Notes under the pieces: model-generated
What the model was told of the DNA's origin: nothing
Database searches by the model: none
What the model saw: only the letters and a program-made list of their open reading frames with translations
Position numbers and translations under genes: made by a program
Shown: positions 1 through 51,770 of the stretch, in pieces
Position numbering within the stretch: the first letter of the stretch is position 1
Layout: each line of letters starts with the position of its first letter
Assembly: GCA_964450805.1 (NCBI GenBank)
Contig: CAYVDD010000001.1
Location: forward strand, 200,595-252,364
DNA: 51,770 bases
Source of the DNA: an uncultured Candidatus Saccharibacteria bacterium
GTDB taxonomy: Bacteria; Patescibacteriota; Minisyncoccia; Minisyncoccales; JANBVM01
Direction of reading: 5' to 3'

Positions 1-859
1 GAATATTAGGGTTTTTCTTTTTTAATTTTTTTAATGTTTTGGATATTTTATCAAGAATCTCTTTCTTGGTCTGTGAAGGTAAAAATCTTATATCAATCTT
101 TATCTCACATTCATCAGGCACAATGTTTATTGCAACACCACCCTTGATGAGCGAAATATTAAAAGCAGAGCCGTAATCAAAAAATGGTTCTTTTTTACCT
201 TCAAGATTTAATTTCCTTAAAGCTGTAATAATCTCTACCATTTGATGAATAGCGTTATTGCCCTTTTTGCTTCTACTTCCTGTATGAGTTGATTCTCCTT
301 TAGTAATAATTTTCAATCTCAACCACCCCCTCATTCCAATAGAAATTTTGTATATACCTTGATAGCCTAAAATACAAACATCAGCTTTTGGTTTCTGTAT
401 TTTTATAATATCTCGTATACCACTATATTCTCCGCTCTGTTCGTTAGCATCAAAACCAAGAATAATATTGCCTTTAAAATTGGAGTCACTGTAAAGTTCT
501 TTAGCTAAATAACAAAAAATAGCAATTCCCACTTTAGAATCAGCCACTCCTCTCCCATACATCTTTGAGTTTTTAATAGTTGCTTTTAATGGAGGGTATT
601 TCCATTTCAAAACATTCCCTACTGGAACAGTATCAAGACAAGATTCTAACCAGATGGTTTTGTTTTTTAGATTCTTAGTGATTTTACAAAACACAGAAGC
701 ATGTTTCTTATTCTCTATGATTTTTGGAGAGAAGCCAAAAGAAGATAGTTTCTTAAAAACTAGATCAGCTATTTTCTTTTCAGAATCAATTCCGTTTTGA
801 GATGGTGTCTCTACTAATTGCTTAGTGAATTTGAGAATATTTAAATATATATTTTTCAT
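1..859 (-). CDS. M20 (ArgE/DapE-like) peptidase family protein, runs off the window edge; metal ligands substituted
   Basis: Not in ORF track. Manual translation from ATG at 859 (ATGA overlap with upstream stop): MKNIYLNILKFTKQLVETPSQNG...ESCLDTVP...MYGRGVADSK...DANEQSG...KGESTHTG...GNNAI...GGVAINIVPDECEIKIDIRF. Confidence 0.85.
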   Translation of the reverse strand, partial: MKNIYLNILKFTKQLVETPSQNGIDSEKKIADLVFKKLSSFGFSPKIIENKKHASVFCKITKNLKNKTIWLESCLDTVPVGNVLKWKYPPLKATIKNSKMYGRGVADSKVGIAIFCYLAKELYSDSNFKGNIILGFDANEQSGEYSGIRDIIKIQKPKADVCILGYQGIYKISIGMRGWLRLKIITKGESTHTGSRSKKGNNAIHQMVEIITALRKLNLEGKKEPFFDYGSAFNISLIKGGVAINIVPDECEIKIDIRFLPSQTKKEILDKISKTLKKLKKKNPNI

Positions 860-2028
860 TGAGAAATTTTAAATGTAGAAAGAATATTATTGTATAATTC
901 CCTATTATTCTCATTATCTACATCTAATAAAGTAATCTGAAACAATTTATTATCTTTTATAAAATAAATGTCTTCTTGAGACCAGGCCATTCCTGAAAAA
1001 GGAGTATATATTTTCAGAGCTGGTATTCCATCTATATCTGCATTTATCTCATCTGGAATATTTTCATAATGAGGAACGTTTTCTTTAATCAATTGAACAA
1101 GGTTGGTATCAGCAGGAGGACTATAATAATCAGAGTGAATAGAATGAAATACTACAAAGCTGGCTCCTGTTAAATCTGATTTTGTTCCTGTGAATGTTCC
1201 AAGAGATACGTTATTTTCATCTTCAGCATTAAAATAACATAAACATTCTTTAGATCTTTGTTCTGGAGGGCTTTGTTTGCAATAGCCAGGTAATGGCCCA
1301 TAAAGACAATCTACAGGGTATTTAACAGAGTACCCATGCTTTTCATTTGTATAAGTTTGCCAATCCTCTGTTGCATATTCAATTTCAGTTTTCTCCAGTT
1401 CACCACATTTTACATTTATATCCCAGTTATCAGTATCAGTTGGAATCCATTGTTCTTCTGCTTCTTTATATCCAGTAAGACCTCCTGAAACCATACAAAC
1501 AGTTTTATCTTTCTTATATCCTCTTGATTCTGAAATAGTGCCAGCTGCAAAATTGTAAACATCTGTTTTAAAATCATTGTTTATAAAAAAATCATGAATA
1601 CTGTCGTATTGTTCACTTGATATTACATTAGCTTCAAACTCTTTTCCAATTACTGTTTCTTCATTTATCTCTGGATCTAGTTTAACAATCCATTTAAATT
1701 CAGCTTCTTTTATTTCTGAAAAACCTATTCCAGTTTCTTGCTTAAGGTCTTCAAGAGCCTCTATGGCTTTATCTGAACTTATACATTCATTTCCATCAAA
1801 GCATTTACCAGGTCCGCAATCACAGACTTGAACTTCATGACTATTATCTAGCGAGCAACCAAAAGGACCAATTAAGCATGAATTAGGAAAATCTTCAATT
1901 GATTTGCAGGCCATTGATGTTGATACTGTTCCTCCAGAATCTATGCAGGTTTGAGCTTTATCAGGTGTTTGAAATCCTAAATAAAAAAATAATATGACGA
2001 TTATAAGAAATGCAATTTTTTTAAGCAT
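856..2028 (-). CDS. Exported/membrane-anchored protein with Cys-rich N-terminal module and PsbP-like C-terminal domain
   Basis: N-terminal hydrophobic helix; Cys cluster in aa 28-82; DWQTYTNEKHGYSVKYP...YNNILSTFK pattern. Confidence 0.6.
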   Translation of the reverse strand: MLKKIAFLIIVILFFYLGFQTPDKAQTCIDSGGTVSTSMACKSIEDFPNSCLIGPFGCSLDNSHEVQVCDCGPGKCFDGNECISSDKAIEALEDLKQETGIGFSEIKEAEFKWIVKLDPEINEETVIGKEFEANVISSEQYDSIHDFFINNDFKTDVYNFAAGTISESRGYKKDKTVCMVSGGLTGYKEAEEQWIPTDTDNWDINVKCGELEKTEIEYATEDWQTYTNEKHGYSVKYPVDCLYGPLPGYCKQSPPEQRSKECLCYFNAEDENNVSLGTFTGTKSDLTGASFVVFHSIHSDYYSPPADTNLVQLIKENVPHYENIPDEINADIDGIPALKIYTPFSGMAWSQEDIYFIKDNKLFQITLLDVDNENNRELYNNILSTFKISQ

Positions 2029-2124
2029 ATTTTATATATATTATTTAATTATACTTTTATCCTACCAAAAATATGAAGAAAAAAAAGAAGGTGTTTACTT
2101 TGTTGACACCTTAAAATAAACACC

Positions 2125-2376
2125 TTAATAATTTTGACATTTAAAGATGAATAACCAACTTCCATCTTTTAGTATTTCTTTTTCAAAACACTCCCATCTT
2201 TGTTCTCCAAAATTATTCAAAAAACTATTTAGTCTTTCTGTAAGAGACATAGGTTTTACATCCTTTTTTGGTATTGCAGATTTTTTAACTGTGTCTGTAA
2301 AACTGTCTAGGTTTATTTCTTTCATATCTTCGGGAAAAAATATTCCTGATGAATATTTCCATTTTGGTTTTGTCAC
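2125..2376 (-). CDS. Small hypothetical protein
   Basis: 83-aa ORF with GTG start, hairpins on both sides (~2089-2111 and ~2429-2462). Confidence 0.5.
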   Translation of the reverse strand: MTKPKWKYSSGIFFPEDMKEINLDSFTDTVKKSAIPKKDVKPMSLTERLNSFLNNFGEQRWECFEKEILKDGSWLFIFKCQNY

Positions 2377-2477
2377 ATTTAATCGCCCTAACCTTTATAG
2401 CATAGATGGTTTTACTAATCAATAATAAAAAAGCCAGTTTTAAAAAGCAAACTGGTTATTTTGTTTTGCGACTTCTT

Positions 2478-2759
2478 TTACAATTTCCAGAAGTCTTTCT
2501 TCAAATTTTTTATTCCAATTGTAATAAGGATAATCATTTCCTTATTTTCTTTACGTCTCTGTTCTGCTTCAGATTCAAATCTTTTCAATAAGGTTTCAGT
2601 TGCATCACTAGAAATTCCAAGATTATAAACCATATATGGGTCTTCTGTATTTATTGAAGTATGTTCTATTAAAAACTCTCTAATTCTTCCAACCCATCCA
2701 CCTTTTTCCTCTAAAGCTGCATGAGTTATGCTGTCTCCAAAAACTAAGATTTTTGGCAT
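2478..2759 (-). pseudogene. Truncated SGNH/GDSL hydrolase
   Basis: Block I FGDSIT and block II VYNLGISSD present; breaks at block III (ITIGIKN instead of GxND); no DxxH. Confidence 0.7.
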
Positions 2760-2866
2760 ATTGTTTAAATATATTTGTGTATTGTTTATTTATATTCTAT
2801 CAAAAAATTAATCAAATAAAAAAAGTCTTGTTCGTTTATCGAATCAAGACAAAATTAAAAGATCCA

Positions 2867-3271
2867 CTAATACCTCCGTAATTCTGTACTCCAATAAGCA
2901 CCACAATGCGGACATCTCTGACCGGCACGAGATGAATTAGAAACTATTTTTCCACATGCGGAACAATGCTTACTTAAAGTTAAACTACCTATAATACCTC
3001 CACATTTTATGATTACATAAAAGATAAGAAGAAAAACTATAACAATACCCACAACACCTATTGCAAAAACTACTATGTGAGTATTTGAAAATGCAAGCAT
3101 TAGGGAGATAGGGGTCAAACAAAGAAACACTAAAAATGCTAATACAATCTTACGATCCTCGCTTGATGCCCTTTTCCAAGTATTATATAAACCATAAGAT
3201 AAAAGTGGTATAATTACAGCAAATATAAGTACAACTACCAGGATTATAAGTCCTAAATCTAAATTATTAAT
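2867..3271 (-). CDS. Membrane protein with C-terminal zinc ribbon (N-terminus probably longer than the ORF track call at 3130)
   Basis: CSAC...CPHC at C-terminus; frame stays open upstream to a TGA at 3278-3280 and encodes further hydrophobic sequence. Confidence 0.6.
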   Translation of the reverse strand: MNNLDLGLIILVVVLIFAVIIPLLSYGLYNTWKRASSEDRKIVLAFLVFLCLTPISLMLAFSNTHIVVFAIGVVGIVIVFLLIFYVIIKCGGIIGSLTLSKHCSACGKIVSNSSRAGQRCPHCGAYWSTELRRY

Positions 3272-3479
3272 TTTACATCACCTTTAACTTGTTTTTTTAT
3301 TTAGTTTTAAAAATATCTATTTTCAGTAAAGACTTATTCTAGTCCTTTGTCAAGCGCTTGAGGTTTAAAGAACTTTTAGACCAATTCAATAAGCCCATTC
3401 CTGACACAAGAACGTTTGAATAAAAGAACGATTTGAAGACTTAAAATTATCTTTTACATCACCTAGAAAGATCGTTTTT

Positions 3480-3507
3480 TAGTCGTAAAATATACCTTGT
3501 GCGACAT
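3480..3507 (-). other. dif/Xer-like recombination site 1: ATGTCGCACAA-GGTATA-TTTTACGACTA
   Basis: 11-6-11 layout with inverted arms (GTCGCACAA / reverse complement GTCGTAAAA); resembles the E. coli dif XerC arm and spacer (GGTGCGCATAA-TGTATA). Confidence 0.6.
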
Positions 3508-3529
3508 TTTTTACGTTAACTACTCAAAT

Positions 3530-4258
3530 TTATGTAATCCATCTCTCAATTCTTGGATTTTGCATCATTTCTTCTTTAATACAATGATTATCCTCTTCCA
3601 GTATTTTAGCTTCCTTGATTAAATTATCTTTCCATTTAATATCAGGACTAATATTCTGATTAATACTAAAAAATAAATTTATCAAAGCTATTGCTAGATT
3701 TCCAAGGAACCAGAAATCCGTTTTTATGTGCAATTCATCTTCTATATCGAAAAAAGGTGTTTCGAAGCCTTTTTTGACTTCAGAAAATTTAAAATTTTTA
3801 AAGACATAAAGAAAATTAGAATGTGCTGCGCTCTTATTTATGATTACTTTTTGTCTTTTAAGGAAATCAGAATGTTTGGGATAATTTTGTTCTAACCATT
3901 TATATCTTTTTATTAAAAGTCCTTTGGGAATATCTAAAGTGCCGTCTTGATTAAGGACGCAAAAATCCTCTTGGCTAGGATTTGCAAGGGCATAGGCCGC
4001 ATTAACCCCAGCTTCAATAACTTGTCTCGCATTCATTTTTGTTTGTACCGAATGCAAACGAGCTGTTGAAAAAAGTGCAAGTGTGTGATGTTTTCTTATT
4101 TGAGAAACAAATGCTACAAAAATCCACATTTTTTCATCGATTCCTTCGATAAAAGTTTGCAATAATTGATTTGAGCTTAAAGCGTTCTTGAAGAATTTTC
4201 CGTATTTTTTTTCTGCTTCTAAAAGCATTTCTTTTTCTCTTTTAATAATGTTTTCCAT
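3530..4258 (-). CDS. Hypothetical cytoplasmic protein, likely alpha-helical
   Basis: 242-aa ORF with ATG start; no family confidently recognised. Confidence 0.7.
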   Translation of the reverse strand: MENIIKREKEMLLEAEKKYGKFFKNALSSNQLLQTFIEGIDEKMWIFVAFVSQIRKHHTLALFSTARLHSVQTKMNARQVIEAGVNAAYALANPSQEDFCVLNQDGTLDIPKGLLIKRYKWLEQNYPKHSDFLKRQKVIINKSAAHSNFLYVFKNFKFSEVKKGFETPFFDIEDELHIKTDFWFLGNLAIALINLFFSINQNISPDIKWKDNLIKEAKILEEDNHCIKEEMMQNPRIERWIT

Positions 4259-4283
4259 ATTTTTTTCGAGTTTGGGCTAAATT

Positions 4284-4616
4284 TTAATTATTTTTTTTCT
4301 TCTTAGACAAAAAACTAATATCTTTGTATGTTTTTCCTAATAAATATGCAACTATAGCTGAAAAAATTGGCAAGCCAGCATCGCTTGAAATTGTATCGTT
4401 TAAGATAAGTAAGGCAAGTAGCATAATGGCCGATATTCCGAATAATATTTGACCTGTAGCATGCAGTGAACTTAATAACATCTGCGCCATTGATATTGGT
4501 GATCCAGAACCACGAAAAATTGACTTTTCTCCGCAAGAGAGAGAAGTAGCATAGATAGTCACTATCACTATTGCTGTAACACCGCCTATGTTTAATATAA
4601 CAATATTGGGATCCAT
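4284..4616 (-). CDS. Small multi-TM membrane protein
   Basis: Three hydrophobic segments; ATG at 4616 preferred because the track's TTG (4643) lies inside a predicted -10 box. Confidence 0.65.
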   Translation of the reverse strand: MDPNIVILNIGGVTAIVIVTIYATSLSCGEKSIFRGSGSPISMAQMLLSSLHATGQILFGISAIMLLALLILNDTISSDAGLPIFSAIVAYLLGKTYKDISFLSKKKKNN

Positions 4617-4637
4617 GATTTTTATTTTTCTTTTATC

Positions 4638-4670
4638 TTTCAAAATAGCCCCATTTCCTCAAAAGGTCAA
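4638..4670 (-). promoter_or_regulatory. Sigma70-like promoter, copy 1 (TTGACC-17-TATTTT)
   Basis: 29/33 identical to 6659-6691. Confidence 0.6.
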
Positions 4671-4680
4671 CGAAATAAAA

Positions 4681-6021
4681 TTAACGGAAAAATCCTTTAA
4701 AAAAGTTTTTAATTGCATCAAATATACTTGCCAAAAAGGATCTTCTAGGAGCTTTTTCTTCTTTTTCTACTTGATTATCCTGTTTTTCTGTATTTTGATC
4801 ATTTTCCGGAATTTCTTTGATTTCAGTTAATTGTGATTCTTTCGAATTTTCAACCTCTCTCTTAAGGGATTCCTTTTCAGTTTGAGATTGATATTCAATT
4901 TTTGCTTCAGCTGCTGATTCTTTTATGGTGGGTATAGGATAATTAATAGTCGATTCAAGCTCTTCTTTTTTCTCTTTTATACATTCACTATTAACAAGTT
5001 CATAACCATTATCGCAAGTACAGTTTTTTGTTAAAGAATTATAGTTTATATTATTGCCGTAAGTATTTCTGCAATAGGTATCGCCGTTTATACATTTCGT
5101 CGTTAGAGGATCAAGTAAATAACCGGTTTTACAAATACATTTATCTTTTAAAATATTGTACTCAGAATAATAGCCGTATAAGTTTTGACAATAATCAGTT
5201 CGGCTTACACATTGACTATTGGAATCCAAAATATAGCCATAATCACATCCACAAATATCTGTCCAAGAATCATAAGATGAATGATAACCATGTAAATTTC
5301 GACAATAACTATCCTCGTTTACGCACTGATCGTTGGAATCGAAGACGTAACCATATCTACATTCACAAGTGTTTGTTGAAGAATCATATGACGAATTGTA
5401 TCCATATTGCTGATGGCATAAAGTATCTCCATCAACACATTGTCCGCCCGATAGAACATAGCCATAATTACATTCGCAGCTATCAGTTAAAGTATTATAT
5501 CTGGAATTATATCCAAATTTATCGTGGCAATATTGCGATGTTGATATACAAGCAGTTTTTCCTAGAAAATCTTTACCAAGAATATACCCACTTATACACT
5601 TACAACTATCTGTTAAATAGTCGCTTGTTGCCCACATACCATACTGGTCCCGACACCATTGAGTCATTGATATACATTTTCCGTTAGAAACTACATATCC
5701 GGAATAACATTTACAGGAGTCAGAAAGACTATCATAATAGGAATTAGAAGGACAGGTTGGAATGCTCGGGCTAGTATAGGAAGGATAATCGTAATAACCC
5801 CGACATTTTACCATTGAGGAATAACTAACACTGCTATTTCTCCATCCATCATTACAAATAACGCTACCGTCCCAATCAGGACCTGCAGCGCAATTTACTC
5901 CTCCATGGCTTGAGCATGCGCCACTTATTGCTTCAGTATTATTGATAGGAAATATTACAAAAAATAGCAAAACAGATATAGATATTAACGGCCACAATAA
6001 TTTCTTAATTTTTATTTCCAT
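4681..6021 (-). CDS. Secreted Cys/Tyr-rich repeat protein with EGF-like modules
   Basis: Signal/TM helix; SGACSSHGGV motif; seven C...CxCxxGY...C repeats; charged stalk; amphipathic C-terminus. Confidence 0.85.
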   Translation of the reverse strand: MEIKIKKLLWPLISISVLLFFVIFPINNTEAISGACSSHGGVNCAAGPDWDGSVICNDGWRNSSVSYSSMVKCRGYYDYPSYTSPSIPTCPSNSYYDSLSDSCKCYSGYVVSNGKCISMTQWCRDQYGMWATSDYLTDSCKCISGYILGKDFLGKTACISTSQYCHDKFGYNSRYNTLTDSCECNYGYVLSGGQCVDGDTLCHQQYGYNSSYDSSTNTCECRYGYVFDSNDQCVNEDSYCRNLHGYHSSYDSWTDICGCDYGYILDSNSQCVSRTDYCQNLYGYYSEYNILKDKCICKTGYLLDPLTTKCINGDTYCRNTYGNNINYNSLTKNCTCDNGYELVNSECIKEKKEELESTINYPIPTIKESAAEAKIEYQSQTEKESLKREVENSKESQLTEIKEIPENDQNTEKQDNQVEKEEKAPRRSFLASIFDAIKNFFKGFFR

Positions 6022-6030
6022 ATTATGCCT

Positions 6031-6654
6031 TTAATTTACGCCTGTTCTCTTACCATAAATTATATAAATGAATGCTTTAAAGTATATAACTCTTAGAATT
6101 AAGATAAATAGACCTAGAGATGCACAAAAAGTTAAAAATGACTCTAGGTAATAAACAATATTTCTTTCATAAGCAATAATTTTATCAGAAGTACAATCTA
6201 TATCCTTATAGATTAAACAATATCTAGCTTTAGTGCTTTCATTTAATTTTTCATTAATAAGACTAACAACTTGTTCTTTGCTAAATGTGATATAAAAATT
6301 ATTAGCAAGTATTAATTCAGCTACTTCTTCTATGTTTCCTTTCAAATCAGGACTACAAATGCTTTTTTCAAGATCATAATCTGAAACATATTTTATTTCT
6401 TTATTGTCCTGTAAACACCCTATTTTATAATTCAATATATTAAATGCGGGAATGGTATTTGCCACATCTTGAGAACTTGTTTTGGTGAATTCTTGTAAAT
6501 TATACTTTATATCAACGTTAAAAGTATTTTCTGGTATTGAAATGCCTCCAAATAAAAAATACACTGTAGAAAATAATATTATAAGAATAAAGAATATCAC
6601 AACAAATAATCTATGCCACCACTTTTTCTGTAATTCTTCTTGTAAGGAAATCAT
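6031..6654 (-). CDS. Membrane protein with two TM helices flanking an extracytoplasmic domain
   Basis: Hydrophobic helices near both termini; 4 Cys in the loop. Confidence 0.7.
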   Translation of the reverse strand: MISLQEELQKKWWHRLFVVIFFILIILFSTVYFLFGGISIPENTFNVDIKYNLQEFTKTSSQDVANTIPAFNILNYKIGCLQDNKEIKYVSDYDLEKSICSPDLKGNIEEVAELILANNFYITFSKEQVVSLINEKLNESTKARYCLIYKDIDCTSDKIIAYERNIVYYLESFLTFCASLGLFILILRVIYFKAFIYIIYGKRTGVN

Positions 6655-6658
6655 ATTA

Positions 6659-6691
6659 TTTCAAAATAGCTCTATTTTTTCAAAAGGTCAA
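6659..6691 (-). promoter_or_regulatory. Sigma70-like promoter, copy 2 (TTGACC-17-TATTTT)
   Basis: -10 box lies 8 nt upstream of the ATG at 6654. Confidence 0.6.
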
Positions 6692-6743
6692 TAAAAAGGA
6701 AATCATTTGCAAATTTTTCTGAAAAGACGTAAAAAGTAATATT

Positions 6744-7283
6744 ATGCCTCCTTCATCATCGGAAGAAAGAAAAATACATTTTTCAGAACTTGATCCACAA
6801 GTTCAACTGAGGTTCAAAGAATCATTTTTGAAGATTATAGAATCCGTTGCTACTAGTAGAATGGGAACCTTGCCTGCGCTCAGCGCTTTATGTGTTGCAA
6901 TGTTGGTAGTAGTAAGTCTAAGACAAGACTTAATACCTCTAAGTGATTTTTCAGTTAAGCTTTTGATATCAATTTTGCTTGTCTTTATACCAGTTAGTCT
7001 AAGAGCTTATTTTACGGATTTGAATCAGGCGATGCATTCGGCTTTCAAATCGCTCAAAGAGTTTGATGGAACAGATTTATATGTAGAAATGGAAAAGATC
7101 TTGAAAGAAAAATCATGTTCATCAAAGTTTGTAGCCTTATTACCAGACCTAACAACTCTCATCCTACTTTTTATAGTTTTATATATACTCTGGATAATGT
7201 GGAATGATTTACTTCCTTTACTTTTAACGGGTATTCTTTTTATTCTTTCATTATCTGAACCCGGAAATGATGAATCAACTTAA
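6744..7283 (+). CDS. Hypothetical membrane protein
   Basis: 179 aa, about four hydrophobic segments. Confidence 0.7.
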   Translation: MPPSSSEERKIHFSELDPQVQLRFKESFLKIIESVATSRMGTLPALSALCVAMLVVVSLRQDLIPLSDFSVKLLISILLVFIPVSLRAYFTDLNQAMHSAFKSLKEFDGTDLYVEMEKILKEKSCSSKFVALLPDLTTLILLFIVLYILWIMWNDLLPLLLTGILFILSLSEPGNDEST

Positions 7284-7311
7284 GCGTCGCACAACATAGA
7301 TTGCACGAATT
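7284..7311 (+). other. dif/Xer-like recombination site 2: GCGTCGCACAA-CATAGA-TTGCACGAATT
   Basis: Same GTCGCACAA arm as site 1, 6-bp spacer, partly inverted right arm; begins immediately after the stop codon at 7283. Confidence 0.55.
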
Positions 7312-7357
7312 TATTAAAAAATAAAATCGCCTATTGGCGAAAAAAAAGAGAAAAAAA

Positions 7358-7525
7358 TTACAAGATTCCTAATTCGGCGTACTTGTTGCAATTTGGACAT
7401 ACGCCATACGTGTAAAAAATTAGGCTAGAAAATTTTTTGCCAAAACATTCTTGGCAAATTTTCTTAAAATTTTTCTCTTCTCTAAAAAATTTCTTCTTCT
7501 CCTCAAAATTTTCAATATACGACAT
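7358..7525 (-). CDS. 55-aa zinc-ribbon microprotein
   Basis: Manual translation MSYIENFEEKKKFFREEKNFKKICQECFGKKFSSLIFYTYGVCPNCNKYAELGIL; consensus promoter directly upstream, hairpin downstream. Confidence 0.7.
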   Translation of the reverse strand: MSYIENFEEKKKFFREEKNFKKICQECFGKKFSSLIFYTYGVCPNCNKYAELGIL

Positions 7526-7531
7526 GTTTAC

Positions 7532-7559
7532 ATTATAGCATATTACTCCAATTTGTCAA
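7532..7559 (-). promoter_or_regulatory. Consensus sigma70 promoter TTGACA-16-TATAAT with extended -10
   Basis: -10 box ends 6 nt before the ATG at 7525. Confidence 0.75.
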
Positions 7560-7622
7560 TATTAAACTACACAAGGTTTCTGGTTGACAAATCGAAAACT
7601 GCCTAGGTTGAATGAATTTATT

Positions 7623-7649
7623 AAAAAACCGCCTTTGTGGCGATTTTTT
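7623..7649. terminator. Intrinsic terminator (CGCC/GGCG stem, A/T tracts)
   Basis: Downstream of the cohesin gene; related hairpins at 7323-7345 and 45405-45429. Confidence 0.7.
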
Positions 7650-7679
7650 ATTTAGAGTTTAACTAAGTATAAAACTTAT

Positions 7680-8450
7680 TTAGAGTTTCTTCCTACGCAA
7701 TCTTAGAACGAAGTAAACTAAAATTACCAAGAGTATTAATCCTGTGAAAAGACTAACCCAGACATTATTAGTTCCAAAAGATAAAATATTACCAATTGCC
7801 GCTAATAAAGTTGTCTTCTGTTTTTCTGGTTCTTCTTCTGTTGTTGTTTTACCTTCTTGTTCTTGAATCAACTCTTCTTGGCCTTGTGTAGGTGTAGAAA
7901 CAGGTTCTGTTATTACATCTTCTGGCTCTTCTGGTATTGTTTCATCTTCCGATTCTGGTTCTGATACTGGCGATGCTATTACAACAGATGTTTGAGGTAA
8001 TGTACTGCTTAAAACATCTTGATTAACTTGATCAAGAACAAAAGAATTATCCCCTATTTTGATAACTCCGCTTCCAGCCTGTTTAGCTAAAAATAAAATA
8101 GTGCCAAAGTTTATAGATTCAGAAACGCCGCCAGGATAACCAGCTGTTTTAATAAGAAGCCCGTTTTCATTATCAATTAAATCATATCCCTGCTGTGAAA
8201 GCGCCATCCAGTTATCTGCTAAAGTAAATGTTTTTATCTCTAAGAGATCGGCTGAGTACTCAAGTTCTACTTTAACTGTATAATTCTTAACACCTTGAGG
8301 ATTAATCGCTACCATTAGATTGAAATTTTGTCCTTGAGTAACATTAATACTTGTTGGTGAAAGTGAAAGGGTGCTAGCTGCCAATACAGGCCCTGCCAAA
8401 ACTACTAGCCCTAATACTCCTAATATAATCGTAAATATAGTTTTATTCAT
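7680..8450 (-). CDS. Cohesin-domain protein with acidic P/E/T linker and C-terminal TM anchor
   Basis: Signal peptide from MNKTIF (ATG 8450); LSLSPTSINVTQGQNFNLMVAIN...ELEYSADLLEI...FGTILFLAKQAGSGVIKI cohesin-like pattern; TM plus RRKK tail. Confidence 0.7.
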   Translation of the reverse strand: MNKTIFTIILGVLGLVVLAGPVLAASTLSLSPTSINVTQGQNFNLMVAINPQGVKNYTVKVELEYSADLLEIKTFTLADNWMALSQQGYDLIDNENGLLIKTAGYPGGVSESINFGTILFLAKQAGSGVIKIGDNSFVLDQVNQDVLSSTLPQTSVVIASPVSEPESEDETIPEEPEDVITEPVSTPTQGQEELIQEQEGKTTTEEEPEKQKTTLLAAIGNILSFGTNNVWVSLFTGLILLVILVYFVLRLRRKKL

Positions 8451-8455
8451 AATTT

Positions 8456-9508
8456 TTAGAGATTCACCCAATGAATCATTAATAAATTAAAATCGAAAAT
8501 GTCAACCTTATTATTATTATCAAAATCAGCTAAATTATCAACTGCTGTACTACCCCAGTTAATCATTAATATGTTGAAGTCAAAAACATCAATCTTATCG
8601 TCATTATTAGCATCAACTGCCCGAGCAGCCTCGCTAAGCCCACTGGTAGATACAGGAGGAATATAGCCACCTCCACCTCCACCACCTCCTCCTTCATCAT
8701 CTCCACCTCCTTCTGAAGCAAGGGGTACGCCAAAAATAACATAAGGAGTCTGAGCTGAAGATACAGCAAAAGTTATTGTATTTGTTGTTTTATTAATATT
8801 GAATTCAGTAATTTCTACCCAAGATGTGCCATTAAAACGATAAGGTTTAACTGTGTCTTCGTCAATATTACTATCATCGTATGTAATAGAAACAGAAATA
8901 GTTAAATCATCACCAGTAATATCTATTTCAAAAGCATTTAAAAGATTATTTCCAGCAATAATAGCTGTTGCTCCTGTGAAAAAATTACTTTCCAATTTTT
9001 CTATTTTTGCTATCTCGGCGTTAGTACTTTCTTCGGAAGATATATTAATATTTAAGCTATCTCCTAATTTTACATTCATTGGAGATTCAGGTCCAACTAC
9101 CACTACCTCATCTTCAATTGTTTTACTTTCATCTGTTTCCTCAATAGTTCCTATGACTCCCTCAACACTTAAATTAAGATTATTAGAAGCTCCGTTGTTA
9201 AAAATATATGTCTCTCCACTATTAATCCCGCTAACGTAGAATTCAATAATTTTCCCAGCATTTGTATTTTGAAGATCACTTGCAAAGAACAAATTCGGGC
9301 TATAACCATATTTTCCATCTTCTGTCACTGAACTCCCAATTGTAATATTATCAACTTTTGCTTCAATTAATAATCCATCTACTGCAGGGCCATTCTTAAA
9401 ATCAACTGTACCGTAAAACTGATGAGGTATTGCTGGTATCGCAAAGACAAAAACTGGCAATAACAGCGCTGCAACCGTAATAATTGAGTTTTTAACTGAT
9501 AGTTTCAT
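8456..9508 (-). CDS. Secreted protein with C-terminal dockerin-like duplicated Ca-binding repeat
   Basis: Signal peptide; PHQFYGTV N-domain; poly-Gly linker; DANNDDKIDVFDFNILMINWG...ADFDNNNKVDIFDFNLLMIHW. Confidence 0.8.
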   Translation of the reverse strand: MKLSVKNSIITVAALLLPVFVFAIPAIPHQFYGTVDFKNGPAVDGLLIEAKVDNITIGSSVTEDGKYGYSPNLFFASDLQNTNAGKIIEFYVSGINSGETYIFNNGASNNLNLSVEGVIGTIEETDESKTIEDEVVVVGPESPMNVKLGDSLNINISSEESTNAEIAKIEKLESNFFTGATAIIAGNNLLNAFEIDITGDDLTISVSITYDDSNIDEDTVKPYRFNGTSWVEITEFNINKTTNTITFAVSSAQTPYVIFGVPLASEGGGDDEGGGGGGGGGYIPPVSTSGLSEAARAVDANNDDKIDVFDFNILMINWGSTAVDNLADFDNNNKVDIFDFNLLMIHWVNL

Positions 9509-9520
9509 AAGTTATCTTAA

Positions 9521-9567
9521 ACAATAACACAGATTGGAAGTTTGTCAATCCAGATCTGTGTTATTGT
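9521..9567. promoter_or_regulatory. Intergenic stem-loop with perfect 14-bp arms and no U-tract
   Basis: ACAATAACACAGAT (9521-9534) / ATCTGTGTTATTGT (9554-9567). Confidence 0.75.
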
Positions 9568-9577
9568 AGTCTCAACA

Positions 9578-12500
9578 CTAGTCTGTTGCGCTCCCAAAAC
9601 TATATTTTCTTGAATCGGTCATGAATATCCAATAACCTTCACCTGGACTCATTACTGTAATCGGTGTTTTTATCTCCAGAGTTCCATTATTAAAGGCAAT
9701 CAAGTTGCTTCCAATACCACTCCATGCTCCATCAAGCTTTGATAACGCATTTGCTATAAATGAAGTTGTCTCGCCAGGTAATTGATAATAACCTATCAAA
9801 TTCCAGCCTTGAGCTAAAGGAATTTCTGGCAATTGAGAAGGAGGAGTATCCCCGCTTGGAATCAATTGCTCGTATAAGGTCCCTACTCCTTCCAAAGTAT
9901 CATCTCCTGTCATTTTTACCCAATAACCATGACCTGCAGTCATTATGTCAAGATTGCTTGGAGATCCATCAGCGTTATAAATATACCATTCTCCGCCTAC
10001 AGCATCATAACTCCATACTCTTTCTATATTACCATTTATGCTTTCTAAAACTTCTTCTGTATTAGCCCAAGTAGTTGGAGTTACGGGCAGAGAAATAAGA
10101 TTCCAACCTGTTTTTAGTTCAATAGAATAGCTTGCAGCAGTAGTAAATGACCAACCATAATCACCCATCATATTATTTGCCAAATCTGTTACACCACTTA
10201 AAGTAATGTCATAACGTGAGTTATCACTAAGGTCAGAATCAGGATTAATGGTGGCTATTTTACTACTGTCGTCAAAAGTTACTGTAACGCTGAGTGGATC
10301 CTTGCCTTCTATCTGTAGAATAATGTTTCCAGAAGAAATATTCACTATCTCACCGAAGGTTACAGTAATATTTAAAGCTGGATCAATACCTACAGCAAGA
10401 TTTGAAGGAATATGAGATTCAACGGTTGGAGCTTCAGTGTCTTTAATCAAGCTTTGACTATCAGTACCAGTGTTTCCAGCAGCATCTATGTCTCTTAAAT
10501 ATAAAGTGAAACTGCCTTCTCCTAGTTCAGTAAATCCACTCATATCAGTAAGAATAGTTGTTCCGCTTACGCATTCATCCCAAGTATCCTCATCGAAAGA
10601 ACATTGTGGATTTGTTTCTTCTGTATTAGTAAATTCAACCACTGCATCTCCATTAACGTTTGAATCGCTAATAGGATCAGTAATTTCAACTACTGGAGCT
10701 GTTTTATCAAAAGTAACACTAGAAGCATCAGTAGTTGCAATTACCTGCTCGCCATCATTTCCAGCTAGATCAGAGAAGTCAATCGTAAAAGCAATTAGAC
10801 CTTCAGCATCTTCAGAAATCATAGTATAAGTAGCAGTCCAAGAACTATCTTCACCACTTATTATAGCTGCTTTTCCAGCAATAGTTACTATTGGAATTTG
10901 AATGCTCTCACTAGAAGTAAAGGTTAGACTTATTGTGTCTCCTACTTTAGCCCAAACTAGATTTGCATTATCTGAAACAACAGAAACTGGATTTAAAGTT
11001 GGATCAGTGGCATCTACTTCCCACGTATAAGAAGTGGCAACGCTTTGCCAGTTACCTGCCTGGTCTCTACCAATTACTGAAATGGTATGAGAACCTTCTT
11101 CTAAATCAAGAATGATTATTGATGTGCCAATAGAGGTTTCAGCGTTGTAATCACCACTATCCAACTCATATTTGTAGTAAATAACTCCATCGCCATTAAC
11201 AGTAATATCTGCTGTTGTCTCGCTTGTAGGATTATTTGGTGTACCAGAAAGCGTTGCTATTGGAGCATCCCCATCTATTTCGCTACAATTAGCATCTGTA
11301 CACCATGGCCTATAATCTGTATTGTCGTTAGCAACAATATTTCCTGTTCCAAATGGGTTGTCTATATGAGTAGGACCTTCAATACTTCCCCACCAGTTTC
11401 CTTGAGCATTAACTATTGGTCCAACAATAGGATCAAATCCTTGCGAATTAACTGCTATTTCGTTATTTGTGAAAGAATTCCCTATAATGGTGGCTGATAC
11501 AGTGTTTACTTCAAAGTTTATCGCCCATCCTAAATCGTGAAGATTGTTATTGGTTATATCAACAATTGACATATCGATAGTTGCGTATGCCGAACCAACA
11601 ATAATACCCGAATCACAATTATATATTTCGTTGTCGTGGATATCAGCATAAGAATCACTTTCTGTACCGTCCCATGCATAGGAACTTACGAAAATACCTG
11701 GTGAATCCCATGTTGGAGAATCTTCTGTGCTCAAACCATCATGTAATTCATTCTCATAAATCTCAATACTTGAGCCGTCAAAGACATTAACCAAATTTTG
11801 AACTCTAGTTGTCCCATCAATATGGTCACCGATAACTTCATTTCCGTGGAAAATTCCCTCAGAATTAAGGTATCTGATTCCTCTTTTTTGGAATGAAGAA
11901 ATAGTGTTTTCGTAGATGTCAATGCCGACAGAGTTTTGAATATTAATGCCATCTGCCTGATTCTTCCAAACATTCTTAATAACAGAATTTGTTATAGTTA
12001 CCTCATCGGAATCATTCACTAAAATTCCGTAGGTAAAATTATTCTCATCAGTTCCAGTACCTCCTCCATTGACTTCTAAGTTAGAGAGTACAACATTGGA
12101 ACTTCCGTTAACCTTCAGTATAAAATTATTCATCGAATCATCACCAGTTATAATTGGCTTTTCTCCTACACCATTAAGTGTTAATGATTTTTCAATCAAT
12201 AAACTTTCATTGTAAGTTCCAGCAGCGACATTAATAATTCCGCCAAAAGTTGCAGCATTAATAGCTGTCTGGATACTCATTTCATCCCCAACAATAAAGT
12301 TGTTTTCAAGTGTACCTCCTATACCAAGAGTTTGAATATATGAATCTGTATTAACTGGATATGGATCTGATTGTAAAGCTAATGCGAAATTGACTGCATT
12401 CTCTTGGGAGTTTTGAAAGAAAGTAAATGCTTCGCTTCTATTTTCACTTTCCGCGTCACGGAAAAATGTATTTCGCACCGCGTAATCAAAACCTTCCGGT

Positions 12501-15500
12501 AAAGTAATATTAGAAACACCAAAGTCATATTCAGCATCAATATAAACTGGATTATCTTCTTCAAGGTTATTAGTTCCCTCAAACACTACATTAGTAGTCT
12601 GACCTTCTGGTGTATCATAGAGACCAACTCCACCCCAAGTGTTATCTTGGGTAGTAATATCTCTCAGCGTTATATTATTGGAGTAGCTAAGCGCAACACC
12701 TACGCCTTTAGTGTTTTCTCCATCAGCTGTAATGTTTTCTAACAATCCTCCATCTACAGTATTCAAATCGAATTCTGATCGCCCAGAACCCTGAACTGTC
12801 ACATTGCTCATAGTAAAGTTGCTTATATGCGAAGCTTTAATACCATAACTGGTGCCTGCATCCACTGTTGGGCCCATTAAAGTAAATCCTTCGAGTGTCA
12901 TATTATCAGCGCTTGGCGCGATTCCATAACCGCTTACATCGCTCGCATCAATAACAACATCGCTTTCACTATCACCAAAAATTGTCAAATCGGACAAAGC
13001 AAGATTAAGCGTAGAACTAAGAATATAATTGCCATCAGCAATACTAATCGTATAATTATCCAGCGCATTGGCTATCGCTTCTTGAATAGTAGTAAAGTCA
13101 GGATTATTCTCTACACTATCATCAACCCTAAATGTGTTATCAATATCTATTAAAAGGTTAACAGTGTTTGATTCTGCTTCATTGGCCGCTGCATCCTCAG
13201 CAATAACTTTTATATTATGTCGTCCGTCTGGAAAATCTGCAATTATATACGGGGAAACACAATCAGGAATTTCTTGTCTTTCTTGCTCGTCTATTTGATA
13301 GAAACATTGAGAAATCGGACTAACAGTTCCATTAACTTCAAATACTATTTCTACTTCTGAATCCCTAATAATATCTTCACTTATTGGTGAAGAGATATTA
13401 GCTGTTGGAACTGTCCAGTCAACATTAAAAGCTCTTGTATTTATTTCGCTTAGATTTGTTGCAATATCAGTTGATTTTACTGAAACTGAACAAACACCTT
13501 CTCCTTCAATATCACAATCCTCTTCAACACCAACAGTAACTGTAATCTCTTCATTACAGTCTCTTTCCATCCATCCATTATCATTAATATTATATTCACA
13601 AGTGTTTAGTCCAGAACCACCAGTATCTTCATCAGATATATTTACGCTAAAATCATCCTTAAACCAACTTCCGACTTCAGGAGAAGTTACCTCGCTTACT
13701 GAAGCTAATTTATCAACCATAATATCTTCACTTCCCTCATTAACATTCCCAGCGACATCTACAACTTTCCAACAAACCGTAGAATATTCTGAAATAACAA
13801 TAGAGCCCACATAAGGCATAGTAGCTTCACAAGTATCACCGTAAGGCACATCACTTAAATAAGAATTAGCAACACTGCTTCCCCCTTCATCGTCAGAAGT
13901 TAAATCAATATCAGCATTTATATTTTGCCAAACTGGAGGCACACCAATCAGTTCTCCAGAAGGAAGAGTTCTATCAACCTTAAATTCTACTGGAGAATCG
14001 CTAAAGTCAGAATTACCAGCATTATCTTCTACATAAGAACAAACCCAAGAATGTTGAGTAATTTCTGCTGATGTCCCAAAGGTATAATCTTCAACATTAG
14101 AAGAGCAAGTTCCAACAGGATCACTAGTATAAATTTTATATTTAAAACTTTCTTCATTACAACTGCTATTAACTATACCAGCCTCGTCTGAACAGGTTAT
14201 ACTCGCGGTTTGAGTTATATTAGTCCAATCTTCAGGATTGCCGGAAATACCAGCGTCAGGATCCGTTAAATCTATTTGAACAGTATAAGAACCAACTTCA
14301 GACGCATTTCCAGCATTATCCCATACTTGATAGTTTTCTATAAAAATTCCCTCGGAACTATAATTTATTTGATAGGGACTAGTTAAAATATCTCCATTCA
14401 ATCTAACTTCATTTATTCCGCTGCCTCCAGTATCGTTAGGCGTTAAGGTTACTGTCTGTTCAGAATTCTCCCAGCCATTGATATAGTCATCACTAATAGT
14501 AGGAATTTCCTCATCAACTTTAATTTCTGCTGGCTCGCTAACAGAACTATTACCAACATTATCTTCACCATAGGCGCAAATCCATTGATGACTGGAAACT
14601 GTTACAGGGTTGTTAATAATATAATCTTCTATATCTGTAGAACAATTTCCTGGCTGATTAATATGAAGTTCATAACCAACTGTAGCACTGCAACCACTAT
14701 CATCATCAATACAATTAATAGTTAAAGTTGCATCTATATTTTGCCAATCAGCGGGTGGAGTATCAATAGTAATAGTTGGATTTATAGTATCAGAAGAAAC
14801 ATTAACTGCTGTTCCTTCGCCAGTATTACCAACATTATCAACAGCTCTCATATTTATTGAATTAGCTGCAGAACTATCCACGTCTTCTACCGAACAAATT
14901 CCTTCTGAATAATTGGCTGCTGTCCAGTCTGCTCCTCCATTTAAAGTGTATTCACAGCTTTCTATACCAGAACCGTCTCCATCGTTTACAAGTGCAGAAA
15001 TATTAGAAACTCCGGAAATATAGTTTGTTTCTCCATCGTTATGAATTGGACTTATAGTAAGATCGCTTATAATTGGGGCGCTATCATCAATAAAAATTGA
15101 TAAAGAATTATTCTCTTCTATATTACCTACGTTATCTGTGCTCCAATAAGAAATCGTATGAGGACCTTCGCTTATCTCAGAAAGATTAAATGGTATAGAA
15201 TAAACTGTTGCCTGACCTTCGTCTATTTTATATTCTGTTGAAGCAACTCCAGAACCTGTTCCGTCATCATCACTTAAAGTAAATTCTGTATCAAAAGTTA
15301 CATAAGTAAATTCTCCTTCGTATTTAGGAATCCCTACTGTAATTAAGGTAATAGGTTTTTCTTTATCAATATAAATAATACTAGAATCTTTTGGTGTTTC
15401 AGAATTTCCCAAGCTATCAACCGAATAATATCTGACAATTTGCTGACAAACAGCCTCCTCGGTACAAATTACATCTAGAGAAGTTCCTACTGTGATTGGA

Positions 15501-16165
15501 TCACAGGCTGCCTCTCCTTCATTATAAACGCAAGAATAAGTAGTAGAATCATCAATACCAATTCCATCATTTGGAGTTAAAATTACAGAAACATCGGAAC
15601 CAACCCAGTCTACAGGTATGCCTTCAATACTTGTTTCTGGGGCCTCGACATCAACAATAGTTTGAGCATCAATATTATTTGTATTCACTCCCCAATCATT
15701 ATCTTCTGTATAAATAATCCAGCTATAATTAGTGTCATTTATAGGACTTGGTGCAGTAGCAGTAAAAATGATTGTTCCGGAATTTGCTTGTGTTATCAAA
15801 TTACTATTTGCTGGGTTGCCAGATGTCTGACAAGACGCATAAGTACTCGTATAAGAAGATGACCAATCATATGTTTCAGAACTATCTATAGGACATATCA
15901 CATCGTCTGTTATCGTAAATCCTTCCGGAGCCATTATTCTTATGAGATATATCGGATCCGTACCCTCATTAGTTACTTCGAATGTATATGTATTACTCGA
16001 ACTACCAGCTACATATAATGGATCAACAGTTACCGTCGTGGTATGAGCAGCCAAAGCAAAATTGGCAACAAAAAAACCGCTAACGATTAATATTGCGGCT
16101 AAAATAATAAAAGACTTCCCTTTAAGAATCTTTGATTTGTTATTAATAAATATATTATTGTTCAT
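9578..16165 (-). CDS. Giant acidic cell-surface protein (Ig-like repeats, two pectin-lyase-like beta-helix regions, SbsA-type Ig domain, GWNL C-terminal domain)
   Basis: Signal peptide; repeated D.AGN/DNVGN Ig motifs; FTTIQEAI and MSIQTAINAA beta-helix caps; NWWG motif; GWNLISLP...GYWV / GWNLIG...GYWI duplication. Confidence 0.85.
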   Translation of the reverse strand: MNNNIFINNKSKILKGKSFIILAAILIVSGFFVANFALAAHTTTVTVDPLYVAGSSSNTYTFEVTNEGTDPIYLIRIMAPEGFTITDDVICPIDSSETYDWSSSYTSTYASCQTSGNPANSNLITQANSGTIIFTATAPSPINDTNYSWIIYTEDNDWGVNTNNIDAQTIVDVEAPETSIEGIPVDWVGSDVSVILTPNDGIGIDDSTTYSCVYNEGEAACDPITVGTSLDVICTEEAVCQQIVRYYSVDSLGNSETPKDSSIIYIDKEKPITLITVGIPKYEGEFTYVTFDTEFTLSDDDGTGSGVASTEYKIDEGQATVYSIPFNLSEISEGPHTISYWSTDNVGNIEENNSLSIFIDDSAPIISDLTISPIHNDGETNYISGVSNISALVNDGDGSGIESCEYTLNGGADWTAANYSEGICSVEDVDSSAANSINMRAVDNVGNTGEGTAVNVSSDTINPTITIDTPPADWQNIDATLTINCIDDDSGCSATVGYELHINQPGNCSTDIEDYIINNPVTVSSHQWICAYGEDNVGNSSVSEPAEIKVDEEIPTISDDYINGWENSEQTVTLTPNDTGGSGINEVRLNGDILTSPYQINYSSEGIFIENYQVWDNAGNASEVGSYTVQIDLTDPDAGISGNPEDWTNITQTASITCSDEAGIVNSSCNEESFKYKIYTSDPVGTCSSNVEDYTFGTSAEITQHSWVCSYVEDNAGNSDFSDSPVEFKVDRTLPSGELIGVPPVWQNINADIDLTSDDEGGSSVANSYLSDVPYGDTCEATMPYVGSIVISEYSTVCWKVVDVAGNVNEGSEDIMVDKLASVSEVTSPEVGSWFKDDFSVNISDEDTGGSGLNTCEYNINDNGWMERDCNEEITVTVGVEEDCDIEGEGVCSVSVKSTDIATNLSEINTRAFNVDWTVPTANISSPISEDIIRDSEVEIVFEVNGTVSPISQCFYQIDEQERQEIPDCVSPYIIADFPDGRHNIKVIAEDAAANEAESNTVNLLIDIDNTFRVDDSVENNPDFTTIQEAIANALDNYTISIADGNYILSSTLNLALSDLTIFGDSESDVVIDASDVSGYGIAPSADNMTLEGFTLMGPTVDAGTSYGIKASHISNFTMSNVTVQGSGRSEFDLNTVDGGLLENITADGENTKGVGVALSYSNNITLRDITTQDNTWGGVGLYDTPEGQTTNVVFEGTNNLEEDNPVYIDAEYDFGVSNITLPEGFDYAVRNTFFRDAESENRSEAFTFFQNSQENAVNFALALQSDPYPVNTDSYIQTLGIGGTLENNFIVGDEMSIQTAINAATFGGIINVAAGTYNESLLIEKSLTLNGVGEKPIITGDDSMNNFILKVNGSSNVVLSNLEVNGGGTGTDENNFTYGILVNDSDEVTITNSVIKNVWKNQADGINIQNSVGIDIYENTISSFQKRGIRYLNSEGIFHGNEVIGDHIDGTTRVQNLVNVFDGSSIEIYENELHDGLSTEDSPTWDSPGIFVSSYAWDGTESDSYADIHDNEIYNCDSGIIVGSAYATIDMSIVDITNNNLHDLGWAINFEVNTVSATIIGNSFTNNEIAVNSQGFDPIVGPIVNAQGNWWGSIEGPTHIDNPFGTGNIVANDNTDYRPWCTDANCSEIDGDAPIATLSGTPNNPTSETTADITVNGDGVIYYKYELDSGDYNAETSIGTSIIILDLEEGSHTISVIGRDQAGNWQSVATSYTWEVDATDPTLNPVSVVSDNANLVWAKVGDTISLTFTSSESIQIPIVTIAGKAAIISGEDSSWTATYTMISEDAEGLIAFTIDFSDLAGNDGEQVIATTDASSVTFDKTAPVVEITDPISDSNVNGDAVVEFTNTEETNPQCSFDEDTWDECVSGTTILTDMSGFTELGEGSFTLYLRDIDAAGNTGTDSQSLIKDTEAPTVESHIPSNLAVGIDPALNITVTFGEIVNISSGNIILQIEGKDPLSVTVTFDDSSKIATINPDSDLSDNSRYDITLSGVTDLANNMMGDYGWSFTTAASYSIELKTGWNLISLPVTPTTWANTEEVLESINGNIERVWSYDAVGGEWYIYNADGSPSNLDIMTAGHGYWVKMTGDDTLEGVGTLYEQLIPSGDTPPSQLPEIPLAQGWNLIGYYQLPGETTSFIANALSKLDGAWSGIGSNLIAFNNGTLEIKTPITVMSPGEGYWIFMTDSRKYSFGSATD

Positions 16166-16446
16166 ATTTATTTATTAATTTGATTATTAAATTTTATAAC
16201 AGCAACTGACTAAGTCGCCATATAACACTTAATAGCTCATTAAGAAATATTGAGCTTTTAGGCTACACTATCATAATGCAAAGAAATCTGTCAAGCACGC
16301 TTTTTGTAGTCTTTATGGGCTCTCGTTTTTCGATTAAATAACATTTATAAAAAAATAAAATTACGATTAAATTAAATTTTAATATTATATTTAGTAAGAA
16401 TTCTTTGTCCTATGTACTGTCCTATCTATTTTAAAAATTCATTATC

Positions 16447-16479
16447 AAAAAACCACTGACTTTTAGCCAGTGGTTTTTT
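16447..16479. terminator. Intrinsic terminator
   Basis: AAAAAACCACTG / CAGTGGTTTTTT right after the stop of 16478-16897. Confidence 0.85.
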
Positions 16480-16897
16480 ACTTCCATAAAACTTTAATTT
16501 TTTGAAAAATATCTCTAATAAACTTCCATATATTATTAAGAAAACCAGGGAGTTCTTCTTTAACTTCTTTCTTTTCTTCGTCAAATTCTTGTTCAACAAT
16601 CTCCTTTCTCGCTTCTATCTCCTCCTCTACTCTAGGTCCTAAAAAGTTTTTAATCTTTAACCAGATATTTGTATAAAACCAATCATAAATCTTCTGCCAG
16701 ATTGGCAAAATATTGTCATACCAAAGCTCTTTTATAGCGCCAGGTAATTCTTTTTTACCAACATCCAATACTCTATCCCCTATTTCCAGAGCTTCTCCAA
16801 AATTCTCTGGCACTTCAAAACCATTGTCTTGAGCAATACAAAAACTGAATAAACTTAAATTAAGGATTATAAATATTGTTAAAAATGCTTTTTTCAT
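16478..16897 (-). CDS. Hypothetical exported helical protein
   Basis: Signal peptide; start overlaps the gltX stop. Confidence 0.75.
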   Translation of the reverse strand: MKKAFLTIFIILNLSLFSFCIAQDNGFEVPENFGEALEIGDRVLDVGKKELPGAIKELWYDNILPIWQKIYDWFYTNIWLKIKNFLGPRVEEEIEARKEIVEQEFDEEKKEVKEELPGFLNNIWKFIRDIFQKIKVLWK

Positions 16898-18483
16898 TTT
16901 AATAATTCTTTAGCTTTTTTTATTCTTTGCAATGTTTTTTCTTTTCCTAAAATCTCAGCAATTTCAAAAGGTCCTGCTGAAGACTTCTTTCCTGTTAAGG
17001 AAACCCTTAAAGGCCAGAGAAGATATCCCCTGTCCTCTGTTCCTTTTATTTTTTTACCAAATCTCTCTGCTTCTTCTAAAATAATTTCTGCCAATTTTGC
17101 CTGTTCAAAATCTTGTTCTTTTAATTTAGATAATATTTCATTGTTTCTATCAAGGGAAGCATTAAGTTCTTTATCACTCATCTCATTCCATTTTAACAAA
17201 TCCTTATTATAGCTTAAGTCTTTAACAAAGAAAAAATCTATAAGTTCAACAATCTCTGAAAGTTTTTTTAATCTTTCCTGATAAATTGAAACCATTTTTT
17301 CAATTACATCAAAAGATATATTTTCTTTTGTCTGGGAAACCTTAAATGTCTGAGTAATTTCCCTGGCTCCATAAGCAGGAGGAAATTGGCTTTCTTTAAA
17401 TTCAGGTTCAATTAAGCCTGATTGAATTAAATAAGGAACACAAAGCTGAGTTAATGCTTTAATAGGTTTATGCCTGATGTAAAAACCATTTAAAAAATCC
17501 AGTCTTTTAACATTAAACACTGCTCCTGATTTTTGAACTTTTTCCAAAGAAAACTCTTTAATTAAAGTGTTTAAAGAAAAGATTTCTTTTTCACTGCCTG
17601 GATTCCATCCTAAAAAAGCCAGGAAATTAATCAAGGTTTCAGGCAGATAACCCTGTTCTCTATATTCTAAAACTGAAACTGCACCGTGTCTTTTTGAAAG
17701 CTTGCTTTTGTCAGAACCTAAAATTAAAGGCAAATGAGCGTATTTAACTTTTGGAATATCTAAAGCTTTTTGAAGTAAAATCTGCTTTGGAGTATTTGAA
17801 ATATGTTCTTCTCCTCTTATGACATGAGTTATTTTCATCTCATAATCATCAACAACACAGGCAAAATTATATAATGGAGTACCATCGCCTTTAGCAATGA
17901 CAATGTCCCCTATTAAAGAAGCATCTATTTCTAATTTTCCTCTTATAATATCTTCAAACTCTATTTTTTTCTCTGGAACTTTAAATCTTACAACATAAGG
18001 TTTTTTTTCTTTTAAATGCTTTTCAATTTCCTGTTCTGTTAAATTAGAACATTTATTTGAATAGCGTGGAGCCTGGCCTATTGACAATTGATATTCTCTT
18101 TGAGCCTCTAATTCTTCCTCAGAACAAAAACAATAATAAGCTTTGTTTTGTTCAAAAAGCTTTTTTATATACTTAGCATAAATTTCTTTTCTCTCTGACT
18201 GGCGATAAGGTCCATGGTTTCCTCCAGCAACAGGCCCTTCATCAGGTTCAATGCCCAGCCACTTCAAGCTTTCAATTATATTGTCCTCATAAACAGGTTT
18301 TGACCTTTCTTTGTCTGTATCTTCAATTCTTAAAATAAAAACACCCTGATTATTTCTGGCAAAAAGATAATTAAAAAGAGTGGTTCTTGCGCTTCCTATA
18401 TGGAAAAATCCAGTAGGAGAAGGCGCCATACGAACCCTTATTGCTCCAGTTCTTTCAAGTTTAAGTTCTTGAGTATTCATCAA
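16894..18483 (-). CDS. gltX: Glutamate--tRNA ligase
   Basis: RMAPSPTG, HIGS, RIEDTD, KLSKR motifs. Confidence 0.97.
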   Translation of the reverse strand: MMNTQELKLERTGAIRVRMAPSPTGFFHIGSARTTLFNYLFARNNQGVFILRIEDTDKERSKPVYEDNIIESLKWLGIEPDEGPVAGGNHGPYRQSERKEIYAKYIKKLFEQNKAYYCFCSEEELEAQREYQLSIGQAPRYSNKCSNLTEQEIEKHLKEKKPYVVRFKVPEKKIEFEDIIRGKLEIDASLIGDIVIAKGDGTPLYNFACVVDDYEMKITHVIRGEEHISNTPKQILLQKALDIPKVKYAHLPLILGSDKSKLSKRHGAVSVLEYREQGYLPETLINFLAFLGWNPGSEKEIFSLNTLIKEFSLEKVQKSGAVFNVKRLDFLNGFYIRHKPIKALTQLCVPYLIQSGLIEPEFKESQFPPAYGAREITQTFKVSQTKENISFDVIEKMVSIYQERLKKLSEIVELIDFFFVKDLSYNKDLLKWNEMSDKELNASLDRNNEILSKLKEQDFEQAKLAEIILEEAERFGKKIKGTEDRGYLLWPLRVSLTGKKSSAGPFEIAEILGKEKTLQRIKKAKELLK

Positions 18484-18507
18484 TTTAATCTTGAGATAAG
18501 CTATTTA

Positions 18508-19656
18508 TTAAGTCAAATAATCTGTTATATAGCCGGCAATTGTTTTTGCTGCCAATGGCCTTGAAAATTCCTGAGCAGCTTCTCTCATTTCTTCAAGCTT
18601 TTGAGGATGAGAAAATAAATTTTTCAGTTCTTCAAGAAAGAAACGAGAAGTGAAATTCTCCTCCTCTAATATCATGGCTGCTCCTTTTTGAGCGTAAGTA
18701 TAGGCATTTTCTAACTGATGATTCTGAGCTGATTCAGGCAAAGGTATTAAAATACATGGTTTGTTGCTGGCTGCTATTTCAAAAATAGCGCCTGATCCTG
18801 CACGGGAAACTATTAAATCAGAAACTGTATAAGCTCTTTTCAGTTCCTGCTCTCTCAAAAAACCAAATGCATGATAATATTTTGCCAGATACTCAGGCAT
18901 AACCACTTTAGCTTCAGCTTTTACCTGACTGACATTTTTTTCACCGCACTGGTGAATTATTTCAAAGCTTTTCACTAAATCACCCAGCACTTCTAAAATT
19001 TCATCATTAATTCTTTGTGAACCCTGGGAACCGCCCATAACAAAAATTACTGGTTTTTTTCCTGACAGCTTAAAAAACTCCTGAGCTTCTTTTTTTGAAC
19101 CATTAAAAAGTTCTCTTCTTACAGGGTTTCCTGTTAAAATCATTCTTTTTTTAAAATATGGTGTTTTAGGAAAAGAAACAAAAACCTCTGTACAAAAATT
19201 TGCTAAAATTCTATTAGCTAAACCAGGGATCACATCTGATTCCTGCAAGAATATTGGAACCCCTAAAAGCCAGCCAGCTGCAACAGCTGGTAAAGAACCA
19301 AAACCACCTTTTGAAAAAATAAGGTCAGGAGCTAAGACAAACATGTGAATAAAAGCCTGAGTAAGACCTATTGGAGTTTTAAAGATAATATCAACCAGGT
19401 TCTGAGCAATACTTCTAATATTAGAATATCTTCTTATCTTACCAGCTAAAACATGCTTGACTTCTATTCCTTCCTGAGAAAGAAGTATATCAGCAAATTC
19501 ATCTTTTGGTCCAAGATAAAAAAAATCAAGTTCTTTGTTTTTTCTTTCTTTTAAAAGCAGTTTTCTCATTTCTCTGACAATAGCAATAATTGGAAAAATA
19601 TGGCCTCCACTGCCGCCACCAGTAAATAAAAGCTTAATTTTTTTATTGTTTTTCAT
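18508..19656 (-). CDS. murG: Lipid II GlcNAc transferase MurG
   Basis: GGGSGGH, GGSQG, SRAG, HQxxNA motifs. Confidence 0.97.
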   Translation of the reverse strand: MKNNKKIKLLFTGGGSGGHIFPIIAIVREMRKLLLKERKNKELDFFYLGPKDEFADILLSQEGIEVKHVLAGKIRRYSNIRSIAQNLVDIIFKTPIGLTQAFIHMFVLAPDLIFSKGGFGSLPAVAAGWLLGVPIFLQESDVIPGLANRILANFCTEVFVSFPKTPYFKKRMILTGNPVRRELFNGSKKEAQEFFKLSGKKPVIFVMGGSQGSQRINDEILEVLGDLVKSFEIIHQCGEKNVSQVKAEAKVVMPEYLAKYYHAFGFLREQELKRAYTVSDLIVSRAGSGAIFEIAASNKPCILIPLPESAQNHQLENAYTYAQKGAAMILEEENFTSRFFLEELKNLFSHPQKLEEMREAAQEFSRPLAAKTIAGYITDYLT

Positions 19657-20773
19657 ATTTAGCTGGTTTTGAAATATTTAGAAGAATTCCTATGCCAACA
19701 AGCTCTGTAATTAAAGCTGTGCCTCCATGGCTGACAAACGGCAAAGGAATGCCTGTTAAAGGAACAATGCCCATCATTGCACCAATATTAACCAGTGCTT
19801 GAATTAAAATCCATGAGGTTACACCTAAAGCCGTTAAAGAAAAGAATTTATTTCTGCTTTTCTTTCCAATAATGAATCCTCGCCACAACAAAAGCAAAAA
19901 CAAAATAATTAAAACAACTGAACCAATAAATCCTGTTTCTTCTGCCAAAACAGCGAAGATTGAATCTGATATTGAATGAGGTAAAAATCTAAATTCTTGT
20001 TGAGACATACCAAATCCTAATCCAAAAATCCCTCCTGAACCTATTGCTATTAATGATTGTTTAAGCTGATAACCTGAGCCCATTGGATCTATATCAGGAT
20101 TTAAAAATACTTTTATTCGCTCCCAGTGGTAAGGTGAAAAATTGATAAGAATGAAAAACCCTAAGGCTATAAGCATCCCTATTATTATTGTATGTGAAAC
20201 AGGAGTATTTGACAAAAAATACATAAGCATTCCAGTAGCCAGAATTACAAATAAAGTTCCAATATCAGACTGAAACCATAAAAGAAGACCAATCAATCCA
20301 AGAATTATTAAAAAAGCAAAGAAGTTTTCCTTTAAATCTTTTTTATTTTTAGGTAAAGTAAACTTTTTTTTACTTTTCCCATCCAGCCAGCTGGCAATAT
20401 ACAGAATGAAAGAAAGTTTTAAAGCCTCAGAAGGCTGAAAAGAAGCTATGCCTAATGAAATCCATCTTGATCCTTTACCTATTTTAATTCCAATGCCTGG
20501 TAAAAAAACAAGGGTCATAAGAACCAGATTTATCAAAAGAAAAAGAGGCGCCCATTTTTTAAGAATATTAAGATTGATTTTTGAAAATATAATTGCCAAT
20601 AAAATCCCTGGAATTAAAGCAAAAGCTATCTGATGATTTAAATAATAATAACTATTGCCAAACTTAATCTGAGACACAGAAGTTGAAGCACTGGCCAAAA
20701 CAATGATTCCAAAAACTATTAGAAGTATTGCAGTAATTATTAGGATATAGTCTAGTTTTCTAGCGTTTGCCAT
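19643..20773 (-). CDS. ftsW: SEDS peptidoglycan glycosyltransferase FtsW
   Basis: RWI..FQPSE..K, GYQ..QS..AIGSGG, PLTGIPLPFVS.GG; dcw context. Confidence 0.92.
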   Translation of the reverse strand: MANARKLDYILIITAILLIVFGIIVLASASTSVSQIKFGNSYYYLNHQIAFALIPGILLAIIFSKINLNILKKWAPLFLLINLVLMTLVFLPGIGIKIGKGSRWISLGIASFQPSEALKLSFILYIASWLDGKSKKKFTLPKNKKDLKENFFAFLIILGLIGLLLWFQSDIGTLFVILATGMLMYFLSNTPVSHTIIIGMLIALGFFILINFSPYHWERIKVFLNPDIDPMGSGYQLKQSLIAIGSGGIFGLGFGMSQQEFRFLPHSISDSIFAVLAEETGFIGSVVLIILFLLLLWRGFIIGKKSRNKFFSLTALGVTSWILIQALVNIGAMMGIVPLTGIPLPFVSHGGTALITELVGIGILLNISKPAKYEKQ

Positions 20774-22076
20774 ATAATTTCACGTATTTTTTAAATAAAG
20801 CACCTTTTTCCTTATAATCCTTGAATAGACTAAAGCTTGGAGAAGCAGTTGATAAAAGACAAATTTTTCCTTTACTGGTATTTTTAAAAGCCAGCTCTAC
20901 TCCATCTTTCATGTTTAAAACCATAATTGTTCTGTATTTTTTTTTGCTATCCAGATTAACGATTTCTTTAAAAATATCGCTTCCTGTATCTGGAAATAAA
21001 ATCAAGGTCTTTATCTTGCTTTTTAAAATTCTTTTAGCCAAACCTTTAAAATCTATCCCTCTATCCAGTCCGCCTAAGAATATTGTTTCAACACTGTTTC
21101 CCAAAGCATCAAGAGCAGCAATAGTTGCCTCCGGAACAGTTGATAAGGCATCATTGTAAAACTTGATTCCTTTGTATGTTCCAATATATTCTAATCTATG
21201 CTCTAAAGGTTTAAATTTTTTAATGACTTTTAAAATGTTCTTATCTTCTATATCAAATAATCTTGCCACAGCAATTGCAGCTTTAATATTAAGAACATTA
21301 AAATCTCCTTTAAGTAAAGTATTAATCTTTTTAATTTTAACTGAATCAATGGAAATTTTCTTAGCTTTTGATTTTTTTGATTCTTTGTTAACTAACTTAT
21401 TTTTTGAATTAAATATTAAATAATCACTTCTTTTCTGGTAACGCAGAATATTGGTTTTGGCTGACAAATATTGTTCAAACCCATCATAATAATCCAAATG
21501 TTCTTTATAGATATTTAAAAAAACAGCAATATGGGGGCTTTTTTTAAGGTTTAAAAGCTGATGACTGGAAAGTTCGCAAACATATACGTTCTCTGGCTTG
21601 CTAGATGAAAGAAAAGACAATACTGGTTTGCCAATATTGCCTCCTAAATAAGCTTTAACATTGTTTTCTTTTAAAATCTCATAAATTAAAGAAGCTGTAG
21701 TGCTTTTTCCTTTTGTTCCTGTAACGCCAATAATTTTACCTGGGCAGTTATTAAAAAAAATCTCTGTTTGAGAAGTAATGGTTTGTTTTTTAATTAAAAA
21801 TGGTTTAAGAATAGCAGGTGAAATACCAGGAGACTTAACTATTACATCATAGTTTTTTAAAAACCCAAGATAACTTTCTCCTAGATGAAGTTTGATTTTT
21901 TTAATCTTTTTTATAACTCTTTGAACTTTAGGATTTAAATCGTCAAATTCTAATCTATCTCCAACTGCAATGATTTTATTGGGAAAGGTTTTTCTTAAAA
22001 ACTTCAAATTAGCCATGCCCTCTATTCCTAAGCCCAGAATCAGTATTTTCTTGTTTTTTAAATCTCTTAATCTCAT
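20760..22076 (-). CDS. murD: UDP-MurNAc-L-Ala:glutamate ligase (MurD, possibly L-Glu-adding MurD2 type)
   Basis: GTKGKSTT, GNIG, ELSS, EHLDY, EHRLE, SPSFSLFKDY. Confidence 0.92.
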   Translation of the reverse strand: MRLRDLKNKKILILGLGIEGMANLKFLRKTFPNKIIAVGDRLEFDDLNPKVQRVIKKIKKIKLHLGESYLGFLKNYDVIVKSPGISPAILKPFLIKKQTITSQTEIFFNNCPGKIIGVTGTKGKSTTASLIYEILKENNVKAYLGGNIGKPVLSFLSSSKPENVYVCELSSHQLLNLKKSPHIAVFLNIYKEHLDYYDGFEQYLSAKTNILRYQKRSDYLIFNSKNKLVNKESKKSKAKKISIDSVKIKKINTLLKGDFNVLNIKAAIAVARLFDIEDKNILKVIKKFKPLEHRLEYIGTYKGIKFYNDALSTVPEATIAALDALGNSVETIFLGGLDRGIDFKGLAKRILKSKIKTLILFPDTGSDIFKEIVNLDSKKKYRTIMVLNMKDGVELAFKNTSKGKICLLSTASPSFSLFKDYKEKGALFKKYVKLYGKR

Positions 22077-22146
22077 CTCAATATATTAAAAATAGCACAA
22101 AATAGGCTTAAAATAAACTCAATAGAAGTTTTTAATATTTTTAATA

Positions 22147-22178
22147 ACAAAAAATACCTGATTAAAGGTATTTTTTGT
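22147..22178. terminator. Intrinsic terminator
   Basis: ACAAAAAATACCT / AGGTATTTTTTGT perfect arms. Confidence 0.75.
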
Positions 22179-22256
22179 CTAAAAGTTCTTTTTCAAAAAC
22201 ACAATTCATATTGTGTACTTGAAAAAAAAGAAAAAATGAAATTTGAAATTTTATTT

Positions 22257-22508
22257 TTATTTTTTCTTTGACTCTAATGATACCATATCCTTGTAAAACT
22301 GATCTGGATCTTCCAAGGAATCTGTTGTCCACATTGACATAGACAAAAATTCTACTTTTCCGAAGATATCAGTTGTCAAATTCACTATTGAAACAAAATC
22401 TTCTTCATCTAATTCTTTTAATTCTCCGAAGATATCAGTTGTCAAATTCACTATTGAGACAAAATCCTCTTCATTTAATTCTTTATCATTTTTGTTTTCT
22501 TCTCTCAT
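22257..22508 (-). CDS. Small acidic orphan protein with internal tandem duplication
   Basis: EEDFVSIVNLTTDIFG occurs twice. Confidence 0.55.
   Translation of the reverse strand: MREENKNDKELNEEDFVSIVNLTTDIFGELKELDEEDFVSIVNLTTDIFGKVEFLSMSMWTTDSLEDPDQFYKDMVSLESKKK
22360..22484. repeat. Tandem duplication, two 59-bp copies with 66-bp period
   Basis: 22360-22418 vs 22426-22484, 3 mismatches. Confidence 0.9.
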
Positions 22509-22607
22509 TTTTTTCTACCAAATCTTTATTATGTGCTGTTTACTTCATACATAATTCAGATAAATCTGTCAAATCATGTAAAACAATAAATTTATTACTA
22601 AAGAACT

Positions 22608-24005
22608 TTAAATTTTTAAATATTTTATAAGCCTCTTAGATAAAAAATGTTGTTTGTTCCAGGAATTCATTATATTTTCTGATTCTTTTTTCAATCGAGA
22701 ATGTTTTGATAACGTATGTTTTTCAAAATATTTCAAAAGATAAGGTAAATTCTTTTTCTGTTTCTTGGCTTTTTCTAAACTTAAATAAAAAGCCACCAAA
22801 CTTTCTTTTTTTGTGCCAACACATTCAAAAGGCTTGAACTTACTCTCCCCTGTTAATTCTTTCATTAAACCAACTAATTCTTTTTTTTCAAAAAGATTTT
22901 TTCCAAAAACTTTAATCAGTTTTTTAGTCTTAATAAAAGGATATAAAATTGCAAAAACAAACAAACATTTTGGGCATTTACCACACCACTTCTTAACAGG
23001 TCTTGTTTTTCCTGAATGTGTTTTATAGGCTTCATTGCAGCTTAAAAAAACGTTTCCATACTTATTAAAATATTTAGAAAATAACTTTGCAATCTGGATT
23101 TCATACAAAGGCCTTAAAAAACTGAAATACTCAATATCTTGAGCTAAATATTTTTTTGAATAATTCCTGAATTTTTTTTCAAAATCAAAGCTTTTTGAAT
23201 ATTGATGATTAATGATTTTGCCTGAATATTTTACATTACCTTCATTTGAACTTCTTTCATTTGAAAAAGCAATGTATTTATAATCATAAATCACGCCTAT
23301 TAGAACTGTTAAAAAAGCTAAATAAGCTGAAAATGGAGTATGGCCATTTAAAAAACCTTTTCTGTTTAATTGAAGAAGTTTTGAATCAATTTTTCTTCTA
23401 ACAGTAATTGGTTTCTTGCATCCGCTGATTTTCATTATCTTTTCAGCTGAATCTGTTGGATTTAAAGAAAAACAAGTAATGTTTTTAAGATTTTTTTTCA
23501 ATATCTCCAAGCTTACCGCTGAATCCTTGCCTCCGCCTATTGGAAGTAAAACCTTATTACTTATTTTGTTTTTAAAAGCCTCAAACCTTGTTTTTTTACT
23601 GCCTGAAAACTTTAAAGTTTTAACAATTTTCCAATCAACTTTATTCTCATAGAAAAACTGTCCCATTCCATTAGATATTAATTCTTTCCACCATCTGATT
23701 TGAGATTGATCCAGACTGCCAGCTCTAACCTCAATTTCTTTTGAACAGGTTGCTTTCCAGTAACTGAGCATTTCAATCAAACCCAAATTAAATACTAAAT
23801 TATCTAATACACTCTCCCCTGCTTTTTTAAGTTTATTTTTATCAATATTTTCAATAATTATTTTTGGTTTAAAAAAAATATCAGGTTCAATCCTAAAATC
23901 AAAAAAAATTTCCAAGTTATTCTTTGAAATTTTATATGAGTAATCCCTGTAAATAAATTTAGGGTATTTTTTTTGAAACTCTTTTGCTTTCATACTAGCC
24001 TGCAA
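22608..24005 (-). CDS. murL: UDP-MurNAc-L-Ala-L-Glu epimerase MurL
   Basis: GGGKDS PP-loop, NGHTPFS, SNERS, NHQYSKS, SCN, WCGKCPKC, KPFECVG; located between mraY and murD. Confidence 0.85.
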   Translation of the reverse strand: MQASMKAKEFQKKYPKFIYRDYSYKISKNNLEIFFDFRIEPDIFFKPKIIIENIDKNKLKKAGESVLDNLVFNLGLIEMLSYWKATCSKEIEVRAGSLDQSQIRWWKELISNGMGQFFYENKVDWKIVKTLKFSGSKKTRFEAFKNKISNKVLLPIGGGKDSAVSLEILKKNLKNITCFSLNPTDSAEKIMKISGCKKPITVRRKIDSKLLQLNRKGFLNGHTPFSAYLAFLTVLIGVIYDYKYIAFSNERSSNEGNVKYSGKIINHQYSKSFDFEKKFRNYSKKYLAQDIEYFSFLRPLYEIQIAKLFSKYFNKYGNVFLSCNEAYKTHSGKTRPVKKWCGKCPKCLFVFAILYPFIKTKKLIKVFGKNLFEKKELVGLMKELTGESKFKPFECVGTKKESLVAFYLSLEKAKKQKKNLPYLLKYFEKHTLSKHSRLKKESENIMNSWNKQHFLSKRLIKYLKI

Positions 24006-25077
24006 GAAGCTTTATTGCTACTCCTAAAAACACAAAAACCAGATTAAGAATCCAAAACCTCATTGTCACTTTATATGAAGGCCAGCCTCGCGCTTCAAAA
24101 TGATGGTGAATTGGAGTGCAGAGCCATATTTTTCTGCCAAAAAACCTTTTTGAAAAAAGCTGTATTAATATTGAACCAACCTCTATTACTATTATTCCAG
24201 CAATAATAGGTAAAACTATTATTGAGTCAGTTAAAAAAGCAACCACAGTCATTGTTGAAGTTAATCCTAAAACACCTGTTTCTCCCATATAGAATTTGGC
24301 TGGCGGAATATTAAACCATAAAAAAGCAAATAAAGTTCCAGAAATAATTGCGCAAAATGTGGCCAAATCAGCTTTCCCTTGGGTAAAAGCAATAACAGCA
24401 AAGCCACTGAAGATTGAAGCAAAAATCCCTCCTGCCAAACCATCTATACCATCAATCACTCCTCCTGCCCAAGAAGCAAGCATTACTAACACAAATAAAG
24501 GAATATACCACCAACCAATAAAAAAATTTATTCCTTCAGGGAAATTATATATTAAAGGAATATGAATTGTATTTTTACTGAGCTTAAAATAAAACCACCA
24601 GCCACCAATCAATCCTATTAAAGCTACCATTAAAAGCCTTCTTTTAAAGCTCATTCCTCCGCCAATATATTTTCCTTTTCCAAAAACAGTTAATGTGTCG
24701 TCAATTAAGCCTACAATTGAACCTGCCACTAAAGTGAACAAAGGAAGCCAGGTTTCACTGCGAGAAAGGAAATTAAGTTTTTTCATCCACCAGGGATTGT
24801 TAATATATGATAAAGCAAAAAACAAAAATATCATTACAAGAACTGACAACCAGATTAAAATACCGCCGCCTCTTGGCACAGTAATTTCTTTTTCTTTATG
24901 AAGAGAATGAAAAACTTCAGCCTGTTCATTAGTTATTGTTTTGGTTCTTGCTTTTTTCTTGAAAAAATTAATTCTTCTTAAAACTTTTATTAAAAAAGGC
25001 GCCCAAATAAAAGAAATAACAGCACTTATTGCTGACAGCATTAAAAGTCTAATTACATGAAAGGTAAAAAGTGTCAT
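23995..25077 (-). CDS. mraY: Phospho-MurNAc-pentapeptide transferase MraY
   Basis: P.GGG, GLIDD, DGIDGL, FN.PPAKFYMG, PIHHHFE. Confidence 0.95.
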   Translation of the reverse strand: MTLFTFHVIRLLMLSAISAVISFIWAPFLIKVLRRINFFKKKARTKTITNEQAEVFHSLHKEKEITVPRGGGILIWLSVLVMIFLFFALSYINNPWWMKKLNFLSRSETWLPLFTLVAGSIVGLIDDTLTVFGKGKYIGGGMSFKRRLLMVALIGLIGGWWFYFKLSKNTIHIPLIYNFPEGINFFIGWWYIPLFVLVMLASWAGGVIDGIDGLAGGIFASIFSGFAVIAFTQGKADLATFCAIISGTLFAFLWFNIPPAKFYMGETGVLGLTSTMTVVAFLTDSIIVLPIIAGIIVIEVGSILIQLFSKRFFGRKIWLCTPIHHHFEARGWPSYKVTMRFWILNLVFVFLGVAIKLLAG

Positions 25078-25151
25078 TGTAAGATTTTTATTAGTGCAAC
25101 AAAGTAAATATAACCATAGTCTAACTTTATTATATCAAATCTTTTTTGAAA

Positions 25152-25183
25152 CAAAAACTGCCTATTTTAGTAGACAGTTTTTG
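25152..25183. terminator. Intrinsic terminator
   Basis: CAAAAACTG...CAGTTTTTG. Confidence 0.7.
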
Positions 25184-25267
25184 ATTCAATCCTTTTTTCC
25201 TTTTCTAAATCCATAATAGAATTATGGGCTTGGAAAATAAAAAGAAAAAAAAGGATTTAAAAAATAA

Positions 25268-25540
25268 TTATTCGTTCTTTTCTATCCTGACGGACTTCCT
25301 TAGTACTCTTTTGGGGGGAAATCCTTTTCTCTTTTCTGTTAAATTCCCCTTCTTTTTCGAAAATATCCCCCAGTATTTTCTCACCCTGTAGTAGTTTTTC
25401 CCTATAAAGCAGAAAACTCTTTCTGTAGTCTTTTTCATTTTCCCACTCTTCAGAGTGATTTTTCTGTAAAGCGTTACTTGTCCTTGCTGTAACAACTCTT
25501 CTATCTTTTTAATCTTCTCTTTTGTTTTCAAAAATCTCAC
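25268..25540 (-). CDS. Small, very basic orphan protein
   Basis: K/R-rich 90-aa ORF; AGGTGA motif suggests the true start is TTG at 25531. Confidence 0.5.
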   Translation of the reverse strand: MRFLKTKEKIKKIEELLQQGQVTLYRKITLKSGKMKKTTERVFCFIGKNYYRVRKYWGIFSKKKGNLTEKRKGFPPKRVLRKSVRIEKNE

Positions 25541-25606
25541 CTTTTTTTAATGGATAATGTAGTCATATCATATTACTCAACTTTGTCAATAGTAAAAAAA
25601 ACAAAC

Positions 25607-25653
25607 CCCACCTTGGTGGGACCTGAAAAAACGGGGATGGTGAAACTCGAACT
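25607..25653 (-). other. tRNA 3'-end-like remnant followed by a GC-rich terminator
   Basis: Minus strand AGTTCGAGTTTCACCATCCCCG, then CCCACCAAGGTGGG and a U-tract. Confidence 0.5.
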
Positions 25654-25691
25654 TTTAATTATTCTGTAGATATAATCTCTTTCTGCTAGAA

Positions 25692-26612
25692 TTAAAAAGC
25701 TATCCAATCAATTAACTTTTGCATTTCCTCTACCCTTTTCTGCGGTGATTCAGAACCCAATATTACATTAATAAAATAATTATCATTTTCATCAGAAAAT
25801 ACTACTAACATACCTGCTCCTGCTCTTTCAGTATAACCTGTTTTCCCGCCAATAATTGTCTGACTGGCTAAAACATTTAAATCTAATACCCCATTTTCAA
25901 TCAAATATGATTCATTTCGCAAAGAAAGCTCAAACAAGAAAGGATGATTTTCCAAGATATATTTTGAAAGCTTTATTAAATCACTGGCAGTTGAATAATT
26001 AGGAATTAAATCAGAATTATCTGGATCAAGTCCAGTGGGATTGATGAAATAAGTGTTTTCAAGCTCCAATACTTTGACTTTTTCATTCATTCTCTCAATA
26101 AAATTATCAAAACCAATAATCTCTGCCAAAGCATAAGCTGCGTCATTACTTGAATAATGCAACATTAATTCTAAAAGTTCTTCCACTGAAATCTGCTGGC
26201 CCTGTTTTAGATTGCCATAAACAGGAACATTATATTGGTCTGCTGCAGTTTTTGAAACAATTATTTTTCTATTCAAATCATAATCATTATATGAAGTATT
26301 TTCAATAACCAGTAAACCTGTCATCAATTTTGTTAAAGAAGCAACAGCCAGTGATTTAGCGCTGTTTTTCCTGAAAAGAAATCTTTGTTTTCCTGCTTTA
26401 TTAATTTTAAAACAAGCCACAGATTCAGCTTCAATGCTGGGTTTTGGTTTTCTTGTGATTTCCGATATATCAACAACAGCCAAATTCTCAAAAGGCTGAA
26501 CAATCTGAGCGTAAAAATACTTTTCCATTCCATATTGTAAAGAATTAATACCCCAGAATAAAAATGAAGTTAAAAAAAAGGTTCCCAAAAAATATTTAAT
26601 ATTCTTAGTCAT
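25692..26612 (-). CDS. D-Ala-D-Ala carboxypeptidase (peptidase S11)
   Basis: SLTK, SSN and KTG motifs; NPTGLD. Confidence 0.92.
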   Translation of the reverse strand: MTKNIKYFLGTFFLTSFLFWGINSLQYGMEKYFYAQIVQPFENLAVVDISEITRKPKPSIEAESVACFKINKAGKQRFLFRKNSAKSLAVASLTKLMTGLLVIENTSYNDYDLNRKIIVSKTAADQYNVPVYGNLKQGQQISVEELLELMLHYSSNDAAYALAEIIGFDNFIERMNEKVKVLELENTYFINPTGLDPDNSDLIPNYSTASDLIKLSKYILENHPFLFELSLRNESYLIENGVLDLNVLASQTIIGGKTGYTERAGAGMLVVFSDENDNYFINVILGSESPQKRVEEMQKLIDWIAF

Positions 26613-26637
26613 TAAAGTTCAATCAAAAACCAAACAT

Positions 26638-27984
26638 TTATTTATTCTTTTTTTTTGGCTTTAAAATGGATAATCTCTGGTCAATTCTTCCCATGTCCCG
26701 CGGAAATAAACTGGCTTGCTTTACACTTTCCAAACCTAAAATCTGCTTTACAGCTCTTTCAACTCCCAAAGCAAAACCTCCTTCAGGCGGCATTCCGTAT
26801 TTAAACGCTTGAAGATAAAGCTCAAAATCTTTTGGTTTATTCCCCCATTTTTTAATGTTTTTTAAAAGTTTATTGTATTCATGAATCCTCTGGCCTCCAG
26901 TAACAATTTCCAACCCTTTACAGAGCAAATCAAAACTCAATGTATAATCTTTGTTTTCTGGGTCAGGATATGTATAAAATGGCCTTTTTTTTGTTGGATA
27001 ATGAGTAATAAAAATTAAATCTGAATTATATTTTTCTTTTGCCCAAAGACAAATTTCTCTCTCATCTTCTGGCTCTAAGTCAGGCTCTTTTCTGTTATCT
27101 CTTTTTGTTCTTTTAAAAATTATTTGCTGGGCTTCGCGTATTTTAATTCGTGGAATCTTAGAACTAATTTGAGGAATAATGGCATTAAACATCTTTAATT
27201 GTTTACTATTCTTTTTCTTAAGATCAAAAAAAATATTGCGCATCACAGTCTCGCAAACATCCATTAATTCCTCCCATGAATCAATGAAACCCATTTCTGC
27301 ATCTAAACTCAGGTATTCAGTCAAATGACGGGTAGTAACGCTGGGTTCAGCTCTGTAGGCATGAGCAAGAGTGAATACACGCTCAAAAACTCCTACCATA
27401 ATTTGCTTATAAAGCTGAGGGCTCTGACCTAAATAAGCATTGTGATCAAAATATTTAATTTTAAATATCTCTGCCCCGCCTTCAGTTGCCACTGGAACAA
27501 TTGTAGGCGCTTGAAATTCAGTAAAATTTAAATCTTTTAAAGTCTTTCTAAAGCTTTGAATAATTGTCTCTTGAATTTTAAAAATAGCTCTAATTTTGTT
27601 ATTACGTAAAGTAAGAGACCTATTGTCAAAAAGAACTGGTAAACTTACTTTTAAATCCATTAAATCAAAAGGTAAAGGATGAGACTTGGCTATTATTTCA
27701 ATTTTTTCAGCTTTTAATTCTACTTTTCCGGTTTCAATTTCAGGATTAATCATGTTTTCAGGACGCTTATTAATAGTTCCTTGTATTTGAACAACGTATT
27801 CATCTTTAATATTTTTAATATCTTTGGCCATTTTTTCTGAACAAACCACCTGTAAAAGCCCTGAATGGTCACGAATATCGAGAAAAACTAGAGCACCATG
27901 ATCTCTGCGGCAATTAACCCAGCCAGAAACTTTGACTTTTTTCCCAATATATTTATTTGTTTCGCTTGAAAATATTCTTTTCAT
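26638..27984 (-). CDS. aspS: Aspartate--tRNA(Asp/Asn) ligase, short archaeal-type, probably non-discriminating
   Basis: OB fold; TEGGAE, QSPQLYKQ, YRAEPS.T.RH, GGQRIH, YGMPP.GG, LFPRD; no GAD insertion. Confidence 0.92.
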   Translation of the reverse strand: MKRIFSSETNKYIGKKVKVSGWVNCRRDHGALVFLDIRDHSGLLQVVCSEKMAKDIKNIKDEYVVQIQGTINKRPENMINPEIETGKVELKAEKIEIIAKSHPLPFDLMDLKVSLPVLFDNRSLTLRNNKIRAIFKIQETIIQSFRKTLKDLNFTEFQAPTIVPVATEGGAEIFKIKYFDHNAYLGQSPQLYKQIMVGVFERVFTLAHAYRAEPSVTTRHLTEYLSLDAEMGFIDSWEELMDVCETVMRNIFFDLKKKNSKQLKMFNAIIPQISSKIPRIKIREAQQIIFKRTKRDNRKEPDLEPEDEREICLWAKEKYNSDLIFITHYPTKKRPFYTYPDPENKDYTLSFDLLCKGLEIVTGGQRIHEYNKLLKNIKKWGNKPKDFELYLQAFKYGMPPEGGFALGVERAVKQILGLESVKQASLFPRDMGRIDQRLSILKPKKKNK

Positions 27985-28034
27985 AAATAATTAAAAAAAC
28001 TTTGTTTAAAAAGCTGAAAATAATAGAGTTGATG

Positions 28035-28416
28035 TTATTTCAAATAGCGCTTTACTCTCATAACAAATTGCTTGGGCGTAAAATTTGCTTTTATTAAATA
28101 ATCCTTAACTCCAAGATCTCTTGCTTTTCTCTGTTCCTCTGAGTCATCATAGTTTGTGAAAACTATTACTGGAATAGAGGAAATTTCAGGATCTTCTCTT
28201 AGTTTTTTTTAAAAAACCAATTCCATTTTCATTGGGAAGCAGAATATCTAAAATAATTAAATCTGGCTTTTCTTTTTTAGCTATTACTAAAGCTTTTCCT
28301 GCCTCAACAGATGAAATTACCTCAAAACCAGCATTAACAAAGGTATCATGATACATTTCTGTTAATATTTTCTCATCCTCAATAATGAGAATTTTCTTTT
28401 TAGCTTTTTTCTTCAT
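28035..28416 (-). pseudogene. Single-domain response regulator, frameshifted at a T6A8 run
   Basis: IIEDE...LLDI-like ILDILLP..NG in the first frame; continues LREDPEISSIPVIVFTN...GVKDYLIKANFTP... to TAA at 28035 if one base is removed at 28203-28216. Confidence 0.85.
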
Positions 28417-30016
28417 ATTTTAGAGGCAATTCTATGTAAAATGTGGAGCCCCTTTTTTTGCCAGCACTCTTTACCCATATTTTTCCATTATGCATTTCTG
28501 TAAATTGTTTGGCAATATATAGACCCAAACCTGCCCCTTCTGTCCAAGTCCTTCTGCCAGCAGCTCCTCTTGAAAAAGTCTTAAATAGCATAGAAATCTC
28601 TGATTTAGTCATTCCTGCACCTGTATCTTTTATCTCAATTTTACACAAACTTTTGTCCTGGCTATAGGTTATTGTTATTCCTCCTTTATGAGTATATTTT
28701 ATCCCATTATCAATAATATTTAAAATCACCTGCCTTATTTTACTCATATCCATGAAAACTTTGTTATAGGGCTCTTTTTGTTTTTCCAGTTTAAGATAAA
28801 GATTCTTTGCTTTTGCTAAATTATTTAATTCTTCTAATACATCAGTAATTAATTCTTCTAAAAGGAATTCTTCTGGCTCAACTTTTATCTTTCCAGCTTC
28901 AATCCTTGAAATACTTAAAAGGTCATTAACTAACTTTATCAATCTTTCTACAGAACTATAGATATTGCTCAAAGGCTTTCTCATTTTAGGAAGAAATGCT
29001 CCATAGGTTTTATCTGTTATCAAAGAAACATATCCTTTTATAGCTGTCAAAGGAGTTCTTAACTGATGAGATGCAATAGAAATAAATTCTGATTTAGCAA
29101 TATCAAGTTTTTTTAATTCTCTGTATGCTTTTTCTAAATCTTTACTTATTTTTTCAATCTGCTCTCTTCTTCTTATTTCTTCTATTGTGGCTCTGATTAA
29201 GTAATAGCCAAAAACAATAAATAAGATAAATATACTCCAATTTAAAACTTGATTCCAGAGACCATCACTTACTAAAGCCTGAAACAGTAAAATCACTCCT
29301 ATTAATGTAACCAAAATCTCAGTTAAAATAACTTTGATTCCAAAAAGATAATGCCTTACAATTGCATAGGCAGTAATTCCTAAAAAAATCAAAATAAACA
29401 AAAAACCAAAAGGATAAAACTCTATTCCATAATTAACAAGAAAATCAGATGCAGCAAAAATATAAAAGACTAAAGCCAATAACATGTATTTGGCTTGATG
29501 ACGTTTCATAGATTGCACCCCTTCTTTTTTTAAAAAAGAGATTAAAAGGTAAATAATTCGAATACTTATAAAAGAAAGGAATAAAAGATATAAAGGATGA
29601 AGTGGTCCAGCTTTTGGATAAAATCCCCAAAAATATTTATAAAAGCCGTCTATAAAATAATCAGTTTTCCATAAAATTAGTTCAAAAATCAAACCAAATA
29701 AATAGGAAAAATAAAGCAAATATTTATCAAATTTGGAAATTCTTCCCAAAAATGAAAGAAAAAAATGAAAGAAAAAAATAGGAATAAATATTATTCCAAT
29801 ATGGCCGATTTTAACTAAATAATTTGCCAATATTTCGTTTTGAATGTTAAACAAAATAAACCAAGTAAATTGCCACCAAGAAGTAACAAAACAAACAAGA
29901 AGAAAATTGGTGTTAATGGCAGATTTTCTATTACTCCAATAAACAGAGACCCCTAACAATAAAAACAAAATTGAACTTAAAAATGGCGGTATAGTATATA
30001 ATGTAAAGAATTCCAT
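28400..30016 (-). CDS. Sensor histidine kinase with N-terminal multi-TM (HisKA_7TM-like) domain
   Basis: About 9 TM segments; SHQLRTPL H-box, NIIDNGIKY, DTGAG, GAGLGL. Confidence 0.95.
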   Translation of the reverse strand: MEFFTLYTIPPFLSSILFLLLGVSVYWSNRKSAINTNFLLVCFVTSWWQFTWFILFNIQNEILANYLVKIGHIGIIFIPIFFFHFFLSFLGRISKFDKYLLYFSYLFGLIFELILWKTDYFIDGFYKYFWGFYPKAGPLHPLYLLFLSFISIRIIYLLISFLKKEGVQSMKRHQAKYMLLALVFYIFAASDFLVNYGIEFYPFGFLFILIFLGITAYAIVRHYLFGIKVILTEILVTLIGVILLFQALVSDGLWNQVLNWSIFILFIVFGYYLIRATIEEIRRREQIEKISKDLEKAYRELKKLDIAKSEFISIASHQLRTPLTAIKGYVSLITDKTYGAFLPKMRKPLSNIYSSVERLIKLVNDLLSISRIEAGKIKVEPEEFLLEELITDVLEELNNLAKAKNLYLKLEKQKEPYNKVFMDMSKIRQVILNIIDNGIKYTHKGGITITYSQDKSLCKIEIKDTGAGMTKSEISMLFKTFSRGAAGRRTWTEGAGLGLYIAKQFTEMHNGKIWVKSAGKKRGSTFYIELPLKYEEKS

Positions 30017-30111
30017 GAGGTTTATCTATTTATACAAAGTCGCAACGTTTATAAAAAATACCTTTTATTAAAAACAAAATAATCTTTAAATTAAAATTAT
30101 TTTAAGGTAGA

Positions 30112-30612
30112 CTATATTGGTAAAAGAGCGTCCGTTAAAATAGTTCTTAATTTATTAGGAATTTTTTCCGGAGTACCTTTTAAGTCTGTGTATATAATTG
30201 TTTGCTTTCCAGTAGCGAAAACTTCTTTTTTTTGAGGATTAATAAACTCTGCCCCTAAATCAAAACTTGTATTTCCTATTTTAAGAACTCGCATTCTAAC
30301 AATCATTATATCTCCAAAGCGAAAATTTTTCTTGAAATTATAAGAAGCATTACAAGTCTGAAGTAGAAAAATTCGGCCCATATCAGCAGCAAATCCAGGA
30401 ATATGATCTAATGCAAACAGTTCCCTAGCTTTACCAAAAAAGCTTGCATAATGATTATGACTCATAGTACCTTCTAGATTAATTTCTTCAAGCGTAATCC
30501 GAACAAAGTAATCATAAAATAAACTTTGTTTATCTCGATCTATTCTACCAATAGTCGGAATATCGAACTTTGAAGGATTGGATATAGATTTATTTTTTTT
30601 TCTTTTCTTCAT
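30112..30612 (-). CDS. Hot-dog fold acyl-thioesterase (4HBT/YbgC-like)
   Basis: RITLEEINLEG...Y..FFGKARE; FGD...; GNTSF; ATGKQTI. Confidence 0.8.
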   Translation of the reverse strand: MKKRKKNKSISNPSKFDIPTIGRIDRDKQSLFYDYFVRITLEEINLEGTMSHNHYASFFGKARELFALDHIPGFAADMGRIFLLQTCNASYNFKKNFRFGDIMIVRMRVLKIGNTSFDLGAEFINPQKKEVFATGKQTIIYTDLKGTPEKIPNKLRTILTDALLPI

Positions 30613-30689
30613 TTATTTTATTTATTATTTTTCCTCAGCTATTTTATCCTGAGGTTGTTAATTTTTCTTCCATATTATATTATTTTAAC

Positions 30690-31985
30690 TTAAAGTTTTT
30701 TTAATTTCAAACTAATATCACTATAAATATCCCCTGCTCCCATAATAATTACTACTTCCCCACCCTTTAAATTTTGTTTTAAAAACTCAATTATCTTTTC
30801 TTTTACAATATAAGTTACAGAATCTTTCCCAACAGCTTCAACCAATTTTTGAGAACTTACTTTTTCTCTAATTTCTTTTTCTTCTCTGCCTGCTACATCA
30901 TAAATATCAGTTATAATCAATTTATCTACTGGTGCGTTTTTAAAAGTTTCAATGAAGTCATCAAATAAATAATGAGTTCTTTGATATTGATGAGGCTGAA
31001 AAACACACCAGATTTTTCTATCAGGATATTTCTCTTGAGCTGCTTTTAGAGTAACCCTGATTTCAGTTGGATGATGAGCATAGTCATCAATTAAAGTATA
31101 AGGCTTAGGACCCAGTATTTCAGTGATTTCAAATCTGCGCCAAGAACCTTTATACTCTGATAATGCTTTATGGGAATCTATGTCTTGAATTTTTAAAATT
31201 CTGGCAACTTTTAAAGCTGCTAAAGCATTAGAAACATTAAAATCACCAGGAACCTGCAGAATATCTTTAATACCTGCAGCTTCTTTATCTTTTAAAGAAT
31301 ACCAGTCTGCATTTTCAATAATCCTCTGGATATTTTCATCATCTTTATTTGCAACTATAATTCCATCTTTTTCCAAATTAGCAGTAAATTTTTTAAATCC
31401 ATTTAAAACACCTTCTAAATTACCATAGTGGTCTAAATGATCTGCTTCAATTGTTGTTAAAACAATAATATGAGGATAATAATTCAAGAATGATTCAAAG
31501 TGCTCGCAGGCTTCAATGACTAAGTATTTTGAATTTCCTACTCTACAACTTGAATTGTCAAACTCCTTAATTCTTGTTCCTACTATAACAGTAGGATCTA
31601 ATCCTGCTTTTGCAAGCAATAGTCCTATCATTGAAGTTGTTGTGCTTTTTCCATGACTCCCAGCAACAGCTATTGTAAAATATTTTTTAGTCAATTCTCC
31701 AAGAGCTTGAGGATAAGTCATTATCTTTAAACCAGTTATTTTAGCTTTTTCAAGCTCAGGATTATTCTCTGGTATTGCTGGACTATAAATTACCATACTA
31801 ACATCACTAGCTACATTCTCTGGTTTATGTTTCCCTATAAAAAGCTTAACATTTCTTTGTTTGAACCAGTCAGTAATCTCTGAAGAAACTAAATCAGAAC
31901 CAATTATTTCATGGCCTTTCTCAAAATAGTATTTAGCTAAAGCAGACACTCCTATCCCACCAATACCAATAAAATGGATTTTCAT
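30690..31985 (-). CDS. murC: UDP-MurNAc--L-alanine ligase
   Basis: HFIGIGGIGVS, GSHGKSTT, EADHLD, DDYAHHPTE, FQPH, MGAG. Confidence 0.97.
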   Translation of the reverse strand: MKIHFIGIGGIGVSALAKYYFEKGHEIIGSDLVSSEITDWFKQRNVKLFIGKHKPENVASDVSMVIYSPAIPENNPELEKAKITGLKIMTYPQALGELTKKYFTIAVAGSHGKSTTTSMIGLLLAKAGLDPTVIVGTRIKEFDNSSCRVGNSKYLVIEACEHFESFLNYYPHIIVLTTIEADHLDHYGNLEGVLNGFKKFTANLEKDGIIVANKDDENIQRIIENADWYSLKDKEAAGIKDILQVPGDFNVSNALAALKVARILKIQDIDSHKALSEYKGSWRRFEITEILGPKPYTLIDDYAHHPTEIRVTLKAAQEKYPDRKIWCVFQPHQYQRTHYLFDDFIETFKNAPVDKLIITDIYDVAGREEKEIREKVSSQKLVEAVGKDSVTYIVKEKIIEFLKQNLKGGEVVIIMGAGDIYSDISLKLKKL

Positions 31986-31986
31986 A

Positions 31987-32544
31987 CTATTTTCCTAAAG
32001 CTATTGATTGAAGCAGTGTGTATTCTGCTCCAGTTCTTTTTAAATAGCTCTGCATTATTTCTATTGAATTCACCTCAAAGTCTAAATTAATATCTTGTTT
32101 AATCTGCGGTCTTTCTTCAAGTTCAATTTTTTTAAACTGCCATTGATCAAGCCTTGCTAAAGTTATATGAACACTATATGGCCTGCCTTCTTTTTTAAAA
32201 GAAAGACTGGATAAAGAATTTTCTAAATCACTCTGCAGCTTTCCCAGCTCTTCTGATTTTTCTCCCTCTGCCCAAACCATTCTTGGTGTTTTTTCAGGAG
32301 GACCATAACAAACCTTATTTAAAACCAATGAAAAAGCATTATGTTTTTTCGCAACTTCTTCAGTGGTTTTCAATATCCCAGGGATTTCATGCTCACGAAC
32401 ATAACCTAAAAAAACCAACGTAATATGAAGATTTTGCTTTTTTGTCCATCTGGCCGGCAGTTCCGGATATTTTGTCTGGAAATTGCTCAATCTATTTTTA
32501 ATCTTTTCAGGAAGATTAATGGCAATAAAAAGTCTATGACGCAT
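31987..32544 (-). CDS. thpR: RNA 2',3'-cyclic phosphodiesterase (2H family)
   Basis: RLFIAI and two HITL motifs. Confidence 0.93.
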   Translation of the reverse strand: MRHRLFIAINLPEKIKNRLSNFQTKYPELPARWTKKQNLHITLVFLGYVREHEIPGILKTTEEVAKKHNAFSLVLNKVCYGPPEKTPRMVWAEGEKSEELGKLQSDLENSLSSLSFKKEGRPYSVHITLARLDQWQFKKIELEERPQIKQDINLDFEVNSIEIMQSYLKRTGAEYTLLQSIALGK

Positions 32545-32638
32545 AATTTTACTATAACACAGGTTAAAATTAAATAAATACCTAATTGATGATTTTTCTT
32601 AAATAGTCTACAATAAATAGCATTGAAGTTTTTAACAC

Positions 32639-33814
32639 ATGAATAACCAAACTCCAAAAATAGGAATAAGTGAAATAGCTGTTTCAATTCCAAAATGGTT
32701 TATTGGAGTAGGAAAAATAGCTAAAAAAAGACAACTACCACTGGAATATGTCAATAATGGATTAGGACTTATTCAAGCCAGAATTCCTTATAAAACATCT
32801 TTAGAAGATTTAATTATTGAAGCTCTTGAAAAAATAAACTATCAGAACGCTGATAGGTTTTTTATAGCTACTGAATCAGACTATGACCTGGCAAAGCCTA
32901 AAATCTCAATTAAAACCCTTAATAAAAGACTAAAACTCACTATAGTTCCTTTTCAGATAAAATTTGCTTGTTTATCAGGTGTTCAGGCCATTCTTTTGGC
33001 TTGTGAATATGCTGTTGCTCATAGCAAACCAGCTATTGTAATAATAGCAGACCGTTCCTTGTATGAAGGTCACAAAGCAGAAATTACCCAAGGAGCTGGA
33101 GCAATAGCTTTAAAAATAGAAAAAAATCCTAAAATACTGGAATTAGATTTTAAACAGTTTGGACAATATGGCAAAGATATTGATGATTTTAAAGTTCCAA
33201 TTAACACTGCTCCTTTTCCTATGGTCAATGGGCCTTTAACTAAATCTTCGTTCATTAAATGCGTAATCAGAGCTATTGATGATTATAAGCAGAAAAATCA
33301 GGAATTCGGCTCAATAATAAAAAATACTGATAAGATTGTAATGCACACTCCTTTTCCTAAAATGGTTATCTGGGCTTCAGCAGCCTTATGGCGCTATGAA
33401 AATTACAATGAAGATTTTTTTACTCTAATAACAGAATGCATAAGCAATCCGCAAATATTCCCAAAATTTAAAAAACTTCTTGATGAAGTACGTGAAATTG
33501 CTGAATTTCAGAAATTTTTTCAAGAAAAAGTAAAATCAGGCCTTCGATATAATCCATATATTGGCAACTGCTACACTGCTTCTGTTTTTATTGCTCTAAT
33601 TTCTGCTCTTGAAAACATGCAGGCCAATCAGAATATTTGTCTCGTAGGATATGGAGGCGGTTCAGGATCTTTAGTGTTAATGGGAAAAACAATAAAAAAC
33701 AATTTTAAAAGCGACCTAATTTATCAAATAAAAAGCGGCAAAGAATTAAGCAACCAACAATATCAGGACTGGAGAACTGAAACCGTTAAAAAAATCAGAG
33801 GATCTCTGGTTTAA
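32639..33814 (+). CDS. mvaS: Hydroxymethylglutaryl-CoA synthase family protein
   Basis: ATES, FAC, TQGAGA, HTPF, GNCYTAS, GYGGG; catalytic E/C/H retained. Confidence 0.85.
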   Translation: MNNQTPKIGISEIAVSIPKWFIGVGKIAKKRQLPLEYVNNGLGLIQARIPYKTSLEDLIIEALEKINYQNADRFFIATESDYDLAKPKISIKTLNKRLKLTIVPFQIKFACLSGVQAILLACEYAVAHSKPAIVIIADRSLYEGHKAEITQGAGAIALKIEKNPKILELDFKQFGQYGKDIDDFKVPINTAPFPMVNGPLTKSSFIKCVIRAIDDYKQKNQEFGSIIKNTDKIVMHTPFPKMVIWASAALWRYENYNEDFFTLITECISNPQIFPKFKKLLDEVREIAEFQKFFQEKVKSGLRYNPYIGNCYTASVFIALISALENMQANQNICLVGYGGGSGSLVLMGKTIKNNFKSDLIYQIKSGKELSNQQYQDWRTETVKKIRGSLV

Positions 33815-33815
33815 T

Positions 33816-34112
33816 ATGAAATTTTCAATTGAAAACAAAAATAAAGAAAATATTTCAACCCTAATTAGAAAAATTGGTTATCATTATTTAGGCAAAACCG
33901 AAAAACAAGAATTTAATCTTATAAGATTATTGGAAAAAGGCGGTTATCCAAGATTTCATCTTTATTTAAAAATAACTCCTCAAGAGTTATTTTTTAACTT
34001 ACACCTAGATCAAAAAAGGCCAGTTTACAAAAATGCTCCAGCTCACAGTGCTGATTATGAAGGTAAAGTTGTAAAACAAGAAGCAGAAAGAATAAAACAA
34101 TTATTAAGATAA
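33816..34112 (+). CDS. Small hypothetical protein
   Basis: 98 aa, directly follows mvaS; YPRFH...HLDQ motif. Confidence 0.75.
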   Translation: MKFSIENKNKENISTLIRKIGYHYLGKTEKQEFNLIRLLEKGGYPRFHLYLKITPQELFFNLHLDQKRPVYKNAPAHSADYEGKVVKQEAERIKQLLR

Positions 34113-35216
34113 TTAAGTTTCTCTTTTATTTAAAATAAATTCCTCAACCATTTCTCTTGCTTTTTCATCAACAAATTGTTCTGGAGGATGTTTCATAAAA
34201 TAAGCTGAAGCTGAAATCAAAGGACCAGCTATTTTCCTGTCCAAAGCAAGTTTAGCCAATCTAATTAAGTCAATAATACAGCCAGCTGAGTTTGGAGAGT
34301 CATTTACCTGTAAACGCATTTCAATTTCTAAGGGTAAATTTCCAAACTGTCTTCCTTCAAGCCTGATAAATGCTAATTTAGTATCTTTTAACCAGGGAAC
34401 ATAATCAGAAGGCGCAATGTGTAAATCATCATAACTCAGCTTTCTTGAAAGTTGAGATTGAACGCTTTCTGTTTTAGAAATCTTTTTTGATTTTCCTCTC
34501 TCGCGCGCTATTAAATTCATAAAATCAGTGTTTCCGCCAACATTTAACTGATAAGATTTTAAAACATGCACACCTCTGTTTGAAAAAAGATTAGCTAAAA
34601 CCCTGTGAACAATAGTTGCCCCAACCTGACTTTTTATATCATCCCCTATTATAGGCAATCCTTTTTTCTTAAATTTATTTGACCATTTTTTATCAGAAGC
34701 AATAAAAACAGGAATACAATTTATTAAAGCGCAGTTAGCTTTTAAAGCTTCTTCAGCATAAAATCTTATTGCTTTTTCTGAACCAACTGGTAAAAGAGTT
34801 ACTAAAATCTGGGATCCTGATTTCTTAAGCTCTTCAGCCACATTAACTGCTTTTTCTTTGCTTACAGCAAATGCCTTGTCTCGAGGGTATTGCTTGAAAT
34901 GTTCAGACACTCCGTCTAAAAGAGGGCCCATTTTTACTTTTACGCCTAAATTTGGTATGTTTGTATAAAAGGTCTCTACACAGTTTGGTTTTGCAAACAT
35001 TGCTTTTGAAGCATCCTTACCCACTTTTCTTTTGTCAACTTCAAAAACAGCTACGATTTTAATATTTCTTGGCTTGTATTCCTCTATAGAATTATGCATA
35101 AGACCTGGAATCAATTCATCCCCGTTTTTAACGTCCTTATAATAATAAATTCCTTGAATCAGAGCTGAGGCGCAGTTGCCCAGGCCTGCTATTGCAATCT
35201 TTATATCTTTTTTCAT
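34113..35216 (-). CDS. ino1: myo-inositol-1-phosphate synthase
   Basis: GLGNCASAL.QG, LPVGSE, GDDIKSQVGAT, GGNTDF.N, SKKISKT, DSPNSAG, SAYFMK. Confidence 0.96.
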   Translation of the reverse strand: MKKDIKIAIAGLGNCASALIQGIYYYKDVKNGDELIPGLMHNSIEEYKPRNIKIVAVFEVDKRKVGKDASKAMFAKPNCVETFYTNIPNLGVKVKMGPLLDGVSEHFKQYPRDKAFAVSKEKAVNVAEELKKSGSQILVTLLPVGSEKAIRFYAEEALKANCALINCIPVFIASDKKWSNKFKKKGLPIIGDDIKSQVGATIVHRVLANLFSNRGVHVLKSYQLNVGGNTDFMNLIARERGKSKKISKTESVQSQLSRKLSYDDLHIAPSDYVPWLKDTKLAFIRLEGRQFGNLPLEIEMRLQVNDSPNSAGCIIDLIRLAKLALDRKIAGPLISASAYFMKHPPEQFVDEKAREMVEEFILNKRET

Positions 35217-35247
35217 AATATTAAGTTATTATTATTTAATTATTATG

Positions 35248-35278
35248 GTATTTTACAGCCGTAAAATACTATGGTCAA
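35248..35278 (-). promoter_or_regulatory. ino1 promoter (TTGACC-17-TAAAAT) overlapped by a perfect palindrome, candidate PadR operator
   Basis: GTATTTTAC-AGCC-GTAAAATAC at 35248-35269. Confidence 0.75.
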
Positions 35279-35288
35279 GTGGAAAACC

Positions 35289-35591
35289 ATGCTTCCTTTA
35301 GAACGTCTTAAAAAATCAAACACTAAAGAAAACTTATGGATATATATTCTTTACCTGCTTAAACAAGGAAATACTTATGGATGGGAAATTTTAGGATTAA
35401 TTAAAAAAAAGTTTAATTTTAAGCCTGGAAAAATTACTCCTTATCGAGTGCTTTACAGATTGAAAAAAAACGGCTTTGTCAAAAGCAAAATGAAAAAAAG
35501 AAGAAGAATGTATCAGATTACAAAAAAAGGTGAAGAAGAATTAAAACGAGCTAAAGAATTCTACGAAAAAGTTTTGAAAAAATTAAGATGA
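35289..35591 (+). CDS. PadR-family transcriptional regulator
   Basis: YGWEI, Y.VL.RL...G, RRMYQITKKG; ATG 35289 preferred over 35271. Confidence 0.9.
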   Translation: MLPLERLKKSNTKENLWIYILYLLKQGNTYGWEILGLIKKKFNFKPGKITPYRVLYRLKKNGFVKSKMKKRRRMYQITKKGEEELKRAKEFYEKVLKKLR

Positions 35592-36253
35592 ATAAAAAAC
35601 TAGCTCAAATATTATACGAGATAGGAGAATTATTAGATATTCAAGGAGTAGCTTATAAACCTAAAGCTTATCGAAAAGCTGCCAGAGCTTTAGAAAACCT
35701 GAAAGAAAATATTTCCCAAATTTATAAGAAACAAGGAATTAAAGGAATAAAAAAGGTTCCGGATATTGGAGAAAGTATTGCCAAAAAAATTGAAGAATAT
35801 TTAAAAAATAAAAAAATTAAATATCATGAAGAATTAAAGGAAAAATCAGCTATTCGACAGATTATTACTTATTATTTTAAAACCAAGGGGTTGAGTTTAG
35901 CAGAACTTAAAAAAAATGCTAAAAAAAGAAAAATAGTTTATTCCCGATTCACTAAACCAGCTAAACAGCTTCTATTATTAGCAGGTTCTGTGGAAAAAGC
36001 TAAAGCTGCCATTTCTAAAGTGGCTGAATGGGCAAAGTCAAGGAATCTGGACTATGCCATAGAAACAGTTTTTAAAAAATGGCTGGAACTGGACAAATTA
36101 AAACCAAAAGAAATTGTTAAAAAACCATACTACAGAGACGATCCAATGGTATGGTCAGAAACAAAAAGAAAATGGTATGTTATTGATACAAAAGGCAACT
36201 GGCTTGAATTTGCTGCAAAAGAATCAGACATAGAGTGGCGTATTGTTAAATAA
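35588..36253 (+). CDS. PolX/Pol beta N-terminal HhH (8-kDa) domain fused to an unknown C-terminal domain
   Basis: N..LA..L.E...AYRKAA..L...IG.SIAKKI.EY; no polymerase palm. Confidence 0.8.
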   Translation: MNKKLAQILYEIGELLDIQGVAYKPKAYRKAARALENLKENISQIYKKQGIKGIKKVPDIGESIAKKIEEYLKNKKIKYHEELKEKSAIRQIITYYFKTKGLSLAELKKNAKKRKIVYSRFTKPAKQLLLLAGSVEKAKAAISKVAEWAKSRNLDYAIETVFKKWLELDKLKPKEIVKKPYYRDDPMVWSETKRKWYVIDTKGNWLEFAAKESDIEWRIVK

Positions 36254-36260
36254 AAACTAT

Positions 36261-36821
36261 ATGTTAAGTTATTCGGAGTTAAAAAGAAAATCAAGGATTA
36301 TTTTAGACAATGAACCTTATGAAATAATTGAAACAAGCTCTACTGTTAAAGCAAGGGGTAGTTCTGTTTTGCAAACAAAATTAAGAAATTTAAAAACAGG
36401 AAATGTTGTTTCTAAGACTTTTCATCCAGGAGATACGTTTGAAGAGCCTGAAATATTTAAATCAGAAGTTAAGTTTTTATACTCACACAGAAATAAATTT
36501 GTGTTTGCTGAAAAAGACAATCTTTCTAAAAGATTTGAATTAACAGTCCAGCAGATTGGTAAAAAAACAGATTTTTTAAAGCCGAATCAAGTTGTTGAAG
36601 CCCTGATTTTTAAAAATGAGGTGATAAACGTTTCTTTGCCTGTTAAAATTCATTTAAAAATCAAAGAAGCTCCGCCAAGCGTAAAAGGAGAATCTCAATC
36701 TGGAAATAAAAGTGTGGTTTTAGAGACTGGAGCTAAAATCACTGTCCCTTCTTTTATTAAAACAGGAGATATTATTGAAATTAACACAGAAACCAGAGAA
36801 TATGTAAGAAGGGTTGAGTAG
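36261..36821 (+). CDS. efp: Elongation factor P
   Basis: KLRNLKTG, FLY, LETGAKITVP.FI..GD.I.INT...EY..R. Confidence 0.93.
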   Translation: MLSYSELKRKSRIILDNEPYEIIETSSTVKARGSSVLQTKLRNLKTGNVVSKTFHPGDTFEEPEIFKSEVKFLYSHRNKFVFAEKDNLSKRFELTVQQIGKKTDFLKPNQVVEALIFKNEVINVSLPVKIHLKIKEAPPSVKGESQSGNKSVVLETGAKITVPSFIKTGDIIEINTETREYVRRVE

Positions 36822-36887
36822 TGTGTTGCATTGACATATATTTTAAATTTATTAAAATAAAGTATATAAACATTAATAAAGCCTAAT

Positions 36888-37112
36888 ATGGTTCTTCATC
36901 ATATACCAACTGATAAGCAGAAAAAATACCTCAAAATAAAAGAAGTGGCAGAATTATTCGGAGTTACTCCTCTGACGCTTCGCAATTGGGACAAAGCAGG
37001 CAAACTTAAAGCATATCGTCATCCCATAAATAATTACCGATTATATAAACCAGAAGAGATAGAAATTCTCTTGAGAAAAATTGAATCTGGAAAAAAAATG
37101 ATGCTTGGATAA
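36888..37112 (+). CDS. MerR-type HTH DNA-binding protein
   Basis: IKEVAELFGVTPLTLRNWD..GKL...R...NYRLY; TTGACA-16-TAAAAT at 36831-36858. Confidence 0.88.
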   Translation: MVLHHIPTDKQKKYLKIKEVAELFGVTPLTLRNWDKAGKLKAYRHPINNYRLYKPEEIEILLRKIESGKKMMLG

Positions 37113-37129
37113 GAATTTCTTTTTAAAAC

Positions 37130-37163
37130 AAAAACTGATGTCTTTTTTAAAACACCAGTTTTT
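37130..37163. terminator. Bidirectional terminator between convergent small genes
   Basis: AAAAACTG.TGT...ACA.CAGTTTTT. Confidence 0.7.
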
Positions 37164-37183
37164 TTAATTCAAATTTCTATTCT

Positions 37184-37333
37184 TTATCTACGAGATTTAG
37201 TGGGTCCAGACTCTAAAGCCCGCAATCGCTTCATTGCTGTTCTGGCTGTATTAGCGGTTGGATAAGTTTTTTTCTTAGTCCACTTACCTCCTTTTTTTAC
37301 GTATAAAGTTTTCTTAAATCTTTTATATGGCAT
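37184..37333 (-). CDS. 49-aa basic microprotein
   Basis: Manual translation MPYKRFKKTLYVKKGGKWTKKKTYPTANTARTAMKRLRALESGPTKSRR; TATAAT upstream, terminator downstream. Confidence 0.7.
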   Translation of the reverse strand: MPYKRFKKTLYVKKGGKWTKKKTYPTANTARTAMKRLRALESGPTKSRR

Positions 37334-37432
37334 AGTTATTATATATGCAAGATAACCTTATTTTTTAAAAATTTCAAGCTGTATAAAAAGACTTCTTAAA
37401 TAAAGGTTAGGTTATTATTATTTCTATTTAAA

Positions 37433-38677
37433 TTATTTTAATGAATCTTGTGTTGTTGAAAGGGCTTCTTTTGTATAGAAGTTATCTGGACTCCACAGCA
37501 TAAAACCTGAAAAATCATCTCCTAAGGCATCTTTAACTGCTTTAATCTCTAATTCTACCTCTTCTTTTTTATAATCAGCCCCTAAGTCAAAATCCTGAAG
37601 CCAGGGCCGTAATTTACTTTTTGTTGATGTAGCTTGTTTAAAAGCATTAAGTTTAATTAAACCATTTTCCATTGCATTTTTAATCACTTCATAAGGATAC
37701 TCAGCAGGATTTTCATATCCCAAATACATTGAAGCATAATGAGAAGGATAAACCATAGGACAAACAAAATCAAAGTATTGATAAGCATCTTCAATTTTTT
37801 GACCAACACCTAAATCAGATTTTTCAGTAATAAGCCCAAAAATATCAGCTGATAAAACAGCATCAGGAAACTCTTCTCTTAAATAAGCATAAAAATCACT
37901 AATTACTGAAACCCTTGTAGTGCTGGTGCTGTTCCATAAAGAAAAGCTCAAATCACCCATATCACCGTCAGAAGGAAAACGGATATAGTCAAAATTTAAT
38001 TCATCAAAGCCCTTGTTTAAAACATCTTTGGCAATAGCAATATTATAATACCAGGATTCCTTGGAGGCTGGATCAATCCAGGCCAATCCTGATTTATCAA
38101 GCCATAACAATGAATTATCTGACTTTCTTCTGATTGCTAAGTCAGGTCTTGACCAGGCTAAAACAGGATCCTGGAAAACAGTGATTCTGGCAATGGTGTA
38201 AATCCCCTCTTTGTGAAATCTTTCAACAAGCGCTTTAACATCTGCTATTAAAAATCTTTCAGCATTATACTCCTGAGCTTCAAGCACTTCAGTATTATAG
38301 CTAATATGTCCTGACCAATCCTTAATATCAATAACTACTGCATTAATTTCTGTATTTTTAGCCAAGTCAATTACATAATTTATTCTGTAGGGACTGCTGG
38401 CTGACCAGCTTGTTAAATAAATTGCTTTTATTATTTCTGGCGTTTTAAAAGTTGATGTGTTGATTTCACTTTCAGTAGAGGTAGATGTTTTTACAATCTT
38501 AGCAGGTAAAAATTCTCTATTCTGATCCTCTTTTCTCTCTTCTATTTCATATTCCTGTTCTAATAAAGAAACAGGTTCTTCTAAAGGAGTTAAAGAATCT
38601 TTTAAAAAAAACAATATTATAAAAAACAAAAAAACTTCAAAATACCTATTATTAAACAATTTTTTAATTTTTCTCAT
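37433..38677 (-). CDS. Putative glycoside hydrolase (DUF4015-like), membrane anchored
   Basis: NAVVIDIKD, ARITVFQD, GFDELNFDYIRFP, PMVYPSHY, RPWLQDF. Confidence 0.85.
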   Translation of the reverse strand: MRKIKKLFNNRYFEVFLFFIILFFLKDSLTPLEEPVSLLEQEYEIEERKEDQNREFLPAKIVKTSTSTESEINTSTFKTPEIIKAIYLTSWSASSPYRINYVIDLAKNTEINAVVIDIKDWSGHISYNTEVLEAQEYNAERFLIADVKALVERFHKEGIYTIARITVFQDPVLAWSRPDLAIRRKSDNSLLWLDKSGLAWIDPASKESWYYNIAIAKDVLNKGFDELNFDYIRFPSDGDMGDLSFSLWNSTSTTRVSVISDFYAYLREEFPDAVLSADIFGLITEKSDLGVGQKIEDAYQYFDFVCPMVYPSHYASMYLGYENPAEYPYEVIKNAMENGLIKLNAFKQATSTKSKLRPWLQDFDLGADYKKEEVELEIKAVKDALGDDFSGFMLWSPDNFYTKEALSTTQDSLK

Positions 38678-39468
38678 TTTTCAATTCCAAAATCTATTGC
38701 TTTTTTAATTTGAGGCATTTCTAAAGGATTAATGTTTTTCAAAGAATTACCTTTAAATCCCTGGATTATTTTAATTCCTTCAATATCAATATCTATCCGG
38801 CTCTTCGAAGCAAGAATTAAGTTTGGCTCAGCTAATTCACCCTCAGCTGGACCTTTATTTATGAAGCACTTTCTTCCATCCATAATTATTAAATCAGGAT
38901 TAATCATTTTATTTAATTCAGCTATTTTTTCCTGTAGATTTTTCAAATGCAGACGAACCCTTTCAATTGGTTTCATAAAACCAACTGATAGTTTTAATGC
39001 TCCAGTAAATTGAGCGTATGAATGAGTTTTTAAATTAGGTAGAAGTATTAATTTGTCAGGTCTGTCCAGGAATTCAGACAAAGACACTGTTTTTAAATAT
39101 TCAGCGCCAGGAATTTGTTTTTTAACCCATTTCCTTTCATCAAAATTATAAATCCTAGGAGGTATTTCCATTTTCTCCAAATCAAAAATACCTATCTTTT
39201 CCATCACCTTTCTGGTGTTCAAACTCATAGTTGAAGAATCCCCTATCATTACAATCTTAGCTCCACAATCATAAATTAATTCAACAATAGTTTTTAAAAA
39301 ATCTAAACTGCTTGACGCTGGAAATGGATCAGCAGTGTTAAAATTAGGTTTTAACAATACTGTTTCTCCTTTCTTAATAAACTTCTCAAATCCATCAATC
39401 TCTTCAACTGCTCTTGTTATTGAGCTTTTTAAATCACTTTCAACTATTATTTTAGATACTTTATTCAT
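38674..39468 (-). CDS. DUF362 domain protein
   Basis: VLLKPN, P.LKTH, TGALK, PDL.I.DG, GP..G. Confidence 0.85.
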   Translation of the reverse strand: MNKVSKIIVESDLKSSITRAVEEIDGFEKFIKKGETVLLKPNFNTADPFPASSSLDFLKTIVELIYDCGAKIVMIGDSSTMSLNTRKVMEKIGIFDLEKMEIPPRIYNFDERKWVKKQIPGAEYLKTVSLSEFLDRPDKLILLPNLKTHSYAQFTGALKLSVGFMKPIERVRLHLKNLQEKIAELNKMINPDLIIMDGRKCFINKGPAEGELAEPNLILASKSRIDIDIEGIKIIQGFKGNSLKNINPLEMPQIKKAIDFGIEK

Positions 39469-39570
39469 AGTAATCCTTTATTTTAAGTTTTTAAGCAGTT
39501 TTTGTCTATTTTAAATAAAAAAAACTGGCTCTAGACCAGATCAAAAAAAAATATAAGCCGAAACAAAGAG

Positions 39571-40245
39571 CTACTTTCCGTATCTTCTTTGTCTTCTTGT
39601 ATATTCTGAAATTGCCTGATCTAAATCTGCTTCATTAAAATCAGGCCAGTATTTTTTGAAAAAATAAAGTTCGCTGTAAGCAGCCTGCCAGATTAAAAAA
39701 TTAGAAATACGCTGTTCTTTTCCTGTTCTAATAATTAAATCCAGGTCAGATGTCCATAAGTTTCTGGAAATCAATCCTTCATCAATCTTATCAATATCTA
39801 TTTTTTGTCTAATAACATTTTTAACAGCTTCAACAATCTCTGCTCTTCCTCCATAACTCAGAGCAAAGTTCAAAGTCATTGCATTATTGTTTTTTGTTAA
39901 GTCTTCTATCTTCTTGATTGATGCTTGAATAGTCATTGGCAGTCTATCACGCTGACCAATCACTCTTAATTTAATGTTTTGTTCAGCAGCTTCGCTAAAA
40001 TGCGAATCCATATTCTCAGCCAGCTTCATTAAATAATTAACTTCTTTTTTAGGCCTTTTCCAGTTTTCAGTTGAAAAAACAAAAAGAGTCAGGTTTTTAA
40101 TCCCTTTTTCTTTACACCAGCTGATTACTTTCTTAATTTTATCCAGCCCTTTTTTATGACCTTCAAAAGCAGGCAAACCTTTTTCTTTTGCCCATCTTCT
40201 GTTGCCGTCTAAAATAATTCCTAGATGATTGGGAACTTTTTTCAT
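39571..40245 (-). CDS. uppS: cis-prenyltransferase (undecaprenyl diphosphate synthase)
   Basis: DGNRRWA, FSTENWKRP, YGGR, RT..EQRISNF..WQ, RRYG. Confidence 0.97.
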   Translation of the reverse strand: MKKVPNHLGIILDGNRRWAKEKGLPAFEGHKKGLDKIKKVISWCKEKGIKNLTLFVFSTENWKRPKKEVNYLMKLAENMDSHFSEAAEQNIKLRVIGQRDRLPMTIQASIKKIEDLTKNNNAMTLNFALSYGGRAEIVEAVKNVIRQKIDIDKIDEGLISRNLWTSDLDLIIRTGKEQRISNFLIWQAAYSELYFFKKYWPDFNEADLDQAISEYTRRQRRYGK

Positions 40246-40257
40246 ATATATATTTTA

Positions 40258-41196
40258 CTACAATAAGAAATCACTTTCTATTTTAAAATTTTTTGGTAAA
40301 AGCCAGGGAATATTAAAACCTAAAAAGTATACTGATTTTGTGGCTAGTTTTGAAAAATTAATTCTTGGCAGAAAAAATCTTTCCAGTCCCTTTTTATATT
40401 TTAAGAAATTAGGAAAATTTTTCAACAAAATATCAGCAGCAATCAATCCCCAGATTACTCCCCCACCTGACCATGGTTTTGTTAATCCTGCTGCATCACC
40501 ACAAAGTGTAATCCTTGAATTTGAAGAAACAGTAAGACCCTGGGGAATTAGAGCTGAAGTTATTCTTTTAAATTTAATCTTTCTTTTTTTACAGAATTCA
40601 TCAAAAATACTTTTAGCTTTGTTGGTTTCTTCAATAATTCCATACTCTATTTCATTTCCTCTGGGAATTTTCCATAAGAATCCTGAATCAGTTGGCCAGG
40701 TTTCAACAAAATCTGAATTGTCTTTTTTTGAAATAAAGCCCTGAATTCCAAGACGAAACTGGGGTTCTTTTAAGTTCAATAATTTCCTGATTTGAGAATT
40801 TGCTCCATCGCATCCTATTATTCTGTCAAAACCATCAGGAAAAGATTTTATTGAACTGTTTAAAATAATATTTGCTCCTGATTTTTTTGCTAAAGAACCT
40901 GTTAATCTGTCTAATTCATCATGATTAATTACAAAGAATTTTTTTGAAAACTTAATCTTTAAACTTTTTTTTGGAAAGTGCAGTAAAGAATTTTTAATTT
41001 CATTCCTGATTAATTCTTTACCCTCAGGAATAAAGTCTAAAATCCTTTCAGAAAAAAGACCTGAACATGACTGCTTGCCAATGTATTTCTTTCTTTCAAA
41101 AACAGTTACCCTAAAGCCTCTTTGAGACAACTTCCATGCCAAGTAAAGCCCTGTGATTCCTGCTCCAATAATAGCTGCTTTTTGATTCTTGTTCAT
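40258..41196 (-). CDS. FAD-dependent oxidoreductase, geranylgeranyl-reductase-like
   Basis: IIGAGITG, K.SCSG, IIGCDGANS, FLWKIP, GDAAGLTKPWSGGG. Confidence 0.8.
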   Translation of the reverse strand: MNKNQKAAIIGAGITGLYLAWKLSQRGFRVTVFERKKYIGKQSCSGLFSERILDFIPEGKELIRNEIKNSLLHFPKKSLKIKFSKKFFVINHDELDRLTGSLAKKSGANIILNSSIKSFPDGFDRIIGCDGANSQIRKLLNLKEPQFRLGIQGFISKKDNSDFVETWPTDSGFLWKIPRGNEIEYGIIEETNKAKSIFDEFCKKRKIKFKRITSALIPQGLTVSSNSRITLCGDAAGLTKPWSGGGVIWGLIAADILLKNFPNFLKYKKGLERFFLPRINFSKLATKSVYFLGFNIPWLLPKNFKIESDFLL

Positions 41197-41344
41197 ATTC
41201 AATTCTTAATGGTTCTTTTAACTGTTCTTTAGCTATAATATAGCCAACAGCAAAGGAAAGTAAAGAGATTAAGATAACGCCGATAAATAATACTATATCA
41301 TCCTGATGCTTTTTGAAAAACTGAATCAATTCTCTAATTGTCAC
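41111..41344 (-). CDS. Small single-TM protein, 3' end overlaps the next gene
   Basis: One TM helix; fills the gap after pyrG. Confidence 0.6.
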   Translation of the reverse strand: MTIRELIQFFKKHQDDIVLFIGVILISLLSFAVGYIIAKEQLKEPLRIEYEQESKSSYYWSRNHRALLGMEVVSKRL

Positions 41345-41346
41345 AA

Positions 41347-42972
41347 TTATGTTTTTCTAATACAAGTTTTAATAAATTCTTTAAATAACGGATGAGGCTT
41401 TAAAGGTTTTGATTTATACTCTGGATGAAACTGACTGGCAATAAAAAATGGATGATCTTTAATCTCTATAATTTCAACTAAATTTCTTTTAGGATTAACA
41501 CCAGCCACAACCATTCCTCTTTTCTCTAATCTTTTACGGAAAGCATTATTTAACTCATAGCGGTGGCGGTGGCGCTCATAAATATATTTCTTTCCATCAT
41601 AGATGTTAAAACTTTTAGTGCCTTTTTTAAGTTCACACTTGTAAGTTCCCAGTCTCATTGTAGCGCCGTATTTCTCTTGTTTTAAGAACTTTTTTTGTTC
41701 TGTCATTGTGTCAATAACAGGATATTTGCATTTAGGCGCAAATTCAGTTGAATAAGCTTTTTTAATACTGCAAACATTTCTGGCAAATTCTATTACTGCT
41801 AACTGCATTCCCAAACACAATCCCAGGTAAGGAATTTTCTCATTTCTGCAGAATTCAATCACTTTTATTTTTCCTTCTATGCCCCTGGTTCCAAAACCTC
41901 CTGGTACAATTATTCCATCAAAATCTTTTAATCCCTTTATTTTTTCAGGTGATTTTTCATATTTCTCAGATGAAAGCCATTGAATTTTTGGTTTTCTTTT
42001 TAAAAACCAACAAGCATGCTTTACAGCCTCTATTACTGAGATATAAGAATCCATTAACGTAAACTTTCCTGTCTGAAAATACTTACCAGCAATACCAATC
42101 TTAACTTCTTTGCTGTCTTTCTTAATTATTTCAACAAGCTGTTTCCACTGCCTTAAATCTTGTTTTACAGATGGCAGGCCGAACTTTTCTAAAATTCTAT
42201 TACCCAGCTTTTCTTTTGCATAGTTAAGCGGAACCTCATAAATTGATTCAACATCTGACGAGGAAAAAACATCTGAATCATTTATATTACAAAAGATTGA
42301 AATTTTTCTTTTTCTTGGTTTATCCAAAGGCGAAGCTGAACGACCTAAAATTATCTCTGGTTGAATTCCAGCTTCGTTTAACAAACGAACAGCAGTCTGA
42401 GTTGGTTTTGTCTTCATTTCTCCAATCGTTGCAGGGACTGGAAGATAAGAAACCAGAATAAAGATTACATTTTCCGGATTTTTTAATTTCATCATTCTGG
42501 CTGCCTCTAAAAACAGCATGTTCTGATACTCACCCACTGTCCCGCCGATCTCAATTAAAACAAAATCAGCTTTTGCCAGTTTACCTGCTTTTTTAATCCT
42601 TAATATAACTTCGTTTGGAATATCAGGAACCACTTCCACACAACGGCCATCATAACCTAAATTTCTTTCTCTATTGATTACTGCCTGATAAATCCTTCCT
42701 GTTGTTATATAATTATTAGTTGTAAGAGTTTCGTCCAAAAATCTTTCATAGTTTCCAATGTCCTGGTCGCACTCTGTTCCGTCATCCATAACAAAAACTT
42801 CCCCGTGCTCAACGGGGTTCATTGTTCCAGCATCAACATTGATATAAGGATCAATTTTAATAGCAGTAACCTTGAAACCTTTTAATTTCAAGATTCTACC
42901 GATAGAAGCTGTTGCTATGCCCTTGCCAATACCAGACATTACTCCGCCAGCAACAAAAATGAATCTTGGCAT
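41347..42972 (-). CDS. pyrG: CTP synthase
   Basis: GGVMSGIGKG, KIDPY, GGTVG, KTKPTQ, GLCLG, RHRHRYE, FHPE. Confidence 0.98.
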   Translation of the reverse strand: MPRFIFVAGGVMSGIGKGIATASIGRILKLKGFKVTAIKIDPYINVDAGTMNPVEHGEVFVMDDGTECDQDIGNYERFLDETLTTNNYITTGRIYQAVINRERNLGYDGRCVEVVPDIPNEVILRIKKAGKLAKADFVLIEIGGTVGEYQNMLFLEAARMMKLKNPENVIFILVSYLPVPATIGEMKTKPTQTAVRLLNEAGIQPEIILGRSASPLDKPRKRKISIFCNINDSDVFSSSDVESIYEVPLNYAKEKLGNRILEKFGLPSVKQDLRQWKQLVEIIKKDSKEVKIGIAGKYFQTGKFTLMDSYISVIEAVKHACWFLKRKPKIQWLSSEKYEKSPEKIKGLKDFDGIIVPGGFGTRGIEGKIKVIEFCRNEKIPYLGLCLGMQLAVIEFARNVCSIKKAYSTEFAPKCKYPVIDTMTEQKKFLKQEKYGATMRLGTYKCELKKGTKSFNIYDGKKYIYERHRHRYELNNAFRKRLEKRGMVVAGVNPKRNLVEIIEIKDHPFFIASQFHPEYKSKPLKPHPLFKEFIKTCIRKT

Positions 42973-42973
42973 T

Positions 42974-43423
42974 TTATTTTTTTTCTTCTTCTATAATTAT
43001 TGTTATTTCTGCTTCTAAGTTATGTTCAAACTTAATTTTAACCGGAAACTCACCAAGTTCTTTAATAGGTTGACTGAGTTCGATTTGAGTTTTTTTAATA
43101 TTAAAACCCGACTGCTTTAAAGTTTCCTGAATCTTTTGAGGAGTAATTGACTCAAAAAGCTGGTTTTCATCACCAACCTTAACACTGATTACAAATTCCA
43201 TGCCCTCCATACTCTCAATTAAAGCCTGGGTTTTCTTTAATTCTTCTTCTGCTTCTTGCGCCTCAAGCTCTTTTTGTGATTTTAATTGTTCCATAGCTTG
43301 TTTTGTTGCTATTTTTACCAAACCCTTAGGTATTAAAAAATTCCTTGCATAGCCATTTTTAACTTCTTTCACTTCGTTTTTTTTACCTAAGTTTTCAATG
43401 TCTTTTAAAAGTATAACACGCAT
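42974..43423 (-). CDS. rplI: 50S ribosomal protein L9
   Basis: MRVILL, VKNGYARNFLIP, PIKELG. Confidence 0.97.
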   Translation of the reverse strand: MRVILLKDIENLGKKNEVKEVKNGYARNFLIPKGLVKIATKQAMEQLKSQKELEAQEAEEELKKTQALIESMEGMEFVISVKVGDENQLFESITPQKIQETLKQSGFNIKKTQIELSQPIKELGEFPVKIKFEHNLEAEITIIIEEEKK

Positions 43424-43447
43424 GTTTTTATTTATAAAATTAGTTTA

Positions 43448-44632
43448 CTACAGACTTTTAAGCACTTCAATAGCTTTGTTTAGTTGAGGGTCCCTGTCTT
43501 CTTCATAGTCCTCGCTAGTCATTTCTACTTCAATATCAGGCTCCAAACCAACTTCTGTTATAAGATGACCTTTAGGAGTCAGCCATTTAGCAACTGTAAC
43601 TTTCAGACTGGAGCCTCCTGTTAAATTAACTAATTCCTGAACTGAACCTTTTCCAAAAGATTTCTCCCCTATTAAAGGAATATTACGATTATCTCTTAAA
43701 GCTCCTGCCAATATCTCAGAACCTGAAGCTGAACCTTCATTAATCAAAACAACAACCTTATAATCTAAAAATACAGGATTACCTTCAGTCCTATATTCAA
43801 GTTTAGCTCCGTCACTAAACTCTTCAGTCACAACTAATTCTCCTTTCTCCAAAAACCAACCGGCAATATTTTGGGCTATTTCCAAATAACCTCCAGGATT
43901 ATTCCTTAAATCTATAATAATTTTTTTTGCTGAAGTATCAAGAATCTTTAAAATTAAATCTCTAAAATCATATGCTGCTTGCTGGCTGAACTGATACAAT
44001 TTTATATAAGCAATGCTGTTATTTTCAAGAAGCTCCCATTTTAATGAAGGAATTTCAATCACCCCCCTTGTTATTGTAATTTCTTTTGATTCCTGCCAGT
44101 CTTCGCGATAGATTGTTAAAACAACATCTGTTCCTCTTGGACCTCTTATTAAATTAACAGCTTCATCAATTGTAATGTCAGCAGTTAAAGAATCATCAAC
44201 TTTTAAAATCTTATCTCCTGCCAATAATCCTGCTTTTTGGGCTGGAGTTCCCTCTAATGGCGCTATTACCTGAAGCTGGTTTTTTCTGATTCCTATTTCC
44301 ATTCCCACTCCCTCAAAAACACCTTGCACGTCTTCAACAAATCTTTTTGTGTCTTTTGGAGGGAAAAATACTGTATAAGGATCATCTAAAGATTTTACCA
44401 TTCCTGAGATAGCTCCATAAAGAATTCCTTGGGTATTAATTTTATCATTATCTACAAATTTTTCTTTTAATTTCTGATAAGATTCCCAAAAAAGAGAGAA
44501 ATTAATTTCTTCTGGCTGACAAACATCGCATACAATCTGAATTCTCCCAAACCAAACACCAATTCCAAAACTAAGAAGAATTGCACCAATTAGAAAAAAT
44601 AAATTAAATTTTGCTTTATTCAAAAAAGCCAT
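43448..44632 (-). CDS. ctpA: S41 carboxyl-terminal processing protease with PDZ domain
   Basis: DPYT, DLRNNPGG, SASGSEI, FGKGSVQ. Confidence 0.93.
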   Translation of the reverse strand: MAFLNKAKFNLFFLIGAILLSFGIGVWFGRIQIVCDVCQPEEINFSLFWESYQKLKEKFVDNDKINTQGILYGAISGMVKSLDDPYTVFFPPKDTKRFVEDVQGVFEGVGMEIGIRKNQLQVIAPLEGTPAQKAGLLAGDKILKVDDSLTADITIDEAVNLIRGPRGTDVVLTIYREDWQESKEITITRGVIEIPSLKWELLENNSIAYIKLYQFSQQAAYDFRDLILKILDTSAKKIIIDLRNNPGGYLEIAQNIAGWFLEKGELVVTEEFSDGAKLEYRTEGNPVFLDYKVVVLINEGSASGSEILAGALRDNRNIPLIGEKSFGKGSVQELVNLTGGSSLKVTVAKWLTPKGHLITEVGLEPDIEVEMTSEDYEEDRDPQLNKAIEVLKSL

Positions 44633-44737
44633 AATAAGTAATTTTTACAAGAATTTATAGATTATCTTAACATAATCCTCAGGGGAAAAAAAGACAGTTT
44701 AATAGCTAAAAAATAGAGTTAAACCTGTTTTCACTGA

Positions 44738-45133
44738 TTATCGCAAATGGTCTTTTATTAACCTAATATCATCGAAATCTTTTGGGCGACCCATTTTTTT
44801 CTTACATTCTAGAAGATCATCTAAGCGAATAAATCTTAATCCATTAATTAATTCCGCTCGTCCTATTATTTCTCTCAAGCCATTAATTTTAGGTTCCCAA
44901 GCCCAAGAAGGATAAATTTCGATCTCTCCAACTTTTATTCTTTCTTTTTTAGAATCTTTTGGATATTTTCCTTTAAGTTTTTGATATAAATTATCTGTTA
45001 CTATTACATCCAAATCTTTTGCCTCTCTAATTTCTCTTATAGCTAAAGGTCCGCTCCCGTAGATGGCGTATTGATTATCCGGCAAATTTAATTTTCTAAA
45101 CTCGTCTAATAACTTCTCAAATTCTTTACTCAT
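44738..45133 (-). CDS. Small nucleotidyltransferase-like protein
   Basis: GSG.L....R...DLD and K...GRPKD motifs. Confidence 0.65.
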   Translation of the reverse strand: MSKEFEKLLDEFRKLNLPDNQYAIYGSGPLAIREIREAKDLDVIVTDNLYQKLKGKYPKDSKKERIKVGEIEIYPSWAWEPKINGLREIIGRAELINGLRFIRLDDLLECKKKMGRPKDFDDIRLIKDHLR

Positions 45134-45168
45134 TTTATTAATCTGAAGAGTTTTCCTCAGCCTTTTGT

Positions 45169-45390
45169 TTAATTTTTTAATTCCTTTTTAAATAATTTTC
45201 TTTTAACCTCAGCTATTTGGACAGAATCTTCTAGTAACTGCCCCTTGTATAATTTATACAAAAGAGGAATAACACCGCAATTATTGCATTTTCCCCAGGC
45301 GCACTTCCCTCCTTTCTTCTTGAATAATCTTTTACACATCGCAATCTCTTTATCAAAAATTTCTTTTTCAATAGCTTTTTTCTTTTTCAT
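45169..45390 (-). CDS. Small Cys-containing hypothetical protein
   Basis: C...C.WGKC..CG; extended -10 box 6 nt before the ATG. Confidence 0.65.
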   Translation of the reverse strand: MKKKKAIEKEIFDKEIAMCKRLFKKKGGKCAWGKCNNCGVIPLLYKLYKGQLLEDSVQIAEVKRKLFKKELKN

Positions 45391-45485
45391 ATTTCTATCT
45401 TAACAAAAAATCACCCATATGGCGATTTTCTTCAGCCAACAATTCCACTTTAAATTTAAAAAAATAGAGCTGCTTGTTTTAACAG

Positions 45486-45558
45486 TGCCCCCACCAGGAC
45501 TCGAACCTGGAACTATCAGCTTAAAAGGCTGTTACTCTGCCAGTTGAGTTATGGGGGC
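45486..45558 (-). tRNA. tRNA-Lys(UUU), CCA not encoded
   Basis: GCCCCCA/TGGGGGC acceptor stem, ACTC/GAGT D-stem, CTTTTAA anticodon loop, CCAGG-TTCGAGT-CCTGG T-arm. Confidence 0.96.
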
Positions 45559-45584
45559 GGATACACAAATATTATAACACAGAA

Positions 45585-46664
45585 TCATATTTCTTCAACT
45601 CGTAGTTTCTTTAAAAGCTCTCTCTGTTTTTTTGTAATTTTCTTTGGAGTTTGAATAGCTAATCTAACATAAAGGTCTCCTCTGCCTCTTCCTGAAAAAT
45701 GAGGTATTCCTTTTTTTGAAATTCTAAAAACTTTACCAGATTCAGTTCCAGCTGGCACTTTAAGTAAAATATTTTTATCTTCTAAAGTAGGAATATCTAT
45801 CTCATCTCCTAAAACTGCCTGAGAAAATAAAATTGGAATCGAAACATGTAAATCATCGCCTTTTCTCTGAAAAACAGCATCTTCTTTTACAAAGACCCTT
45901 ATAAATAAATCTCCTGGTTTTCCATTTCTTCTTCCAGTATTTCCTTTTCCTTCAAGTCTAATTATTTGATTTGTATCAATACCTGCTGGAATCCAGACCT
46001 TTATATCCTCCTTTCCTTTCATTCTTCCTTCACCTTTACAAACATTGCAAGGTTTTTCAGGCCTGTAACCTTCACCAGCGCATTCAGGACAAACAATATA
46101 TCTTGTAAATGAAGTAAAGAATGTTTTTTTAACTTCCTGAACATGCCCTGTTCCGCGACAGGAAAAACACTCAACAACTTTTGTTCCTGGTTCAGCTCCA
46201 ATTCCCTGACAGCGCAAACACGTTGTTTGCTTTGAAAGAGTTATCTCTTTTTCTATGCCTTGCAGGGTTTCTGCCAGAGAAACTTCTAAGTCTATTTTAA
46301 TATTTGAACCTCTTTTAAGGTCTTGTTTTCTCTGTCCTCCTCTAAAACCAAACATTTCTTCAACCAAATCACTTAAATCTTCGATATTAAAATCAAAACC
46401 AGTATTTTGTCCTCCCCAGCTCCATTGAAAATCAAATCCTGGTTGAGATCCTCTTTCAAAAACCCTGCCAAATTTATCATACTGAGCTCTTTTTTCATTA
46501 CTAGAAAGAATCTGATAAGCTTCATTTATTTCTTTGAATTTTTGTTCATCACCGCCTTTATCAGGATGATATTTGTGAGCAAGTTTATGATAAGCCTTCC
46601 TGATTTCTGTGTTTGTTGCCTGCTTTGATACGCCTAAAATCTTGTAATAATCTTTATTATTCAT
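45585..46664 (-). CDS. dnaJ: Chaperone DnaJ
   Basis: HPD motif; four CxxCxGxG. Confidence 0.97.
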
Positions 46665-46673
46665 CTTAATTTA

Positions 46674-48593
46674 TTATTTCTTTTCTTTGAATTCTCCTTC
46701 TTCGGCTTGAGGAGATTCCTGGCTATTTTTTTGTTTTTTTCCTTCTCCAGCTGATTTCTTATAAACTTCAGCTCCAATCTTTTGAATTGTCTGTGATAAT
46801 TCGCTAGTTTTAGCCTTTATGTTATCAATGTTATCAGCTTCTTTTGCTTTTTTCAAAGCTTTAATTTTTTCTTCAACTTCTTTTTTTATTTCAGAGGAAA
46901 CTTTGTCCCCCATTTCTCTTAAAGTTTTTTCTGAAGTATAAATCAGGTTGTCTGCCAAATTCTTGACTTCAATATTTTCCTTTTTCTTTTTATCCTCTCC
47001 AGCATGAACCTCTGCTTCTTTTTTCATTTTTTCTATCTCTTCCTTTGACAAACCTATAGAACCTTCAACTTTAATTGACTGACTCTTGTTTGTTGCTTTA
47101 TCTTTTGCAGTAACAGTTAAAATGCCATTAGCATCAATATCAAATGTAACTTCAATCTGAGGCATTCCTCTTGGAGCTGGAAGTATATCAGTTAAAACAA
47201 ATCTTCCTAAAGACCTGTTGTCATTTGCCATTGATCTCTCACCTTGTAAAATATTTATTTCAACTGAAGGCTGGTTGTCAGCAGCAGTTGAAAATATCTG
47301 AGTTTTTGATGTTGGAATAGTGGTATTTTTAGCAATCATGGTTGTGTTAACTCCGCCTAAAGTTTCAATTCCTAAAGATAATGGCAAAACATCTAAAAGC
47401 AGAACGCTTTTAATGTCACCTTCTGGAGCTCTTCCTTCTTCTTTTGCCCTTAAAACTTCTGCCTGAATTGAAGCACCCCTGGCCACTACTTCCTCCGGAT
47501 TAATGGATGTATTTGAATCTTTACCGAAAAGATTTTTAACTGCATCCCTCACAGCAGGAATTAAAGTGGTTCCGCCAACTAAAATTACCTCATTAATATC
47601 ATTTTTAGTTAACTTTGCTTCTTTTAAAGTTTCTTCCACTCTTTTAATTGATTTTTCAATCAAATCCCTGTTCATATTCTCAAGCTGACTCCTTGAAAAT
47701 TTGTAATACAAGTGTTTTGGCCCCTCGCTGTCAGAAGAAATAAATGGAAGATTAATTTCAGTTTCCATGGCTGAAGAAAGTTCAATTTTAGCGTTTTCAG
47801 AAGCTTCTTTTAATCTTTGAAGGGCTAAAGGATCTTTTGACAAATCAATTCCCTGGTCTTTTTTGAATTGCTCAACAATCCAATTCATAACATTCTGGTC
47901 AAAATCATTTCCTCCTAAATGAGCCTCTCCTCCAGTTGCCAATACTTCAACTGTATCTTCTTTTTCTCCAGGAACTACGTCTAAAATAGTGATGTCAAAT
48001 GTTCCGCCTCCAAAATCATAAACAACAACTTTTTCTTCCTTTTTTTTGCCTAATCCATAAGCCAAGGCTGCAGCGGTAGGTTCATTAATCACTCTTAATA
48101 CTTTAAAACCTGCAATTTCTCCTGCTGTTTTTGTTGCTGTTCTCTGAGAATCATCAAAATTAGCTGGACAGGTAATTACAACTGATTCTAGTTTTTCACC
48201 AAGCTTTTCTTCAGCATCAAGCTTCATTTTTTGTAGAACCATTGAAGAAATCTCAATTGGGCTGTGCCACTTATCACCCATTTTTATTTCAACACTGCCG
48301 TCTTTTCTTTCTCTTGTTTCGTAAGAAAGTTTTTTTAATTCTTTTTGAACTTCTGGATCAGAAAACCTTCTTCCAATAAATCTTTTAACTGAATGAATTG
48401 TGTTTTTGGGATTTGTAATTGCTTGTCTTTTTGCTAAGACTCCAACAAGTCTTTCTCCATTTTTTGCCAAAGCAACCACAGAGGGCATTAAAATTGAACC
48501 TTCTCTGGTTTCCAAACACTTTGGCTCTCCATTAATAATAGTAGCCATTTTTGTAATAGCTGTACCTAAATCAATACCTAAAATTTTACTCAT
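46674..48593 (-). CDS. dnaK: Chaperone DnaK
   Basis: GIDLGT, NEPTAAA, DFGGGTFD, VLLLDV linker. Confidence 0.97.
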   Translation of the reverse strand: MSKILGIDLGTAITKMATIINGEPKCLETREGSILMPSVVALAKNGERLVGVLAKRQAITNPKNTIHSVKRFIGRRFSDPEVQKELKKLSYETRERKDGSVEIKMGDKWHSPIEISSMVLQKMKLDAEEKLGEKLESVVITCPANFDDSQRTATKTAGEIAGFKVLRVINEPTAAALAYGLGKKKEEKVVVYDFGGGTFDITILDVVPGEKEDTVEVLATGGEAHLGGNDFDQNVMNWIVEQFKKDQGIDLSKDPLALQRLKEASENAKIELSSAMETEINLPFISSDSEGPKHLYYKFSRSQLENMNRDLIEKSIKRVEETLKEAKLTKNDINEVILVGGTTLIPAVRDAVKNLFGKDSNTSINPEEVVARGASIQAEVLRAKEEGRAPEGDIKSVLLLDVLPLSLGIETLGGVNTTMIAKNTTIPTSKTQIFSTAADNQPSVEINILQGERSMANDNRSLGRFVLTDILPAPRGMPQIEVTFDIDANGILTVTAKDKATNKSQSIKVEGSIGLSKEEIEKMKKEAEVHAGEDKKKKENIEVKNLADNLIYTSEKTLREMGDKVSSEIKKEVEEKIKALKKAKEADNIDNIKAKTSELSQTIQKIGAEVYKKSAGEGKKQKNSQESPQAEEGEFKEKK

Positions 48594-48599
48594 AAATCA

Positions 48600-48662
48600 A
48601 ATAACAAATAACAGACAACAGAAAACAATGTTTTTGTTGTTTGTTTTCTGCTTTCTGCTTTT
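48600..48662. repeat. Inverted array of degenerate 7-mers
   Basis: AATAACA AATAACA GACAACA GAAAACA - loop - TGTTGTT TGTTTTC TGCTTTC TGCTTTT. Confidence 0.75.
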
Positions 48663-48671
48663 TTGTTTAAA

Positions 48672-49130
48672 TTAAACTGTTTTTGTACCTTTAACTTTAA
48701 TTTTAATTGCTTTTTCTTTTTTCTTTTTCAATGTTTTCTTTGGAATGGTAATTTCTAAAATCCCTTCCTTGTATTCTGCTTTGGCTTTATTCCCAATAAC
48801 CTCACTTGGCAAACGAACTGCTCTTTTAAAATACCCTGAACTGATTTCTTTTCTGAAATATCCTTTTTCTTTTTTTTCTTTTTTTTCTTCTGACTTTGCT
48901 TCTATCCTTAAAACATTGTCCTTTACTTCAACCTCAATGTCTTTTGGATCAACACCTGGCAATTCAACCTTTGCTATAACATCTTTTTTTGTTTCATAAA
49001 CGTCCATTCTAGGAGCTCTCATTCTTGAAAACATAAAATGCCTTGGGCCTCTTAAAATACGCTCTGGCATAAAGTCCTCATCAAACCAGTCTTCAATGTC
49101 CCAAAATGGTTTTCTTGGAATAATTGGCAT
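48672..49130 (-). CDS. Hsp20/alpha-crystallin small heat-shock protein
   Basis: DVYET, ELPGV, F.R...LP, A.Y..GIL.I.IPK. Confidence 0.95.
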   Translation of the reverse strand: MPIIPRKPFWDIEDWFDEDFMPERILRGPRHFMFSRMRAPRMDVYETKKDVIAKVELPGVDPKDIEVEVKDNVLRIEAKSEEKKEKKEKGYFRKEISSGYFKRAVRLPSEVIGNKAKAEYKEGILEITIPKKTLKKKKEKAIKIKVKGTKTV

Positions 49131-49174
49131 AATATTTATATGATTAAATTGTTAAATTAATTGACCTTTTTTAA

Positions 49175-49657
49175 TTACTTATTTACTTTCACTTTTGCTG
49201 GCCTCAGAATCTTGCCGTTAATTGTATAACCTTTCTGTATTTCATCAATAATTATTCCAGATTCTTTGTTTTTCATTTCAACCACCTCAACAATTTCATG
49301 AATGCTTGGATCGAACTTTTTACCCAAACTTTTTATCTCTTCAACTTTCTGGCTTTTTAAAATGTCCTTAACCTGGTTTTTAATCTGAAACAGGCCTTTA
49401 ATATCTTTATTCTCTTTTGCTTTTTTAGATAATTTTTTTTCAGCCACGTCAAAATTATCCAAAACAGGAAGCAGTTTAAGAATCAATCCTGAATTAGCAT
49501 ACTTAATAAGTTCACTGATTTTCTCTAATTCATTTTTTTTGTAATTTATGAAATCAGCTCTTTGTCTCTGCCAGCCAGCTAAATATTCTTTTTTTTGTTT
49601 CTCGCAATTCTCAAGCTTTTTTTCAAGCTTTTTAGCTTTCGATTGTTTTTCTTTCAT
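49175..49657 (-). CDS. grpE: Nucleotide exchange factor GrpE
   Basis: ADF.NY, LLPVLDNF, FDP..HE, GY......LRPAKV. Confidence 0.96.
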   Translation of the reverse strand: MKEKQSKAKKLEKKLENCEKQKKEYLAGWQRQRADFINYKKNELEKISELIKYANSGLILKLLPVLDNFDVAEKKLSKKAKENKDIKGLFQIKNQVKDILKSQKVEEIKSLGKKFDPSIHEIVEVVEMKNKESGIIIDEIQKGYTINGKILRPAKVKVNK

Positions 49658-49659
49658 AA

Positions 49660-50367
49660 TTAAAAATCTGCCAGTAATTTTATTAAAGAATTCATTAAAC
49701 TTATGTTTTTATTGTAATCCATTCTTTTAGGACCCAATAAGGCTAACATTGCTTTTTCATTATCAGGAAAATAACATCTGGAAGATATAACACTGAAATC
49801 ATTTGCTTTTGAAACAGGATTTTCTTTTCCAATAAAAATTCTTAAATCTGAATCAGTTTCAAGCTCTTTAATACTCTCTTCAAATCCTTTTAAAAACTTA
49901 GTAAAAGAATTAACAAATTCTTTTTGACTGAATTCAGGCTCTTTTAATAATTCTTCCCAGCCCTCTTTCCAGATAAAATCTCTATTAAAAAGGTGGATAA
50001 CAGCCAAATTAGATGAAGTCTCAGCCAGACATTTTAAGAGATTAGAAGCTAATTTGAAAGTATCCTGGTTTGACTCATGAAGAACGGCTTCTATGCCAAA
50101 AACATCTTCAAAATCCAATACTCCTTGTTCTAACAAATTATCAACAAAAAATCTATATGCTTTGTCAGTTGGCACTCTTCCAGCAGAGGTATGAGGCTGA
50201 TGCAAATAACCTAATTCAGTTAATCTCTGCATATCATTTCTAATGGTTGCAGGACAGACATGAAAACCATGCTTTTTTTCCAAGAGTTTAGAGCTCACTG
50301 GCTGGGCAGAATCAATATATTGCTTGATTATAGCTTCCAGTATTAGTTTTTGTCTTTCAGCTATCAT
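49660..50367 (-). CDS. hrcA: Heat-inducible repressor HrcA (short form)
   Basis: PVSS, ATIRNDM, QPHTSAGRVPTDK.YR, GPKRMDY. Confidence 0.95.
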   Translation of the reverse strand: MIAERQKLILEAIIKQYIDSAQPVSSKLLEKKHGFHVCPATIRNDMQRLTELGYLHQPHTSAGRVPTDKAYRFFVDNLLEQGVLDFEDVFGIEAVLHESNQDTFKLASNLLKCLAETSSNLAVIHLFNRDFIWKEGWEELLKEPEFSQKEFVNSFTKFLKGFEESIKELETDSDLRIFIGKENPVSKANDFSVISSRCYFPDNEKAMLALLGPKRMDYNKNISLMNSLIKLLADF

Positions 50368-50375
50368 GATGATAT

Positions 50376-50412
50376 ATTATAGCGATTATCACTCTACGCT
50401 GTCAAGTGATAA
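50376..50412 (-). promoter_or_regulatory. hrcA promoter (TTGACA-18-TATAAT) with variant CIRCE at 50386-50412
   Basis: TTATCACTC-N9-AAGTGATAA vs canonical TTAGCACTC-N9-GAGTGCTAA. Confidence 0.88.
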
Positions 50413-50483
50413 TTAATCTAAGTAGTAGTTTTTGACAAAATATATTAAAATGAGATTATTAACAGCTATTAATAATAAACTCT

Positions 50484-51401
50484 ATGAAACAAGAAATTAA
50501 AGCCCCAAAATTCACCTGGATAGATATTAATAATCCAAGTGAACATGATATTAAATATCTTAAAAAGAAATTTAAGATTCATCCTTTGGTTCTGGATGAA
50601 CTGATAAATCCAAGTCCAAGACCAAGAGTAGAACGTTATAAAAATTATGTTTTTATGGTGCTTTTTTATCCAATCTACAATATCCAAACAAGAGAAACCA
50701 GTTCCAGAGAACTGAATATTATTGTCAGCAAAAAAGCAATGATTACCAGCCATCATGAAACCATCCCTCCTTTAAAAACCCTTTTTGACAACAGCAGGTT
50801 TAACAAGCAATCTAAAAAAACATATTTATCAGAAGAAACAGGACAATTGCTTTATTATATTCTAAGCGCTTTTTGGCAGAATTGCTTTAAAAAACTGGAA
50901 AAAATAAACGAACGAATTAATGACATTGAAAAATACATTTTCAGCGGTAAAGAAAAAGAAATGGTTCTGGAGATCTCTCTTGTTAAAACAGACATTATTA
51001 ATTTCTGGAGAATAATTGAACCGCAGAAAGAAGTTCTGGAATCTCTGTTAAAAGAAGGATTAGAATTTTTTGGCCAAACACTTCTCCCTTATTTTTCTGA
51101 TGTTTTGGGAACTTATGAACGCGTATCCAATACCTTAGAAACAGACAAAGAAACAATTCTGGCTTTAGAAGACACGAACCAATCACTTCTTTCAACAAGA
51201 ATCAATGAAATAATGAAGGTGCTGACAATTTTATCAGTTGTTATGCTTCCTTTAACTTTAATTGCTTCTATCTGGGGAATGAACTTTCCTGAATCCCTTC
51301 CTTTAAGCAATTCTCCTATAGGCTTCAGGTCAATTTCATTTTTAATGTTTGTTGTTCTGATTATTATGATAATTTACTTTAAAAGAAAGAAATGGCTTTA
51401 A
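50484..51401 (+). CDS. corA: CorA-family Mg2+ transporter
   Basis: HPL..D, NEIMKVLT, WGMN. Confidence 0.95.
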   Translation: MKQEIKAPKFTWIDINNPSEHDIKYLKKKFKIHPLVLDELINPSPRPRVERYKNYVFMVLFYPIYNIQTRETSSRELNIIVSKKAMITSHHETIPPLKTLFDNSRFNKQSKKTYLSEETGQLLYYILSAFWQNCFKKLEKINERINDIEKYIFSGKEKEMVLEISLVKTDIINFWRIIEPQKEVLESLLKEGLEFFGQTLLPYFSDVLGTYERVSNTLETDKETILALEDTNQSLLSTRINEIMKVLTILSVVMLPLTLIASIWGMNFPESLPLSNSPIGFRSISFLMFVVLIIMIIYFKRKKWL

Positions 51402-51770
51402 AAAACAAAAAATGTATTTTTGTTTTAATAATTTTAATAGCTGTTTTTTTTAGATTCTATCAACTGGATCTTATTCCAGCAGGAGTTTATCACGACGAAG
51501 CAATTAATGGAAACGATGCTTTTTTAAGCCTTAAAAACGGAAATTACAACATACTTTATCCTGAGAATAACGCCAGAGAAGGTCTTTTTATCTGGCTTAT
51601 TTCTCTTTCTTTCTCAATATTCGGCATTTCAATCTGGTCATTAAAATTTATTCCAGCTGTTATTGGCACTCTTACTGTACTTGGTTTATACCTGTTCACA
51701 AAAGAATTGTTTTCTTTAGATGAAAAATACAGAATGCAGAATACAAATATTGCTCTTTTATCCAGTTTTT
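51392..51770 (+). CDS. GT-C glycosyltransferase (ArnT/PMT-like), runs off the window edge
   Basis: Manual translation MALKNKK...FFRFYQLDLIPAGVYHDEAING...REGLF...IGTLTVLGLYLFTKELF. Confidence 0.85.
   Translation, partial: MALKNKKCIFVLIILIAVFFRFYQLDLIPAGVYHDEAINGNDAFLSLKNGNYNILYPENNAREGLFIWLISLSFSIFGISIWSLKFIPAVIGTLTVLGLYLFTKELFSLDEKYRMQNTNIALLSSF

What the first reader, a model, noticed from the sequence alone, without database searches (positions are those of the whole stretch)
3480..7311. Five-gene accessory block bounded by inversely oriented dif/Xer-like sites (candidate dif-module system in a CPR bacterium)
Seen: two 11-6-11 sites, ATGTCGCACAA-GGTATA-TTTTACGACTA (minus, 3480-3507) and GCGTCGCACAA-CATAGA-TTGCACGAATT (plus, 7284-7311). 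They share an identical 9-bp arm that faces inward in both cases. They sit 22 nt and 0 nt from the stop codons of the outermost genes. Known: E. coli dif is GGTGCGCATAA-TGTATA-TTATGTTAAAT, and pdif modules are flanked by inverted dif-like sites. Here the second arm is a near-palindrome of the first rather than XerD-like, as expected for a single-recombinase Xer system. The cargo is mostly membrane/surface proteins and no recombinase gene lies in the window. Inference: a host tyrosine recombinase captures or shuffles surface-gene cassettes.
Basis: partly seen in the sequence, partly recalled or inferred. Interest (0 to 1): 0.8.

Follow-up and report, generated by a model that had tools for sequence, protein, structure and literature searches.

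The report
Swappable Xer gene slot at terminus
In this tiny uncultured (CPR) bacterium, two dif-like DNA sites near the replication terminus bracket five accessory genes, and relatives carry different genes between the same two sites, so the cell's single chromosome-unlinking recombinase likely also swaps gene cargo in and out of a fixed slot.

Summary
Both sites are real and at the stated coordinates. They belong to a cluster of five sites sharing the arm GTCGCACAA; all five copies in the genome lie within 10.5 kb at the replication terminus. The genome's only tyrosine recombinase, a Xer-like gene 2.2 kb left of the window, lies inside this cluster, with the likely true dif just upstream of it.

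The same CATAGA/GGTATA pair, conserved arms inward, brackets unrelated cargo in four relatives and one metagenome contig (restriction-modification, nitroreductase, metabolic genes). DNA homology to relatives starts at the sites. A relative has a prophage inserted at its dif, so the site family is recombinogenic.

Best reading: a chromosomal, single-Xer analogue of Acinetobacter dif modules, with unlike spacers that should allow cargo exchange but block excision.

Limits: these five genes were not found as a unit elsewhere, some gene turnover ignores the sites, 12 of 18 GGTATA sites lack the partner, and nothing is shown biochemically. The cargo is not generally surface genes. Earlier scan notes saw this xer-dif locus on other CPR genomes; my literature searches found no paper on it.

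The parts
3480..3507 (-). Two-armed dif-like site, spacer class GGTATA ('G site'); conserved arm faces the five-gene cargo
   Evidence: homology with same-genus G002 starts at this site and runs 146 bp outward only
7284..7311 (+). Two-armed dif-like site, spacer class CATAGA ('C site'); conserved arm faces the cargo
   Evidence: a contig in run X2 matches from window 7286 outward while its first 29 letters do not
3530..4258 (-). Cargo: 242-aa soluble protein, no Pfam/NCBIfam/PADLOC hit; feature look-alikes include DUF5677/DUF6988 clusters (lead only); one homolog sits inside what looks like a type I R-M operon
4284..4643 (-). Cargo: 119-aa protein with two hydrophobic segments; promoter-like TTGACC-N17-TATTTT just upstream
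4681..6021 (-). Cargo: 446-aa Cys-rich (32 Cys) TIL/EGF-like repeat protein with N-terminal hydrophobic segment, likely exported
6031..6654 (-). Cargo: 207-aa protein with two hydrophobic segments; second copy of the promoter-like repeat upstream
6744..7283 (+). Cargo: 179-aa protein with three hydrophobic segments; stop codon abuts the C site
1..3479 (-). In-window part of the neighbouring module with variable arms inward (M20 hydrolase, 390-aa PsbP-like, small ORFs, GDSL fragment; TspO-like and DUF3175 genes lie just left of the window). The rest of the system is left of the window, in G000:C1 coordinates: half-site with TATTAG spacer 199517-199544 (+), DUF3175 stop codon in its spacer and KOPS 25 bp inside; likely primary dif 198462-198489 (-); xer gene 197461-198417 (-); half-site with TATTAA spacer 197390-197417 (-).

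Best explanation
The five genes sit between two dif-like sites with unlike spacers, next to the genome's only Xer-type recombinase at the replication terminus, and this recombinase likely swaps the cargo of that slot by two crossovers, one at each spacer class, with incoming DNA that carries matching sites. Shown: the sites, their terminus position, the single xer, the same site pair around unrelated cargo in relatives, and homology breakpoints at the sites. Inferred steps: (1) Xer binds the conserved arm strongly and fills the variable arm cooperatively, as XerS and XerH do; this gives the asymmetry that XerC/XerD give in Acinetobacter, so arms-in and arms-out modules alternate. (2) Crossovers need near-identical spacers, so CATAGA and GGTATA (3 of 6 matches) should not recombine with each other or with dif. 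The block is then stable against excision and inversion but exchangeable in trans, or insertable as a pair of modules at one site. (3) Donors would be DNA from relatives taken up by competence (ComEC present) or phage DNA bearing the same site. (4) KOPS motifs inside the innermost half-sites would let FtsK load and reach only the true dif, past the outer Xer-bound sites.
For: All 5 exact GTCGCACAA copies lie in C1:197,407-207,888, with the GC-skew maximum at 198,260. dnaA is at 515 kb, half a genome away; KOPS polarity switches between 137,093 and 199,486; FtsK and ComEC are present; there is one PF00589 gene. The xer protein has matches in 59 of 61 genomes. Of 18 GGTATA-class sites, 6 have an inverted CATAGA site as next site on the conserved-arm side (G000, G002, G003, G007, G008, L187; L187 was picked by its CATAGA site), 0.9-6.6 kb away. 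That slot holds an ATPase/C5 methylase/Vsr set (G002), a nitroreductase (G003), Tsp45I/Eco57I R-M plus LexA-like genes (G007), HIT/radical SAM/TehB genes (G008) and a D12 methylase pair (L187). G000-G002 DNA homology starts at the G site and runs outward only, and is a 31-bp island at the C site. In run X2 a contig matches from the first base of the C-site arm outward, in a sample whose contigs match xer and the neighbouring module at about 97-99% but show no long match to the cargo. G003 has seven direct TCTATG (CATAGA reversed) spacer copies bracketing blocks, a footprint of repeated insertion at the C site. G043 has a 29.6-kb prophage (terminase, portal, capsid, tape measure) between two direct TGTAGG-spacer sites at its dif. 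Adjacent non-dif sites are inverted in 13 of 18 pairs. Ambrose, Xiao & Hall (PMC13141974) describe the same signature for Acinetobacter: single modules replacing one another with near-identical spacers on each side.
Against: The five-gene block was not found as a unit elsewhere. The 179-aa protein had 3 distant homologs in 300 genomes with no site within 1.5 kb. The 242-aa protein had 4 homologs in 400 genomes, none beside a two-armed site. No identical C-G module was seen in two contexts. 12 of 18 G sites had no C partner: 11 had no classified site on that side (7 of them with at least 8.7 kb of DNA held) and 1 had a half-site, so the pair is mostly a family-level feature. Gene turnover also happens away from sites: the neighbouring module differs among G000, G001 and G002 without internal sites; G001 lacks both sites and the slot, with junctions at a short AT-rich microhomology; an X2 contig replaces 932 bp beside dif with one end about 80 bp from a site; G000 has about 370 extra bp outside the C site. 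Conserved arms create short homology islands by selection alone. The X2 evidence rests on 29 unmatched letters in a 431-bp contig. No inversion or excision joint at the sites was seen in contigs (contigs show presence only). No biochemistry.
Confidence: 0.62

Rival explanations
1. Serial single-crossover integration of Xer-exploiting circles (IMEX-like phages or satellites) at dif-like sites, followed by decay; the C and G sites are leftover attachment sites and there is no true two-site exchange.
For: Prophage between direct TGTAGG sites at dif in G043. Direct CATAGA repeats in G003. About 320 viral stretches are estimated to carry the palindromic site; 116 distinct contexts seen, 67 of 78 outside long ORFs, 27 of 116 spacers within one mismatch of GGTATA and 15 of 116 of CATAGA (no null computed for spacers).
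Against: One integration leaves direct repeats with the same spacer; the G000 block has inverted sites with different spacers. The same ordered pair recurs in three genera of the family around unrelated, non-phage cargo.
Confidence: 0.22
2. The extra sites are non-recombining Xer binding sites that organise the terminus (FtsK or fork stops); cargo turns over by illegitimate recombination in a terminus hotspot, and breakpoints only appear to match the sites because selection keeps them.
For: Half-sites have no conserved second arm and carry KOPS-like motifs 24-26 bp inside in 13 of 46 cases (15 of 46 within 60 bp, 0 in the opposite direction). Several gene changes ignore the sites.
Against: A pure binding role does not explain conserved, class-specific 6-bp spacers. 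G and C sites keep a second arm and lack inner KOPS (0 of 17, 0 of 10). Direct spacer duplications in G003 and the G043 prophage point to crossover at such sites. G001 lacks C and G in the contig held.
Confidence: 0.12
3. A shufflon or phase switch: Xer inverts the five-gene surface block between the two inverted sites.
For: Inverted orientation; 4 of 5 cargo proteins look membrane-bound or exported.
Against: The spacers match at only 3 of 6 positions, and the two bases next to the conserved arm differ. The cargo carries its own promoter-like repeats, so inversion would switch nothing obvious. No inversion joint in three runs' contigs. Relatives' cargo is R-M or metabolic.
Confidence: 0.04

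Closest known systems
Acinetobacter dif modules / pdif sites (PMC13141974; chromosomal dif-module islands PMC12907356; cointegrate mechanism PMC11705084)
   Same: Accessory genes between inversely oriented 11-6-11 dif-like sites; alternating arm-in/arm-out modules; single modules replaced between conserved left and right spacers; diverse cargo.
   Different: One recombinase, not XerC plus XerD; asymmetry comes from a conserved versus a variable arm; the array is chromosomal and adjoins xer and the primary dif; it includes one-armed half-sites with KOPS; no plasmid vehicle seen.
Single-recombinase XerS/difSL, XerH/difH, XerL/dif and archaeal XerA/dif (PMC5357621, PMC9765430)
   Same: One Xer gene with its dif next to it at the terminus; imperfect inverted arms with one preferred half; FtsK and polar KOPS present.
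   Different: Different arm sequence; the protein scores below the NCBIfam cut-offs for XerC, XerD, XerA and XerS; the passages I read describe no arrays of spacer-classed extra sites with exchanged cargo for these systems.
IMEX elements (CTX, VGJ, TLC phages, GGI, LME-1; PMC5357621, PMC9765430)
   Same: Mobile DNA uses the host Xer and dif-like sites at the terminus; the G043 prophage fits this directly.
   Different: The G000 block has inverted, unlike-spacer ends and no recognised phage or replication genes.
Integrons (recalled, no call)
   Same: Tyrosine recombinase gene next to an array of captured genes; stop codons falling inside the recombination site (10 of 43 half-sites).
   Different: No IntI (integron integrase models far below cut-off); sites are dif-like 11-6-11 rather than folded attC-type; cargo has both orientations and its own promoter-like sequences.

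Membership tests
Acinetobacter-type dif module | Flanked by inversely oriented 28-bp 11-6-11 dif-like sites | tested here: met
Acinetobacter-type dif module | Each site has distinct XerC and XerD arms, acted on by XerC plus XerD | tested here: not met
   one tyrosine recombinase in the genome; both arms resemble the same motif
Acinetobacter-type dif module | Alternation of arm-in and arm-out modules | tested here: met
   13 of 18 adjacent non-dif pairs inverted; G000 array alternates C, G, half-site
Acinetobacter-type dif module | Different modules replace one another between conserved spacers | tested here: met
   six loci with the C-G pair and unrelated cargo; breakpoints at sites
Acinetobacter-type dif module | The same module occurs in different contexts with exact ends | tested here: inconclusive
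   not seen for this block; only the DUF3175 gene/half-site junction recurs, on the other side of xer in G069
Acinetobacter-type dif module | Carried on Rep_3/OrfX plasmids | tested here: not met
   lies on the 636-kb chromosome contig among core genes
Acinetobacter-type dif module | Xer binds and recombines the sites | not testable with these tools
   needs EMSA and recombination assay
Single-recombinase xer-dif module (XerS/XerH/XerL/XerA type) | One Xer-like gene with intact catalytic motifs and an adjacent dif-like site | tested here: met
   a dif-class site within 300 bp upstream of xer in 27 of 70 loci by a strict pattern
Single-recombinase xer-dif module (XerS/XerH/XerL/XerA type) | Site at the replication terminus with converging KOPS | tested here: met
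   KOPS-like motifs point to dif from each side in 13 of 39 and 11 of 39 sites, none pointing away
Single-recombinase xer-dif module (XerS/XerH/XerL/XerA type) | Orthology to XerS, XerA, XerC or XerD | tested here: not met
   all below NCBIfam cut-offs; no tree built; XerH and XerL not tested
IMEX | Element flanked by direct att sites with the same spacer at dif | tested here: not met
   not for the G000 block (inverted, unlike spacers); met for the G043 prophage
Integron | IntI integrase and attC sites | tested here: not met
   TIGR02249 87.8 bits vs cut-off 265; attC models were not searched

The most novel reading that the evidence does not exclude
Nealsonbacteria-type CPR bacteria have turned their one housekeeping Xer into an integron-like gene capture and exchange platform at the terminus: one-armed half-sites capture genes at their stop codons, spacer-coded slots exchange cargo like natural recombinase-mediated cassette exchange with transforming or phage DNA, and KOPS placed inside the innermost sites shield chromosome segregation from the array.
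Probability: 0.3. Interest if true: 0.85.

Novelty: new variant of a known kind. Interest (0 to 1): 0.62.

Why it matters
A 2026 paper (PMC13141974) calls the dif-module system unique to Acinetobacter, where it needs XerC, XerD and plasmids. An equivalent on the chromosome of CPR bacteria, run by one recombinase, would show the strategy arose more than once. It would also give a concrete route by which 0.6-Mb genomes gain defence and surface genes. The locus names the likely dif, recombinase and spacer code, so it can be tested in E. coli without culturing the organism. The half-sites with stop codons in the spacer may bear on how such modules first form. Hundreds of phage contigs carry the same site, which may mark CPR phages.

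Tried and rejected
- Literature: (Patescibacteria or Nealsonbacteria with dif/Xer/terminus terms) gave 0 papers. In some searches none of the 20, 20 and 15 listed papers contained the CPR term. The library lacks most subscription papers. I recall a 2023 report (Shao et al.) of pdif-flanked genes outside Acinetobacter but did not see it (one search did not list it).
- A sixth matrix hit at C1:546,548 (15.2 bits) is the tRNA-Gly gene; rejected.
- The metagenome scan for the CATAGA site (116 loci, flanks for 80) mostly returned a full palindrome, often beside ftsW/murG/gltX homologs, probably the primary dif of other Paceibacteria. Only L187 showed the G partner and only L159 and L191 an xer, so it was a weak test of pairing.
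- No viral contig held the exact TGTAGG dif. None of the eight viral contigs with C or G sites showed both sites around cargo within 5 kb.
- Identical arrays in G243 and G183, placed in different families, were not used as transfer evidence, because mis-binning cannot be excluded.
- Cargo proteins: no PADLOC or NCBIfam hits.
- A serine recombinase exists at C1:29,290, far away; 11-6-11 sites do not fit serine recombinases (own knowledge).
- Run X3 (share 0.08) and uncovered parts are not used as evidence. Run X1 may be the source of this DNA.
- Relatives are not independent, so the counts are descriptive, not tests.
- No structure prediction, complex prediction or tree was run. No supplements were read.
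Full report
Observation. Both sites are present as described: 3480-3507 minus (spacer GGTATA, 'G') and 7284-7311 plus (spacer CATAGA, 'C'). They lie 22 and 0 nt from the outer stop codons, with GTCGCACAA facing the five genes. A matrix trained on 56 two-armed sites from other genomes, spacer ignored, ranks them 2nd and 3rd in the chromosome (25.1 and 20.6 bits; best of 5 shuffles 14.6).

Context outside the window. The window is G000:C1:200,595-252,364 of a 640-kb, two-contig genome. The closest named relatives of its recombinase are Candidatus Nealsonbacteria (93% and 79% identity). GTCGCACAA occurs 5 times in the genome, all in C1:197,407-207,888, and cumulative GC skew peaks at 198,260. The only PF00589 gene lies at C1:197,461-198,417. 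It aligns with E. coli XerD with the catalytic motifs in place but falls below the XerC, XerD, XerA, XerS and integron cut-offs. The top-scoring site, ATGTCGCACAA-TGATGG-TAAAGCGACGT (C1:198,462-198,489; 36.2 bits), sits in its leader, half a genome from dnaA. Two one-armed half-sites flank it (C1:197,390-197,417 and 199,517-199,544). GGGNAGGG (the E. coli KOPS motif, recalled) switches strand between 137,093 and 199,486, and FtsK is present. I read the top site as the primary dif of a single-recombinase module, the layout reviewed for XerS/difSL and XerH/difH (PMC5357621, passages read).

Site classes. The recombinase matches in 59 of 61 genomes. In 80 loci around it (1.19 Mb) the arm occurs 151 times against 43-49 in codon shuffles. 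Four classes emerge.
- dif: n=39, spacer TGTAGG in 21.
- Half-sites: arm plus TATTAA, no conserved second arm, n=42.
- GGTATA and CATAGA sites: both keep a weaker second arm.
KOPS-like motifs (up to 1 mismatch) point to dif from each side in 13 of 39 and 11 of 39 sites and never away. They lie inside 15 of 46 half-sites, 13 of them at 24-26 bp, all pointing inward; background is 3.7%. G (0 of 17) and C (0 of 10) sites lack them on the conserved-arm side. In 10 of 43 half-sites a converging gene of at least 80 aa stops inside the spacer (10 of the 24 with a stop within 60 bp; any TTAATA 43 of 2933). In G000 this is the DUF3175 gene, which has the same junction on the other side of xer in G069.

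The C-G slot. Of 18 G sites, 6 have an inverted C site next on the conserved-arm side (G000, G002, G003, G007, G008, and L187, which was picked by its C site), 1 has a half-site and 11 have none in the DNA held. The cargo differs completely between them.
- G002: ATPase, C5 methylase, Vsr.
- G003: nitroreductase.
- G007: Tsp45I/Eco57I R-M and a LexA-like gene.
- G008: HIT, radical SAM, TehB.
- L187: D12 methylase pair.
- G000: four hydrophobic or exported proteins plus one soluble protein.
G000-G002 homology begins at the G site and runs 146 bp outward; at the C site it is a 31-bp island. In run X2, contigs match xer and the neighbouring module at about 97-99%, none matches the cargo at length, and one 431-bp contig matches from window 7286 outward with its first 29 letters unmatched.

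Evidence that the site family recombines. G043 carries 29.6 kb with terminase, portal, capsid and tape-measure genes between two direct TGTAGG-spacer sites, inserted between the conserved gene after gltX and xer. The xer query found only one match in that genome, so this looks like an IMEX prophage. G003 has seven direct TCTATG spacer copies with duplicated flanks around its cargo blocks. About 320 viral stretches are estimated to hold the palindromic site; 67 of 78 examined are outside long ORFs. Their hosts are unknown.

Against. This block was not found elsewhere: homologs of two cargo genes (3 of 300 and 4 of 400 genomes) lie without two-armed sites. G001 lacks the slot and both sites, with junctions at AT-rich microhomology. 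The neighbouring module and the stretch beside dif change content without exact site boundaries. Conserved arms alone make short homology islands. No joint showing inversion or excision was seen in contigs.

Mechanism. Most likely (0.62) Xer exchanges cargo by two spacer-matched crossovers, or inserts module pairs at one site. The unlike spacers (3 of 6 matches either way) should prevent self-excision and inversion. This follows the rule shown for Acinetobacter pdif sites, where recombination needs identical or near-identical spacers and single modules replace one another between conserved left and right spacers (PMC13141974, first eighth and passages read), and where sites cointegrate rather than excise (PMC11705084, abstract only). 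The donor is unknown: ComEC is present and phages carry the site. Rivals are decayed serial IMEX insertions (0.22), non-recombining architectural sites (0.12) and a shufflon (0.04).

Comparison and novelty. It works like a dif module but is not a member of the Acinetobacter family (no XerC/XerD pair, not plasmid-borne). Chromosomal dif-module islands are reported in Acinetobacter (PMC12907356, first sixth read), and an IMEX at a single-Xer dif in Legionella (PMC9765430, abstract only). Searches found no paper on CPR dif/Xer. Earlier notes of this scan already reported the xer-dif-half-site locus in other CPR genomes, and one reported accessory blocks bordered by a recurring 9-mer arm near a Xer gene. 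A word search for cargo, spacer, KOPS and half-site together returned nothing. Verdict: real; new variant of a known kind; interest 0.62.

Noticed in passing
G043:C1:60-29,690 (L433, L042, L427): A 29.6-kb tailed prophage inserted exactly at the primary dif between direct TGTAGG-spacer sites; no second Xer-like gene found with the xer query: a likely IMEX in a CPR bacterium.
   Followed up: partly
L249, L253, L256 (also L251); L302-L421: Many phage contigs carry one palindromic copy of the site, in several cases just upstream of the terminase large subunit; a possible marker of CPR phages that use the host Xer.
   Followed up: partly
L134-L212 (metagenome contigs): ATGTCGCACAA-CATAGA-TTTTGCGACAT is a near-perfect palindrome beside ftsW/murG/gltX homologs in many contigs, probably the primary dif of other Paceibacteria; the C-site spacer may derive from it.
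   Followed up: partly
G000:C1:197,390-197,470 and 199,470-199,545: The two half-sites are part of a longer inverted repeat (110 nt, 70%) with a terminator-like hairpin whose loop holds a KOPS or KOPS-like motif; their matching spacers could allow inversion of the xer-dif segment.
   Followed up: partly
G002:C1:383,221 and G003:C1:130,414 (L294, L293): A lone two-armed site 47-60 kb from xer, beside a 161-163-aa ORF that is similar in both genomes and has no match in G000.
   Followed up: no
G007:C1 about 420,150-420,250 and 416,500 (L038): A short remnant of the xer 5' end and a third, degenerate terminator-plus-half-site copy inside the array.
   Followed up: no
window 4638-4675 and 6659-6696: Two 84%-identical promoter-like repeats (TTGACC-N17-TATTTT on the minus strand) inside the cargo.
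   Followed up: no
window 7680-16165: [quoted passage not shown]
   Followed up: partly
window 2478-2759: 93-aa GDSL lipase fragment; a 208-aa homolog lies on the same (variable-arm) side of a G site in G164 (L286).
   Followed up: no
L284 and L285 (G243, G183): A long array with six or more sites of varied spacers is identical in two genomes placed in different families; recent transfer or mis-binning.
   Followed up: no
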